DNA of 54,511 bases, taken from a virus. Its lineage: Duplodnaviria > Caudoviricetes. Where the stretch lies: the IMG/VR virus record IMGVR_UViG_3300042475_000999, positions 1-54,511 of that record. One strand, 5' to 3'. This document shows, one piece after another, positions 1-54,511 of this stretch. The notes beneath the pieces were generated by a model that saw nothing but the letters and a program-made list of their open reading frames with translations, did no database searches and had not been told where the DNA came from. The number at the start of each line of letters is the position of its first letter. Positions within the stretch are counted from its first letter, which is position 1. A program made the position numbers and the translations under genes.

Positions 1-203
1 CGGTGACTCCAGCTGTGACCCCAGCGGTTACTCCTGCTGTTACGCCAGCTGTAACGCCAGCGGTTACTCCTGCTGTTACGCCAGCTGTGACCCCAGCGGT
101 GACTCCAGCTGTGACCCCAGCGGTTACTCCTGCTGTTACGCCAGCGGTGACTCCTGCTGTAACGCCAGCTGTAACTCCAGCTGTGACTCCTGCTGTAACT
201 CCA
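1..203 (+). repeat. 12-bp degenerate tandem repeat encoding (VTPA)n, about 16-17 units
   Basis: gtgactccagct/gttactcctgct/gttacgccagct units vary only at third codon positions. Confidence 0.95.
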
Positions 204-1115
204 ACAACTACGCCTTTGGTTGGCGTTGACTGGATTGATAGAACACCACCACCTGTAGTACCACCTGGGGCTTTGCCTGTAGTACCATCTGAGCCTCCAG
301 TAGTGCCGCCTGTTGTACCACCTGAGCCGCCTGTAGTACCACCTGAAGTTGTACCACCTGTTGATGACGTTACGACAACAGACCCTACAAAGACAACAAC
401 TACAAAGACGCCAACTACGAAGACGCCGCCTAAAAAAGAACAGCAGTCAGGCGCGCTTGGCGCGGTTACAATGCCAACAAGCACTGGCGCGTTGCCCGGG
501 ACTTTGACCCCTACAATGCTGGCTGGCGCATCTATTAAGGACAACTCTGGAATGGCGCAACTCACGCAACTTTACCCGCAACTGGCTAATGTGGACCCCA
601 CGCTGTTACAAGTCTTGACAGGCCGCATTAAACCTAATATGGCTACGGCCGCTGAAACTGAAGAAGGCACAAGCTTTGTTGGCGCCAAGCTTGCAGGCGC
701 CCCATCTCCCGGGAATCCTGTAAGCGGCAACGACAATAGCACTGTAATTCCTGGGTACGACACAGGCAATATGACAGCAGCAGGATTAAAATACCTTGGT
801 GGAAGCCCGTTAGCAGGTTACGCTAGAGGCGGCCAAGTAGAGCATATTCCCGAGTTCATCACAGGAAAGACAGGCAATTACGTGCAAGGTGCAGGTGATG
901 GCCAATCAGACAGTATTCCTGCCATGTTGGCGGATGGCGAGTACGTATTTGATGCGGATACGGTTGCAGCATTGGGTAATGGCTCAAATAAGGCTGGTGC
1001 CCAAGTTTTGGATAAAATGCGTGAAAGCATTAGAAAACATAAAAGATCAGCCCCAGTGGGTAAAATACCACCTAAAGCTAAGTCACCCCTGTCGTATTTG
1101 AAAGGCATGAAATGA
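1..1115 (+). CDS. C-terminal part of a giant low-complexity virion (probably ejected/internal) protein; 5'-truncated
   Basis: Frame is open from the window edge (the GTG at 3 is a repeat codon). VTPA and PPVV repeats are followed by YARGGQV and the GxGDGQSDSIPAMLADGEYV module typical of phage virion/tape-measure-like C-termini. Stop overlaps the next ATG (ATGA). Confidence 0.75.
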   Translation, partial: VTPAVTPAVTPAVTPAVTPAVTPAVTPAVTPAVTPAVTPAVTPAVTPAVTPAVTPAVTPAVTPAVTPTTTPLVGVDWIDRTPPPVVPPGALPVVPSEPPVVPPVVPPEPPVVPPEVVPPVDDVTTTDPTKTTTTKTPTTKTPPKKEQQSGALGAVTMPTSTGALPGTLTPTMLAGASIKDNSGMAQLTQLYPQLANVDPTLLQVLTGRIKPNMATAAETEEGTSFVGAKLAGAPSPGNPVSGNDNSTVIPGYDTGNMTAAGLKYLGGSPLAGYARGGQVEHIPEFITGKTGNYVQGAGDGQSDSIPAMLADGEYVFDADTVAALGNGSNKAGAQVLDKMRESIRKHKRSAPVGKIPPKAKSPLSYLKGMK

Positions 1116-2164
1116 GTTTAATGCAAGGCAGCCCACTGCCGAATATCACCACGACGCAGAATCAGGTAACGTCCGCCCCATCTTGGTACACCGACTATTT
1201 AAGTGACTTGGCAAAAGGCGTTACTGCAGGGGTTTCAAACGCGCAATACGCAAATGCACAGCCACTGCAAACTGCGGCTTTTGAAAAGGCTGCAACAACA
1301 ACCAATACGTACCCTGGGTACTTTACTCAAGCATTGCAATCAACGAGTGATATTGGAAAAGCAGATATTACTGCAAAGCCTGTAGATCCAAAGACAGGTC
1401 AGTTAATTCCTGACGGGCAAAGCAGAATTGAACAGTTCATGAACCCATACACAACGCAGGTTGTGGATGCATTAGGTTCATTAGGTCAACGCAATATTCA
1501 GCAATTCTTAGCCCCACAGGCTACGGCATCTGCAGTTGGCACTGGCCAATTCGGTTCTAAGCGTGGCGCCGAGGTTCTTGGTCAAGCCATTAACACCGGC
1601 TTAATGAATACGCAAGCTGCGCAGTCACAGGCATTGCAATCTGGTTATACTGAAGCGTTGCGTGCTGCACAAGCTGATCAAGCGCAAAAGCTAGGTGCTG
1701 CTCAGCAATACGGGAGTCTTGCAACTGCAGGCCAAGCCGCTAACTTGGCAGACATTAACGCGTTGGCCACCATGGGTAGTCAACAACAAACTATCAATCA
1801 AAATCAGCAACTGTTTCCATTGACAGCTGCCAACTTAGGCGCACAAGCATTGCGTGGTTACAACGTACCAACAACTGTTGCTAATACCTACACAGGCCCA
1901 ATCCCTGGAGCTTACTCTGCTTCTCCATTGGCGCAGATTGCAGGCTTAGGCTCAATCATTGGCGGCGTAAGTAATACAAACTTTGGAAAAGCGGCAGGCA
2001 ATGCGCTAAGTAAGTTCTTCAGTGGCGGTACTGGAGGTGGTGATACAAGCGGTATGGGAACTATTGATCCTAATCAAATGCCGTTTGACTATGACTGGAC
2101 TCAAGACTTCCCTACTAACTTTGGTGGTAGCGGTAGTAACTCATTTGGTGAAGGCGAGTACTAA
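1112..2164 (+). CDS. Putative DNA ejection/pilot (internal virion) protein
   Basis: Q/A/G-rich helical protein with FMNPYTTQVV and GQFGSKRG motifs and a terminal glycine-rich hydrophobic stretch (LAQIAGLGSIIGG); located after the tail genes like podovirus ejection proteins. Confidence 0.6.
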   Translation: MSLMQGSPLPNITTTQNQVTSAPSWYTDYLSDLAKGVTAGVSNAQYANAQPLQTAAFEKAATTTNTYPGYFTQALQSTSDIGKADITAKPVDPKTGQLIPDGQSRIEQFMNPYTTQVVDALGSLGQRNIQQFLAPQATASAVGTGQFGSKRGAEVLGQAINTGLMNTQAAQSQALQSGYTEALRAAQADQAQKLGAAQQYGSLATAGQAANLADINALATMGSQQQTINQNQQLFPLTAANLGAQALRGYNVPTTVANTYTGPIPGAYSASPLAQIAGLGSIIGGVSNTNFGKAAGNALSKFFSGGTGGGDTSGMGTIDPNQMPFDYDWTQDFPTNFGGSGSNSFGEGEY

Positions 2165-2166
2165 TC

Positions 2167-3726
2167 ATGGCAACACCAACAGGCGCATTACCTTCATCAA
2201 TGCCATTTATGATTGGCGGTGATGACAAGGCTAAATCAGAATATTTTGATGCAATTCAAAAGACTCTTGCAGCCTTGGAAGCAAGAACACAGCAAGGTCC
2301 TAACTTATTTCAAGTTGGCGCAGCCTTATTAGATCCCGGCCGCACAGGCAACTTTGGTGAGGCAGTTGGCAGAGCAGCAGGTGTTGTTGGTCAATACCAA
2401 GAAAAGCAACGTGAAGCTGAACTACCTATTGCGCAAATGCGTGCGCAGTTGGCTGGCCAAAAATATGAAGTAGAGAACCAAGGCAAGGCTTTGCAATTGC
2501 TTTCAGCAACATTAGGTGTTGCACCAGCGCAGGTTGAAGGCGTATTGTCAAGTGGCAATATGACTCCTGACGTGGCTGCAAAGCTTGCTAAGATCTACCC
2601 CATGGTTGCGCAGTTATCGCCTAAGGTTGGTGAAATTGTCAAAGGCACATTTACCATGCAGAATGAGATGGGCAAGCTTGGGCTTGACCGCGAGAAGTTT
2701 GTTGCTGAGCAAACTCAGCGTCAAGTTACCAACGCAGTTAAAGACCGCGAGCTTGGTATGACTGAAGCAGATCTCATTGCTAAGTATGGCGCTGACATTG
2801 TCCCACTTATGCCCGGTGGCAAACGTCTTGGCGATATACCTAAGCCTGCCCCTGCGCCAACTACAGCAATGCCCGGTGCTCCAGCGGTAATGCCCGGAGC
2901 TGCTCCAGGTCCTGTACCCGGCGCTCCAGTTCCGCCGCCTGTTGTTATGCCGTTGGTTGCGCAGCAACAAGCAGGCCAACCGCCAGCACCTGCAGTTACT
3001 GCGCAGCCGCCAATGCCTACACCCGGGCAAGCGCCTAGGGCAAGTGATTTGCAAGGTATGCCTTTGCAATCACGGGCTGAAATTGAAAAGCGTCGTGTTG
3101 AAGAGGCTGATAAGTCATTCAATCTTAAGCGTGATGAGATCCTTAACTACACGCCGCAGTTATTGGAATCATCCAATACTAACTTGAAGCAGTTGAATGA
3201 GATTGCAACGCGTAGACCGCAAATCTTTGCGATAATGCAAGAAAAAGGTTTGCTTTCTGGTTTGCTGACTGCAGCGCAAGAAGGTGCACAAGCACAAGCC
3301 GGCACTTATACTGCGCGACTTGGGTTGCCAGTTAAAGACTTTTTGCAACGCGTTAAGCTTGAGCCTGAAGATCAGCAAGCAGTTCGCGACGTAAGCCGTA
3401 TCTTGGGGACTGAATTCTTAGCCAACGTAAAAGCCAATAAGGGTTTGCTAGGTATTAACCCCACGGATAACGATGCAAGACTCTTGCAGGCGCCAATGGC
3501 AAGTATTGATGACTCATCAAAGGCTGTGCAATTATGGTCACGCCAGCAATTGCTATTGAATAAGCAGCGTGAAGCTTTGTACGGCGCCTATGATGGTTAT
3601 ACCCGTAGAGTTGGCCCCGCTGCTTCACCACGCCAATTCTTTAGCCCCGGCAGCGTGTATGAGAAGATCAATAAAGACTACGCCGATTATCGGATGCAGT
3701 TGTTCAGACAGTTTAACCCACAGTGA
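2167..3726 (+). CDS. Putative internal virion/ejection protein
   Basis: 519-aa helical protein with a Pro-rich linker, tightly coupled in the late operon; function from position only. Confidence 0.5.
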   Translation: MATPTGALPSSMPFMIGGDDKAKSEYFDAIQKTLAALEARTQQGPNLFQVGAALLDPGRTGNFGEAVGRAAGVVGQYQEKQREAELPIAQMRAQLAGQKYEVENQGKALQLLSATLGVAPAQVEGVLSSGNMTPDVAAKLAKIYPMVAQLSPKVGEIVKGTFTMQNEMGKLGLDREKFVAEQTQRQVTNAVKDRELGMTEADLIAKYGADIVPLMPGGKRLGDIPKPAPAPTTAMPGAPAVMPGAAPGPVPGAPVPPPVVMPLVAQQQAGQPPAPAVTAQPPMPTPGQAPRASDLQGMPLQSRAEIEKRRVEEADKSFNLKRDEILNYTPQLLESSNTNLKQLNEIATRRPQIFAIMQEKGLLSGLLTAAQEGAQAQAGTYTARLGLPVKDFLQRVKLEPEDQQAVRDVSRILGTEFLANVKANKGLLGINPTDNDARLLQAPMASIDDSSKAVQLWSRQQLLLNKQREALYGAYDGYTRRVGPAASPRQFFSPGSVYEKINKDYADYRMQLFRQFNPQ

Positions 3727-3734
3727 GTTGACAT

Positions 3735-4754
3735 ATGGCAAAAGACGATAAGCTAGACGCCATTATTTTTGGCGACCCACAGAGTGCACCGCAAACTGAA
3801 AGTTTAGGGGAACTCGACGACATCTTTACCATGCCAATTGGGCCTGCAAAGACTGCGCCAAGTACAACTAAAAAGCCAAAGACTTTGGCGCCTATGCTAG
3901 GTTTATCACCGGATGAAGAGAAGGCTGTTGCCACTGGCGTAGGTGCTGTGTCTGGCCCGCTTGTACAAAAAGGCATGTCAAAGCTATTGCCGACAAAGGA
4001 AATGCGAACAGCCGAAGGCGTTAAGAAACTACAGGAGGAGCAGCGTGTTAAAGACATGTTGCTAAAACTACGCGATGAAGAATTACTTAAAGCAGGTATC
4101 CAACCTGAGCAATTGGCTACGCCTAAAGCTCAAACTTCTGGCACAAAATGGTATCAAAATTGGGCAGGCGGCTCAAAAGAAATTGCAGGCGGCGTACCAG
4201 AAGCTGCAGCAACTTATCAGCGCAGTAAAGGCCAAGGCGAAGTTACCAAAAAATTAACCAAGAAGTTTGGGCCTGACATTTATAGCGCAGGTGAGCCCGG
4301 GCAAATTAAAGAATCTTTGGTGGATAGACTTATTAGACAAGGCAAGGAAGCCGAGGCTGCCACTTCTGCAAGAGCTGCTGCTACACCAGCTGCCGAAGCG
4401 GCGGCTGCTAAACGATTGGCTGATGCAACTCCAGGGCCAATGTCTAAGTTGGCAAATGTTGCCAAAGCACCACTTGTTGGCGGTGCCTTAGGCGGTGCAG
4501 GAGCTGGTATGAGCTTTTATGAAGCTTATCAGCGGTACATGAATGGCGACCGCTCTGGCATGGTGCTATCAGCTTTGGCCGGCGCTGGTGGTTTAATGTC
4601 TATGGTCCCAGGGCTTCAAATTCCAGGGCTTGCCTTAGGCTTAGGCGCCACAGGAGCTCAGTATGCTTTGGATAAGTATAATGAGCCTGCAGCGCCTAAG
4701 GTTAACCCTATGGCTTTACCCCCACCATCGGAACCGCCGGGGTCTGTGCGGTAG
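3735..4754 (+). CDS. Putative internal virion protein with C-terminal glycine-zipper hydrophobic helices
   Basis: Last gene of the rightward operon; GGALGGAGAG and LAGAGGLMSMVPG motifs; converges on the leftward arm. Confidence 0.5.
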   Translation: MAKDDKLDAIIFGDPQSAPQTESLGELDDIFTMPIGPAKTAPSTTKKPKTLAPMLGLSPDEEKAVATGVGAVSGPLVQKGMSKLLPTKEMRTAEGVKKLQEEQRVKDMLLKLRDEELLKAGIQPEQLATPKAQTSGTKWYQNWAGGSKEIAGGVPEAAATYQRSKGQGEVTKKLTKKFGPDIYSAGEPGQIKESLVDRLIRQGKEAEAATSARAAATPAAEAAAAKRLADATPGPMSKLANVAKAPLVGGALGGAGAGMSFYEAYQRYMNGDRSGMVLSALAGAGGLMSMVPGLQIPGLALGLGATGAQYALDKYNEPAAPKVNPMALPPPSEPPGSVR

Positions 4755-5046
4755 GCTCCAAGATCTCCAAGACTTTCTTAAGCAAACCAATTTGCATTTG
4801 CTTAACATCGGTGACCGACATAGTCGTGTCATCATCAAAGTCTTCTGAAGAAACCAGCCCCATGCTTGTGCGTATTTGATACGCGCAGTTCCTACGTTCC
4901 AAGATACTACCCACGTGGAAAGCCTCAATCCACACGTCATATGGATTGCTTAGCAATTCCAAATGATTAGTTTGCGTGAGTAGATCTACCCAATCTTCAT
5001 AAGATAGCTTAACCATATCTATTGGTTGCTTCATTGCTTCTTCCAC
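4708..5046 (-). CDS. Hypothetical protein
   Basis: Last gene of the leftward operon; real start may be the Met at about 5031, overlapping the upstream stop. Confidence 0.6.
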   Translation of the reverse strand: MEEAMKQPIDMVKLSYEDWVDLLTQTNHLELLSNPYDVWIEAFHVGSILERRNCAYQIRTSMGLVSSEDFDDDTTMSVTDVKQMQIGLLKKVLEILEPTAQTPAVPMVGVKP

Positions 5047-5243
5047 TTCTTGATGGAGATGAACTGCGGCACCTCGATAGGTTGGTCAAGTGCTTCAATG
5101 CCTCTGGCAGACCGCGACCTAAAGTCATACCATTTTTTGACGTAGGCAGGATCCTCGGATGGAGGAACCCAGTTATAAACACGGCGCCATCTTTCGGTGA
5201 CGCAAGTTGATGAAGGTGTATACACAAAATCTTCGGTTGTCAT
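5031..5243 (-). CDS. Hypothetical protein
   Basis: ATGA overlap with the upstream gene at 5240-5243. Confidence 0.6.
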   Translation of the reverse strand: MTTEDFVYTPSSTCVTERWRRVYNWVPPSEDPAYVKKWYDFRSRSARGIEALDQPIEVPQFISIKKWKKQ

Positions 5244-5947
5244 AAGTCTTGTCCTTTAGTTTGTAGCCACATGCGGAGGGTTGACATGCCTCCATCTATT
5301 AAAACATGATTAGGGAATGCTTGGTACTTGTGGTACAGCGGGTGGTTGATGAAGTTCTTCATCAAAAGGTATGCATTAGCTTGTGGCGGTGACATACCCA
5401 TGGCTCTGTCGGTGTCAATACATTTTACCTCGTACCGATCAGAGAATTCTTTGGTGATGGCGTGGACCTGATCACCCAGCAACCCAATGATGACTACCTT
5501 AGGCAATGTCTTGCCAGATGCGCCATACGTTGGATTGTGCTTTTCAATCTTAAACTCATGCTCAAGCTCTTTAACAGCAACTTGCAGGCTTTCACGAAGC
5601 CCCAGAATGAATCGTTGTGTAATAGTATTCACCAACTGCTCAACGAGATCAACTGGTGCATCGATTCTAGGCATCACCAGTGGCGCTGGAGGCATTATTT
5701 CCACAGGTGTGGTAGTTTCCACCACCTTTCGCTTTGGCACATCCTGCATGGCACGTACCTTAAGCTCTTTGATTAAGTCAGGCACTGCAGAATGACTTTG
5801 CATAGTACGACGACGATCAGGTGACAGTACAATTTGCGCTTGCCTAAGCGACGCAATTGGGCTGTAAGTGCCTGAGTTGTAATACTCCACAGCGGTCATG
5901 ATAACTAGATCACGTTCACGTTTTGTCCAGCGAATTTTAGGTAACAT
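5240..5947 (-). CDS. Hypothetical protein with C-terminal small Rossmann-like (DUF2325-like) domain
   Basis: Start moved to ATG 5947 (MLPKIRW) behind the GAAAGGA SD; C-terminus KVVIIGLLGDQ...YLLMKNFINH. Confidence 0.6.
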   Translation of the reverse strand: MLPKIRWTKRERDLVIMTAVEYYNSGTYSPIASLRQAQIVLSPDRRRTMQSHSAVPDLIKELKVRAMQDVPKRKVVETTTPVEIMPPAPLVMPRIDAPVDLVEQLVNTITQRFILGLRESLQVAVKELEHEFKIEKHNPTYGASGKTLPKVVIIGLLGDQVHAITKEFSDRYEVKCIDTDRAMGMSPPQANAYLLMKNFINHPLYHKYQAFPNHVLIDGGMSTLRMWLQTKGQDL

Positions 5948-5950
5948 TTC

Positions 5951-5968
5951 AATTCCTTTCAATAGTCA
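5951..5968 (-). promoter_or_regulatory. Conserved 18-bp leader motif copy 1 (TGACTATTGAAAGGAATT)
   Basis: One of four near-identical copies immediately upstream of leftward start codons; contains an SD. Confidence 0.75.
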
Positions 5969-6002
5969 ATTTACAAAAGTATGGGGGTATCCCATAACGT
6001 AA

Positions 6003-6011
6003 ATTATATCA
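6003..6011 (-). promoter_or_regulatory. Candidate extended -10 sigma70 promoter (TGATATAAT)
   Basis: Perfect TGnTATAAT on the minus strand, about 55 nt upstream of the 5947 start, followed by a small hairpin (atggg-n5-cccat at 5981-5995). Confidence 0.5.
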
Positions 6012-6186
6012 CGTCTTTTGTACTTATTACATCTTGCCAAACCATGGCCGAAGCCATTTCCACTTTTAGAGCGGCCAATGCCGTCAGTATGTCCTCCATT
6101 TGATAACCGTCACGAATAAGTTCAAAAACAAATATTCTAAGTTCTTTTTGAACAGCGAATGATAAATCTACACGTTCGATAGCCAT
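6004..6186 (-). CDS. Small hypothetical protein
   Basis: Fills the gap in the operon and overlaps the end of the TS-like gene. Confidence 0.55.
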   Translation of the reverse strand: MAIERVDLSFAVQKELRIFVFELIRDGYQMEDILTALAALKVEMASAMVWQDVISTKDVI

Positions 6187-6950
6187 TTTGCAAACTCAAA
6201 AGTAGGGTTGATGGATTTGCCTGCCAAAAGGTTGGCCTCGTACCGGTTGATACGTGGGGGCTTGTCTTCAACTGGCAAATGCAAATTAGCGTTAATGATG
6301 TCATTGAACATGGTCAATCGAGACTCATAGACGTGGAAAGAACCTGCAGATATTGTCAATGTTCCCATCTCAGCGCCAACCAAGTTAGCCACAATTTCCT
6401 GCAGAAAGCTGAAAGTTGGCAAGTCATTTGCCATGCCCCAAAGAATATCTTGGCTACGCATGATAGCTCTGGCGTTCAATCTGCCATTCCTGATTCTGAA
6501 CTCAATGGCCAGCGTGCATGGAACATCCTTTGCCTCTATATCCATATGGTCTATGTCAGTGCCATACATTGGAATCACAGCACGGCGGGACATTGGATCT
6601 TGCGTAAGCAACTTTGCAATATGCAGAGCGCCGTGTTTGCCAAACCAATAACTGCCGTAGTTGCTATTCAACTTGCCGTTGGCTACGATCTTGCCCCACT
6701 GCGCAGCGTGATCAGCAATGCTAAGATCATACGGGTCAGCCTTGATGTACCAAGCCATTTCGCGCTTAAGGTACTTCACATTGAAGTTACGACCTTTGAA
6801 TGAGTTGAACCTTACAAAGGGGTTGACCGTGTAAGTAAAGTTTTCAATCTCAAGGCATTTTTCGCCGCGTGGACTTGTCCAAGTGCCATGCTTTTGCAGC
6901 ACGTTGTAAAGATTGATGAGCTCAGGCTCATTGCGAATCAGCATTTCCAT
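6168..6950 (-). CDS. Thymidylate synthase-superfamily enzyme, dCMP hydroxymethylase-like
   Basis: Catalytic DVPC, SRRAVI and MRSQDILWGMAND (Asp at the specificity position, as in T4 gp42 RSND..FGFRND) plus SFHVYE. Confidence 0.8.
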   Translation of the reverse strand: MEMLIRNEPELINLYNVLQKHGTWTSPRGEKCLEIENFTYTVNPFVRFNSFKGRNFNVKYLKREMAWYIKADPYDLSIADHAAQWGKIVANGKLNSNYGSYWFGKHGALHIAKLLTQDPMSRRAVIPMYGTDIDHMDIEAKDVPCTLAIEFRIRNGRLNARAIMRSQDILWGMANDLPTFSFLQEIVANLVGAEMGTLTISAGSFHVYESRLTMFNDIINANLHLPVEDKPPRINRYEANLLAGKSINPTFEFAKWLSNV

Positions 6951-7869
6951 AATCAGCTTCCGTAATTAAATAGGGTTGGTCGGGGTAATGTTGCATGTGA
7001 TACAAAGGGGGTGGTAATTTAATTACAGGCACTTCATTGTTTAATGCCCATGTGTAGGCATTGTTGCCAAGGGCGTAAATACGTTTTGGCTTCAACTGTT
7101 TGATGAAGCTTGAATCCATAGGTGTGCCTTGGTAAGTTTGAGTGTTAACCCAGTACAAACCAGTTTCAGGTACATTCTCACGCTCCAAGGTTTCAGCCAG
7201 CATTCTGCTAGGGCCATCATTATCCAAGAAGTTAATGAAAGGCACCACGGCTGCGGTGGACTTAACATTTGTGCGAGGCCCCTTGTCGCAAAGCATTAGT
7301 GTATTGCCTTCAACAAAGGCGCCGCCACCGGATGATTTGTTAGTCATTGTCTTGGTTGCAAGCTTAATGAACAACTCTTCTATATCATCTTTGGTATAGT
7401 CGTAGGTGATGACTGGCAGTGAGGTATCCATAGGCAGTGAGGAATAGCCTTCATACACTTGTTCCAATTGTTTGATATTGTCTAAGTACTCATCCTCAAT
7501 GCGATCTTTGAATGTTTGCATACACACTTCAAAATCAGGTTGACAATGAATAACCACAACGCCTCGTGCCAAGGCTGCACGCTCTAACATTCTACGGCGC
7601 GGCATATCAATGCGGTTATCGCCTTTACGATACACGCTGCCATAGATTGGCTCAGACAGCCATGACCTATCCATGATGACGTGGTCATCATAGGTCAACG
7701 CCGCTGTCATGCCGCGAAAATACGTACGGCAAAGGTCCTCGGTATTCATACCACGATAAGGACCATGCTTTACGACATGGGTCATCTTGTCCTTTTGCAA
7801 TCGTTGTCGCAAGGTCTCTGACAGGGTAGTCTTTCCCCCGCCATCAGCCCCTTCTAGAATTACGATCAT
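6928..7869 (-). CDS. dNMP (thymidylate kinase-like) kinase fused to a degenerate UDG-superfamily domain
   Basis: N-terminal ILEGADGGGKTT P-loop and DRSWLSEPIYG; C-terminal VPF..GPSRML..YWVN..PKRIYALGNNA..LPPPLY follows the UDG-fold pattern. Confidence 0.75.
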   Translation of the reverse strand: MIVILEGADGGGKTTLSETLRQRLQKDKMTHVVKHGPYRGMNTEDLCRTYFRGMTAALTYDDHVIMDRSWLSEPIYGSVYRKGDNRIDMPRRRMLERAALARGVVVIHCQPDFEVCMQTFKDRIEDEYLDNIKQLEQVYEGYSSLPMDTSLPVITYDYTKDDIEELFIKLATKTMTNKSSGGGAFVEGNTLMLCDKGPRTNVKSTAAVVPFINFLDNDGPSRMLAETLERENVPETGLYWVNTQTYQGTPMDSSFIKQLKPKRIYALGNNAYTWALNNEVPVIKLPPPLYHMQHYPDQPYLITEADYGNADSQ

Positions 7870-8755
7870 TTAAGATACCCTCAAGTTTTGATAGTGTGTC
7901 TTCAAGCGACGCGGTGCGCAAGTAAGTTGCCTGCTGCGCTGCAGTCAGTTGAAGTTGGTAATCATCCATGCTTTCTAATTCATGGAGTGTGTAATCATAC
8001 GATGGATCAATGACGCCAAGCTCTTTGGGGTCGCCACCAAGAACGCAGCCGGCATGCGCTGCGTGTAAATAACGAATACGCCACCAGCCGCAGCCTGCAT
8101 GCTTATACGTAGGGCAAAGAACGCCTTTATAACTGCCATACTGCCAAACAACATCGGACTCAAGGATTCTAGGCTGACCTAGTGCCTTGCCACCTACACT
8201 ATGTATAGGCCATGCAAGGTGCTGTGCCGTAGCCCAATCATGCGCCTCCTTTGAAAGGGATGCGTTGTACCACTCGGTTTTGCGACGATCCCAAGACATT
8301 TGATGCACAGCAGGCATTTCATACAGCGGGCTTGGATCCCATGCAATAATGTCTTCTACTGGCAAGCCCATGGCCTTGGTGCTGCCCCATGGAAATAATG
8401 GCGCAATCCATGTATGCTCACACAACGACTCGGGTGCAATCTTACTTTCCCATGATGGTAGGATCTTTTGGAAAGCCCAATCATCAAGGCAAACATAAGC
8501 ATCAAAGCGGCTTTCTAAGGCCCACAAGGCACCCTCGGGATCCAAAGCATTGTGATCCAAGGGGTATAGGTACACAAACACTTTGTCGTAACGGGTGAGG
8601 TCTTCACCTGATGTAACGGCACGATGATCAACATGATGCCCCATACGGCCAAAGGCTGATGCCATCAATTCAGGAATGGAAACAAACTTGGTTGAACTGG
8701 CACGCTGCGGATGGTTGGTATGCGTCTCTGTAACGCCGGTAATTAAGATATTCAT
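7844..8755 (-). CDS. Putative GT-B fold (DNA) glycosyltransferase
   Basis: N-terminal MNILITG...MGHHVD...YDKVFVY Rossmann start; C-terminal YKGVLCPTY..GWWRIRYLHAAHAGCVL resembles the GT-B donor-binding segment; adjacent to the hydroxymethylase and kinase. Confidence 0.6.
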   Translation of the reverse strand: MNILITGVTETHTNHPQRASSTKFVSIPELMASAFGRMGHHVDHRAVTSGEDLTRYDKVFVYLYPLDHNALDPEGALWALESRFDAYVCLDDWAFQKILPSWESKIAPESLCEHTWIAPLFPWGSTKAMGLPVEDIIAWDPSPLYEMPAVHQMSWDRRKTEWYNASLSKEAHDWATAQHLAWPIHSVGGKALGQPRILESDVVWQYGSYKGVLCPTYKHAGCGWWRIRYLHAAHAGCVLGGDPKELGVIDPSYDYTLHELESMDDYQLQLTAAQQATYLRTASLEDTLSKLEGILNDRNSRRG

Positions 8756-9024
8756 GGCAATGCAAGCGTGATGTAGCCCTCAGCAGCATCGTGATTCACA
8801 TCACCTGATCTGCCACCTGCTTGGATGTATTCAGCAACTGTCATGCCAGTGCGGTACAAAGCAAAACGTTCACGTGACAACGTGTTGTTACGCTTTGGGT
8901 TGGTTTCTGCAACCAAAGTAATGATTGCTTTTTTGTTTGCACGGGCGCGTAGCTTTGCTTCTGACATGTCAGTATCTTCCTGTTGGATGGGGTTAGGTCT
9001 TTCGACAATAGGCGTAAATTGCAT
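8752..9024 (-). CDS. Small conserved-looking phage protein (NPKR...F..Y..GMTV.EY...GG...D...D...GYI)
   Basis: ATG at 9024 behind motif copy 2 (alternative internal start MSEAK); ATGA-coupled to the glycosyltransferase. Confidence 0.65.
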   Translation of the reverse strand: MQFTPIVERPNPIQQEDTDMSEAKLRARANKKAIITLVAETNPKRNNTLSRERFALYRTGMTVAEYIQAGGRSGDVNHDAAEGYITLALP

Positions 9025-9027
9025 ATA

Positions 9028-9045
9028 AATTCCTTTCAATGGTCA
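9028..9045 (-). promoter_or_regulatory. Conserved 18-bp leader motif copy 2 (TGACCATTGAAAGGAATT)
   Basis: Overlaps the helicase stop codon and precedes the modification cluster. Confidence 0.75.
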
Positions 9046-10433
9046 ACGGGATTGATTGTATCACGATTAACGTAGTCACGCACTGCGGTTAACAAAGTTT
9101 GCTGCGTTTTATCTTTTCGCCTGATGGCCATCATGATGGCTTCATCAATGGTGTCTTTAGCCATGATGTGATGCACGACAATATGATTCTTTTGACCCTG
9201 CCTCCAGAGTCTGCGAATAAACTGCTCGTAGACCTCAAGGCTCCAAGTCAGCGAATACCAGATGACTGCATGTCCAGTACCTTGTAAGTTAAGACCGTGA
9301 CCCGCCGACATAGGGTGAGCCAAAAGAACAGGTATCTTACCGGCGTTCCAATCATTAATAATAGAATCAAGTTTATGACCAATGACCCCACTGCCAATGA
9401 TAGGCGCATCCGGAAAGGCACCTTTAAGCCTCTCGAGGTCATGTGCAAAATGATAACCGATGATGCAAGGTTGGCCTGATAGCTCCTCGACCAGATCGAG
9501 AACCGCTTCCGTCTTCGCATCATGAAGGTGTATACTTGTTCTAGCATCGCCGCTTCCATCATCATCTAAATAAGAACCGCCATTGGCAATTTGCTGGCCT
9601 TTCATAACTGCCACGGCGGCGTTAACTGCAGTTACATTCCCGCTATTCAATTCCACGGTCAGGTCGTTTTCAAAGGCGTCGTACAGTTTTCTAGCCTTTG
9701 GAGGTAGATCTACCATAATGTCGTTATAAGTTAACTCGGGCAAATCTAGATGGTCCAGCGCTGCCATACGAAGCACCTTGCCAGCCAAGGCTGCATGGAT
9801 TCTTGCCTCGCCATCAGATTGCAGCTTCCACTCGTACCCGCCGTAGCCAGAAGGGAAGAAGTATTCTGTTCTGAATCGTGAGATGTAAGGCCCAAAGGTA
9901 GCCCCTTGGTCAAGGATCAGCTGCGGGCCAAAGATGTCAAGCAAGCTGTTTGGGGCTGGTGAGCCAGTTAAGCCCCACCTGCGGTCAAACTTATCCAACA
10001 AAGGCTTTATTGTCTTAAACCTTTGAGTTTGCGTGTTTTTCATATAAGATATCTCATCCACCGTCAGGATCTGGAAGGGCCAATCTTTGCCATTAAGTTG
10101 CGAAGACAGCCAGCCAAGGCCTTCAAAGTTGATAACGTATATGTCATGCTGCTGCTTTAAGACTTTAGCCTTGGTGCCGCCATGCAGCACGCCAACTGAG
10201 TAATCTGCAAACTGCTCCCACTTTTTGGCTTCAGGCGGCCACACGCCATGCACAGGCCTGAGCGGGGCAATGACCAACATCTTCTTGGCCAAACCTTTAA
10301 GCTTCAGGATTCTGAAAGCCGATAGCACAACAGCTGTCTTACCAAGCCCGGGATCCAGCCATAAAGCTGCCGAGCCTTTTTCCACCAGAAACTTTACAGC
10401 TTCTTTCTGGTACTCATGCGGTTCCCAAAACAT
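9036..10433 (-). CDS. SNF2-like superfamily 2 helicase
   Basis: PHEYQ Q-motif, DPGLGKT, VDEIS, LTGSPAPN, SAGHGLNLQ, RLWRQGQ; start set at MFWEPHEY. Confidence 0.92.
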   Translation of the reverse strand: MFWEPHEYQKEAVKFLVEKGSAALWLDPGLGKTAVVLSAFRILKLKGLAKKMLVIAPLRPVHGVWPPEAKKWEQFADYSVGVLHGGTKAKVLKQQHDIYVINFEGLGWLSSQLNGKDWPFQILTVDEISYMKNTQTQRFKTIKPLLDKFDRRWGLTGSPAPNSLLDIFGPQLILDQGATFGPYISRFRTEYFFPSGYGGYEWKLQSDGEARIHAALAGKVLRMAALDHLDLPELTYNDIMVDLPPKARKLYDAFENDLTVELNSGNVTAVNAAVAVMKGQQIANGGSYLDDDGSGDARTSIHLHDAKTEAVLDLVEELSGQPCIIGYHFAHDLERLKGAFPDAPIIGSGVIGHKLDSIINDWNAGKIPVLLAHPMSAGHGLNLQGTGHAVIWYSLTWSLEVYEQFIRRLWRQGQKNHIVVHHIMAKDTIDEAIMMAIRRKDKTQQTLLTAVRDYVNRDTINPVDH

Positions 10434-10701
10434 TGTCGATACCTTCCTTAGAGTCAATGATGTGGACGTGGTGGCCAAACTTTTCCAAGTCTTTATGCAC
10501 CTTGTCCTGCAACGCTGAGGTTTTACCTCCGGGCCGCTTTAGTTCTACCCACAAAACCCCGCCGCCTTTCAACGGCACAATACGATCGGGCCAACCACGG
10601 GCATAACGTACGTTCAACTTCAACGTAAGCAAGCCGCGTTTCTTGCAAGCGGCAGAGAAGTAAGTCTCCAAATGCCGCTCAAGCAATACTTTGGTTACCA
10701 T
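10414..10701 (-). CDS. VRR-NUC domain nuclease (putative Holliday junction resolvase)
   Basis: LERHLE...GWPDRIV...WVELKRPGG...LQ motif; start set at MVTKVLLE. Confidence 0.88.
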   Translation of the reverse strand: MVTKVLLERHLETYFSAACKKRGLLTLKLNVRYARGWPDRIVPLKGGGVLWVELKRPGGKTSALQDKVHKDLEKFGHHVHIIDSKEGIDNVLGTA

Positions 10702-11333
10702 TGGCAGGGCCCGCCATTGGATTTGCGGAAGTGACACCACCTGCAGCCGTAAGACGGCTTAGGCGCAAAGATGTCATCATTCTCAAGTTTGCCTACACGT
10801 GCTGAAAGCCAAGCTTGTAAGTCTGGGAACTCTTTGCGTGTGTATTCTGGGTAAGGTGATTGCTTGTTTAAGTCAATGTAGCAAATCTCGGTGGTTACGG
10901 TCTCCACCTCTGGGTGGCTGGCCAAGATGATTGTTGCATACAACCTTAATTGCTCACCATACTCACGCTCTTTGCCGGTTTTCCAATCAAGGACGTGGGC
11001 TCTGGCGCCATCGAAATACACAGCGTCATAGATACCCCTTACCCAAGCCTCGGGGGCCTTGAAGTCACATGGTTGCCAATCCTTGGTTACAGCAAACTCT
11101 ACCTCACTGCGAGTTTTCTTTGCAACAAGCTCTTCAAGGTAAGGCAGCCAAAACTTGCGTTCATCCGGGATTAGATTGAGATTGATCAAAGCATCTTCAA
11201 ACTCGGCGTGAATCATCTTGCCACGTTCCGCGGCGTTGCCTGCCGGCTCATGGCGATGCTCGATGCGAGTCAGCTTGTACTTGTAAGGGCAATCCTCGTA
11301 TGTTTTGATTGATGAGTTTGAATATGCCATCAC
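10695..11333 (-). CDS. PD-(D/E)XK Cas4/RecB-like exonuclease
   Basis: YSNSSIKTYEDCP, RGKMIH, GIYD..VLDWKTG, QLRLY and C-terminal CRWC..C (4-Cys cluster). Confidence 0.88.
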   Translation of the reverse strand: MMAYSNSSIKTYEDCPYKYKLTRIEHRHEPAGNAAERGKMIHAEFEDALINLNLIPDERKFWLPYLEELVAKKTRSEVEFAVTKDWQPCDFKAPEAWVRGIYDAVYFDGARAHVLDWKTGKEREYGEQLRLYATIILASHPEVETVTTEICYIDLNKQSPYPEYTRKEFPDLQAWLSARVGKLENDDIFAPKPSYGCRWCHFRKSNGGPCQW

Positions 11334-11560
11334 TTATCTTTCAGAGTATCTGTGTAAGGGAAGAACGGCTTTGGGTTTGCAACAACAAGCTTTACTTGCT
11401 GCATGCCATTGCGGCTTCTAAATCTGGGGTCTTGCAAGAAGATGCTAGGGCGTGGATCGCTTTGCCATTCAAACGGGCTTAGTGAAGGGGCAGGCTTATT
11501 GCCTTTTGCAACAAAGCAACCTCTTTCGTGATCATATTTTATCAGTTCCATTATTTGCAT
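11330..11560 (-). CDS. Hypothetical protein
   Basis: Operon-coupled small ORF. Confidence 0.55.
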   Translation of the reverse strand: MQIMELIKYDHERGCFVAKGNKPAPSLSPFEWQSDPRPSIFLQDPRFRSRNGMQQVKLVVANPKPFFPYTDTLKDK

Positions 11561-11735
11561 CTTTTAGTTTCTCGTAGTATTGTTTAGGGAACGGGTCTTT
11601 TTTATCTAGCAATTTTCTTAACCATTCAGCCCCGCCAAGATGATTAAAAATAATCCATTGTCTGTCTGACATTCGTACTTGCTTACCCATGACTTGTCTG
11701 CCAATGAGTGGCTCAGGAGGTTTTGGTCTTGGCAT
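11532..11735 (-). CDS. Small putative DNA-binding protein (ribbon-helix-helix-like)
   Basis: MPRPK...VRMSDRQW...LGGAEWLRKLL pattern. Confidence 0.55.
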   Translation of the reverse strand: MPRPKPPEPLIGRQVMGKQVRMSDRQWIIFNHLGGAEWLRKLLDKKDPFPKQYYEKLKDANNGTDKI

Positions 11736-11973
11736 CCTTCATGTTCCTTACGTATACTGCAAAGCTTGAAATAGTGTCTGCGCCGAAAGCAGTCATCTTT
11801 TCAATTTCACGCGCAACTTCTTCTATTGTGTTGTTTCGACTTTCAAGGGCACCTGATTCGTAAATCTTTTTAAGCGCTGCCATAAAAGTTGTATCAGTAA
11901 ATTGAATGAGGGCGCCGTCAAATAAAACTGCGCCACCCAAACTTTCAACTAAATCTACTACGTCTTTGTTCAT
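11713..11973 (-). CDS. Hypothetical protein
   Basis: GGAGG SD before MNKDVV; RNNTIEEVAREIE motif common in small phage proteins. Confidence 0.65.
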   Translation of the reverse strand: MNKDVVDLVESLGGAVLFDGALIQFTDTTFMAALKKIYESGALESRNNTIEEVAREIEKMTAFGADTISSFAVYVRNMKDAKTKTS

Positions 11974-12059
11974 AGCGGCCTCCAAACGTATAAGTCCATC
12001 AGCACAACCATGAGTCCCAACAGGAACACAACCCTTTCAATCTTTTCCCAACGTGTCAT
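11970..12059 (-). CDS. 29-aa single-TM peptide (not in ORF track)
   Basis: MTRWEKIERVVFLLGLMVVLMDLYVWRPL; TGATG overlap with the polymerase stop, GGAGG SD, and ATGA overlap with the next gene. Confidence 0.6.
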   Translation of the reverse strand: MTRWEKIERVVFLLGLMVVLMDLYVWRPL

Positions 12060-13879
12060 CATTTGACCTCCTGATACGTATTGCCGATTTTGTAATCACT
12101 GACCATGGGCACATCCATTGTTATTGCATTGCACATGGACCATGTTAAGCATTCAGCCTCGCGGACCACATGCTCTTCAGGAGCTGAGATAACCAACTCA
12201 TCATGCACACTAAGCAAAAGCCTACTGCCTTGCCGCTTGCTCTGGTACAACAGCATGGCCGCCTTGGCCTGATCAGCCGCTGAGCCTTGAATCAAAAGGT
12301 TAACCCCTTTGTAATCAAATTCACGCAGACGGCCATTGATGATCTTAGGCGGTTCCATCTTGATGAGACGCCCGCCAATGGTTTTAAGCGGTTGGCCTAA
12401 TTTATACCTTGTCCGCATGGTGGATTGCATCGTCTTGAGGCCCGGAGCCACCGCGGTGGTATATGCATCCATCAATGTCTTTGCCATTTCATAATCCACC
12501 TCAAGCATTTCACTGATTTTCTTAGGGCCTGCACCGTAGAGAATAGCAAATGATACGCCTTTTGAGTAAGTCCTTGACACCTCACGGCCGCTGGCCTCAG
12601 TCATCATCTTGGCTGCGTAGGTATGCAAGTCAGCACGAGCATCGGCTTGGTATTGCTTCATCAAATCACCGCCTTCAAAGTGCGCAAAGATACGCAACTC
12701 TTGAGCGTTGAAGTCACATGCAATTAGCTTATGCCCTTCATCGGCTAGGATGAAGCTGCGGATGAGCGGGAGGGGTGCAACTTCCAAAGCAGGGGGGAGG
12801 GTAACTTTCGGGTAACGGACAGGCGCATTTTGAAAGTTGGGTGTTGAGGAGAGTCGGCCGGTTCGTGTACCCCCACGTTCACCTCGTACACTGTTCCAGT
12901 TTGTGTAGATTCGACCTGTAGATGCAGAAGCTTGTAACCAGGGCTCAATGAAAGTTGACAAACATGTTGATAGGTTGGCTCTATATCTGAGGACATCTTT
13001 TAACTCCGCGTGTGTGATTAGTTCTTCAAATGTTTCTTTATCGGCTCTAGGCTGGCCCTTATCCGTGGTAGGCCACCCATTATCTTTCAACCAGTATTCT
13101 GTGGGATAAATACTATTGACCAGCTCTTTATCGCTGTCAAGATTCAAATCAGGAGAACCTAACAATGCGCGAACCCAAACATTACACTTTTCAATATCTA
13201 TTACTGCTTGCTCTTTTGCTTTTTGCAAACCGACTCGATCAACCCTTACGCCTAACCGGGAGTTTTCAAGTAACATTGGAATCAAAGCCACCTCACGGTG
13301 GTAAGCCTCCTGCTGTGCGGGTAAAACCTGCTCGATGAGATACTCATAAAGCTTGCTTGTAAGCCGCACGTCAGCTGCGGCGTATTTGCCAACTAATTCC
13401 ACGGGGCCGCGGGAGATGTATGCACCCCATGTAGACTTTTTACGACGTGCCTCATCAACATTAGCAAGAATCCATTCTTTCAGCTCATCCCTTTCATTAG
13501 GCGTGTCCAAGCTCCAAGTGACAACCAAATCTTTTAAAGATAAAGACTGCACGTGAGGATCGTGGAGAAAAGCAAGAATAAGAGTATCGTGTATGACTGT
13601 GGTGTTCTGTGGGATGGGTACATCCAAATGAGTTTCAGCAACATCAAGGTCAAACATAGCGTTATGAAAACAGATGTCGCGTCCGCTATCATAGATCATC
13701 TCCATCATTGCTTTAACAGCCGCTTGTGTTGTGTTATTGCCTGTAAGGTGGCCAAAGGCGTGGTAGCCGTCTGGGTATTCACCTTCAGGGTCGTAGACGG
13801 CCAAGCCAACTGGCACTGGAGGATACTCCGGCCGTGGGCCAATAGCCATTGTTTCAAAATCAAGATAGACAGGTTTCAT
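12059..13879 (-). CDS. Family A DNA polymerase with 3'-5' exonuclease
   Basis: ExoI LDFET, ExoII HNAMFD, ExoIII YAAAD, RTGRLSS, motif A DFNAQELR, motif B KGVSFAILYG, motif C VHDE; start set at MKPVYLDFET. Confidence 0.95.
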   Translation of the reverse strand: MKPVYLDFETMAIGPRPEYPPVPVGLAVYDPEGEYPDGYHAFGHLTGNNTTQAAVKAMMEMIYDSGRDICFHNAMFDLDVAETHLDVPIPQNTTVIHDTLILAFLHDPHVQSLSLKDLVVTWSLDTPNERDELKEWILANVDEARRKKSTWGAYISRGPVELVGKYAAADVRLTSKLYEYLIEQVLPAQQEAYHREVALIPMLLENSRLGVRVDRVGLQKAKEQAVIDIEKCNVWVRALLGSPDLNLDSDKELVNSIYPTEYWLKDNGWPTTDKGQPRADKETFEELITHAELKDVLRYRANLSTCLSTFIEPWLQASASTGRIYTNWNSVRGERGGTRTGRLSSTPNFQNAPVRYPKVTLPPALEVAPLPLIRSFILADEGHKLIACDFNAQELRIFAHFEGGDLMKQYQADARADLHTYAAKMMTEASGREVSRTYSKGVSFAILYGAGPKKISEMLEVDYEMAKTLMDAYTTAVAPGLKTMQSTMRTRYKLGQPLKTIGGRLIKMEPPKIINGRLREFDYKGVNLLIQGSAADQAKAAMLLYQSKRQGSRLLLSVHDELVISAPEEHVVREAECLTWSMCNAITMDVPMVSDYKIGNTYQEVK

Positions 13880-13887
13880 AATAAAGG

Positions 13888-13947
13888 TGGGGGTACTAAC
13901 CGCTCGTCTGCAAGCTTTCAAAAAGCCTTTGCACGGCTTTCCCCCCA
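13888..13947 (-). ncRNA. Candidate structured cis-regulatory RNA in the polymerase leader
   Basis: UGGGGG/CCCCCA stem, GAA/AGUA internal loop, AGCCG/CGGUU, UGCAA/UUGCA and GCUUU/AAAGC stems fill the SSB-pol intergenic gap. Confidence 0.55.
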
Positions 13948-13953
13948 TAATCC

Positions 13954-14697
13954 TTAGTACTTTGGATTGCCATCCACAGCAGGTGCTGCTTCAGAGTCTT
14001 CGTTGATAGCGCCGGCCGAGTCAATGGCCTTCTGCACTTCGGTCTTGGCACGCTCAATCAATGCGCCAATGACAGCGTTATCTTCAATAGCCTTGACCAT
14101 GTTGAAGACTACCTTGAACTGTGTCTTGGCATCAGGTGCAACAGCAACTTCACTGATCACACCCAGTGGAGGACGCTTCAACGTAGCAGCAAGTGTTTGC
14201 GCGTATGTTGCGTAGTTCTTTAAGCTGGTAACAGGTGGACGCAGCGCAGCAACCTCAGCAGCCTTGACAGCATCAACACTGCCAATGCTATCAGCAGGTA
14301 TCAAAAGCAAGCGGCGTGTTTCACGGCAAGCTTTACCCTTACCGCCATTCGGCGCGGAGCCCCACTCATTCTTAGGACAGCCTTCGCAGGTTGTGTGCTG
14401 AACTGCAGGCGACGCGGATGAGGGAGCCATGCCTGTTGCCGTTGCGCTGATGGCAAAGCAATCAGGGCCTGTGACCTTGGTAGGATCATAACGGCTGCTG
14501 TAGTACAGACGCTCGATGGGAGCTGCCAATACGACGCAGGCCAGCTTGTTGCCAGTGATTACATCACCACGGTATGTGAGGTTACCCCCCTTGGTGGAAA
14601 GAAATGCCGTGGCGAGGCTGCTTTGCTCGGCCTTAACCGATTCAATGGCCAAGGCGGCAAGTTGATCTTCAAACAACGCGATTTGATTTTTAGACAT
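13954..14697 (-). CDS. Putative ssDNA-binding/annealing protein with Cys cluster
   Basis: PDCF..CEGCPKNEWGS..GKGKACR motif, acidic tail, position directly upstream of pol; function inferred. Confidence 0.55.
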   Translation of the reverse strand: MSKNQIALFEDQLAALAIESVKAEQSSLATAFLSTKGGNLTYRGDVITGNKLACVVLAAPIERLYYSSRYDPTKVTGPDCFAISATATGMAPSSASPAVQHTTCEGCPKNEWGSAPNGGKGKACRETRRLLLIPADSIGSVDAVKAAEVAALRPPVTSLKNYATYAQTLAATLKRPPLGVISEVAVAPDAKTQFKVVFNMVKAIEDNAVIGALIERAKTEVQKAIDSAGAINEDSEAAPAVDGNPKY

Positions 14698-14721
14698 AAG
14701 GATCCTTAGTTAAACAAGAAG

Positions 14722-15087
14722 TTATTTACGACGAACGGTAAGTTCCCAGACCTCAGATGCTTCGGTCCCGGGGATGGCCTCACCAGCTTCCCACCGCTCA
14801 CGGAAGGCTGTTGAGGAAAGCCGCTTATGCAGCAATTCAAATTGGCTTGTCTGTGCGACATAGCCGTAAAAAGCTTGCCAATCTTTGATGGCAGGGTGCT
14901 TGGTCATTTTCATAGAGCATGATGCTTTATCAGATGCAGCTTGGCTAATGCCTGCATCAGACATAAGTGCCATGATGTCACCTTCAAGGCGACCAAGTTT
15001 GGCCGTCATGTCTTTGATTTTAGATGAGAGCTCTTCACGCTCGTTCTTGGTTGCGACGTAATCGTCGATCAATTCTTTAATGTTCAT
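14722..15087 (-). CDS. Conserved replication-module hypothetical protein (coiled coil + DW..FY..LL.KR motif)
   Basis: Start MNIKELID at 15087 overlaps the upstream stop (ATGA). Confidence 0.7.
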   Translation of the reverse strand: MNIKELIDDYVATKNEREELSSKIKDMTAKLGRLEGDIMALMSDAGISQAASDKASCSMKMTKHPAIKDWQAFYGYVAQTSQFELLHKRLSSTAFRERWEAGEAIPGTEASEVWELTVRRK

Positions 15088-15491
15088 GACTTTGCTTTCT
15101 GCTGTTCTGTTTGTATGATGGCCAACATCATGGCCTCGGGGGCTTGCCAACCCATAGGTTTGATAACGTCGTATTGTGAGCCGCGCAACGATCTGATGTA
15201 GTCATTAGCTGGTTCTTTGTTCATGTTGGCTTCGTGCACCACATTAAAAAGCTGGTCAAACGGCAACCCCATAGCATGTGCACAGCCCATGGTAACGTAG
15301 GTAAGATCAACCAAAGCATCAGCGGCGTCGACAAGGCTATTCTCCTCGCAAGCACGAAGGTATTCACTAAGCTCTTCCATGATGAAGCGAGCAAAGTAAC
15401 TGGCTTGCTCGGATGTAAGCAAGGTAGGTGTGGTGGAGACTGGCAGACCCATCTTGCGACGGAAGGCCAGTACTTTTTCTGAATTAGTCAT
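15084..15491 (-). CDS. MazG-like/PRA-PH nucleoside triphosphate pyrophosphohydrolase
   Basis: MEELSE...DAADALVDLTYV...VHEANMNK...KPMGWQAP; start set at MTNSEKV. Confidence 0.85.
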   Translation of the reverse strand: MTNSEKVLAFRRKMGLPVSTTPTLLTSEQASYFARFIMEELSEYLRACEENSLVDAADALVDLTYVTMGCAHAMGLPFDQLFNVVHEANMNKEPANDYIRSLRGSQYDVIKPMGWQAPEAMMLAIIQTEQQKAKS

Positions 15492-15936
15492 ATGCATAAT
15501 CATTTGCTGTTGTAGTACGTGCGGCGCATTCTTTGTACATAAGTGATTCAAATGCATTGCGGTTAGCTGGGTTAAGTGTTGCTGTAATGTCTTTGCCATC
15601 CATCAACACAACGTAATCAAAGCCAAGGCGCTTTACGCTATACAACACAACAATGTCGCGTTCAATGTCGCCATCACCCCACTCGGCTTGCCAATTGTCT
15701 AAGCCATAGTGATCTAAAGAGTATTCGTATTCATCTGGCATGGTAGGTTTTGGTGTTGTGTAGATGACGTATGCACTAAGATGGCCAAGAGCGCGTGCTG
15801 CTGCCATGCGCAATTCTAATTGCTCTTTGTATGATGCCAAGGCTGTAGCATCAGCAGGTACATTAAGAACAAAAGCCTCAATGCCTTGGTAAATTTCCTG
15901 CAGCTCGGTAAGAGGGATGCTTACAGTTTTAGTCAT
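15484..15936 (-). CDS. Hypothetical protein
   Basis: GGAGG SD before MTKTVSIP; ATGA overlap. Confidence 0.65.
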   Translation of the reverse strand: MTKTVSIPLTELQEIYQGIEAFVLNVPADATALASYKEQLELRMAAARALGHLSAYVIYTTPKPTMPDEYEYSLDHYGLDNWQAEWGDGDIERDIVVLYSVKRLGFDYVVLMDGKDITATLNPANRNAFESLMYKECAARTTTANDYAYD

Positions 15937-16445
15937 ACTGCCTCCACTGTTGCAAGCAAGTCGCGAAGCCACAGCGGCTGTTGGTCTTTGCCTTTGTTGT
16001 ACACAAGCGGCATGGTGGCAGCTTTGCTGGCATAGTAACGACGATAGGATTCGATGTGGTCGTCGCTTTTGTATTCGTCAGGCATTGCAAGTGTAGGTGG
16101 AGACCATTTGGTAGGCAAGGCAAGCATGGCCGGAGGGCACACTAGTAATTCGGCATGTAGTACATCATTGCTTTTGTGGCCATGGCCATAGCGATACTTG
16201 AATTCACGGCCAAGGAAGCGTGCAAGGTCGCTGGTCCAGTTGTAATGCAACCGGGACTGACGAACCCAGACGGCTGAGGGATGATTGGAATGTGTGGGGC
16301 GATAGGATACTTTGTCGCCGTTGCCGTAGTGGTGATGCGCAGTTGCAAGCAACTGGCAGGATTCGATAAGCATTTTGCCGACATGCTTGTCGCAATGCAT
16401 AACAGCAGCAATGCTGGGCAGATGGTGTAGATAGAAGATGTTCAT
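15933..16445 (-). CDS. Pyrimidine-dimer DNA glycosylase (DenV)-like protein
   Basis: MNIFYL..HCDKHVGKM.IE..QLL..YRPTH.NHPSAVWVR..AMPDEYK..YRRYY family pattern. Confidence 0.75.
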   Translation of the reverse strand: MNIFYLHHLPSIAAVMHCDKHVGKMLIESCQLLATAHHHYGNGDKVSYRPTHSNHPSAVWVRQSRLHYNWTSDLARFLGREFKYRYGHGHKSNDVLHAELLVCPPAMLALPTKWSPPTLAMPDEYKSDDHIESYRRYYASKAATMPLVYNKGKDQQPLWLRDLLATVEAV

Positions 16446-16447
16446 AC

Positions 16448-16465
16448 AATACCTTTCAATAATCA
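16448..16465 (-). promoter_or_regulatory. Conserved 18-bp leader motif copy 3 (TGATTATTGAAAGGTATT)
   Basis: Immediately upstream of ATG 16445. Confidence 0.75.
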
Positions 16466-16510
16466 AAAAAACAAGTGGACTAGTAACGTGAGATTAAATT
16501 GTACAACAAA

Positions 16511-16538
16511 TTTAGGGGCCGTATGAGGTACCCCTAAA
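16511..16538. terminator. Hairpin after the DUF932 gene (terminator or processing stem)
   Basis: tttagggg-n12-cccctaaa inverted repeat just past the stop at 16543. Confidence 0.45.
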
Positions 16539-16542
16539 AATA

Positions 16543-17505
16543 TTATGACAATGCCAAAAGGGCGTCAACCGTTTGTTGCTTAACATTGACACCGCCGCCG
16601 AACCATGCGTTGGCCAACCGAGCATCGCCGGTGCGAGCTGTTTCCCAATCCATCAGCTGAGTCACGGCATTCAAAGCGCCCCATGCCGTGCCTTTGGCAG
16701 ACTCTAACTCAGCGCCGATGCCTGCACCTTCGAAGAGAGCCAATGCTCTGGCTGCTGCGCGTGAGGGATTCTTTTCATCGCCGCCAAGGATCTTGGTGAA
16801 GATGGCCTGTGCCTGTGTAGAGCCAACCTTGATGGAAGCCAAGAACTTGGCCGTTTGCTCGAACACACGGAATGTTTCGTTGCTGTTGGCCAACTCGGCC
16901 TTGATGGCCTCGGGGCGGAAGATGGAGTTATGACGAACGCTGACGTTGGCCTTGCCTTTTTGCTGTGCCAACTGCAAAGTGTTATTACATACAACACGGA
17001 CGCTGGTAAGGCGTGCCTGAGTGGCCAGAGAGCCATCAGCGGAGCTGGCCAATAAGAGATATTGGTTAACCTTATCGCCTGCAATGTTGAACTCGCCATC
17101 CATCTTGGCGAGGGCCCAGTAATGAGCGCCATTACGCAGGACGCCGGCTGTTTCAAGGTGAGCAATATTGCCAACCATGTCGCGGAAGAATTCGAGGACC
17201 TCGATCGGCTGCACGATCTTGTACTGGCTAGACACCAAGCCGAGTGGCAAGTTGCTGTCTGTGCGGTACATTACTTTCTTGCCGTCGTAAGGCAAGGACT
17301 GCGCCTTGAAGCCGTTCCACACGCTGGCTGGAGGAGTGAACTGGACATCGGCGGTAGCCAATTGGAAGTCAAGGCCAGATTCCTCGGCCCATGTTTCAAT
17401 GGTTGAGTCAGCAGTTAACTGCTGGCCAAGACCGTGCCAAGGAGTTTCACCAACGTAAGCCATTGCTGCCTTGCCGGAGATTGTGTTTGCGATTAAGTGT
17501 GCCAT
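16543..17505 (-). CDS. DUF932-family (phage/plasmid LGT-associated) early protein
   Basis: PWHGLG, YKIVQP.EVLEFF, ETAGVL..G, DGS..T..RVVCNNTL, GTAWGALNAVT motifs. Confidence 0.85.
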   Translation of the reverse strand: MAHLIANTISGKAAMAYVGETPWHGLGQQLTADSTIETWAEESGLDFQLATADVQFTPPASVWNGFKAQSLPYDGKKVMYRTDSNLPLGLVSSQYKIVQPIEVLEFFRDMVGNIAHLETAGVLRNGAHYWALAKMDGEFNIAGDKVNQYLLLASSADGSLATQARLTSVRVVCNNTLQLAQQKGKANVSVRHNSIFRPEAIKAELANSNETFRVFEQTAKFLASIKVGSTQAQAIFTKILGGDEKNPSRAAARALALFEGAGIGAELESAKGTAWGALNAVTQLMDWETARTGDARLANAWFGGGVNVKQQTVDALLALS

Positions 17506-17509
17506 GATA

Positions 17510-17527
17510 AATACCTTTCAAAAGTCA
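17510..17527 (-). promoter_or_regulatory. Conserved 18-bp leader motif copy 4 (TGACTTTTGAAAGGTATT)
   Basis: Immediately upstream of ATG 17505. Confidence 0.75.
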
Positions 17528-17566
17528 GTTTAGTTACAGCAATCTGAAGTTTGTTGCTGTAAGTGA

Positions 17567-17594
17567 ATTATACGTCTGTTCTCGTGATTGAAAA
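17567..17594 (-). promoter_or_regulatory. Candidate leftward early sigma70 promoter
   Basis: Minus-strand TTTTCA-16nt-TATAAT in the AT-rich divergent intergenic region. Confidence 0.55.
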
Positions 17595-17951
17595 CAGGTT
17601 TTTGCAATTATTTTCAACTTTTTTGCATTTATTTTTGAATACCTGTGTTTTCAAAAACTGCAGCGGTTAGTGCTTCTGTATACTTTTGTTTCTCGAGGTA
17701 ACAGTTACTCAAAAGACCGAAAAGAAATACTTTTGCTGCCTACTGCAGCTGATGTATATTACTAATCCCACCTGTCTGCCGTAAGGGCAGATTCTTATTG
17801 ACAAAATGGAACATTATGACTATTGACATTACACATGGCCACCATTGGCCGAGCATATTCGCACCTGATATAGCCTGCACACAGGCAAAAAGAAAGGACC
17901 TAGAGGTAAGTCTAGATCCTTATAAAGTAGCAACTTGCAAAGAAAAGCACT

Positions 17952-20039
17952 ATGTCATCAGGATTCGCATCACAAACAACACAGCCGAGTGAATTATACA
18001 CAAACTTCCTATCGGCAAGGGCATTTGAGGATACAGATATACAGGCCTTGGGCCTATCTCTCCTTGACCCCGAGGAATGTTACCAATTACTAGGCCACAC
18101 TCGTGAGTGGAGCATCAAAATCCCGTATTTTGATATGCAGGGCCAAGAAACCGGCTTTAATCGGGTCAGGATACTGACACCGAAGGGCAAAATGAAGTAT
18201 TCTCAGGCTCGAGCCAGCGGAAGCCACGTATACTTTCCACCAACTATCGGTTGGAAGCAGGTCGCGCAGGATGTAGATGTTCCCATCATCATCACCGAGG
18301 GTGAGTTTAAGACATGGGCTATCACCAAGCAAATCAGCAAGGACACCCTTAACTACGCCACCTTAGGTTTAGCCGGTGTTACAAGTTGGACTGACAAATC
18401 TGGTTTACACCTGCACAAAGACCTAATGAAGATCATATGGCAGCGTAAGACCAGCTTCGCTGAGAAGCACCGCAAGGTTTACATTGTCTTTGATTATGAT
18501 GGGGCCGGTGAGGATGGTGAGCCTAATGAACAGGTTGGCATGGCAGAAACAAAGCTTGCTGTCACGCTCCGTGGGCTAGGGGCTGAGGTACACCTTTGCC
18601 GTGTCGGCAGGTTCGGTGCTGGTAAGGGTAGCAAATACGCTATTGATGACCATCTACAAGCCGGCGGCAATCTTGGCCAAGTCCTCACCAGCACCAGCAC
18701 GGTGATGAACGGCATCGACACCCTCGAGACCAAGCTTTATGAGTTCAAAACTCAGTACGCACTTATCAACGGCGATGTGATCAGGCTCAAAGACGGCTTA
18801 ATTCTTGGTTGGAACAAGGCACGTATTGACGCCGCGCAGGATTACTTCGTGCAAGTCACGCAACGGCCAAACGGTGGCACCAGCAGCAAGACCATCTATA
18901 TCTTGGATGCCTATAAGGACTGGGCAAAGCGGTGTGATCTGGATGGCGTAGGCATGTATCCCGAGTATCAAGGCCTCACTATCACACCAACTAGGCATTA
19001 CAACCTGTTCAAGGACTGGTCCAATGAGCCCGTTGTGGGTGATCCTACACCTTACCTTGAGTTTTGTGAGTACTTTTTTAGAGATGAGCCTGCTTTTGCC
19101 GACTACTGGCATAACTGGGTGGCCAATGTTGTCCAATTCCCATGGAGAAGGAACTACACCACACCGCAGTTCGCATCCTCCATTGAGGGCATCGGCAAAT
19201 CAGCTATCGCCGAGTTTATAGCCGAGATGCTAGGCATTGGGGACGGTGGGCCTGCAGCTATCATCGGGCCTGATGAGCTGTTTGGCAACTTCAACGGTAT
19301 GTTGAAGGGTAAGATCTTCATAGTCGTGAATGAACCATCGTCTGATCGTGACGACCACTCGGCGAAGCTTAAGAACTACATCACATCTAATGAGCTCACT
19401 ATCAACAATAAGTATGGCGCCCAGTACGCCATCACTAACTACATCAACTTCGTATTCACGACAAATAAGAGCTACGTCACGCACATGGGTGATACCGCAA
19501 GGCGTGAAGCTATCTACAGTCCTGCTAGCTTGTCCAACCAAGAAACACATCCCAAGGTCATGGCTTTGATGAAGTGGGCCAAGGCGCAGCAGGGCTTTGG
19601 CATCATGCTTAACTGGTACATGAATCGTGATATATCGAGCTTTGATTGCAAACAGGCAGCACCAAAGACTCAGTATCGTGAGACTGCGATCCAGCTTTCC
19701 AAGACTCCACTTGAAGCTTTTGCATTGGAACTTAAAGCTTGGGTCAATGATCACCTTGATGGCATGGCTGCTTTTACAGCGCCGCAGCTGCAGATTCTGT
19801 GTGAGCGTTGGGGCCACGACAGCAAGGCCAAGGCGCAATACATACGTAAAGCTCTGCAACCCCAAGGGACAATTGATCCTAGTAAGCTCATCAAAGTGCA
19901 TGGTAAGCCTTCACGATATACCACGTTTATCACGTCTGAGGTAACATTAGCTCGAAGGGTCGAGCCGACTTGGTCACAGGTTGTCACGAGAACAGAGGAC
20001 GCAATGCAGCGTGAATTGGAGCAAAATGGTAGCTTCTAG
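17952..20039 (+). CDS. Primase-helicase (DUF3854-like Toprim + SF3/DUF5906-like helicase)
   Basis: IIITEGEFK and VFDYD Toprim motifs; EGIGKS Walker A, IVVNE, FTTN, RRE. Confidence 0.88.
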   Translation: MSSGFASQTTQPSELYTNFLSARAFEDTDIQALGLSLLDPEECYQLLGHTREWSIKIPYFDMQGQETGFNRVRILTPKGKMKYSQARASGSHVYFPPTIGWKQVAQDVDVPIIITEGEFKTWAITKQISKDTLNYATLGLAGVTSWTDKSGLHLHKDLMKIIWQRKTSFAEKHRKVYIVFDYDGAGEDGEPNEQVGMAETKLAVTLRGLGAEVHLCRVGRFGAGKGSKYAIDDHLQAGGNLGQVLTSTSTVMNGIDTLETKLYEFKTQYALINGDVIRLKDGLILGWNKARIDAAQDYFVQVTQRPNGGTSSKTIYILDAYKDWAKRCDLDGVGMYPEYQGLTITPTRHYNLFKDWSNEPVVGDPTPYLEFCEYFFRDEPAFADYWHNWVANVVQFPWRRNYTTPQFASSIEGIGKSAIAEFIAEMLGIGDGGPAAIIGPDELFGNFNGMLKGKIFIVVNEPSSDRDDHSAKLKNYITSNELTINNKYGAQYAITNYINFVFTTNKSYVTHMGDTARREAIYSPASLSNQETHPKVMALMKWAKAQQGFGIMLNWYMNRDISSFDCKQAAPKTQYRETAIQLSKTPLEAFALELKAWVNDHLDGMAAFTAPQLQILCERWGHDSKAKAQYIRKALQPQGTIDPSKLIKVHGKPSRYTTFITSEVTLARRVEPTWSQVVTRTEDAMQRELEQNGSF

Positions 20040-20049
20040 TACACTGCAG

Positions 20050-20210
20050 CAGTTACCTGTTACTCGACTGTTACTTCGCAAAGCCTTATCCAGATTGAAT
20101 AGTAACAGAGTAACAGTAAGTAACAATATTTTTATAAAAGATATTAGATATAAGAATATAGTATAGCTATATAGTTTTCTGGACCATATGTTACCTTGTT
20201 ACCGTTACCT
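20050..20210. repeat. Candidate replication origin: 9 GTTAC/GTAAC pentamers around an AT-rich core
   Basis: GTTAC at 20052, 20059, 20070; GTAAC at 20102, 20110, 20120; GTTAC at 20190, 20198, 20204; AT-rich 20125-20180; lies directly after the primase-helicase. Confidence 0.65.
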
Positions 20211-20257
20211 GCTGAATAAAATGTACACACTTCCAACTTTATGATTACAATCCGCAC

Positions 20258-20728
20258 ATGACTACAAAGACACCATCTAAGAACGGAAAGTTCTTGGGAC
20301 GTCCTTCAAAGTACGATCCCGCATACTGCGACGCCATCATGGAGCTCGGCAAAGAGGGCTTATCACGTTGGCAAATCTGTTCGCGCTTGAACATTGGCAT
20401 CCACAACATGAATGCTTGGGAAGGCGCACATGAAGATTTTCGCGGTGCCTTGGATCAAGCACGACTTGATGCGCTCTCATACTGGGAAGACTTGGCGCAT
20501 GATCACATACGTGAAGCTCCTGGCGGCGTGAGACTCAACACTGGGTTGTGGAGCCGAAGCATGGCAGCACGCTTCCCCGAGCAATACCGCGAGAACTCCA
20601 AGCTTGAGGTCACAGGCAAGAATGATGGGCCTGTGCAGGTTGATGTGGTGCATGACTTCTCACAAGCTTTGTTGGATGATCTCCTAGCTACGCGCCAAGC
20701 CGATGCTAAGCCAAGCAAGAGCAAGTGA
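20258..20728 (+). CDS. terS: Terminase small subunit
   Basis: GRPSKYDP HTH start, W...H.DF, EVTGKNDGPVQ; directly upstream of TerL. Confidence 0.85.
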   Translation: MTTKTPSKNGKFLGRPSKYDPAYCDAIMELGKEGLSRWQICSRLNIGIHNMNAWEGAHEDFRGALDQARLDALSYWEDLAHDHIREAPGGVRLNTGLWSRSMAARFPEQYRENSKLEVTGKNDGPVQVDVVHDFSQALLDDLLATRQADAKPSKSK

Positions 20729-22130
20729 GTTCGCCGATCGGATCCGCAAGGGTCCTGATCTTAACCTCATGGCGGATGAGCGCAAAGCTGTGCACAAGGC
20801 GCGGCAAGCTTGGCTCACAATAGCCAATGATCATCAGATCCCTCCACCCGGCGACTGGTGGACTGTATGGCTTTTGCTCGCAGGCCGAGGCGCAGGCAAG
20901 ACTCGCGCAGCTGCCGAGTGGCTGTGGTACGAAGCTTGGACGCACCCTAAGACTCGATGGCTTGTCTCCGCGCCTACATCATCCGATGTACGCGATGTTT
21001 GCTTTGAAGGCGACTCAGGTCTGACAACGGTGATCCCAGAGCAGCTGATCCACCACTACACGCGATCCTTGCATGAGATAGTCCTCATCAACGGGTCGCT
21101 GATCAAAGGCATCCCTGCTTCTGAGCCTTCACGATTCCGAGGTCCGCAGTTCCATGGCGGCTGGTTCGACGAGCTTGCTGCATGGGACTACCTTGACGAA
21201 TCCTGGGACATGATTCAGTTCGGTATGCGCTTAGGTCAGAAGCCTAAGATGCTATGCACCACAACGCCTAAGCCCAAGCCATTAATCGTGGATCTGGTGA
21301 ACAGAGATGGGGAGGATGTGATATGTACCAAGGCCAGCACGTACGACAACATCCACAACCTCGCCCCATCGTTCAAAGCGCAGATCCTGCAATACGAGGG
21401 CACGAAGCTTGGACGCCAAGAGATCTACGCCGAGATTCTAGATCCTGAAGAGGCAGGCATCATCAAGCGTGATTGGTTCAAGCTGTGGGACAACGAGAAG
21501 CCGCTGCCTAGATTTGAGTACGTGCTTCAGTCTTATGACTGCGCGACCAGTGACAAGACCAAGAACGACCCGACTGCCTGCACTGTGTGGGGTATCTTCA
21601 GGCCAAGTCCCGACAAAGCTATGAGTGTCATGCTCATCGACTGCTGGGAGGAGTACATGCAGTATCCCGAGTTGCGACCCAAGGTGATCGAGGAGTCCAC
21701 CGCCATTTACGGTGATGAGAACGAGTTTGGTCACGGGAAAAAGGTAGACATGATCTTGATCGAAGACAAGTCAGCTGGCACGCAGCTTATCCAAGATCTG
21801 CAACGCGCAGGTCTGCCTGTGAGAAGCTACAATCCCGGGAACGCGGACAAGACTACACGCCTTAACATCGTGGCTCCCATCATAGCCAAGGGCAGAGTCT
21901 ACATTCCCGAGTCCTCGGTCAATGCAGGCATGGCTCGTGATTGGGCAGAGCCTTTGATTAGCCAACTATGCTCTTTCCCCGAAGTCCGGCACGATGACTT
22001 GGTGGACTCCACATCTCAAGCTTTAAGACTTTTGCGAGACTTAGGGTTAATTTCCATCGACCCGGTATACAATCCTGATGACGACTACGAAGAAGATCGT
22101 CCAAGGAGGGTAAACCCATATGCAGTATGA
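20703..22130 (+). CDS. terL: Terminase large subunit
   Basis: AGRGAGKT Walker A, RGPQF..WFDE Walker B, TTTP, GRQEIYAE, nuclease SYD and HDDLVDSTSQAL. Confidence 0.95.
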   Translation: MLSQARASEFADRIRKGPDLNLMADERKAVHKARQAWLTIANDHQIPPPGDWWTVWLLLAGRGAGKTRAAAEWLWYEAWTHPKTRWLVSAPTSSDVRDVCFEGDSGLTTVIPEQLIHHYTRSLHEIVLINGSLIKGIPASEPSRFRGPQFHGGWFDELAAWDYLDESWDMIQFGMRLGQKPKMLCTTTPKPKPLIVDLVNRDGEDVICTKASTYDNIHNLAPSFKAQILQYEGTKLGRQEIYAEILDPEEAGIIKRDWFKLWDNEKPLPRFEYVLQSYDCATSDKTKNDPTACTVWGIFRPSPDKAMSVMLIDCWEEYMQYPELRPKVIEESTAIYGDENEFGHGKKVDMILIEDKSAGTQLIQDLQRAGLPVRSYNPGNADKTTRLNIVAPIIAKGRVYIPESSVNAGMARDWAEPLISQLCSFPEVRHDDLVDSTSQALRLLRDLGLISIDPVYNPDDDYEEDRPRRVNPYAV

Positions 22131-23295
22131 CGAAGAACTGGCCCGTATGCGAGCACAGATGCTTGCTAAAGAAGAGGAAGAGCCTCCTGTCTTTGACGAC
22201 GGCGCTCGATTCTTAGGGCAAAACCCCAACATGATGCAGGTTGGCTTATTCGGCCGACCAAAGAAGCCGGTAGCACCACCAACCGCGCCCCCAGTTAACT
22301 TACAACGGCGATCGATCTTAGGCCTGACGCCTTTGCCTGCTGAGTTGCCTGCTGTGATCCCACCTGCGCAGCCAAAACTAACGCCGCAGCAAATGGAGCA
22401 GGCCGTGAAGCCGCAAGCAACGTTCCCAGGTCCGCACCCTGATGTGTACGCAGGCGGACCGTTCATGAGCATGGGTGACATGGGTGATGTAATCAAACGT
22501 CACCTTGAAGAAAGAAAACCTTGGACACCTCCAGCAGAGCGCGAAGCAACGCCGCCTGCAGCGCCATCCGCAAACCCGCTTCAGACTTTGGCAGACAAGG
22601 CACTAAACGCGCCAATGTCAAGACGCGATGTACTAAAGCGCGCAGGCCAAGCAGCATTGCAACAAGTTGTGCCAATGCCTAGTGTTACAGACGTCATACC
22701 TCAGGTTATGTCGCCATTAACTGAAGCTGTTACAACTACTGCAGCAACTGCTGCGTCTGGCATGTCGCCTGCAATTGCATCTGTACTTCGCAACATGTTG
22801 AAAGAGCGTATGGATGATGTTATGGCGTACGGCGAAGATGAGGTGCCTATAACTGTTGAAAAGTTTTTGGGGTATGCGCCTGACTTTGACCCCGCGTTGA
22901 AAAAAGATATTACGCGTGAGCTCAAAGAATACAACGACTTAACGCAAGAAAAAGGGCAATACCTTGAGCGTTATGACGACATACGCGATAGAGAGTATGA
23001 GTTAGCTGAGTACCTTGAACCGCTTGTTGATCGCATGCCCGGTGATAAAGCTTGGCAAGAATTGACTAGTCACATGGAGTTTGATGACTACTTAAACGAG
23101 CACGGCGAACTAGGCTTAGCAAAACAATTCCGCAACGCAGGCGCAACCAAGCAAGAAGTGATTGACTTTTTGGATACGTATTATATGGGCTTTGACCCTG
23201 ATGATAAAAACTTTGCGCGTGGTCTAAATAGGTTATACGCAAAACCTCTTGCACAACCAAAGCCAAAAGCAAAACCTAAGTCTAAGGGCAAATAA
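22120..23295 (+). CDS. Hypothetical late protein with internal twin-arginine-like motifs
   Basis: Pro-rich N-half containing QRRSILG and SRRDVLK, acidic C-half, Lys-rich tail. Confidence 0.7.
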   Translation: MQYDEELARMRAQMLAKEEEEPPVFDDGARFLGQNPNMMQVGLFGRPKKPVAPPTAPPVNLQRRSILGLTPLPAELPAVIPPAQPKLTPQQMEQAVKPQATFPGPHPDVYAGGPFMSMGDMGDVIKRHLEERKPWTPPAEREATPPAAPSANPLQTLADKALNAPMSRRDVLKRAGQAALQQVVPMPSVTDVIPQVMSPLTEAVTTTAATAASGMSPAIASVLRNMLKERMDDVMAYGEDEVPITVEKFLGYAPDFDPALKKDITRELKEYNDLTQEKGQYLERYDDIRDREYELAEYLEPLVDRMPGDKAWQELTSHMEFDDYLNEHGELGLAKQFRNAGATKQEVIDFLDTYYMGFDPDDKNFARGLNRLYAKPLAQPKPKAKPKSKGK

Positions 23296-23297
23296 TT

Positions 23298-26200
23298 ATG
23301 TATGAAGTACCGTTTGGCGAAGAAGGTGGTAGCGGTGACTTAGACAAGATGCGATTGGCTTTGGCCAAACAGAATAGGCCTGCGCCTACGCCGCCGTCTG
23401 CAGCTTCGCAGATCCCCGGGTATGGCAAACCAGTCCCACCTGCGCAAACAAAGCCTGACCCCTTAGGCGCGGCGGCAGGTAACTTCACCGAGTTGGCTAC
23501 AAAGTACAACCCGCTGATGATGATGAAGTCCATGCAGGAGTCTGTGCGCACTCTCAACCCAGTCCCACCAATTGCGGGCGCATGGGCTGACGTGGCGCAA
23601 AACGTACAGACCGCCGGCGCAGAGGCGATGTACGACATACTTGGCAATCCGCAAGGTATTATGAAGATGCAAAAGAACTATGTGCCTGTTACTACAGGAC
23701 GGTTCTACCAAGCACCAACAACGCAGCTAGGCAAAGAGTTTGAGACAGATGTGACCAAGGCGATGGACGCGTCCAAGATGCCTGCCGTTTGGCCTATGGC
23801 CTTGAACCAGCCAATTAGACCGCCAATTACCCCTAATGACGTCCGCGTTATGGGCGCTGAGGCCACAAGAATAGGCAGGCAAGTCAAGGATATACCTACA
23901 GACTTCTACAACGCGCAATCCGGCCTGCAGAAGTTAGACCCGATCACAGGTCAGCCAACGTATGGCGCCAAGCTTCAGGGCGTGGCTGAAAGCGTAGGTG
24001 ACATTGCTGCAGCACGCCGAGCCGAAGGCAAGAGTCTGATCCCCGGGATTCCAGATGTCGTAACGCCTGAGACAAGTCTGTATGCAGTACGCCCGCAAGG
24101 CTCACGCTTGGTACGACCCACAGTGCCTGAAGGCGCAAACCTTTCTCGCACTTGGGACAAAGAAGTTTTGGAAGATGTTAGCACTGGGCCAATGTCGCCT
24201 AGTGGAGCTTGGAACGTTATTGATAACACTGTGTTGGCGCAGGGCCCGCAACGTACGGCGTTTCGAAAGTTCATGGAAGATAAGTACAAAGAGATGTATC
24301 CGGACGCGCCGTCGATTACAGAAGCCAAAGACGCGTTTCAGACAATGTATAACAATAGAGATACAAGGGCTGCTAAGGTCTTAGAATTCTATGATGAGTT
24401 TCTCCAAGCGCCTGAAGGCGCAATTGTAGGCGCAAACAACTTACTTACACCAACTGAAGTCAAAGCTCGTCATGACGCGGCTTCGCAATGGCTTAACAGC
24501 AATTTGCTTAACTACATTCAAAAGAACGTAGGCACAGAAGGCGACCCCTTGGTTAAAGCAGCCAGTGAAGGTCTTACTTTTTTGCCTTCTGAAAAGTATG
24601 AAAACGCGTTGCAATCAACGGGTGGTAAGTCTAACGTCGAGGAAAACAGACGCAGAGGCAACATGCCTATTGAAGGCAGCCTTGCTGAGCCTATTGCAAA
24701 GAAAGAGTCTGAGCTTGCTGAGGCGCAAAGCAAGCTTAATGAGATTGAAGCCAAGCGTCGTAACTTGTCAGACATTGCCATGAAGCAAGGTTTGCCCGAT
24801 CCGGCAATGCTGCCTGAGTACGCGGCACTGACCAACCCGGTGCGCAACGCTGTTCGTGAGCGTGACAGAGTCGAAGAGCAGCTTGACAACTTAAAGCTGG
24901 GGCGTAAATATGAGGCAGCTGTTGACTATGGCGTGACTCCGCATACTGCTGAAGACTTCCTGGGTCGTAAGTTGGAGTACAGCGAACGTCAGTTCTATCC
25001 CACGGTACTAAAGACGCCTCCACAAGAAAATGTGTACCGCACATACGGCGCGCACTTGGATGCGCTAGGCTTTAATAAGTTGGCGCAAAGCTTTTACAGC
25101 GACGTTATGTCAGGCGACATACCGCTGGACAAAGTCGGTAAGATGACCGTAGAGAACTACGTACGCAAAACTGCCAAGGCTAGAGTTGATGAAGAAAGAC
25201 TTGCTAAGGAAGCGGCCAAGGCGTATAAGCGTAATGCTGAAGCAACACTGCAACAGCGCGCTGCAGCCATACCCAATGACAAGACCTTTGGCAATGCAGG
25301 TATGATTGAGCTTACCAAAGACACACCGGAGTACGACATCATTCGTACTATGAGTGAAGACACCGCGGTGTTGGATCATTGCGTAGGACAGGGTGGCTCA
25401 GCTAGAGGCAGTGAAGACAGGAACCCATGGTACGGCAATAGCCAACGTTCATATGAACCTATCCTTGACTTGGTAACAGGCCAACCTAACCCACGCGCCA
25501 GTAGTGATAGAACATCGTATGTTAACTACGTGCAAAATGGAGACAAGATTATTAGTGTGCGTGACTTGACTACGGGCTTGCCGCAAGCAACATTGCATCT
25601 TGAGCAATCTCGCATCGGCAATAGCGGCCAGCAAAAGTACAGCATTGGCTACGCATCGGGTCACCAAAATGGCGACATTGACGCCAAGTACTCAGGCGCA
25701 ATTAGGGATTACCTAAACTCAATTGCTGACGAGATCGATAGCTCGGGTCATAACTTGCAAAGCCATGCCGGTGTGTTTGACATGTATGACGGCGGCTTTC
25801 TTAATGACATGCGCAAGCAACTTAACATGAGCAAGCAGGAGCTTTCAAAGTATAACTTGGAAGATATGCTGCCACGCTTCATGACCGTGTCCGATGCGCG
25901 CGCTGCGATCAAGGCTGCTAATCTTGCCAATGCAGAACCTGCCAAAGCTGAGCTGATTGAACTAAACGCTGCAATAGAAGATGCAATACAAGAGCATGCT
26001 GATCTTATGCGCGTGGCAAGACGCAGACCAATGGATGACGCAGACCGCAATCACGTTGCCGAGTTGGAAGCCAATATAAATACTATGCGTCAGCGTATTA
26101 GAGATCTTGAGCAACCTGTGGTGGCACCTGTGCCTGCAACGCAGTCTAACATGACGTACCGCACGCCTTCACTTGTTGAGGCAAATACTATCATTGGTAG

Positions 26201-28889
26201 TCTTGATGACGTAGGCAACTCGCAGATGATTGACTTGCGCAATGATGTCAGTGAAAGAGCAAGAGAACAGTTTATGAATACGTATGCAGAGTTGGCAAGA
26301 CAGCAAGGTCTTACTACTGTGACCATAGACAACATTGCAGATTTTGGACGTGCATTAAGCGGTTTACGTGACGACATAAACGCACAGATTGCGCACAATA
26401 GAACAGCGGGCTTTGAAGGTAGGGCAGTTGCCGAGGCTTTCACAAACGTTAATGACGTACTTAATAGGCATATTGACAACTTGGCAACAGGACCGGATGA
26501 GGCTGCTGCAGTGGCTGGTGCCTTGATGGCTGACCCTGAGCTTTTTGCTAATGCGCCTGCGCCACGACAAACCGGCGCATTACCCCCTGATGAGTTTGAT
26601 GCACTAACTAGGCGCGTAATGGCAGACTTTGCTGACGACCCTGTTAGAATGAGAAACTTAATTCGCAATTTGCAGCTTGGGTTTACTGATTTACAAACAA
26701 TTGCAAACTTGCCTTTTGAGCAACAAGCAATAACAGCAGCTGCACTTGGCGACGCATTAGAACGCGCAACGCTTAACCCTAATGGTGTACCTGCGCCGCA
26801 ACCAAACAATCAGGCTGAAGTTGCACAAACAATTCGTGACATGGCTGCGCAACGCACTGAAAACTTACGACAGATTGACCCAGACTTAGGCAATCAGATG
26901 GATACCATTGTCACTGAAACTGCTGCGTTTTATTCACCTGCAACTGCGCCTCGAAGGTTTGCGAATGCTATTCGCGGTGCAGGGATTCAGGCTGAAGCTG
27001 AAGCTTTGCGCAATGCATTAGCAGCATTGGCAAACACAGTTGACTCGATTGTTGACCTCGCTGATCAACTTCCTGCGCAACTGCCTGCAGTTCGTGAGCC
27101 TGACGAGTTTGACCCCGAGACTTTCTTTAGCAACTATGTTGAAGATCTTAGACGCACAATGCCAACAGATGATCTCATACGCTTTACGCGTGAGGTTGAA
27201 AACATTGCCCAATTTTTGAGCATGCGCGATAACACTGCAGAATTTGTAACGCGTCTACGTAGAGCCGGTGATCTTGCGCAATCTGAAATTACTGAGCTTA
27301 CGTTGTATGACCTTGCAGACCAGCTTGAGACTCGTATGCAAGAGCAACAAGAAGCGCAGCATCAACGTATGCTTGAGCCTATACGCGATCGAGAGGTCTT
27401 AAGCTTACTTGCAGACCCTGAGATAGACCCTGAAAATTTACGTGCCGTAGCATTTGCAATGGATGGTATGCCTAATGAGTATTGGTCGCCTTTATCAGAG
27501 CAGTATCGACGTGATGCAGTTATGCAATTACGTGAACGTGCCAATTACGGTGAGTTCAATGCTCGAAACTTTGCTGAGCGCCTTGCAACCGACGCAGGCT
27601 TAGACCTCGTTGAATTGCGCGATACAGTGGAAGCTTTAAATAATGAGCAGTTTGATCACGAGGTTTTACGAGGCTTACCTTTTGCAGAACGTAATCGTTC
27701 GGCGCAACGTACTGCAATGGAATTGTCGCAACTTATAAACCAGATTCAAAATGGCGAAGCCATTATCCCTCAGCAAATTGCGCAAGCACCCGACTTAGCG
27801 CATATAGGCACTGATTTGCTTAGAGATCAAATCACGCAAATGGAAACTGATACTGGCGGCGTCTGGGATCGCGTGAATCAGTCTATTGATCGCGTGTTAG
27901 GCGTTGCAAGACGCCAAGGCGCGGACGCAGATGCTGTGGGTCGCGCAATTAGGCAAGGCGTGTACATGGATCCAGACTCTACGCCTATAGAGCGTGAATA
28001 CATAGCGCGTGAGGTAGTTGCAGGTTTGCAAATGGACGCGCAACGTCCTGCACTTGCGCAAGCTGATCAACGTGAATTAGGTATTGGCAATCAACGACCT
28101 GTTGAAGTCACGCCTGCGGACCAAACTGACGCCAACATGATTGTTACGGCTTTGGATGAAGCGTACTATCAAGATGCTGATTCACCGCAGCAGGCACTGG
28201 CTCAAATTAACCAGAATCTTAGCTTGTTGCGTGATAGACCTACCGCTGCATTTGACGCTATTGTAGGCCCTGCAGGCGATGAATTTACGTACTCACCCGC
28301 ACTTGTGCAGGCCATGATCAATGAGCTTGAGATTCTTCGCAGTCAGTACCAAGCACTTATTGCAGGTGGCAACGCCAATGGCGGTCCAGTTCGTGGTTAC
28401 CAAGCCGGTGGATCAGTCAAAAAACCTGAAGTTAAAACGCCGTACCTGTTCAGTGTCCCGACTTACTCTGAGACTGTGGCCTATGAGATGTACCCCGGCC
28501 AAAAAGGGCAGAATGACCAGCGGGACGCTGCAAGACACATGTTGGCGGCAGGCACGCTTTCACGTAAGTATGGACCTAAGACTGCTGAGTTCCTAGGCAA
28601 AGCACACGAGTTTACGACTTCTCCACTCCAATCTGTCAAGTCCATGTTTACGGGTAAAATGCCTGCTGACTATGATATGGATACCCACAATAACACGATT
28701 GGGGCAAGGTTGGGGCAACGTGCTAAGTCACAGGCAGAGCTGGAAGATCTTGTACAAGAAGAAGCTGAGCGCGCATCTCGTACACAAACTCAGGATAAAG
28801 CCTTCATCAAGAAGGCAAATGGTGGTATAGTCCAACAAAATCCGACTACAGACCAAATGCGGTATGCACTTATGATGCGGAGAAAATAA
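23298..28889 (+). CDS. Giant (1863 aa) multidomain protein, polyvalent-protein-like, with PcfJ-like and C-terminal DUF6973-like domains
   Basis: EDTAVLDHCVG...IISVRD..GLPQATL (PcfJ-like); DAARHMLAAG..HE..MDTHNNTIG; three xxGGxV motifs near the C-terminus. Confidence 0.7.
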   Translation: MYEVPFGEEGGSGDLDKMRLALAKQNRPAPTPPSAASQIPGYGKPVPPAQTKPDPLGAAAGNFTELATKYNPLMMMKSMQESVRTLNPVPPIAGAWADVAQNVQTAGAEAMYDILGNPQGIMKMQKNYVPVTTGRFYQAPTTQLGKEFETDVTKAMDASKMPAVWPMALNQPIRPPITPNDVRVMGAEATRIGRQVKDIPTDFYNAQSGLQKLDPITGQPTYGAKLQGVAESVGDIAAARRAEGKSLIPGIPDVVTPETSLYAVRPQGSRLVRPTVPEGANLSRTWDKEVLEDVSTGPMSPSGAWNVIDNTVLAQGPQRTAFRKFMEDKYKEMYPDAPSITEAKDAFQTMYNNRDTRAAKVLEFYDEFLQAPEGAIVGANNLLTPTEVKARHDAASQWLNSNLLNYIQKNVGTEGDPLVKAASEGLTFLPSEKYENALQSTGGKSNVEENRRRGNMPIEGSLAEPIAKKESELAEAQSKLNEIEAKRRNLSDIAMKQGLPDPAMLPEYAALTNPVRNAVRERDRVEEQLDNLKLGRKYEAAVDYGVTPHTAEDFLGRKLEYSERQFYPTVLKTPPQENVYRTYGAHLDALGFNKLAQSFYSDVMSGDIPLDKVGKMTVENYVRKTAKARVDEERLAKEAAKAYKRNAEATLQQRAAAIPNDKTFGNAGMIELTKDTPEYDIIRTMSEDTAVLDHCVGQGGSARGSEDRNPWYGNSQRSYEPILDLVTGQPNPRASSDRTSYVNYVQNGDKIISVRDLTTGLPQATLHLEQSRIGNSGQQKYSIGYASGHQNGDIDAKYSGAIRDYLNSIADEIDSSGHNLQSHAGVFDMYDGGFLNDMRKQLNMSKQELSKYNLEDMLPRFMTVSDARAAIKAANLANAEPAKAELIELNAAIEDAIQEHADLMRVARRRPMDDADRNHVAELEANINTMRQRIRDLEQPVVAPVPATQSNMTYRTPSLVEANTIIGSLDDVGNSQMIDLRNDVSERAREQFMNTYAELARQQGLTTVTIDNIADFGRALSGLRDDINAQIAHNRTAGFEGRAVAEAFTNVNDVLNRHIDNLATGPDEAAAVAGALMADPELFANAPAPRQTGALPPDEFDALTRRVMADFADDPVRMRNLIRNLQLGFTDLQTIANLPFEQQAITAAALGDALERATLNPNGVPAPQPNNQAEVAQTIRDMAAQRTENLRQIDPDLGNQMDTIVTETAAFYSPATAPRRFANAIRGAGIQAEAEALRNALAALANTVDSIVDLADQLPAQLPAVREPDEFDPETFFSNYVEDLRRTMPTDDLIRFTREVENIAQFLSMRDNTAEFVTRLRRAGDLAQSEITELTLYDLADQLETRMQEQQEAQHQRMLEPIRDREVLSLLADPEIDPENLRAVAFAMDGMPNEYWSPLSEQYRRDAVMQLRERANYGEFNARNFAERLATDAGLDLVELRDTVEALNNEQFDHEVLRGLPFAERNRSAQRTAMELSQLINQIQNGEAIIPQQIAQAPDLAHIGTDLLRDQITQMETDTGGVWDRVNQSIDRVLGVARRQGADADAVGRAIRQGVYMDPDSTPIEREYIAREVVAGLQMDAQRPALAQADQRELGIGNQRPVEVTPADQTDANMIVTALDEAYYQDADSPQQALAQINQNLSLLRDRPTAAFDAIVGPAGDEFTYSPALVQAMINELEILRSQYQALIAGGNANGGPVRGYQAGGSVKKPEVKTPYLFSVPTYSETVAYEMYPGQKGQNDQRDAARHMLAAGTLSRKYGPKTAEFLGKAHEFTTSPLQSVKSMFTGKMPADYDMDTHNNTIGARLGQRAKSQAELEDLVQEEAERASRTQTQDKAFIKKANGGIVQQNPTTDQMRYALMMRRK

Positions 28890-28892
28890 TTT

Positions 28893-31433
28893 ATGGCCAC
28901 ACAGATGCCAATCCCACCGGACTTCGATCGCTTTATCGAGCCTATGTCAGACGAAGAAGTCGAAGCCGCTGGGCCTTCTGCTCTCACCATGTTTGATGAG
29001 ATGGAAGATGAGACTTCGGAAGTAGAGGAATTGCCCGATGGCTCGGCCATCGTAAGAATGGAAGATGATTCCAAAGGGCCTGAGGGTGAGCCTGACTTCT
29101 ACGAGAACTTAGCTGATGTACTTACCAGCTACGATCTCAGTAAATTAGCTCATAAGTACGTTGAGCTGATTGAGAAAGACAAAGAAGCTCGTGAAGAGCG
29201 TGATAAGCAATACGAAGAAGGTCTGCGTCGTACTGGCTTAGGCCATGATGCACCGGGCGGCGCACAGTTTACCGGAGCCAGCAAGGTTGTCCACCCTGTT
29301 ATGGCTGAGGCGTGCGTTGACTTTTCAGCTCGCGCCATTAAAGAACTATTCCCCGCCGATGGGCCGGTTAAAACCAAGATTATTGGCGAGACTACTGACG
29401 AGAAGGTAGAACGCGCCGAGCGTAAGCGCGACTACATGAACTGGCAGCTCACTGAGCAGATTGAAGAATACCGCGATGAGGAAGAGCAGTTGCTGACGCA
29501 GTTGCCGCTTGGTGGTAGCCAATACATGAAGATTTGGTACGACGAGCAGAAGCGCAGGCCTTGCGCTGAGTTTGTACCAATTGATAACGTGTACTTGCCC
29601 TTTGCAGCTGTAAACTTCTACACCGCAGGCCGCGTAACGGAAGTACAAGACATTACGCAGGAAGTATTTGAAGAACGCGTTGATAGTGGTTTATACATTG
29701 ACATTGATATTGTTCGTGCCAGCATGGAGCCTGAAGAGTCCAAGGCTGAAAAGGCAAACAATAAGATTGAGGGTCGTAAGAGCCAAGCGGATAACGTAGA
29801 CGGCGTTCGCCGTGTATATCACATCTACACTTGGCTGAACCTTGATGATGACAATTACTCAGATGGCAAGCGCGCCCCGTACATCTTGATGATTGATGAT
29901 CTAACAACCGAGGTTGTTGGCTTGTACCGCAACTGGGCTGATGGTGATGACACCATGGCCAAGCTGGACTGGTTGATTGAGTTTAAGTTCATTCCATGGC
30001 GAGGTGCTTATGCAATCGGTTTACCGCATCTTATTGGTGGCTTATCTGCAGCGCTTACCGGCGCATTGCGAGCGTTGCTGGATTCCGCGCATATTACTAC
30101 GGCGCCCACAATGCTTAAGCTCAAAGGCGCCAAGATATCAGGCCAGTCATTAACCATTGAGCCTACGCAGGTCAGTGAGATTGAAGGCGCACCGGGTGTG
30201 GATGACATTCGTAAGATTGCCATGCCATTGCCATTTAACCAGCCCTCTCCTGTGCTGCTTGAATTGCTAGGTTGGTTATCCAATGCCGCTAAGGGCGTGG
30301 TCACCACGAGCGAAGAAAAGATTGCAGACATTACATCTAACGCGCCGGTTGGCACAACGCAAGCTTTAATTGAGCAAGGCGCTGCGGTGTTTAGCGCTGT
30401 GCATGCTCGCTTGCATGACTCACAACGCCGTGTGTTGAAAGTTATTGCAAGGCTGAATAACTGGTACTTGGATGAGCAGGTCAAGGGCGACATGGTTGAG
30501 GACTTGGAAGTCACTAAAGAAGACTTTGCCAAGAACTCAGATATTGTTCCAGTGTCTGACCCTCATATCTTTGCTGAAACGCAACGGTACGCGCAGATTC
30601 AGACTTTGGCTGCACGAGCTCAGGCCAACCCTGACTTATACAACCGCCTTGCTGTTGAGAAACGAATCCTCAAGCAGATTAAGTTGCCTGACATTAACGA
30701 GGTTCTGCCTGATCCTAATGAGGTGAAGGAAATGAACCCCGCATTGGAGAATGTGGCCATGACATTTGGTCGCCACGCCGGTGCGTTCCCGCGGCAAGAT
30801 CACTTGGCTCATATTCAGGTTCACTTGGATTATTTGCAAGACCCAATGTATGGTGCCAATCCAATCATGGCTCCGGCTTTCATTCCATTGTGCTTAGAGC
30901 ATGTAAAGCAGCACTTGACCCTGTGGTATCTTAACCAAGTGGATTCTTATAGCAGCGCGGCGTTGAATAGGCCATTTAATGTTTTGAAAGAGCAGACACT
31001 GCCGCAAGGCGCGGATCAGTTGCTTGCAGCAGTTGCGCAGCATGTGCATAAGGATACTGGTGAGACCTTTAAGGCATTGCCACCTATCATCCAAAACGCC
31101 ATTGCTGCCATTAAGCAATTGTCAGGCCAACCGCCTACCGACCCCGCAACTCAAGCATTCATCCAAACCAGCATGGCAGAGACACAGCGCCGCGCTACCA
31201 AGGATCAAGCCGAGATGCAGTTGGAAGCTGCAAAGCTTCAGCAAGACATGCAACTTGCAACTCAGAAACTCCAAGCCGATATGGCTAAGAATACTGAGAA
31301 CAATCTTACGCAAGAAAGAATTAAGTCAGCGGACCTTACGCGCGATGCCGCTAACTTACAGTATGAGCAGGTTAAAACTGCTTTAGAAGCGCAGAATCTA
31401 ATTCAACAAACCCTAGGAGCTCAAAATGGCTGA
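28893..31433 (+). CDS. Portal protein (P22-like)
   Basis: HPVMAEACVDFSARAIKELFP.DGPVK, YMNWQL, LPLGGS..K, GLPHLIG, NAPVGTT.ALIEQG, C-terminal coiled-coil barrel. Confidence 0.9.
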   Translation: MATQMPIPPDFDRFIEPMSDEEVEAAGPSALTMFDEMEDETSEVEELPDGSAIVRMEDDSKGPEGEPDFYENLADVLTSYDLSKLAHKYVELIEKDKEAREERDKQYEEGLRRTGLGHDAPGGAQFTGASKVVHPVMAEACVDFSARAIKELFPADGPVKTKIIGETTDEKVERAERKRDYMNWQLTEQIEEYRDEEEQLLTQLPLGGSQYMKIWYDEQKRRPCAEFVPIDNVYLPFAAVNFYTAGRVTEVQDITQEVFEERVDSGLYIDIDIVRASMEPEESKAEKANNKIEGRKSQADNVDGVRRVYHIYTWLNLDDDNYSDGKRAPYILMIDDLTTEVVGLYRNWADGDDTMAKLDWLIEFKFIPWRGAYAIGLPHLIGGLSAALTGALRALLDSAHITTAPTMLKLKGAKISGQSLTIEPTQVSEIEGAPGVDDIRKIAMPLPFNQPSPVLLELLGWLSNAAKGVVTTSEEKIADITSNAPVGTTQALIEQGAAVFSAVHARLHDSQRRVLKVIARLNNWYLDEQVKGDMVEDLEVTKEDFAKNSDIVPVSDPHIFAETQRYAQIQTLAARAQANPDLYNRLAVEKRILKQIKLPDINEVLPDPNEVKEMNPALENVAMTFGRHAGAFPRQDHLAHIQVHLDYLQDPMYGANPIMAPAFIPLCLEHVKQHLTLWYLNQVDSYSSAALNRPFNVLKEQTLPQGADQLLAAVAQHVHKDTGETFKALPPIIQNAIAAIKQLSGQPPTDPATQAFIQTSMAETQRRATKDQAEMQLEAAKLQQDMQLATQKLQADMAKNTENNLTQERIKSADLTRDAANLQYEQVKTALEAQNLIQQTLGAQNG

Positions 31434-31725
31434 TGAAGGAATTAACATGCACAAACGCTTGGCAATGGGGGCAGGTGAGTCCACAGCCAAAGCTAAAGGC
31501 AAAAGTGTTATTCAAAAATACAAATCAGGCGGCAGTGTGATGTCTGAATCTCGCGTGGCAAACTTGCCTGCAAAAGGTTCAGCACCTCCACCACTTGCTC
31601 GCCCTGCTCCCGGCGCAGCCGGCAAAATTGCGACGATGAAAAAAGGCGGAGCCGCTAAGAAGATGTCTGGCTTTGCTGTAACCATTGCAATCCCCGTGAA
31701 GAAGTCTGCAGGTCGTGGCCGCTAA
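31426..31725 (+). CDS. Small basic head-region protein with xKxGG motifs
   Basis: YKSGGSV and MKKGGAA; Lys-rich; GGAG SD. Confidence 0.7.
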   Translation: MADEGINMHKRLAMGAGESTAKAKGKSVIQKYKSGGSVMSESRVANLPAKGSAPPPLARPAPGAAGKIATMKKGGAAKKMSGFAVTIAIPVKKSAGRGR

Positions 31726-31727
31726 AC

Positions 31728-31919
31728 ATGGCTATTCTTGCAGATTTCATTGGTCAAATTAAGCAAAGGCAAGATCAAATTGCTGAATCCCTAGTTCAGG
31801 GAAACGCAGTCAATTTTGAAACCTACCAGCGCTTAGTTGGCCAGCACCAAGGCTTGGAGGAAGCCTTGTCTATCATTAATCAACTTTTAGAAGAGGAAAA
31901 GAATGTCGAACGACGTTGA
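31728..31919 (+). CDS. Small conserved head-region protein
   Basis: L..G....FE.YQ.LVG...GL..A pattern; typical gene between portal and GroES. Confidence 0.7.
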   Translation: MAILADFIGQIKQRQDQIAESLVQGNAVNFETYQRLVGQHQGLEEALSIINQLLEEEKNVERR

Positions 31920-32325
31920 ACAGACGCTTGGAGAAGCGTTTCCTGTAATAGACCCTTTAATGGCACCGTATGGCGCAAGGATACTTGTGCAGTTACGAGC
32001 AGTTAAAGAAAAAGTCTCATCTGCTGGAATTTTTATTCCACAAGAAACTAAAGAGACCGAGAAATGGAATACCCAAGTTGGGAAAGTCATTGCAATCGGG
32101 CCTCTTGCTTTTAAGAAACGCGAGTCCATGGAGTCTTGGCCTGAAGGCGCATGGGCACAGGTAGGCGACTTTGTTCGCGTACCAAAGTGGGGCGGTGATC
32201 GATGGGAGATTGATTTCAAAGACGAGCAAGGTGCAGAGGGCAAATGCCTTTTTACCTTCTTCAATGATCATGAACTCATTGGCAAAGTCACTGGCGACCC
32301 TCGTGACATTAAAGCTTTTATTTAA
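31903..32325 (+). CDS. groES: GroES/Cpn10-like co-chaperonin
   Basis: PYGARILVQ, SAGIFIP mobile loop, GKVIAIGP, VGDFVRVPKWGG. Confidence 0.85.
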   Translation: MSNDVEQTLGEAFPVIDPLMAPYGARILVQLRAVKEKVSSAGIFIPQETKETEKWNTQVGKVIAIGPLAFKKRESMESWPEGAWAQVGDFVRVPKWGGDRWEIDFKDEQGAEGKCLFTFFNDHELIGKVTGDPRDIKAFI

Positions 32326-32343
32326 GCTTTGAAAGGATGATAT

Positions 32344-33336
32344 ATGAATGCAACTGAAAAGTTGGAAATGCAGGTCGATGAGACCAAAGACGGGTCTGCA
32401 ATTGCGCAACTACCCGAAGGAATGTCAAATCCCCAGTCTGAAGATCTAGATGATGACGAAGATGGCGTATCTAATGCATCAGGTGACACTGAGGGACCCG
32501 GAGACGACGGTGGTGAAGGTTCTACCACAGACGATCCGGAAAGAGAGGCCATTCGTGCCGCTCGACGTGATGAAAGAAGGCTTAAGAAGCAACTTCATCG
32601 TGAAAAAGCCCGTGAATCTAATCATTTAATCACGGCATTGCGAAAACAAAACTCGCAAATGGCGGAGCGAGTAGCTCTTTTGGAGAAACGCACGTCTGGT
32701 GCCGAGCTAGCAAGGGTTGATAAGGCCATTGATGACGCTGGTACAAGGCTTGAGTACGCCAAAATGAAGCTACAAGAGGCTGTCAATGCTCGAAATGGTG
32801 AAGAAGTTACCAAAGCTCAGCAGCTCTGGTACGATAGCCAACGGCATTTAGAGTCTTTGCAGTCATTGCGTGAAAATGCTAACAAGCAGCTTTCGCAATC
32901 CTCGCAAAGCATCAAACTTCCCGATCCAATGGTCCAGAAAATGGCCTCAGATTGGATCGATAAGAATAAGTGGTATGACCCCCAATTGAAGGATGCAGAT
33001 TCTAAGATTGCTCAGACCATTGACGTGGCGTTGACCGAAGAAGGCTACGACCCAGCACTTCCCGACTATTGGGATGAGCTCGACGACAGATTGCAAAAAT
33101 ATTTACCACACCGATATAATTCGGGGTATAGTAATGGTACGAGAAACCAGAGACCGAGGTCTGTTGTGACAAGTTCAGGACGTGATACTACAGCGACGAC
33201 AAGAGCCAACGAATACATCGTTGACCCTAAGCGCGTTGCCGCCATTAAAGAGGCGGGCATGTGGGATAACGTTGAGCAGCGAAACAAAATGATTCGCAAG
33301 TTCGCAGAATATGACAAACAACAGAAACGGAAATAA
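32344..33336 (+). CDS. Putative capsid scaffolding protein
   Basis: Acidic N-terminus, long coiled coil, W..KNKWY and GYDP...YW.ELD.RL motifs; upstream of the capsid genes. Confidence 0.7.
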   Translation: MNATEKLEMQVDETKDGSAIAQLPEGMSNPQSEDLDDDEDGVSNASGDTEGPGDDGGEGSTTDDPEREAIRAARRDERRLKKQLHREKARESNHLITALRKQNSQMAERVALLEKRTSGAELARVDKAIDDAGTRLEYAKMKLQEAVNARNGEEVTKAQQLWYDSQRHLESLQSLRENANKQLSQSSQSIKLPDPMVQKMASDWIDKNKWYDPQLKDADSKIAQTIDVALTEEGYDPALPDYWDELDDRLQKYLPHRYNSGYSNGTRNQRPRSVVTSSGRDTTATTRANEYIVDPKRVAAIKEAGMWDNVEQRNKMIRKFAEYDKQQKRK

Positions 33337-33338
33337 TC

Positions 33339-33875
33339 ATGGATGATCGTATCAAAAAGAATACCAACGCAGGACGTGAGAATCGTGCTATGCAAGATGC
33401 ATCGCGTGCTGCACCTGAAGAAAACTTTGTTTCTTCCGAGGAGCGTCGTAGGATGTTCCGCTCGGAGTGGCTTCAAGAAGCGCTTCCGACCCCTCCCGAG
33501 ATTCCGGGATACCACCTATGCTGGTTGTCTTCTACCAACCAATATGATCCAATTCACAAGCGTATGCGACTGGGCTACGAACCAGTAAAAGCCGAAGAAT
33601 TACCCGGCTTTGAGCATCTGAAAGTGAAAGCTGGTGAACACACAGGTTTTGTTGCTTGCAACGAGATGCTTTTGTATAAATTGCCTATGGACATTTATCA
33701 AGAGCTGATGTATGAACTTCATCACCTTGCCCCTATGGAAGAGCAAGAAAAGATTAAAGTTCAGCAAGAACAATTGCTGGGTGAACGCGATAGCAATGGC
33801 AAGACATTGGTTTCAATTGAAGGCGGCGGTGTAGGATTCGATGCAAAAGTTAAACCACGTCCTGTTTTTGAGTAA
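33339..33875 (+). CDS. Conserved head-region protein
   Basis: P.IPGYHLCWL...R.RLGYEPV motif; between scaffold and capsid genes. Confidence 0.65.
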   Translation: MDDRIKKNTNAGRENRAMQDASRAAPEENFVSSEERRRMFRSEWLQEALPTPPEIPGYHLCWLSSTNQYDPIHKRMRLGYEPVKAEELPGFEHLKVKAGEHTGFVACNEMLLYKLPMDIYQELMYELHHLAPMEEQEKIKVQQEQLLGERDSNGKTLVSIEGGGVGFDAKVKPRPVFE

Positions 33876-33917
33876 ACATGACAAAGTTTTTATTTCAATT
33901 TTTGAAAGGACTCAATC

Positions 33918-34490
33918 ATGAGTGCAACTAATGCGCCGTTTGGTCTTCGTCCCGCGTATCATCCCTCAGGGTTAGATCGCGCTGTGACGTTGGCGGATGG
34001 CATTGCTTCTGCCTATAACACGGCTATCCTAAAAGGTCAACCCGTAAAGTTGAACTCTTCAGGTAATATCGTCGTCGCCGCTGCTGGTGATGCATTCCAA
34101 GGCGCCTTTGCTGGCGTTCAGTGGACTGACACTACCGGCCGTGCTCGTGTATCCAACAACTGGCCCGCAAATACTGCGTACCAAGCTGGCACATGCGTCG
34201 CTTACTACTACAACGATCCCAACATTGTGTATGAGATCCAAGCTGCTGGTTCACTGGCTCAAACTTCCGTGGGTGACATGGCTGATTTGAGCAACACCAC
34301 TGCTGGCTCAACCACAACAGGTTTGTCTGCTTGCACCTTGTCAACCACATTGGTTGGCGCTGGTAATAGCGCACAGATGTTGATTCGTGACTTGGCCCCG
34401 TACCCCGACAATGCTTGGGGCGATGCGTACACGATTGTGCGCGTAACCATTAACGAGTCGCAGTTCAATGCGTCCGTTCTTGCCGTTTAA
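33918..34490 (+). CDS. Putative capsid decoration/minor capsid protein
   Basis: NAPFGLRP start, G.F.GV, DPNIVYEIQ; strong GAAAGGA SD; directly before the MCP. Confidence 0.65.
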   Translation: MSATNAPFGLRPAYHPSGLDRAVTLADGIASAYNTAILKGQPVKLNSSGNIVVAAAGDAFQGAFAGVQWTDTTGRARVSNNWPANTAYQAGTCVAYYYNDPNIVYEIQAAGSLAQTSVGDMADLSNTTAGSTTTGLSACTLSTTLVGAGNSAQMLIRDLAPYPDNAWGDAYTIVRVTINESQFNASVLAV

Positions 34491-34505
34491 AGGAGGGAGT
34501 GAACC

Positions 34506-35420
34506 ATGGCAGCTCCAATGCGCAGTACCGACTTTCGTAGTATTGTCGAACCAATTCTGAATGAATGCTTCGACGGTGTCTACGATCAACGTTCGGACGA
34601 ATGGTCCACGGTCTTCCGTGAACAACAAGGTATTCCACGTAACTACCACGAAGAGCCTGTCTTGTACGGCTTTGGTGCAGCACCTCAGTTGCCTGACGGC
34701 AGCCCTGTTGCTTACCAACAAGGTGGCGTGCTGTTCCTCAAGCGTTACCTCTACAATGTGTATGGCTTGGCCTTCGCATTGACCAAGGTATTGGTTGAAG
34801 ACGGTGACCACATCCGTATTGGTCAAGTTTACGCTAAGCATTTGGCCCAATCTTTGGTGGAAACCAAAGAGACATTGGCAGCCAATGTGTTGAACCAAGC
34901 GTTCAACTCAGCATATGCTGGCGGCGACGGCGTTCAGTTGAATGCTTCTACACACCCACTGGTTAGCGGTACAGCAAGCAATTTGCTGAACACAGCTGCT
35001 AACTTGAGCCAGACTTCCTTGGAGCAGATGCTGATCCAAGTTCGTCAAGCAGTGGACAACAACGGCAAGAAGATCCGTTTGCAACCCCTGAAGTTAGTGG
35101 TTGCTCCCGGTAATGTCTTCCAAGCTGAAGTTCTGTTGAAGAGCGTTCTTCGTGCTGGTACCGCCAACAACGACATCAACCCAATTAAGTCTATTGGTTT
35201 GATGCCTGAAGGTGCTTCAGTTATCTCTCGTTTGACATCTGCCACAGCTTGGTGGGTTCAGACTGATGCCCCTGAAGGCATGAAGTTGATGATGCGCCGT
35301 GGCTTGGAAAAGACCATGGAAGGCGACTTTGAGACCGACTCAATGCGTTATAAGGCCACCGAGCGTTATGACATTGGTTGGACTGACTGGCGCTCAATGT
35401 ACGGTACTCCCGGCGTCTAA
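34506..35420 (+). CDS. Major capsid protein (HK97 fold, Mu gpT-like)
   Basis: EEPVLYGFG.A, ETKETLAANVLN, GGDGV.L....HP, GDFETDSMRYKATERY..GWTDWR..YG; strong SD and biased codons. Confidence 0.9.
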   Translation: MAAPMRSTDFRSIVEPILNECFDGVYDQRSDEWSTVFREQQGIPRNYHEEPVLYGFGAAPQLPDGSPVAYQQGGVLFLKRYLYNVYGLAFALTKVLVEDGDHIRIGQVYAKHLAQSLVETKETLAANVLNQAFNSAYAGGDGVQLNASTHPLVSGTASNLLNTAANLSQTSLEQMLIQVRQAVDNNGKKIRLQPLKLVVAPGNVFQAEVLLKSVLRAGTANNDINPIKSIGLMPEGASVISRLTSATAWWVQTDAPEGMKLMMRRGLEKTMEGDFETDSMRYKATERYDIGWTDWRSMYGTPGV

Positions 35421-35426
35421 ACCCAA

Positions 35427-35446
35427 GTGGGGGCTTCGGCCCCTAC
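35427..35446 (+). terminator. cUUCGg hairpin after the MCP (no U-tract; stabiliser or attenuator)
   Basis: gtgggggc-ttcg-gcccctac. Confidence 0.6.
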
Positions 35447-35465
35447 GTATTAAGGAGAAAAGACA

Positions 35466-35915
35466 ATGGCACAAACCTATTTTGGTTCTACCCTGCGTGC
35501 AGGTTCTGGTTCTTTGACTGACACAGTTGACGGCGGTTTCGTCGTTATGATGCAGACAAACACCGTGACCACTGCAGCCGCAGGTACGGCTACTAGCGTT
35601 ACTGAAGTCCTTCCTGCAGGTTCACAGATCATCGATATTTACATTGATACGATGGTTGACGAAGCAGTGGGTGGCGGTACAGCAACAGCTATTGCGGCAA
35701 CAGTAGGGACAGCGGCTGCAGGTACACAATATGTATCTTCTACCGATGTTTTTGCTGGTGGTCGTTTTGTTCCTACATTTACCACAGCTCAACTTGCAGC
35801 TATGGCAGATATTGGCACGAACGTCAACGTCGTTTTGACTGTTGATCCTAACGGCACGATCAGCACAACGCAAGGCGTTTATCGCTTGACAGTTGTGTAT
35901 GCTCAGAAACTTTAA
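35466..35915 (+). CDS. Putative virion structural (head) protein
   Basis: MAQTYF..., LPAGSQIIDI beta-rich protein; AAGGAG SD. Confidence 0.65.
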   Translation: MAQTYFGSTLRAGSGSLTDTVDGGFVVMMQTNTVTTAAAGTATSVTEVLPAGSQIIDIYIDTMVDEAVGGGTATAIAATVGTAAAGTQYVSSTDVFAGGRFVPTFTTAQLAAMADIGTNVNVVLTVDPNGTISTTQGVYRLTVVYAQKL

Positions 35916-35926
35916 GGGGCAACATC

Positions 35927-36379
35927 ATGGGTCAATTTAAACCAATGCCTAAGATGAAAACCACTGAGCCTTCAGTTGAGCTGAAGCTCAAAAAAGGCGG
36001 TGCAGTAGCTAAAAAGGGTATTATTCCTGAAAGCGCTTCTGCACGTGGTGTCCCTATGGCAGCTCGTCGTGGTATGGCTCCTGCCATGCCTTCGCGCGGT
36101 ATTGGTATGGGTGGTATTCCTACAAAAATGGAAACCGGCCCAATGCCAATGATGCGTAAAAAAGGCGGTGAGGTTGAGTCTTCTAAGATGCATAAAGCTG
36201 AGATGTCAGCTATTAAAGGCATTAAGGGCGACATTAAGTCTCATGCTAATAAGCCTGCGTCTAAAGCTCATAAAGGTCTGAAAACTGGTGGAGTAATTGA
36301 GAAGTACGCTACAGGTGGCGTAATTCAAAAGTACAAAACCGGTGGTAAGATGAAAAAAGCTTACGGCGGTTCTTGCTAA
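35927..36379 (+). CDS. Basic low-complexity protein with six xxxGG repeats
   Basis: LKKGGAV, RKKGGEV, LKTGGVI, YATGGVI, YKTGGKM, KAYGGSC. Confidence 0.75.
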   Translation: MGQFKPMPKMKTTEPSVELKLKKGGAVAKKGIIPESASARGVPMAARRGMAPAMPSRGIGMGGIPTKMETGPMPMMRKKGGEVESSKMHKAEMSAIKGIKGDIKSHANKPASKAHKGLKTGGVIEKYATGGVIQKYKTGGKMKKAYGGSC

Positions 36380-36387
36380 TCAAGGTC

Positions 36388-36413
36388 GGGGCTTCGGCCC
36401 CTTCCTTTTAATT
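36388..36413 (+). terminator. Rho-independent terminator
   Basis: ggggc-ttcg-gcccc followed by ttccttttaattt; same 14-mer core as the hairpin at 35430. Confidence 0.7.
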
Positions 36414-36429
36414 TATTTTGGAGAGCCAA

Positions 36430-37209
36430 ATGGCAACCGTAATTTCATCTATTTCGCGCCAAGGCGCGTATGAACCGTTCGAGTTGCAGGTCTCTCGCGG
36501 TCAAATTCAAGGTCACACCACGGTTATTGTTTTTGGGTACAACCCAGATGTGGATACATCTGAAGAAACAATTTGGCCTGATGGTGGTCTTATTCCACAC
36601 CCAACAACTGCATCCGTCTTAAAAATTAGTTCATCCAGCGCCGCCGACACATCTGATGGCACTGGCGCACGAACCGTTTTTATTGAAGGCGTGGACGGCA
36701 ATTTCAACGTGGTAAGCGAGACTGTGATATTGAACGGTCAAACAGCAGTCAATACAACAAACTTGTACCTATATGTGAACAGTTTCTATGTCGCTACAGT
36801 TGGCTCTGGTGGGGCAAACGCAGGCAACATCAATGCTGGTACTGGCACGGTGACATCTGGCGTCCCAGCAGTTTTGTATGACATCATCGCAATTGGTTAC
36901 AACCAGCGCACCACTGGTCATTACTGTGTTCCAGCAGGCTTCACAGGCTACATAACAACAGGTTCAATTTCTGCTGGTCAAGCCACTGGTTCAACTTCTG
37001 TCACTACCTTTCTAAAGCAACACGGCACAGACAACATCTTGCGTGTTGGCGCGGTTGCCGCAGTAAACAATAACGCCGCTGTGTTTGATTTTGTACAGCC
37101 TTACACAATTCCAGAAAAGAACTGTGTCGGAGCATCTGCAATTGGAACCGCCGCAAACAACGCAGTAAGTTCGTACTTTAATATTATTTTGATTAAAGAC
37201 GGTCCTTAA
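36430..37209 (+). CDS. Putative virion structural protein
   Basis: FGYNPDVD..ETIW, SSSSAADT..GTGART..I.GVD.N beta-rich pattern; start set at ATG 36430 after GGAG. Confidence 0.65.
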   Translation: MATVISSISRQGAYEPFELQVSRGQIQGHTTVIVFGYNPDVDTSEETIWPDGGLIPHPTTASVLKISSSSAADTSDGTGARTVFIEGVDGNFNVVSETVILNGQTAVNTTNLYLYVNSFYVATVGSGGANAGNINAGTGTVTSGVPAVLYDIIAIGYNQRTTGHYCVPAGFTGYITTGSISAGQATGSTSVTTFLKQHGTDNILRVGAVAAVNNNAAVFDFVQPYTIPEKNCVGASAIGTAANNAVSSYFNIILIKDGP

Positions 37210-37210
37210 T

Positions 37211-37609
37211 ATGCCAAGCAAATCACCAGCCCAACATCGTTTGATGCAAGCCGCCGCTCACACCAAGGGCGGCTTTGGTGGTGTGCCCCAAAAAGTCGGC
37301 AAAGAGTTTGTGAAAGCAGATAAAAAGATGAAAGATGGTGGTGAGCCAAGACTTTCAGTCTCTCGTGGCGAGAAGCTACCCACAAGTCGTGGGGCTGGCT
37401 TAACTCAAAAAGGCCGCGACAAAATCAATCGTGCAACAGGTTCTAATTTGAAAGCACCTGCGCCTAACCCAAAAACTAAAGCTGATCAAGGTCGTAAGGA
37501 TTCATTCTGTGCTAGAATGTCTGGAATGCCGGGGCCTAAGCGCGATGAAAAAGGCGAGCTTACTCGTAAAGCCGCATCTCTTAAACGTTGGAACTGCCCA
37601 GGGTGGTAA
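37211..37609 (+). CDS. Small basic conserved phage protein (DUF6321-like SFCARM motif)
   Basis: MPSKSPAQHRLM, MKDGGE, GLTQKGR, RKDSFCARMSG..SLKRWNC. Confidence 0.65.
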   Translation: MPSKSPAQHRLMQAAAHTKGGFGGVPQKVGKEFVKADKKMKDGGEPRLSVSRGEKLPTSRGAGLTQKGRDKINRATGSNLKAPAPNPKTKADQGRKDSFCARMSGMPGPKRDEKGELTRKAASLKRWNCPGW

Positions 37610-37612
37610 TGT

Positions 37613-38671
37613 ATGAGCACTAGTGGAACAGTTGGACAGACAACAATTACGGTTCAAAAGCTAATTGATCATGGCGCGCGTCGTTCTGGCAAGCTGGCTG
37701 AAGAGTTAACCAATGAACAAGTATCTGCGGCTAAAGACAGTCTTTACTATTTGCTGTCTAACCTTGCCAATCGCGGAATTCAGTATTGGTGCATTGATAA
37801 GACCGTTGTAGGTCTTAATCCCGATAAATACGTTTACTATTTGCCAACTGGCACGGTGGACGTGCTGAACGCCAACTACCGCACGGTGACAGCTAATAAC
37901 ACTGGTGCGAATAGCTCTTCAGGCAATGCAGCCAACGCTTTTGATGGCCAGTACACTAACATTTGCCAATTAACCAACAACTCGGGTTTTATTGGCATCA
38001 ATAACGGGTCTGGAAATGACATCTACATGGGGACCGTGGGTATACTACCGGCAATATCCGGCTCAGTGACCATCTCAATTCAGTCTTCTACCGATGGCAC
38101 AACATGGACAACGGTTTATAGCCCTGGAGCCGTTACTTGGGCTGCAGGCACATGGCTTTACTATGACTTAGAGCCTTCAGCCAGCACGCCGTATTGGAGA
38201 ATCTTGCAAACAGCAGGGGCCAATATGGGTGTCTATCAGGTGGTATTTGGCTCAAACGCCAATGAAATTCCACTGGCTCGTTTGAATCGTGATGACTACA
38301 CGAACTTGCCTAACAAGAACTTTACAAGCCTTTATCCCTTGCAGTATTGGTTTGACAGAAACATTCCCCAGCCTGCAATGTACTTGTGGCCTGCGCCATC
38401 ATCATTTGCGCCACAACTCGTGGTCTGGAGACATCGTCAAATTCAGGATGTAGGTGATCTATCAGGTGAGATAGAAATTCCTCAGCGATGGTATCTTGCC
38501 GTTCAGAACATGCTTGCGCACCAGATGGCTATGGAGCTGCCTACAGTCCCGGGTGAACGTATTCAGTATCTTGAAGGGCAAGCTGAAAAGTATTGGAATA
38601 TCGCAGAACAGGAAGAAAGAGACAAATCTCCTATTTACTGGGCTCCGAATATTAGTTACTATACAAGGTAA
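37613..38671 (+). CDS. Putative head-tail adaptor with inserted F5/8-type C (discoidin)-like domain
   Basis: Helical N-terminus L..LANRG..W; insert NAFDG..QSSTDGTTWTTV..YWRILQT; C-part YTNLPNK..P.QYWFDR..LWPAP, IPQRWY. Confidence 0.65.
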   Translation: MSTSGTVGQTTITVQKLIDHGARRSGKLAEELTNEQVSAAKDSLYYLLSNLANRGIQYWCIDKTVVGLNPDKYVYYLPTGTVDVLNANYRTVTANNTGANSSSGNAANAFDGQYTNICQLTNNSGFIGINNGSGNDIYMGTVGILPAISGSVTISIQSSTDGTTWTTVYSPGAVTWAAGTWLYYDLEPSASTPYWRILQTAGANMGVYQVVFGSNANEIPLARLNRDDYTNLPNKNFTSLYPLQYWFDRNIPQPAMYLWPAPSSFAPQLVVWRHRQIQDVGDLSGEIEIPQRWYLAVQNMLAHQMAMELPTVPGERIQYLEGQAEKYWNIAEQEERDKSPIYWAPNISYYTR

Positions 38672-38673
38672 GT

Positions 38674-39009
38674 ATGCCACGTACGCTTGATACTCTTGGC
38701 AATGCTGTATTAAGTATTGCAATTTGTGACCGCTGTCACATGAAGAGAGCGTACGTTGAACTGGGACCTGATCCTAATTTCCCGGGCTTAAAAGTCTGTG
38801 ATCATGGGTGCAAAGATCAGTTTGACCCATACCGTTTACCTGCGCGGCAGCCTGAAAAGATTGCACTTAGATTTCCAAGGCCTGATGTTAATATTGCTGT
38901 AGAGCAAGACTCGTTGATCACTGGGCCGTATAATACGTACAATATCTCGCCGGAGCAGAATACTGATGATCCAGAGAATAATGGCAACCTTGATAACCTG
39001 AGTCCGTAA
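38674..39009 (+). CDS. Small Cys-rich (Zn-binding) conserved phage protein
   Basis: AICDRC...VCDHGC.D..DP...PRPD. Confidence 0.7.
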   Translation: MPRTLDTLGNAVLSIAICDRCHMKRAYVELGPDPNFPGLKVCDHGCKDQFDPYRLPARQPEKIALRFPRPDVNIAVEQDSLITGPYNTYNISPEQNTDDPENNGNLDNLSP

Positions 39010-39010
39010 T

Positions 39011-41443
39011 ATGGCCAATATACAAATTACGCAACTGCCAACCGCCGGCGCAATCACAGGCACAGAGTCAGTGCCAATTGTGCAGAATGGCGTCACGGTT
39101 CAGACAACTACAGGCGCCATTGCTGCATCACCTGCGCTAACTGCGACATTCTTAACTAAAAATCAAGAGCCTACACTACCCAATAGCCGCTATTTATCTA
39201 CCAACACTGGTATTACATTGGTTGATGGCGGCGCGCAGTCTTACTATCAAATTGCACTAACAGGCGCGGTTTCTCAGTTAAATGCACTTGGCGGTGGCAT
39301 TGTTGTTAAAGACGGCGCGGGTTCACTGGTTAACCGCGCTATAGCAACTTCAGGTGCGGGTTTAAGTGTTTCTAACGGTGATGGTACTGGTGCTAATCCA
39401 ACGCTTGCTTTAAGTGGCGTGGCAGCGGCTGTAGCAAACTTAGGCGGCACTGGGCTAATGGCTATTGTGAGTGGCTCTACTGTCGCAGGACGCGAGATTC
39501 TTGGAACAGCAAATCAAATTGATGTTGCCAATGGCAATGGCTCAGGCAACCCTACTCTATCATTAGCTTCTAACGCAATATTTCCTGGGACTGGCGCAGT
39601 TACTGTGCCTAACGGCACTACGGCGCAAAAACCAGTAGGCGCAGCAGGTCAAATTCGATACAACACTGACACGCAAGTATTTGAAGGATACGCTAGCGGG
39701 TCATGGAACCCATTTAGTTTGGCTGGAGGTGTTTCTACTTTTAGCGCAGGGTCTACAGGGCTTACGCCTTCTGCCGCTACTGGAGGTGCTGTCACCCTTG
39801 GTGGCGTACTCAATGTAACGAATGGCGGTACTGGTGCAAGTACTTTGACTGGCTACGTTAAGGGTGCCGGTACAGCCGCCATGACTGCCAGCGCTACCAT
39901 CCCCAATACAGACATTACTGGGTTGGGTACGATGTCCACGCAGAATGCCTCTGCTGTTGCGATTACAGGCGGAACTGCTTCTGGTGTTGCGGTAACTGGT
40001 AGCACGATCAACAGCACTCCAATCGGAGCGACAACCCCTTCTACTGGGGTGTTCACGTCTGTCTCTACAACGACAGGCACAATTACAACAACACCATCAA
40101 GTGCCACAGACTTGGTCAACAAGCAATACGTTGATGACCAAGTTGCGGCTGGTATTAACATCCACACAGCTTGCTTGGTCGAGTCTCCAACGCCGCTGAC
40201 GGCGACATATAACCAACCCGGTGGGGCTGGCGTTGGTGTTGGTGCAACATTGACCAATGCAGGCGCACAAGCCGCCTTGGTAATTGACGGCGTGACAATG
40301 GCTGTTAGCAACCGCGTTTTAATTTATACGCAAACAGATGCCACCCAAAACGGCGTTTACACGGTCACCAACATTGGTTCTGGTTCAACGAACTGGGTTT
40401 TGACCCGCTCGACGGACACCGACACCTATGGGTCAAACTCCTCAACACAGTTAGGGCAAGGTTCATATTTCTTCATTCAGAGCGGCGCAACTGGTGCTGG
40501 TGAGTCATATGTATGCAACACCGTAGGCACGATTACGTTTGGCACAACTGCAATTACTTTTGCTCAATTTAGCCAGTCTATTTTGTACAGCGCTGGTACA
40601 GGCTTGACTTTGTCCGCTGGGTATCAGTTCAGCATCACCAACACTGGCGTGTCTGCGGCTACCTACGGTTCTGCTTCACAAGTCCCAGTTTTGGCTGTCA
40701 ATGCTCAGGGTCAAATCACTTCCGTCACCAACACGTCGATTGCCATCGCTTCTGGTGCTGTATCAGGCTTAGCGGCTTCTGCTACTACCGACACTACCAA
40801 CGCCGCCAACATCACCTCTGGAACGCTTCCTACAGGTCGTTTAAGCGGTTCTTACACTGGAATTACTGGTGTTGGTACGCTGACTGCTGGAACATGGAAC
40901 GGTACGGCTATCGGTGTTGCGTACGGTGGTACAGGTTTAACAGCTACACCCACCAATGGTCAGTTGGCTATCGGTAACGGAACTGGCTACACCTTAGCTA
41001 ACTTGACGGCAGGAACAAACGTCAGTATCTCAAATACAGCTGGTGGGATTACGATCTCAGCAACTCCTGCAGCTGGCGGTACTGTGCAAAGCGTGGATGG
41101 CTCAGGCGGTACAACGGGGCTAACGCTTACAGGTGGTCCTATTACCGTGTCAGGTACTTTGACTCTTGGTGGTACGTTAAATGTTGCCAACGGCGGTACA
41201 GGTGCTACAACTTTAGCTGGGTACTTATTTGGCAATGGCACTTCAGCAGTTACTGCTTCTACAACAATTCCTAATACAGCAATCACTGGCTTAGGTACAA
41301 TGTCAACGCAAAACGCTAATACTGTTGCAATCACAGGCGGTGCAATCAATGGCACAATAATTGGCGCTTCAACAGCTGCGGCTGGTAGCTTTACTACTGT
41401 GACTGCCACGAATTACGTTGGCGTATCTGGAGGAACTTTCTAA
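39011..41443 (+). CDS. Tail fibre protein
   Basis: ITQLP N-terminus, G/T/A-rich repeats (VANGGTG, GTMSTQNA), QNGVYTV...W.LTR.TD module. Confidence 0.85.
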   Translation: MANIQITQLPTAGAITGTESVPIVQNGVTVQTTTGAIAASPALTATFLTKNQEPTLPNSRYLSTNTGITLVDGGAQSYYQIALTGAVSQLNALGGGIVVKDGAGSLVNRAIATSGAGLSVSNGDGTGANPTLALSGVAAAVANLGGTGLMAIVSGSTVAGREILGTANQIDVANGNGSGNPTLSLASNAIFPGTGAVTVPNGTTAQKPVGAAGQIRYNTDTQVFEGYASGSWNPFSLAGGVSTFSAGSTGLTPSAATGGAVTLGGVLNVTNGGTGASTLTGYVKGAGTAAMTASATIPNTDITGLGTMSTQNASAVAITGGTASGVAVTGSTINSTPIGATTPSTGVFTSVSTTTGTITTTPSSATDLVNKQYVDDQVAAGINIHTACLVESPTPLTATYNQPGGAGVGVGATLTNAGAQAALVIDGVTMAVSNRVLIYTQTDATQNGVYTVTNIGSGSTNWVLTRSTDTDTYGSNSSTQLGQGSYFFIQSGATGAGESYVCNTVGTITFGTTAITFAQFSQSILYSAGTGLTLSAGYQFSITNTGVSAATYGSASQVPVLAVNAQGQITSVTNTSIAIASGAVSGLAASATTDTTNAANITSGTLPTGRLSGSYTGITGVGTLTAGTWNGTAIGVAYGGTGLTATPTNGQLAIGNGTGYTLANLTAGTNVSISNTAGGITISATPAAGGTVQSVDGSGGTTGLTLTGGPITVSGTLTLGGTLNVANGGTGATTLAGYLFGNGTSAVTASTTIPNTAITGLGTMSTQNANTVAITGGAINGTIIGASTAAAGSFTTVTATNYVGVSGGTF

Positions 41444-42198
41444 TGGCTCAAGCTGGATTCACACCTATATCGCTGTATTTCAGCACAACGGCTGCTGCCG
41501 TTCCGTCTTCAGGCAATCTTGCTAATGGCGAATTGGCAATTAACATTACTGATAAGAAGCTTTACGCAAAAGACAATACCGGTGCGGTATTTTTGCTAGC
41601 GTCTGAGTCAGGCACAACAGGTACAGTTTCAACCGTGTCGGTTGTAAGTGCTAATGGTTTGGCAGGCACTGTTGCAAATGCAACTACAACACCTGCAATT
41701 ACGCTTTCAACAACCATTACTGGTGTTCTAAAGGGTAATGGTACTGCAATTAGCGCGGCAGTATCTGGGACAGATTACGCACCAGCAACAAGCGGTACGT
41801 CAATTCTTTATGGAAATGGCGCAGGCGGGTTCAGCAATGTCACCATTGGCACAGGTGTTACCTTTGCAGGTGGTACGCTATCTGCAACTGGTACAGGCGG
41901 TACAGTAACTTCTGTTGATGTGTCTGGTGGAACTACAGGGTTGACCACAAGCGGTGGCCCAATCACTACATCAGGCACTATCACATTAGCTGGCACACTT
42001 GCTGTTGCTAATGGTGGTACAGGGCAGACATCTTATACCGATGGTCAATTGCTGATTGGTAACTCTACAGGCAACACGTTGACTAAAGCCACCATAACTG
42101 CTGGTACTGGTATTAGCGTTACAAACGCTGGCGGTTCTATTACCATCGCATCAGTTGGTGGTGGCGATAACGCACTTCTTTATTATTTCCTGACTTAA
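41443..42198 (+). CDS. Short tail fibre/adaptor with Mtd-N-like N-terminus
   Basis: P..GNLANGELAINITDKKLY; GTVTSV and VANGGTG repeats. Confidence 0.75.
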   Translation: MAQAGFTPISLYFSTTAAAVPSSGNLANGELAINITDKKLYAKDNTGAVFLLASESGTTGTVSTVSVVSANGLAGTVANATTTPAITLSTTITGVLKGNGTAISAAVSGTDYAPATSGTSILYGNGAGGFSNVTIGTGVTFAGGTLSATGTGGTVTSVDVSGGTTGLTTSGGPITTSGTITLAGTLAVANGGTGQTSYTDGQLLIGNSTGNTLTKATITAGTGISVTNAGGSITIASVGGGDNALLYYFLT

Positions 42199-42207
42199 GG
42201 ATAAATC

Positions 42208-44550
42208 ATGGCACAAACTCCAAAATCAGTTAGCGTAAACGTTCAAGGTTTAACTAACTCTACTATTTACACGGTTCCTGCTCTTAAAACTGCAATTGTC
42301 AGGGCTGTCATTGGCGCAAACGCTAATAACGGTAGTAATACTTTCTCAATATCAAAAGCTATTTCAGGTCAGAACTATCCTATTAGCACAGACCAGATTC
42401 CTATTACTGTTAATGCAACTGGCGGAACTAGCATTCGGAATGTTAATCTATTGCAAGCACCAATTACTATGGCGGCTGGGGAAGAGCTAAAAGCGTATTC
42501 TTCAACATCTAATCTTTACAATTTACCTTCTGTATCTTCAGCAACGCCTACCACAGCCGCTGATGGGTCAACGTATAGTATTTACGCCAATGTGTTTGCA
42601 AACGGCATTTACATGGCGGTTGGTATTTGTACTTCTGGTGCGTATGTAGCAACAAGCACCGATGCGATTACATGGACGCAAAGAACAGGCGCTTTGTCAA
42701 TGGCTGGCCAATTTACTTTACTTTCATGCAATGGTTCAGTTTGGGTAGCCGCTAACTCAGCCAGCAGTCAAGGAACTGTTTTTTACAGCTCAGACAATGG
42801 GGTGACTTGGGCTCCTGCTGTTGTCACCGCTACCTCTACAAATTTTCAGTGCCTAATAGCCAATGGTTCTACTTTTTTAATCAGTTCCTCTGGAACTCAG
42901 AAAATTTATTCTTCTACTAACGGAAGCACTTGGACGGACGTAACGGCGTATACCACAGCAATTGGAAGTAGTACCGCGGCTATATACAACCTTGGTTGGA
43001 CAGGTTCACATTGGATTGTAGAAAACCAATATGGTTCTTTAGCAAGCGCAGACCTTACCACTTGGTTTGGTTATGTGGGTGTGAGTTTGGGTAGGGTAAG
43101 CGTTACAACCGTTTACACAACCACGTATTCTGAGGCGTATAGTAAATATTACTCTACAAAATTGATTGCAGGGCAACCAAACGTATTTTCTTCATCCAAC
43201 GGACTGTTGTGGGAAACAGTGGCATCAATAACGGGGACGACTCCTTATAAAATTTGCTGTGCAGGAACTAACCCAATACTTATTGGGGTTAGAGAATCAA
43301 GCAATACAACCAGATATAAGTCTACAGACGGCTCTACATTTACAACAACAACTTCCGCTGGTAGTTATGTTGGCCCTGTTCATGGGTTGGCAAATGGTTA
43401 CTTTTTGACAATGCAAAACAGTGGCACAAACGATGCTTGTTCATTGAGTACAGACCCAGTAACATCAACAGGAACTACAGGTGGGGGCGCAATTTCTAGT
43501 TTCGTTTTGAGCCACGCCGCCGCAGACCCAGTTTCTGGTAAGTGGATTGGAGTTGGCAAAAATGCAACTAATATCTATGCAATTGGTGGTACTAGTGGAA
43601 CCAATATTGGAACTGCATACAACTCAGCATTGCCTGTGTCGACTTACGGAATTCCAACTTCTGTTACTTGGTCTGCCGCAGACAGTTATTTTTACATGGT
43701 AACTGACACTGGCAATGTATTCAGAATGACTGACTATAACGCTGGATGGACTTTACAAACTGCCAGCAATCAGGTATTCACTGGTTCAACTACATCTATT
43801 AAATCCGTAGGAACAACTTTATATGTTGTAAGTGAAAGCGTTGGTAGCTATTTGGATTATGTATTTTCAAGTTCAACCGCTTCTGGCGGTTCTATTTGGG
43901 GCCTTAACAACTACGGAGCTAACGTTTCATACCGAGGTACGGGTTATGTGCAGAGAGCAGGAATGTATTATGGAGAAACACTTGCTACAAACGGTACAAC
44001 CTTAGTTTGGAATAACTACAGAGGTTTTGCTTTTGCTTTGACACCCTCGGTTAGTCTTTACGGAATGCGTATGCCAGTTCCCACCGTTGGGACTGTTCAA
44101 ACAGTGAATGGCAACCAGTTTATGTATGGTGGGTACGTTGAAGGTGTAGGCGAATATACTGGGTATTTCACGTCTACAAACGTAATAACTACATATGGAA
44201 CTTACACAACCGCTAGGAACAGTGGTACGGCTTATGCATTTGCTGGAATACAACAACCACCAAATAAAATTGCATATTCTGGTAGTGTGTATTATGTTAC
44301 CAGTACTCTTACAAATAGTCTTATATGGAATGGAGCAACGCCTCTGCTACTTGGATCAAATGCCGCACAAGTTGGAACGACAATTGCGGGTGTTACTGTA
44401 GTTAACCCATCAAACGGGTGGATGCTTGATGGAACTAATTTGGTTAGCTCGCCAAACAGTGGAAGATTAAATGCCGTTTGCAAAACATCTACACCAGCCA
44501 ATTTTTTATACTCCGCAACAGTGACGGCATCTATTGTTGAAATTGATTAA
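42208..44550 (+). CDS. Putative receptor-binding protein with Asp-box/BNR beta-propeller
   Basis: STDAITW, SSDNGVTW, SSTNGSTW, SSSNGLLW, STDGSTF repeats; N-terminal IYTVPA and C-terminal ASIVEI segments appear to bracket the insert. Confidence 0.7.
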   Translation: MAQTPKSVSVNVQGLTNSTIYTVPALKTAIVRAVIGANANNGSNTFSISKAISGQNYPISTDQIPITVNATGGTSIRNVNLLQAPITMAAGEELKAYSSTSNLYNLPSVSSATPTTAADGSTYSIYANVFANGIYMAVGICTSGAYVATSTDAITWTQRTGALSMAGQFTLLSCNGSVWVAANSASSQGTVFYSSDNGVTWAPAVVTATSTNFQCLIANGSTFLISSSGTQKIYSSTNGSTWTDVTAYTTAIGSSTAAIYNLGWTGSHWIVENQYGSLASADLTTWFGYVGVSLGRVSVTTVYTTTYSEAYSKYYSTKLIAGQPNVFSSSNGLLWETVASITGTTPYKICCAGTNPILIGVRESSNTTRYKSTDGSTFTTTTSAGSYVGPVHGLANGYFLTMQNSGTNDACSLSTDPVTSTGTTGGGAISSFVLSHAAADPVSGKWIGVGKNATNIYAIGGTSGTNIGTAYNSALPVSTYGIPTSVTWSAADSYFYMVTDTGNVFRMTDYNAGWTLQTASNQVFTGSTTSIKSVGTTLYVVSESVGSYLDYVFSSSTASGGSIWGLNNYGANVSYRGTGYVQRAGMYYGETLATNGTTLVWNNYRGFAFALTPSVSLYGMRMPVPTVGTVQTVNGNQFMYGGYVEGVGEYTGYFTSTNVITTYGTYTTARNSGTAYAFAGIQQPPNKIAYSGSVYYVTSTLTNSLIWNGATPLLLGSNAAQVGTTIAGVTVVNPSNGWMLDGTNLVSSPNSGRLNAVCKTSTPANFLYSATVTASIVEID

Positions 44551-44557
44551 AGGATAA

Positions 44558-44827
44558 ATGATGACTACTATTTACGACGGTGGCCCAGCCAACCCAATCG
44601 GTAACGAATCAGGCATTTCAGTTCGAGATTACTTTGCTACAGCGATTATGACTGGCGTGTACTCTTCAGGTGCTCAAGCAACGATCACCGCTGAAGACGC
44701 ATATCGCGCCGCTGACTTAATGTTGGCAGCTCGTACTGCTGATCTGTACCCAGTTGCCGTGCCAGTGGTAACGCCTGTTGTGGAAGAAACACCAGTTGAC
44801 GAAACACCTACGGAGCCAACAGCATGA
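44558..44827 (+). CDS. Small protein of the GGPA.P...RDYFA...AY..AD.ML.AR family
   Basis: Motif seen directly; AAGGA SD. Confidence 0.7.
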   Translation: MMTTIYDGGPANPIGNESGISVRDYFATAIMTGVYSSGAQATITAEDAYRAADLMLAARTADLYPVAVPVVTPVVEETPVDETPTEPTA

Positions 44828-44973
44828 AGTTACACCTAGACATTGAAGTCGTAAACCAAGTGCTTGGTTATCTTGGAACACGCCCTTACCAAGAGGTGTA
44901 CGGCTTGATCCAAGCGATTCAAGAAGCCGCTAAACCACCTGCGGTAACTGAACCCGACTTAACGGCGGGCTAG
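44824..44973 (+). CDS. 49-aa protein, possible tail fibre chaperone (not in ORF track)
   Basis: MKLHLDIEVVNQVLGYLGTRPYQEVYGLIQAIQEAAK...; ATGA overlap. Confidence 0.65.
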   Translation: MKLHLDIEVVNQVLGYLGTRPYQEVYGLIQAIQEAAKPPAVTEPDLTAG

Positions 44974-44974
44974 C

Positions 44975-45070
44975 ATGTGGGACTGGGCTGAAGCATTTGT
45001 TGCCGCAGCCTGTATAGTGGCCTTCGTTATCTATGGCACTTACATAATTGCATGGAGCTGGGCGTGGTAA
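44975..45070 (+). CDS. 31-aa TM peptide (not in ORF track)
   Basis: MWDWAEAFVAAACIVAFVIYGTYIIAWSWAW; tiles the operon exactly. Confidence 0.5.
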   Translation: MWDWAEAFVAAACIVAFVIYGTYIIAWSWAW

Positions 45071-45226
45071 ATGCGTTGGCTGTTGATGCTCTTTTTGGTG
45101 TTTCTACCGGGAGCCGCCAGCCAAGACAGGAAGACTGAATATCGCTGTGTGCGGTGGGCATGGACGGGTGATGTTTATAACCGCAAAGTTGTTTGCCTAC
45201 AGTGGGAAAAGGTTGTACGGAAATGA
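45071..45226 (+). CDS. 51-aa protein with signal-peptide-like N-terminus (not in ORF track)
   Basis: MRWLLMLFLVFLPGAASQDRKTEYRCVRWAWTGDVYNRKVVCLQWEKVVRK; ATGA overlap with the next gene. Confidence 0.6.
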   Translation: MRWLLMLFLVFLPGAASQDRKTEYRCVRWAWTGDVYNRKVVCLQWEKVVRK

Positions 45227-45717
45227 TTGATCCGATCACGGCGCTAGAAGGATTGCAAACTGCAATCAGTGTCGTTAAAAAAGCTAGTAAAGTCGCTAGT
45301 GATCTGGCAGGTCTAACTCCGTCAATAGCCAAGCTTTTTGATGCAAAGAGCACCGCTACAAAAGCCATGCTTCATGCCAAGCGTACAGGGGGTAAGTCTA
45401 ACCTTGGTGCGGCCCTGCAAATTGAGATGGCTTTGGATGAAGCCAAGCGGTTTGAAGAGCAGTTAAAGATGCTTTTTATGCAAGCTGGGCGCATAGATGT
45501 ATGGAATGCAACCAAAGCCCGTCAAGCTGAAATGGACAGGGATGATGCCAAAGAGATGGCGGCCTTACACGCTGAAGAAAAAAGGCGCAAAGAGGCTGAA
45601 GCCGAACAGATGCAATGGGCGGCTGCCATTGTTATTATTGTGATGTTTATTGGTGCTGTTGGTTGGGGTATTAATGAAGTCTCTGATCTGTGTGCTAGAT
45701 CAAGGTGTGGTCGGTGA
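45223..45717 (+). CDS. Coiled-coil protein with C-terminal TM helix (lysis region)
   Basis: Start set at MIDPITAL; C-terminal WAAAIVIIVMFIGAVGW. Confidence 0.7.
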   Translation: MIDPITALEGLQTAISVVKKASKVASDLAGLTPSIAKLFDAKSTATKAMLHAKRTGGKSNLGAALQIEMALDEAKRFEEQLKMLFMQAGRIDVWNATKARQAEMDRDDAKEMAALHAEEKRRKEAEAEQMQWAAAIVIIVMFIGAVGWGINEVSDLCARSRCGR

Positions 45718-45863
45718 ATGAGTACCAAAAGCAATTTGACCTTTTCCTTAAAGTCTTTGTGCGGTTATGCATTGCATGGTGGGTGCTTGGACTGCTTCGG
45801 TTTCTGCCAGATGAGTTGGCGGGAAAGATTGTCGATAAACTACTTGGAATGATTGGACTGTAA
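45714..45863 (+). CDS. 49-aa membrane peptide (not in ORF track)
   Basis: GTG start overlapping the upstream TGA; FLKVFVRLCIAWWVLGLLRFLP; TAATG overlap with the holin. Confidence 0.55.
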   Translation: MNEYQKQFDLFLKVFVRLCIAWWVLGLLRFLPDELAGKIVDKLLGMIGL

Positions 45864-46366
45864 TGCTATCTCTATTCTCAACACTTGGCGGTTTGCTCAT
45901 ATCGGGCTTACCCAAACTACTGGACTTCTTCCAAAACAAGGCAGACCAAAAGCATGAATTGGCTCTTGCCCGTGTCCAAGTAGAACTACAGCTACAGATG
46001 ATGGCGCAAGGCTTTGCGGCTCAAGAGCGTATGGAAGAGATCAGAACTGATCAGATCGCCATGCAGACAGACGCAGAGATGACTGTTGCCGCCTATGACC
46101 ACGACAAGAAGATCATGGAAGAAGCCAGCCGCTGGGTGGTCAACTTTGTAGGCACTGTGCGCCCGATGGTCACTTACATCTTTGTGCTTGAACTATGCGC
46201 TATTAATGCTTGGATTGCCTATTACGTCTACAGCAACCCACGGCTTGTACTGAGTATGGAAGACTTGATTCGTGTTTCTGACATTATCTTCTCCACAGAT
46301 GAGATGGCCATGCTTGGGGGCATCATTGGTTTCTGGTTTGGCTCACGTAGCTGGAGCAAGAAATGA
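45863..46366 (+). CDS. Putative holin (3TM GTA-holin-like)
   Basis: DQKHEL, SRWV....VRPMVTY, IIGFWFGSR; directly upstream of the endolysin. Confidence 0.7.
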   Translation: MLSLFSTLGGLLISGLPKLLDFFQNKADQKHELALARVQVELQLQMMAQGFAAQERMEEIRTDQIAMQTDAEMTVAAYDHDKKIMEEASRWVVNFVGTVRPMVTYIFVLELCAINAWIAYYVYSNPRLVLSMEDLIRVSDIIFSTDEMAMLGGIIGFWFGSRSWSKK

Positions 46367-46869
46367 AATTAAGTGAGGCTGGTGCTACTTTAATGCATCA
46401 ATATGAAGGGTACAGAACTAAGCCGTACCTTTGCCCAGCCCATATTTGGACGATTGGTTACGGCCATGTGCTGTACCAAGATCAAATCCGCTTGCCTGTC
46501 GTCAGGGTAGAAGGAAAAAATACAGCAATGATTCGTAAAGAAATGCCACTGAAACCGGAGGACAATCGTGTCTGGACTAAAGAAGAGATCGAGAAACTAT
46601 TCGCAGATGACGTCGCTAGTTTTGAACGTGGTGTTCTTAGACTTGCTCCCGTTGTACTTGATCGTCAAGGGGCTTTCGATGCGTGCGTCAGTTTTTCCTT
46701 TAACGCTGGATTGGGCAATTTTCAGCGGTCTACTATTAGGATGAAAACTAATAGACGTGAATGGGAAGCTGCAGCAGACGCTTTTATGCAATGGACAAGA
46801 GGCGGTGGCAAGGAATTGCCGGGTCTTGTTAAGCGTAGAAAAGCCGAAAAGGCATTGTTTTTATCATGA
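46363..46869 (+). CDS. Endolysin, GH24 lysozyme
   Basis: YEG....Y.CPAHIWTIGYGH (E-x8-C-x5-T triad), FDA.VSF.FN.G, GLVKRRKAE. Confidence 0.92.
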   Translation: MKLSEAGATLMHQYEGYRTKPYLCPAHIWTIGYGHVLYQDQIRLPVVRVEGKNTAMIRKEMPLKPEDNRVWTKEEIEKLFADDVASFERGVLRLAPVVLDRQGAFDACVSFSFNAGLGNFQRSTIRMKTNRREWEAAADAFMQWTRGGGKELPGLVKRRKAEKALFLS

Positions 46870-46904
46870 AAATTCTATATCTTTATTTTTAAGAGGTGAT
46901 TAAA

Positions 46905-47075
46905 ATGGCATCAAGTAAGCCTGTTTGGGAAAAACAACGGCCAAAATCTTTAGGTAAGCCTAAGCCTCTTACGCCGCAGAAAAAGTCTGCAGCAAAAGCA
47001 AGAGCCAAAGCAGCAGGCCGACCCTACCCTAATTTGGTTGACAATATGGCTATGGCTAGGAAGCGGAGCAAGTAA
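46905..47075 (+). CDS. 56-aa basic protein (not in ORF track)
   Basis: MASSKPVWEK...AKARAKAAGRPYPNLVDNM...; GAGGT SD. Confidence 0.7.
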   Translation: MASSKPVWEKQRPKSLGKPKPLTPQKKSAAKARAKAAGRPYPNLVDNMAMARKRSK

Positions 47076-47077
47076 GC

Positions 47078-47713
47078 ATGGCAACTGCCGCAGTAATGAC
47101 CTACGACTCCCTAGTGGAGAACATCCAGTCTTATCTGGAGCGTACTGACGCCGCCACCATTGCGAAGATTCCGCTCTTCATTATGTTGGCGGAGCAGATC
47201 ATTGCTAGCCAGATTAAGTTCCTTGGTAACTTAACGGTCAACACAAGCACAATGGTATTAGGCAATGGCGTCATTGCCAAGCCCGCACGTTGGCATAAGA
47301 CTGTTTCCATGAACGTAACGGTAAGCGGTGAACGTCAGCCTGTGCTGCTTCGTAAATATGAGTACCTTCGCAATTATTGGCCAGATTCAACTGCCACCGA
47401 TGTGCCTTTGTATTATTGCGACTATGACTACTCCAATTGGTTGATAGCGCCAACGCCAAATGCAAACTACGCGTTTGAGGTACTCTATTATGAACGAGTA
47501 CAGCCTCTGGATTCATCAAACCAAACCAATTGGTTTACTATTTACGCGCCACAAGCTTTGCTCTACGGGTCCCTCATGCAGGCCATGCCGTTCCTTAAGA
47601 ACGATGAGCGTATGCCAATGTGGCAGCAAAATTACGATTTGATCATGCAAACATTGATGGCTGAAGATAAGCTTCGCATTGCTGATCGTCAAGCCGTAGC
47701 GGTGGATTCATGA
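47078..47713 (+). CDS. Tail adaptor/tubular protein A-like
   Basis: MTYDSL...I..YL.R, FI.LAE, APTP...Y, TNW....P.ALLYGSL..A.PFLKND. Confidence 0.75.
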   Translation: MATAAVMTYDSLVENIQSYLERTDAATIAKIPLFIMLAEQIIASQIKFLGNLTVNTSTMVLGNGVIAKPARWHKTVSMNVTVSGERQPVLLRKYEYLRNYWPDSTATDVPLYYCDYDYSNWLIAPTPNANYAFEVLYYERVQPLDSSNQTNWFTIYAPQALLYGSLMQAMPFLKNDERMPMWQQNYDLIMQTLMAEDKLRIADRQAVAVDS

Positions 47714-48945
47714 GCTATGTAAGCCCATTCACCGGTGATGTTATCCAGCCAACGGATGTTAGCTTTCGCGCCGTCACGCTAGCTGCCAACACGCAACTAA
47801 ACTGGCCTTCCAACAGCACGACCAACGCTGACTACGCTGCTCGTATTATGCAGGTGACTGCAAGTACTGCGGGTTTAAGCATGTACATGCCGCCTGCGGA
47901 TCAAACATCTGTTGGCAATGACGCGTTAATTCGCAACATTGGCGCCAATACTTTCACCGTTAAGGATTATGCAGGCACAAATACCATCGTCTCAGTGTCT
48001 GCTGGAGAATCCAAGTATATCTATATAACAACTAATTCAACCAGTCAAGGCACTTGGGGTGTAATTGCCTTTGGTGTTGGAACATCTGGTGCTGATGCGG
48101 CTACTTTGGCAGGTTATGGATTAGTTGCAAGTGGCGCAACACTGAATCAAAGCCATCCGTCAGCAGCAATTACGACAGGCACTACATTTGCAGCTGCAGA
48201 TAGAGCACAAACCAGAGTATGGAGTGGCGGTGCAGGAACTGCAACACTACCGGCCGCAGCTACACTAGGTAATAACTGGTTTACACTGTTTAAGAATAAC
48301 GGCACAGGGTCATTCACAATCTCTTGCACCGGTGCTGAGTTGATTGATGGCAATAGCACTAAGACATTTAATCCAACCGAGTCTGCGTTTATTGTTTGCA
48401 CAGGCACAGCTTATGTCACCATTGGCTATGGCGTAAGTACATCTTTCGTGTTTACCGCTTTAACTAAGAGTGTTACCGGTGGCGCGGTTTTGCTAACCAA
48501 TAACGAGGCGGCAAATAACATTCAGGAGTATGTTGGCAGTCTAGTCAGCAATGTAACCGTAACATTCCCGCCTATTGTTAATTTGTATGTTATTTCAAAC
48601 CAAACAACAGACAACGGCTTTGGTCTTACTGTTACTACAGGGTTAGGCTTTTCAGCAACTATTCCACCGGGACAGCAAGCTACACTGATTTGTGATGGCG
48701 TTAACTTTTTAAATGCCAATACAACACAAGCCGGCGCGTCAACCGTAAGTTTATTGGATGGCAGCGTAGGCACTCCCTCACTTAACTTTGCTGCAGAAAC
48801 AAGCACTGGTGTATACCGACCTGCAGCAGGTGAGTTTGGAATTTCAGTGCTTGGCACACAAAGGCTTAAAGCAACTGCTACAGGCGTAACGGTTACAGGC
48901 TCTGGTGTATTTACCACCGGCATTGCTGGAGGCACCTTTACATGA
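47710..48945 (+). CDS. Tail structural/fibre-like protein
   Basis: Beta-rich repeats (TLPAAATLGNNW, IDGNS), DGSVGTPSL.F..ETSTG.Y, C-terminal GIAGGTF. Confidence 0.65.
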   Translation: MSYVSPFTGDVIQPTDVSFRAVTLAANTQLNWPSNSTTNADYAARIMQVTASTAGLSMYMPPADQTSVGNDALIRNIGANTFTVKDYAGTNTIVSVSAGESKYIYITTNSTSQGTWGVIAFGVGTSGADAATLAGYGLVASGATLNQSHPSAAITTGTTFAAADRAQTRVWSGGAGTATLPAAATLGNNWFTLFKNNGTGSFTISCTGAELIDGNSTKTFNPTESAFIVCTGTAYVTIGYGVSTSFVFTALTKSVTGGAVLLTNNEAANNIQEYVGSLVSNVTVTFPPIVNLYVISNQTTDNGFGLTVTTGLGFSATIPPGQQATLICDGVNFLNANTTQAGASTVSLLDGSVGTPSLNFAAETSTGVYRPAAGEFGISVLGTQRLKATATGVTVTGSGVFTTGIAGGTFT

Positions 48946-50930
48946 CTAAAAAGGTTTTTGCCTTAGATACAAAGCCTGGAATTCAGCGTGACGGCACTAC
49001 TTTTGATGCCGACGCTTATACTGACGGCCGCTGGGTAAGGTTTCAGCGCGGTCGCCCACGTAAGATGGGTGGTTACAGAGAGATTGTAAATGACTTGGCA
49101 GGCCCAAGTCGTGGCATTTATTTGAACCCGCAACAAAGCTTTAACAACGTTTTTAATGGCTATTCAGGCGGGTTGCAAGTGCTGCCAATTAGCAATAGTG
49201 GTATTGGCTCAGGCATTACTGATATGACTTTGACAGGGTTTACGGCCAACGCCAATAACCTTTGGCAATTTGATGCATTTTTTGATGGCACGGGATCGGG
49301 CAATAACTTATTACTTGCACACCCAGGGCAAAACCTTACGCTGATTGACAATAATACTAATACACCTGTTCTTGGCGGGTCAATTACAGGCACAAGTTTG
49401 TCGCCTATTGGTGTATTTACAGCAGTTGCTGCCACTATTACTAGTGGATCAGCCTCTATTACAATGTCTGCTGTCAATACGCAAATTGGAGCAGGTCAGT
49501 TGGTAACAGGCACAGGCATACCGGCTGGCGCTACTGTAGTATCGATTGCATCCACCACGTTAATTATTTCAGCACCTGCAACAGCCAACGGCTCTAGCAT
49601 TACGCTGACATTTGACAATCAAGTCTCAGTGTCTGGTGGTGTAGTTACTTTGCACCCTTACGTGTTTGTTTATGGCAATGATGGCCTAATTAAGAACTGC
49701 TCGGCTGGAAATGTAAATGATTGGGTATCTGCTGATGCCAACGAGGTCTCAGTGGCCACCGGCAAGATTGTCCAAGGATTACCTGTACGTGGTGGATCAA
49801 ATGCACCATCGGGCCTCTTTTGGAGCTTGGATTCTTTAATTCGAGTATCTTATATTGGCGGCGCAGGCACGCCTCCACAGTTTTGGCGGTATGACTTAAT
49901 CTCTAGCCAGTCATCTATTCTTTCAAGCCAGTCGGTGATTGAGTACGACGGCGTGTATTACTGGTGCGGCGTTGATAGGTTCTTGCTTTATAACGGTGTT
50001 GTAAAAGAGATTCCTAATAACTTTAATCAAAATTACTTTTTTGACAACTTAAACTACGCTCAACGCGAAAAAGTTTGGGTAACTAAAGTTCCACGTTTTG
50101 GTGAGATCTGGTGGTTTTACCCATCAGGCAATGCCACAGAATGCAATAACGCTGTTATCTACAACACACGTGAAAACGTATGGTATGACGCAGGTTTTGC
50201 TGTAGGGGCACAGCGATCTGCAGGCTTCTTCTCTCAAATCTTCCAGTTTCCAGTTTCATCTGACTGGAACGTCAATGCAACCGGCGGTATCTTAACTGCC
50301 ACTATTACCAATGCAGGATCTGGTTATACCAATGGTACGTATAACAACACGCCACTAACAGGTGGCGCCGGTACTGGTGCTACGGCTAATATTACTGTGG
50401 CTGGCAACGTTGTTACATCAGTTGTGATTAACGGGCATGGAATTAACTACGCGGTTGGTAATACTTTATCTGCAGTGATTGCAGGTGGAGCAGGCTTTGT
50501 TTTAACAGTTAACACACTAATGAGCTTTGTGTCGTTGTACCAAAATGAGATTGGCACTGATAAAGTTAGTGGGGCGCTTTCCACAGCCATTGAGTCATAC
50601 TTTGAAACTAGTGATCTAGGATTGGTTGCAGGCGGGCCTTCGCAGCCTAGTCCTATTGGTGAGAATAGATGGTTAAGACTAGAGCGTGTAGAGCCTGACT
50701 TTATTCAATCTGGTGACATGGATCTATATATTACAGGTCGACCATTTGCGCAGATTGCTGATGAGACAACAGGCCCCTATACGTTTGGACCTAGCACAGG
50801 TAAGATTGACATGCGTGAGCAACGTCGTGAGTTGCGATTAAAGTTTGTATCCAATGTGGCAGGTGGTAACTACCAAGTAGGCAAGGTCTTATTGGATGCT
50901 GATGTTGGAGATTCAAGACCTTATGGCTAA
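48942..50930 (+). CDS. Tail nozzle/stabilisation protein (P22 gp10 / tubular B-like) with inserted fibre-like domains
   Basis: KPGIQRDGT, WVRF.RGRP.KMGG, YWCG..RF..YNG.V, FGEIWWFYP..C...VIYN..EN.W. Confidence 0.75.
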   Translation: MTKKVFALDTKPGIQRDGTTFDADAYTDGRWVRFQRGRPRKMGGYREIVNDLAGPSRGIYLNPQQSFNNVFNGYSGGLQVLPISNSGIGSGITDMTLTGFTANANNLWQFDAFFDGTGSGNNLLLAHPGQNLTLIDNNTNTPVLGGSITGTSLSPIGVFTAVAATITSGSASITMSAVNTQIGAGQLVTGTGIPAGATVVSIASTTLIISAPATANGSSITLTFDNQVSVSGGVVTLHPYVFVYGNDGLIKNCSAGNVNDWVSADANEVSVATGKIVQGLPVRGGSNAPSGLFWSLDSLIRVSYIGGAGTPPQFWRYDLISSQSSILSSQSVIEYDGVYYWCGVDRFLLYNGVVKEIPNNFNQNYFFDNLNYAQREKVWVTKVPRFGEIWWFYPSGNATECNNAVIYNTRENVWYDAGFAVGAQRSAGFFSQIFQFPVSSDWNVNATGGILTATITNAGSGYTNGTYNNTPLTGGAGTGATANITVAGNVVTSVVINGHGINYAVGNTLSAVIAGGAGFVLTVNTLMSFVSLYQNEIGTDKVSGALSTAIESYFETSDLGLVAGGPSQPSPIGENRWLRLERVEPDFIQSGDMDLYITGRPFAQIADETTGPYTFGPSTGKIDMREQRRELRLKFVSNVAGGNYQVGKVLLDADVGDSRPYG

Positions 50931-51183
50931 TCTACTTAACGTTGCACAGGTTTATGACCCTAGGTATCACACCTTTGAGTCATGGGCTTGCCTTATGGTT
51001 GAGTTATACTCGGCACAACAGCTATCAATTCCAGATGCTAATACTGACTGGAAAGAGTGGGGTGCAGGCTTGAAAGCTATCGATGTGTTTAGCAATGAAG
51101 GTATCCCCGGACCGTATCAATATGATGATTGGCAAGAGTGGGCTGAGCAGCTTGTCAACGCAGTTAACCCAGCAACGAGCTAA
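50923..51183 (+). CDS. Small Trp-rich hypothetical virion-region protein
   Basis: Start set at MANLLNV overlapping the nozzle stop; DPR..TF..W, W.EW repeats. Confidence 0.65.
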   Translation: MANLLNVAQVYDPRYHTFESWACLMVELYSAQQLSIPDANTDWKEWGAGLKAIDVFSNEGIPGPYQYDDWQEWAEQLVNAVNPATS

Positions 51184-51185
51184 AT

Positions 51186-54100
51186 ATGGCACGATTTTCA
51201 GACGAACAAATTGCGGACTTTGTTGCAGCAAACATAGGCAATCCTGAAGCAATTGCCTCAGCTGCTGCCACGTATGGCATTTCAGTTGCGGATATTTCAC
51301 GTGCAACTGGTTACGCGCCTAGCGCCGTTAACACATACTTTGAAACTGCAAGTGTGGCACCGCCTACACCTGTTTACACCCCACCACCAGCACCAGCCCC
51401 AGCATACGTTCCGCCGCCAACAACTGTTAGAGCTTCTGCGCCTACTAGTGGTCGTGTATTAGAAGATACAGACGAAGCTTCAATTGAGCAGCAAGTTGCA
51501 GCCGCACCAGTTTTGCACTCATACTCACAAGTAGACCCAAATAATCCTGCAATTGTTAGGCAAATTTCGTATTCAACTGGTGAAGTTTTAGGCACTCACA
51601 TATTAGCTGGTGGCGGCGATCAAGGGTTAGCCAAAGCTGCAATGCCAGTTATTGGCATGGCGTTGAACATCATTGCCCCTGGCGCTGGCGCAATTATTGG
51701 AAACGCGTTAGGCGTGTCGGCAACTACAGGCGCTGCTATTTTGCAAGCGGGTTTAAATGTTGCAGGTGGTGCCTCGGTTGAAGATGCCATTAAAGGCGTA
51801 GCGCTTTCTCAAGTTGGCGGGGCAGCCACAAGCGCTTTAAATTCTGCAATAGGCCCTATTTCAAGCAACCCACTTGTTAACAACATTGTTAGCAACGTTG
51901 CTTCCAGTGTAGTTAATAGCGTCGTAACAAATCAGCCTATAACTAATTTGGCAACCACAGTTCTTGGCACAGTTGTTAACACTACAGTTACTGCTGAGAC
52001 AGGTAATAGCGCAATTGGCGCAGCTGCGGCAACTTTAGTTACAACAGGCGGAAACACCACTGCTGCGTTTAATACGCTTGTTAATTCTGCAGCAGGCTCA
52101 TTTAAAGCTACAGACGCAGCCAATATAATTAACCAACTGCAAAACTCAACTGCTGTAACAACAGGCACAGAAGTAGCAGCAACAGTTGCAGATGCAGCAG
52201 GTTCAACAACAGGCACAACAGGTACTGGCGCGCTTAGTACAGTGGGTACTGGTACCGGCGGATCGTTTGATGACTTTAATCTTACCGACAATTCCACTGT
52301 AGATACAACAGTTGCAGATACCACAGGCACTACAGTTGCAGATACCACAGCAACAACTACTACAGGCACAGGTACGCCTAGCGTCTTAGCAAGTGTCAAC
52401 AATAACGTAGTATCTGATGCCGGAAACGGCGTAACACTAACCGGTGTTGATGCTAATACACAAGCAACTCTTGACGCTATTCAGAATGTTAATAACATTG
52501 GTACAGGCACAGGCGCTCTCAGCACAGTAGGCACCGGTACAACGGTTGCAGATACAAGTGGCGCAGGTACAACAGTTGCAGATACATCAGGCACAGGCGC
52601 CCTTGGCACAGTTACTACCCCTGTTGTTGATACTAATACATACGTTGATACTGAGTTTGGCGATTTGCAAGGCGCAATAGATCGAAACGCCGCAACAACT
52701 ACTAAACCACTAACGTTTAATGAGGCTTTTGCTGCTAACCGCTTAGCGTTCGGCCCTAACGCCACCTTTGAGTGGAACGGGAAGTTATATAATACTGGCA
52801 CTGCAGCTGAGGCCGCTGCGGCAGCTGATGCTAAGATTAACGCGTTAAACAAGACTAACTTGTCTACAGTAACAAACGCATCGCAAACAGTTGCTGCGCA
52901 AAATGATACCGCTGCGAGAGATGCAGGTACAAGCAATCAAAGCGATGCAGAAACTAGAAGACTTACTGCACTAAATAACACTTTAGTCTTAGGCAACGCG
53001 CCAAATGAGTCAAACGCTGAAACACAAAGGCTAATGGAGTCCGGTCAGCGATCGGCAGCAGACAATTTAAGCGCCATGGGTGCACAAGCACTAGGCACTA
53101 CCATTAGAGGCGCAGGCAGTTTAATTACCAACATTGGCAATACATACGCGCAACTAACTGGTGATTTTGACTATAGTAATACTGCCACAAAAATCGGACA
53201 AGAGCTTGCCGAGCTTGCACAAAGCAAAGATGGTTATGGCATTGATGTGCAAAAAAATCGGATTATGCAAGCAGTAAAGCAATCAGAGTCTGCTGATTTT
53301 TGGGATAAGCCTAAGATTATTGGCGCAGCAATTATTAAGAACCCTATTGGCTTCTTTGATATTGCGGGCACAGAAGCTGTTGAAGAACTTCCTGAAACTG
53401 CAATTCAAATTGGCGCCGCATTAATGACAGGTGGTGGTTCTTTAGCTCTTAGTAGCGCAAGACTAATCCAAGGTACTGCAAGCGTTGTTGGTTCCTTCAT
53501 GGAAGTCTTTGGCTCATCAGGCAAAGAAACGTATCAAAAGTCAATTGCGCAAGGCGACAGTAAACAAGTTGCGCAAGATAAGTCATACATTAGTGCTGGC
53601 TTAAACGCATTGGCGGAAATGGGGCCTGACTTTATTGCTGATAAAGCACTTGTTGCGCCTTTAATGAAGAGCTTGGTTGATAAGACGCTTACATCCGTCG
53701 GTGCAGGTTATGCAACCAATACTGCAGCAGGTATATTGTCTAACTTTGTTGCAGGTGCAGCGCAAAACTACATTACTGCTTACACGGTAAACCCCAATAC
53801 TGCAAACTGGAGTACGGCTTTATCTAATGGCGTGTTTGAAAGCTTTATTGGCGGCACAGTACAAACAGCAATGTCCACACCCGGCACTGTCATTGATACC
53901 GGTGCAGTAATTGGTAGAGATTATTCAGGCAACCCTGTTACTGTTCAGCAAGTTTTAGATGGCAATAGCAATATTGATCTATCCACTGTAGATTCTAGCA
54001 CGCCTATTGCAACATCAAGTAATGGCGATAGCGTCACGGTCGGCGCCTCCATGCTTTATGGCGATTCTGTAGGCTTAGGCAGTGATGTTACAGGCAGCAT

Positions 54101-54511
54101 TTTGCCTAGCAACTTAACCGGTACAGGCAATGTTGTAGCAACAAGTGCAGACGGCACTGATCTTACATTTGAACAAGTATTCTCAGGCGAAACTACTAGT
54201 GAGCAAGATACAAGCTTAACAAACTATGTCAATAGTGTTTTAGGCCCTGCAAAAATTGAGCCTACTTTTGGTACAGGATCGCTTATAGGTACTACACCAA
54301 CTGGTGCGCTTACAACAACACCAGTAAGTACAACGTCTACAACCACAGGTGCGCTTTCTACAACACCCGCAAGTACAACACCAGTAAGTACGACACCAGT
54401 AAGTACGACACCAGTAAGTACGACACCTGCAACTACAGGCGCGCTTACTACAACACCTGCTGTTACGACTACGCCTAATGGCGCAGTAATAACAAATCCT
54501 TTGTCAACGGT
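51186..54511 (+). CDS. Giant T/A/G-rich virion protein, 3'-truncated (>1100 aa; not in ORF track)
   Basis: ATG at 51186 (MARFSDEQIADFVAANIGN...); read by hand with no stop found to the window end; glycine-zipper segments, TFNEAFAANR..F.WNGKLYNT motif, Thr-rich repeats. Confidence 0.8.
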   Translation, partial: MARFSDEQIADFVAANIGNPEAIASAAATYGISVADISRATGYAPSAVNTYFETASVAPPTPVYTPPPAPAPAYVPPPTTVRASAPTSGRVLEDTDEASIEQQVAAAPVLHSYSQVDPNNPAIVRQISYSTGEVLGTHILAGGGDQGLAKAAMPVIGMALNIIAPGAGAIIGNALGVSATTGAAILQAGLNVAGGASVEDAIKGVALSQVGGAATSALNSAIGPISSNPLVNNIVSNVASSVVNSVVTNQPITNLATTVLGTVVNTTVTAETGNSAIGAAAATLVTTGGNTTAAFNTLVNSAAGSFKATDAANIINQLQNSTAVTTGTEVAATVADAAGSTTGTTGTGALSTVGTGTGGSFDDFNLTDNSTVDTTVADTTGTTVADTTATTTTGTGTPSVLASVNNNVVSDAGNGVTLTGVDANTQATLDAIQNVNNIGTGTGALSTVGTGTTVADTSGAGTTVADTSGTGALGTVTTPVVDTNTYVDTEFGDLQGAIDRNAATTTKPLTFNEAFAANRLAFGPNATFEWNGKLYNTGTAAEAAAAADAKINALNKTNLSTVTNASQTVAAQNDTAARDAGTSNQSDAETRRLTALNNTLVLGNAPNESNAETQRLMESGQRSAADNLSAMGAQALGTTIRGAGSLITNIGNTYAQLTGDFDYSNTATKIGQELAELAQSKDGYGIDVQKNRIMQAVKQSESADFWDKPKIIGAAIIKNPIGFFDIAGTEAVEELPETAIQIGAALMTGGGSLALSSARLIQGTASVVGSFMEVFGSSGKETYQKSIAQGDSKQVAQDKSYISAGLNALAEMGPDFIADKALVAPLMKSLVDKTLTSVGAGYATNTAAGILSNFVAGAAQNYITAYTVNPNTANWSTALSNGVFESFIGGTVQTAMSTPGTVIDTGAVIGRDYSGNPVTVQQVLDGNSNIDLSTVDSSTPIATSSNGDSVTVGASMLYGDSVGLGSDVTGSILPSNLTGTGNVVATSADGTDLTFEQVFSGETTSEQDTSLTNYVNSVLGPAKIEPTFGTGSLIGTTPTGALTTTPVSTTSTTTGALSTTPASTTPVSTTPVSTTPVSTTPATTGALTTTPAVTTTPNGAVITNPLST
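54290..54475 (+). repeat. 15-bp tandem repeats encoding TTPVS and TTGALTT units
   Basis: acaccagtaagtacg repeated at about 54380-54425 with degenerate flanking copies. Confidence 0.85.

Follow-up and report, generated by a model that had tools for sequence, protein, structure and literature searches.

A phage thymidylate-kinase-like protein fused to a stripped-down uracil-DNA-glycosylase-fold domain that may bind pyrimidines

Why would a phage nucleotide kinase end in a domain that resembles a DNA repair enzyme? The question is raised by an open reading frame of IMG/VR record IMGVR_UViG_3300042475_000999, positions 1 to 54,511 (hereafter the window). An earlier note, made from the letters alone, had read its product as a dNMP kinase fused to an apparently inactivated uracil-DNA glycosylase (UDG) domain. 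The strings quoted for that reading all occur in the translation (TLMLCDKGP, residues 189-198; VPF, 209-211; GPSRML; LYWVN, 238-242; LKPKRIYALGNNA; and LPPPLY, 285-290). The span concerned, 6928-7330, covers residues ~181-313 and thus the C-terminal domain of the fusion protein, which comprises ~135 residues (Table 1). By coordinates, the fusion gene shares 26 nt with the upstream gene at its start and 23 nt with the downstream thymidylate synthase (TS)-like gene at its stop. The full-length protein was modeled by AlphaFold with a pLDDT of 94.6 and a pTM of 0.92.

Table 1. Positions of the fusion gene, its domains and motifs, and associated genes in the window.
Feature	Position	Strand	Basis or remark
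Kinase-UDG-like fusion gene	6928..7869	(-)	313 aa, whole ORF
Thymidylate-kinase-like P-loop dNMP kinase domain, residues 1-170	7360..7869	(-)	Pfam, PHROG, Foldseek
Stripped-down family-4-type UDG-fold domain, residues ~177-300	6970..7341	(-)	Profile, AlphaFold, Foldseek, VIA
Motif A equivalent LMLCDKGP, residues 191-198	7276..7299	(-)	Aligned with relatives, UdgX and TmUDG
LYWVN, residues 238-242	7144..7158	(-)	N242 corresponds to the uracil-binding Asn
Motif B equivalent LPPPLYHMQ, residues 285-293	6991..7017	(-)	Relatives have [VI]PHPQYWKR
TS homologue of dCMP-hydroxymethylase type (C145, D176), downstream, overlapping	6168..6950	(-)	PF00303, 5e-18
Candidate DNA sugar transferase, 303 aa, unnamed family, upstream, overlapping	7844..8755	(-)	phrog_14998 (unknown function)
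MazG-like nucleotide pyrophosphohydrolase	15084..15599	(-)	phrog_671, 5.7e-25

The N-terminal domain is, as predicted from its sequence, a complete thymidylate-kinase-type dNMP kinase. It matched PF02223 (E 1.5e-8; bit score 35, cut-off 27) and phrog_761 (E 6.3e-25), and the positions conserved in it include P-loop residues G7/D9/G12/K13, D67-R68, and R97. YorR of the Bacillus subtilis SPbeta prophage was the top match by both sequence (family profile against the PDB, 2axp, E 5.1e-15) and structure (Foldseek, 3kb2, E 1.5e-7, TMt 0.76), followed in Foldseek by many thymidylate kinases (E 1e-7 to 1e-6). The kinase assignment of the earlier note was thereby borne out. YorR is a 173-residue protein of uncharacterized function and lacks a UDG-like domain, whereas the window protein carries one. 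As the kinase domain scored under the cut-offs of the NCBIfam dTMP kinase equivalogs, it is not considered a bona fide Tmk.

The C-terminal domain had no Pfam match; PF03167 was absent from the whole protein at E values up to 1 and was matched nowhere in the 54.5-kb record. More sensitive comparisons led to family 4 UDGs. A profile of 89 homologues retrieved TM0511 (1vk2, E 5.2e-4), 1l9g (1.1e-3), and 1ui0 (1.2e-3) from the PDB, and a profile of the C-terminal domain only retrieved 1l9g (E 0.005), with G.GN, VG[DE], PF, Y..N, ALG..A, and HP.Y aligned in register. When the domain was modeled alone (pLDDT 87.1), the Foldseek matches at ranks 1-33 were exclusively family 4 UDGs or UdgX (top match 1ui1, E 8.8e-6). 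Ranks 1-13 by VIA-align were exclusively chains of the UDG superfamily (Z 9.8 to 5.7), led by UdgX 6ail (Z 9.8, rmsd 2.8 over 120 residues). By these comparisons, of sequence as well as structure, the resemblance to UDGs exceeds chance. The earlier note had staked its reading on a UDG alpha/beta fold. Both structural searches agree on this four-stranded parallel fold, nearest family 4, so that the note's own check does not refute it. Separately, an Atlas search with the domain gave, as a lead only, small viral clusters in which 18-36% of the proteins carry PF03167 (score 0.89).

With the family 4 enzymes and UdgX (TthUDG 1ui0/1ui1, T. maritima 1l9g/1vk2, M. smegmatis UdgX 6ail), the window domain has in common the alpha/beta fold and its motifs, which follow each other in the same order and register: G.GN, motif A, PF, Y..N, ALG..A, and motif B. 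Equivalents of their acid, Asn, His, and Arg are retained in most relatives of the window protein. The window domain differs from them in its position behind a kinase, in its length (~135 residues compared with 190-210), and in lacking the KCRPP.NR segment and the PG of GE.PG. It also lacks the 4Fe-4S cluster, since residues 172-313 of the translation hold a single Cys (C194), while the family 4 cluster is described as bound by four (PMC4787834).

The fusion is widespread (264 clusters at 50% identity), and residue states were scored in 150 representatives of the family. The acid was present in 139/150 (Asp in 81, Glu in 58), the Asn in 149/150, PF in 132/150, and the motif-B His in 139/150. 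Because most of the family retains the His, its absence from the window protein is a derived state. Motif A of relatives reads VG[DE] without PG (IGE/VGE in UdgX and TmUDG). The window protein has C194 in place of the Gly and retains the acid as D195, so that its LCDKGP does not match the family 4 motif GE(A/G)PG with the catalytic Glu. Both the Asn that contacts uracil in family 4, at the end of strand 2, and the Phe of PF are present: N242 aligns with the Asn of YICN (1l9g) and YVTN (UdgX), while F211 is matched to Phe in PFV. In motif B (PPPLYHMQ), neither the family 4 His nor the Arg at +6 is found; P287 occupies the catalytic His position and Q293 the position of the DNA-backbone Arg. This Arg, with which family 4 UDGs and UdgX grip the DNA backbone, was seen in 20/20 rows of alignment A3 from outside the window's own clade (the window lineage), compared with Gln in 14/14 lineage rows. 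The corresponding UdgX residues, E52, N91, H178, and R184, have described roles (PMC10359453).

Within the window lineage, Cys-Asp, Pro, and Gln are fixed in 57/57 sources, with motifs LMLCD[KR]GP and LPPPL[YH]H[ML]; locus L048 has the variant strings LLLCDKGP and LPPPLHHI. Purifying selection on the UDG domain is as strong as on the kinase (dN/dS 0.036 vs 0.041, from 88 usable pairs of 1431), invariant sites make up 39% of the UDG domain and 32% of the kinase, and within the UDG-like domain conservation peaks at the pocket motifs. The earlier note was right about the motifs: motif A is altered, the motif-B His has become Pro, and the survey of His retention that it proposed found the residue in most of the family. 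Its word "inactivated" says more than the data do. D195, Phe211, and Asn242 remain, the domain is under strong purifying selection, and Mug/TDG glycosylases are reported to act without the motif-B His (PMC4787834), so loss of the His is no proof that excision is lost. In the group otherwise nearest to the window lineage, the P0080 type, the acid is lost too. Its identity to the lineage is 40-46%, compared with mostly 23-39% and at most 41% for other representatives, and both have LC, GGG, and VVP[FY]INF features; their putative sister status is based on these identities and common features. No contigs of the P0080 type were found among viral or metagenome contigs.

The neighboring genes suggest a pathway in which such a protein could work. 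In T4, hydroxymethylcytosine (hmC) precursors are made by gp42 dCMP hydroxymethylase, gp1 dNMP kinase, and gp56 dCTPase, and the DNA is decorated by glucosyltransferases. The window genome has a comparable set: a dCMP-type TS homologue with equivalents of Cys148 and Asp179, a dNMP kinase, a pyrophosphohydrolase, and a candidate sugar transferase. Best PDB matches of the TS homologue were CMP hydroxymethylase (5b6d, 9.2e-18) and T4 dCMP hydroxymethylase (1b49, 5.1e-13). In the alignment to 1b49, its C145 and D176 stand opposite T4 C148 and D179, the catalytic Cys and the Asp that replaces the Asn of TS, as would suit an enzyme that hydroxymethylates or methylates dCMP. The co-occurrence with an Asp-type TS, which the earlier note proposed to survey, is strict: D176 is invariant in 25/25 rows, the TS-like gene accompanies the fusion in 78/82 sources (nearly always directly downstream), and Asp stands at the T4 D179 position in 77/77 loci with the site covered. 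The window kinase differs from T4 gp1 in being TMK/YorR-like and in its extra UDG-fold domain; its likeness to gp1 would be one of pathway position. The candidate transferase, unlike the T4 glucosyltransferases, belongs to an unnamed family. It had no Pfam or NCBIfam match and no PDB match by profile; tblastn found it in 42 phage records, some annotated as glycosyltransferase and one adjoining a UDP-galactopyranose mutase gene, and a single weak lead from Atlas pointed to Glyco_trans_1_2 (12% of the members of one cluster). The MazG-like protein is, by its context, a candidate dCTPase of the pathway. The window phage probably swaps cytosine for sugar-decorated hydroxymethylcytosine. DNA of the cultured relative AXL3 is reported to withstand 35 of 37 restriction enzymes, each with G/C in its site (PMC7504290).

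A dCMP deaminase (PF00383) was found in 0/10 window-lineage records (five of which have a completeness of 97% or more) and in 15/15 other records, a pattern that amounts in effect to one evolutionary contrast, as the window lineage is a single clade. Exceptions to the pairing of deaminase and catalytic residues occur at single residues: locus L073 lacks the His and locus L062 the acid, yet both records have a deaminase gene. The deaminase gene lay directly after the TS-like gene in 3/3 records checked by coordinates, and in AXL3 the deaminase is gp27.

Our data suggest that the UDG-type domain of the window phage is probably put to another use, since key residues for catalysis and for gripping DNA are lost yet the domain is strongly conserved. 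We tentatively favor a retained pyrimidine-binding pocket, that is, a binding module that excises bases very slowly or not at all, within a two-domain enzyme serving a T4-style cytosine-replacement pathway; we regard this as quite possible while stopping short of calling it probable. The kinase half would phosphorylate 5-hydroxymethyl-dCMP supplied by the translationally coupled downstream dCMP-hydroxymethylase homologue, which is most likely its substrate given the fold, the motifs, and the strict gene linkage. The UDG half descends from family-4-type enzymes and has lost their Fe-S cluster as well as the DNA-binding segment RPP.NR, and its ancestral role would have been to excise U or 5-hmU let into hmC DNA by the deaminase branch and a promiscuous kinase. 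Ancestral excision of uracil-type bases is most likely because most relatives have both a complete catalytic set (acid, Phe, Asn, His, and clamp Arg) and a phage dCMP deaminase, often encoded directly after the hydroxymethylase gene. Such a repair role leaves the fusion with a kinase unexplained, which counts against this reading. In the window lineage, the deaminase gene is absent and a candidate sugar transferase is present, and three functional positions differ: Gly has become Cys194, His has become Pro287, and Arg has become Gln293. Asp195, Phe211, and Asn242, which make up the floor of the base pocket, are invariant in this lineage. The three changed positions, the invariant floor, and purifying selection thus argue for a binding pocket and against a conventional turnover glycosylase. 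Such a module would bind a base or nucleotide and may have been kept for its service to the kinase or the pathway. The fold, motif states, gene linkage, selection, and deaminase pattern were observed, and the substrates, the loss of excision, and the current function of the module are inferred from them.

The same invariant pocket floor, and the concentration of conservation in the pocket motifs, would also be expected of a glycosylase that still works without the motif-B His. By analogy with Mug/TDG, it might remove 5-hmU, U, or T arising from deaminated (glycosyl-)hmC. Family 2 UDGs are reported to be active with MPSSAR instead of HPS (PMC4787834), and all lineage rows have a His three residues past the lost one (LPPPLYHM). 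Against this stand the joint change of three functional positions, among them the DNA-backbone Arg conserved in family 4 UDGs and UdgX, and the acid loss in the P0080-type group, which together suggest relaxed catalysis in this branch; we hold an active enzyme to be unlikely, if well short of negligible. Were the pocket dispensable, the domain could instead be a protein-docking or DNA-tethering scaffold that keeps the kinase within a complex for dNTP synthesis or replication. Vaccinia D4, a UDG-fold protein that is part of the viral polymerase holoenzyme, offers an analogy and is itself among the VIA structural matches (8q3r, Z 5.7). Translational coupling of the three genes, as judged from coordinates, and a family-specific invariant Glu235 outside the UDG motifs would suit a scaffold, as would the UDG domains reported in phage family A polymerases (9qhs, Z 8.9; PMC13697223). 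Conservation is nevertheless centered on the pocket motifs and not on a surface patch, and there is no partner candidate; a scaffold role seems improbable to us. A complex prediction for the UDG-like domain with the TS-like protein dimer, run without controls, scored 0.00 and speaks neither for nor against it.

Loss of the DNA clamp Arg alongside a retained pocket floor also fits a pocket for free nucleotide (hm-dCMP, dUMP, or hm-dUMP) that would capture or filter substrate for the fused kinase or regulate it allosterically. A UdgX-dUMP complex exists in the PDB (6ajp), and the model places both domains confidently relative to each other (the pTM given above). The kinase domain, however, already has a complete TMK-type NMP site, and the His-bearing relatives resemble DNA enzymes, so we rate this alternative, too, as having little chance of being right. 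The least probable of the readings considered, which we think very unlikely indeed, is a DNA kinase analogous to the 5-hmdU DNA kinase, in which the UDG fold would flip out 5-hmC or 5-hmU for the P-loop domain to phosphorylate its hydroxymethyl group. A fusion of a base-flipping domain and a kinase would suit such chemistry, and P-loop kinases acting on 5-hmdU in DNA are described as co-occurring with TS-family hydroxymethylases (PMC5889632, PMC8989533). In thymidine-hypermodifying phages, that kinase is likewise encoded next to a hydroxymethylase of the TS family and serves base modification, but the pathway is outlined there as post-replicative with aGPT-Pplase partners. No similarity to that kinase was detectable by tblastn, which hit 21 of 50,697 phage records, none of ViI, M6, SP10, or W-14 type. 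The Pfam scan of the protein (E up to 1) was free of the helical 5-HMUDK domain, as were scans of 15 window ORFs of aGPT-Pplase. The TMK DR motif is present, the matches are dNMP kinases, and a pre-replicative hm-dCMP route requires exactly such a dNMP kinase. Identity of the UDG-like domain itself with aGPT-Pplase was considered and rejected, as the latter is described as a helix-hairpin-helix fold and not a UDG fold.

Should the favored binding module be real, it might go further and read the modified pyrimidine of the phage, coupling the hm-dCMP kinase to its substrate or to modified DNA as part of a family-wide module that co-evolves with the deaminase; we consider this extension doubtful. 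The pyrimidine read could be a flipped-out DNA base or a free nucleotide, with either supply or the replicating modified DNA being coupled, and a glycosylase fold would now lend specificity or a tether to an enzyme of nucleotide synthesis. In the wider family, the module joined to the kinase would be an inbuilt guard against uracil-type bases alongside the dCMP deaminase. If the module does protect hmC genomes from deaminated pyrimidines, it would represent a UDG family that is new, minimal, and cluster-free and might be specific for hmU. Phage pathways of DNA hypermodification supply both anti-restriction biology and enzymes that handle modified bases. The window lineage is a natural experiment: it has lost the catalytic His and the DNA clamp, retains the pocket, and lacks the deaminase, so that comparison with His-bearing relatives can reveal the purpose of the module.

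The fusion is carried by uncultured phages of ~50-60 kb and by cultured Stenotrophomonas and Pseudoxanthomonas phages, and public records label it 'thymidylate kinase' only. The AXL3 paper names gp29 thymidylate kinase, and does not use the word glycosylase (PMC7504290). A literature search of titles and abstracts returned no paper on a kinase-UDG fusion; kinase fusions that might bear on this are listed in the supplements of PMC8989533 and PMC5889632. Megablast of the first 25 kb of the window against phage records gave no match. A comparable arrangement is that of phages with T-modified genomes (phiLo, 9qhs), which are reported to encode a UDG domain fused to a family A DNA polymerase; inactive versions are reported from N4-like phages (PMC13697223). 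Like the window protein, the phiLo polymerase joins a family-4-like UDG to an enzyme of DNA metabolism in a modified-DNA phage. In phiLo, the partner is a polymerase and the modified base thymine, whereas the window pairs the domain with a nucleotide kinase in a pathway directed at cytosine.

By its predicted structure, the C-terminal domain of the kinase-UDG fusion belongs to the uracil-DNA glycosylase (UDG) superfamily. Residues ~172-313 had no match in Pfam, PHROG or NCBIfam, and the domain fell below the threshold of the Pfam UDG model. A homologue profile reached PDB entries of family 4 UDGs (1vk2, 5.2e-4; 1l9g, 1.1e-3; 1ui0, 1.2e-3), and a profile built on the domain alone reached 1l9g at 0.005. 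With a model of the domain (pLDDT 87.1), Foldseek ranks 1-33 were exclusively family 4 UDG or UdgX (best 8.8e-6, TMq 0.51). VIA ranks 1-13 were exclusively UDG-superfamily chains (Z scores: UdgX 9.8, TmUDG 9.4, phiLo polymerase UDG domain 8.9, family 5 UDGb 8.4), with SMUG, MUG, UNG, TDG and vaccinia D4 ranked lower. A BFVD search returned phage UDGs and polymerase-fused UDG domains. The fold proposed in the earlier note is upheld, and the alternative that the structure is not a UDG fold fails. The remainder of the protein (residues 1-170) is a thymidylate-kinase-like P-loop kinase (PF02223, 1.5e-8; phrog_761, 6.3e-25). SPbeta YorR was matched by the family profile (2axp, 5.1e-15) and was the nearest structure to the full-length model (3kb2, 1.5e-7, TMt 0.76; model pLDDT 94.6, pTM 0.92), followed by thymidylate/deoxynucleoside kinases.

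Active-site residues were assigned from HMM alignments to TmUDG and UdgX together with a family alignment. All motif strings quoted in the earlier note were present in the translation, and its reading of an altered motif A and a catalytic His replaced by Pro was borne out: C194-D195 align with UdgX G51-E52, and P287 with H178. F211 aligns with the Phe of PFV in UdgX, N242 with N91, and Q293 with R184, six positions after the His. As described for UdgX (PMC10359453), E52 activates the nucleophile, N91 and H178 hydrogen bond to uracil, and R184, conserved across family 4, grips the DNA backbone. An Fe-S cluster is described as a feature of families 4 and 5 (PMC4787834); the single Cys in the domain excludes such a cluster. 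Thus, compared with family 4, the domain lacks four defining features (GE.PG, the HPS His, the clamp Arg and the Fe-S cluster), and the KCRPP.NR segment that follows the Asn in TmUDG and UdgX is missing as well. Putatively descended from family-4-type enzymes and working like them, the domain makes up a separate, minimal UDG family that is fused to a kinase. A literature search limited to main articles found no paper on a kinase-UDG fusion.

A search with the C-terminal domain alone (E <= 1e-3) yielded 264 clusters, each represented at 50% identity. Their members were almost all ~280-325 aa with the UDG-like domain C-terminal, indicating that fusion is the rule; some shorter matches may be fragments or free-standing domains. 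Among the 150 representatives listed, the motif-A acid was kept in 139 (D 81, E 58), the uracil-binding Asn in 149 and PF in 132. The survey of His retention called for earlier gave His in 139 (otherwise Q 4, D 2, A 1, R 1, P 1, uncovered 2). From these counts, the ancestral domain looks catalytically complete. Small viral proteins resembling the domain suggest that the module may also exist unfused: BFVD A0A8D4KHD5 is a free-standing 152-aa protein (Foldseek 1.4e-10), and Atlas clusters of 124-137 aa scored 0.89, 18-36% of their members carrying PF03167.

The window's lineage comprised 57 sources (the window and 56 IMG/VR loci, 60-100% identical). All 57 carried LMLCD[KR]GP at motif A and LPPPL[YH]H[ML] at motif B, with L048 alone reading LLLCDKGP and LPPPLHHI. 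The clamp position was Gln in 14/14 lineage rows versus Arg in all 20 others. The nearest group appears to be representatives P0080, P0082, P0083, P0116 and P0163, placed there by 40-46% identity and shared LC, GGG and VVP[FY]INF features. These proteins have lost the motif-A acid (C[SG]; S-S in P0116), carry Q or A for His, and end shortly past motif B.

The UDG-like domain of the lineage is not in decay. The 54 unique nucleotide sequences gave 1431 pairs, from which the 88 with dS 0.05-1.5 were used. Median dN/dS was 0.036 for the UDG-like domain versus 0.041 for the kinase, and median dN 0.20 versus 0.27. Invariant sites made up 39% of the domain versus 32% of the kinase, and included GGG.F, L.LCD.GP, PF.NF, GPSRM, YW.NTQ, ALGNNA and KLPPPL.H.Q.

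The window is a whole virus record of 54,511 bases (estimated completeness 98%), with an early/replication operon on its minus strand. The fusion is the middle of three translationally coupled genes, overlapping by 26 and 23 nt.

Features of the window and their positions
Feature	Position	Strand	Remark
DUF932 protein	operon ~17.5-4.7 kb	-	
MazG-like nucleotide pyrophosphohydrolase	15084..15599	-	phrog_671, 5.7e-25
Family A DNA polymerase	operon ~17.5-4.7 kb	-	
PD-(D/E)XK nuclease	operon ~17.5-4.7 kb	-	
SNF2 helicase	operon ~17.5-4.7 kb	-	
303-aa protein, unnamed family	7844..8755	-	first of coupled trio
Kinase-UDG fusion, 313 aa	6928..7869	-	middle of coupled trio
Thymidylate-synthase (TS) homologue	6168..6950	-	last of coupled trio
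240-aa protein	5240..5962	-	downstream of TS-like gene; no family match
Four ORFs in a row (370, 350, 519, 339 aa)	3..4754	+	no Pfam match; NCBIfam matches chance-level only
Very long ORF, 1863 aa	23298..28889	+	probably virion or injected protein
Very long ORF, 1108 aa	51186..54509	+	runs off record end; probably virion or injected protein

In 78 of the 82 sources a TS-like gene was present, nearly always directly downstream of the fusion; three of the four others were contigs cut at the gene. Its best solved relatives were the CMP hydroxymethylase MilA (9.2e-18) and T4 dCMP hydroxymethylase (5.1e-13), with thymidylate synthases behind. C145 and D176 align with T4 C148 and D179, and Asp occupied the latter position in 25/25 aligned rows and in all 77 loci covering the site, which answers the earlier note's call to survey co-occurrence with an Asp-type TS. 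In the cultured Stenotrophomonas phage AXL3, the fusion (gp29; 30% identity over 96%) is surrounded by an NTP pyrophosphohydrolase, a TS homologue and a dCMP deaminase; AXL3 DNA is described as resistant to 35 of 37 restriction enzymes, each of which recognizes a site containing G/C (PMC7504290). The 303-aa protein was present in 57/57 lineage sources and two other loci (L062 and L076), and was not found in the 10 non-lineage records searched whole (positive control 5/5). Homologues of this protein occur in 42 phage records and are in some cases annotated glycosyltransferase; among these records are T4-like Aeromonas phages, Gordonia phages (some so annotated) and Erwinia phage FBB1, where the gene adjoins a UDP-galactopyranose mutase gene. 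The protein may belong to a DNA sugar transferase family that has not been described. By homology and gene linkage, the set reads as a T4-style route of dCTP breakdown, dCMP hydroxymethylation or methylation, a phosphorylation step catalyzed by the kinase half of the fusion and, probably, sugar addition to DNA.

A dCMP deaminase (PF00383, above cut-off) occurred in 15/15 records outside the window's lineage, and lay directly after the TS-like gene in the three compared by coordinates (G005, G008 and G016). This position suggests a common cassette of kinase-UDG, hydroxymethylase and deaminase; in AXL3, too, the deaminase lies close to the fusion. PF00383 was found in 0/10 lineage records, five of them 97-100% complete, a search that would miss other deaminase families. 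The deaminase-less lineage is the one that lost His, Gly and Arg; being one clade, it provides one contrast, not ten. As exceptions to the pattern, L073 (without His) and L062 (without the acid) both keep the deaminase. The 240-aa protein, found in 38/82 sources, sits where relatives have the deaminase.

We propose that the fused kinase would make 5-hm-dCDP from the hydroxymethylase product. In deaminase-bearing phages, dUMP, and possibly hm-dUMP, would be supplied to the pool. Both could be handed on by a TMK-like kinase, and a catalytically complete UDG module would excise U or hmU that had entered DNA in this way. The window's lineage would lack this deaminase source, and its DNA is probably glycosylated. 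There, the module would have lost transition-state help and DNA grip, with its pocket held by selection, a combination that points to a module that is probably binding, and non-excising or slow.

There are four rival readings. A His-independent, Mug-like glycosylase would still excise, an unlikely outcome for this domain. By analogy with vaccinia D4, the module could be a docking scaffold, which we consider improbable; a nucleotide-binding site serving the kinase would be no more probable. That the fusion might be a base-flipping DNA kinase seems very improbable. The binding, non-excising or slow module is the reading we favor.

One lineage member (L050) lies on a 110,994-base IMG/VR record, roughly double the 50-58 kb that is usual. 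The record has direct terminal repeats, is rated 100% complete and may represent either a concatemer or a larger relative.
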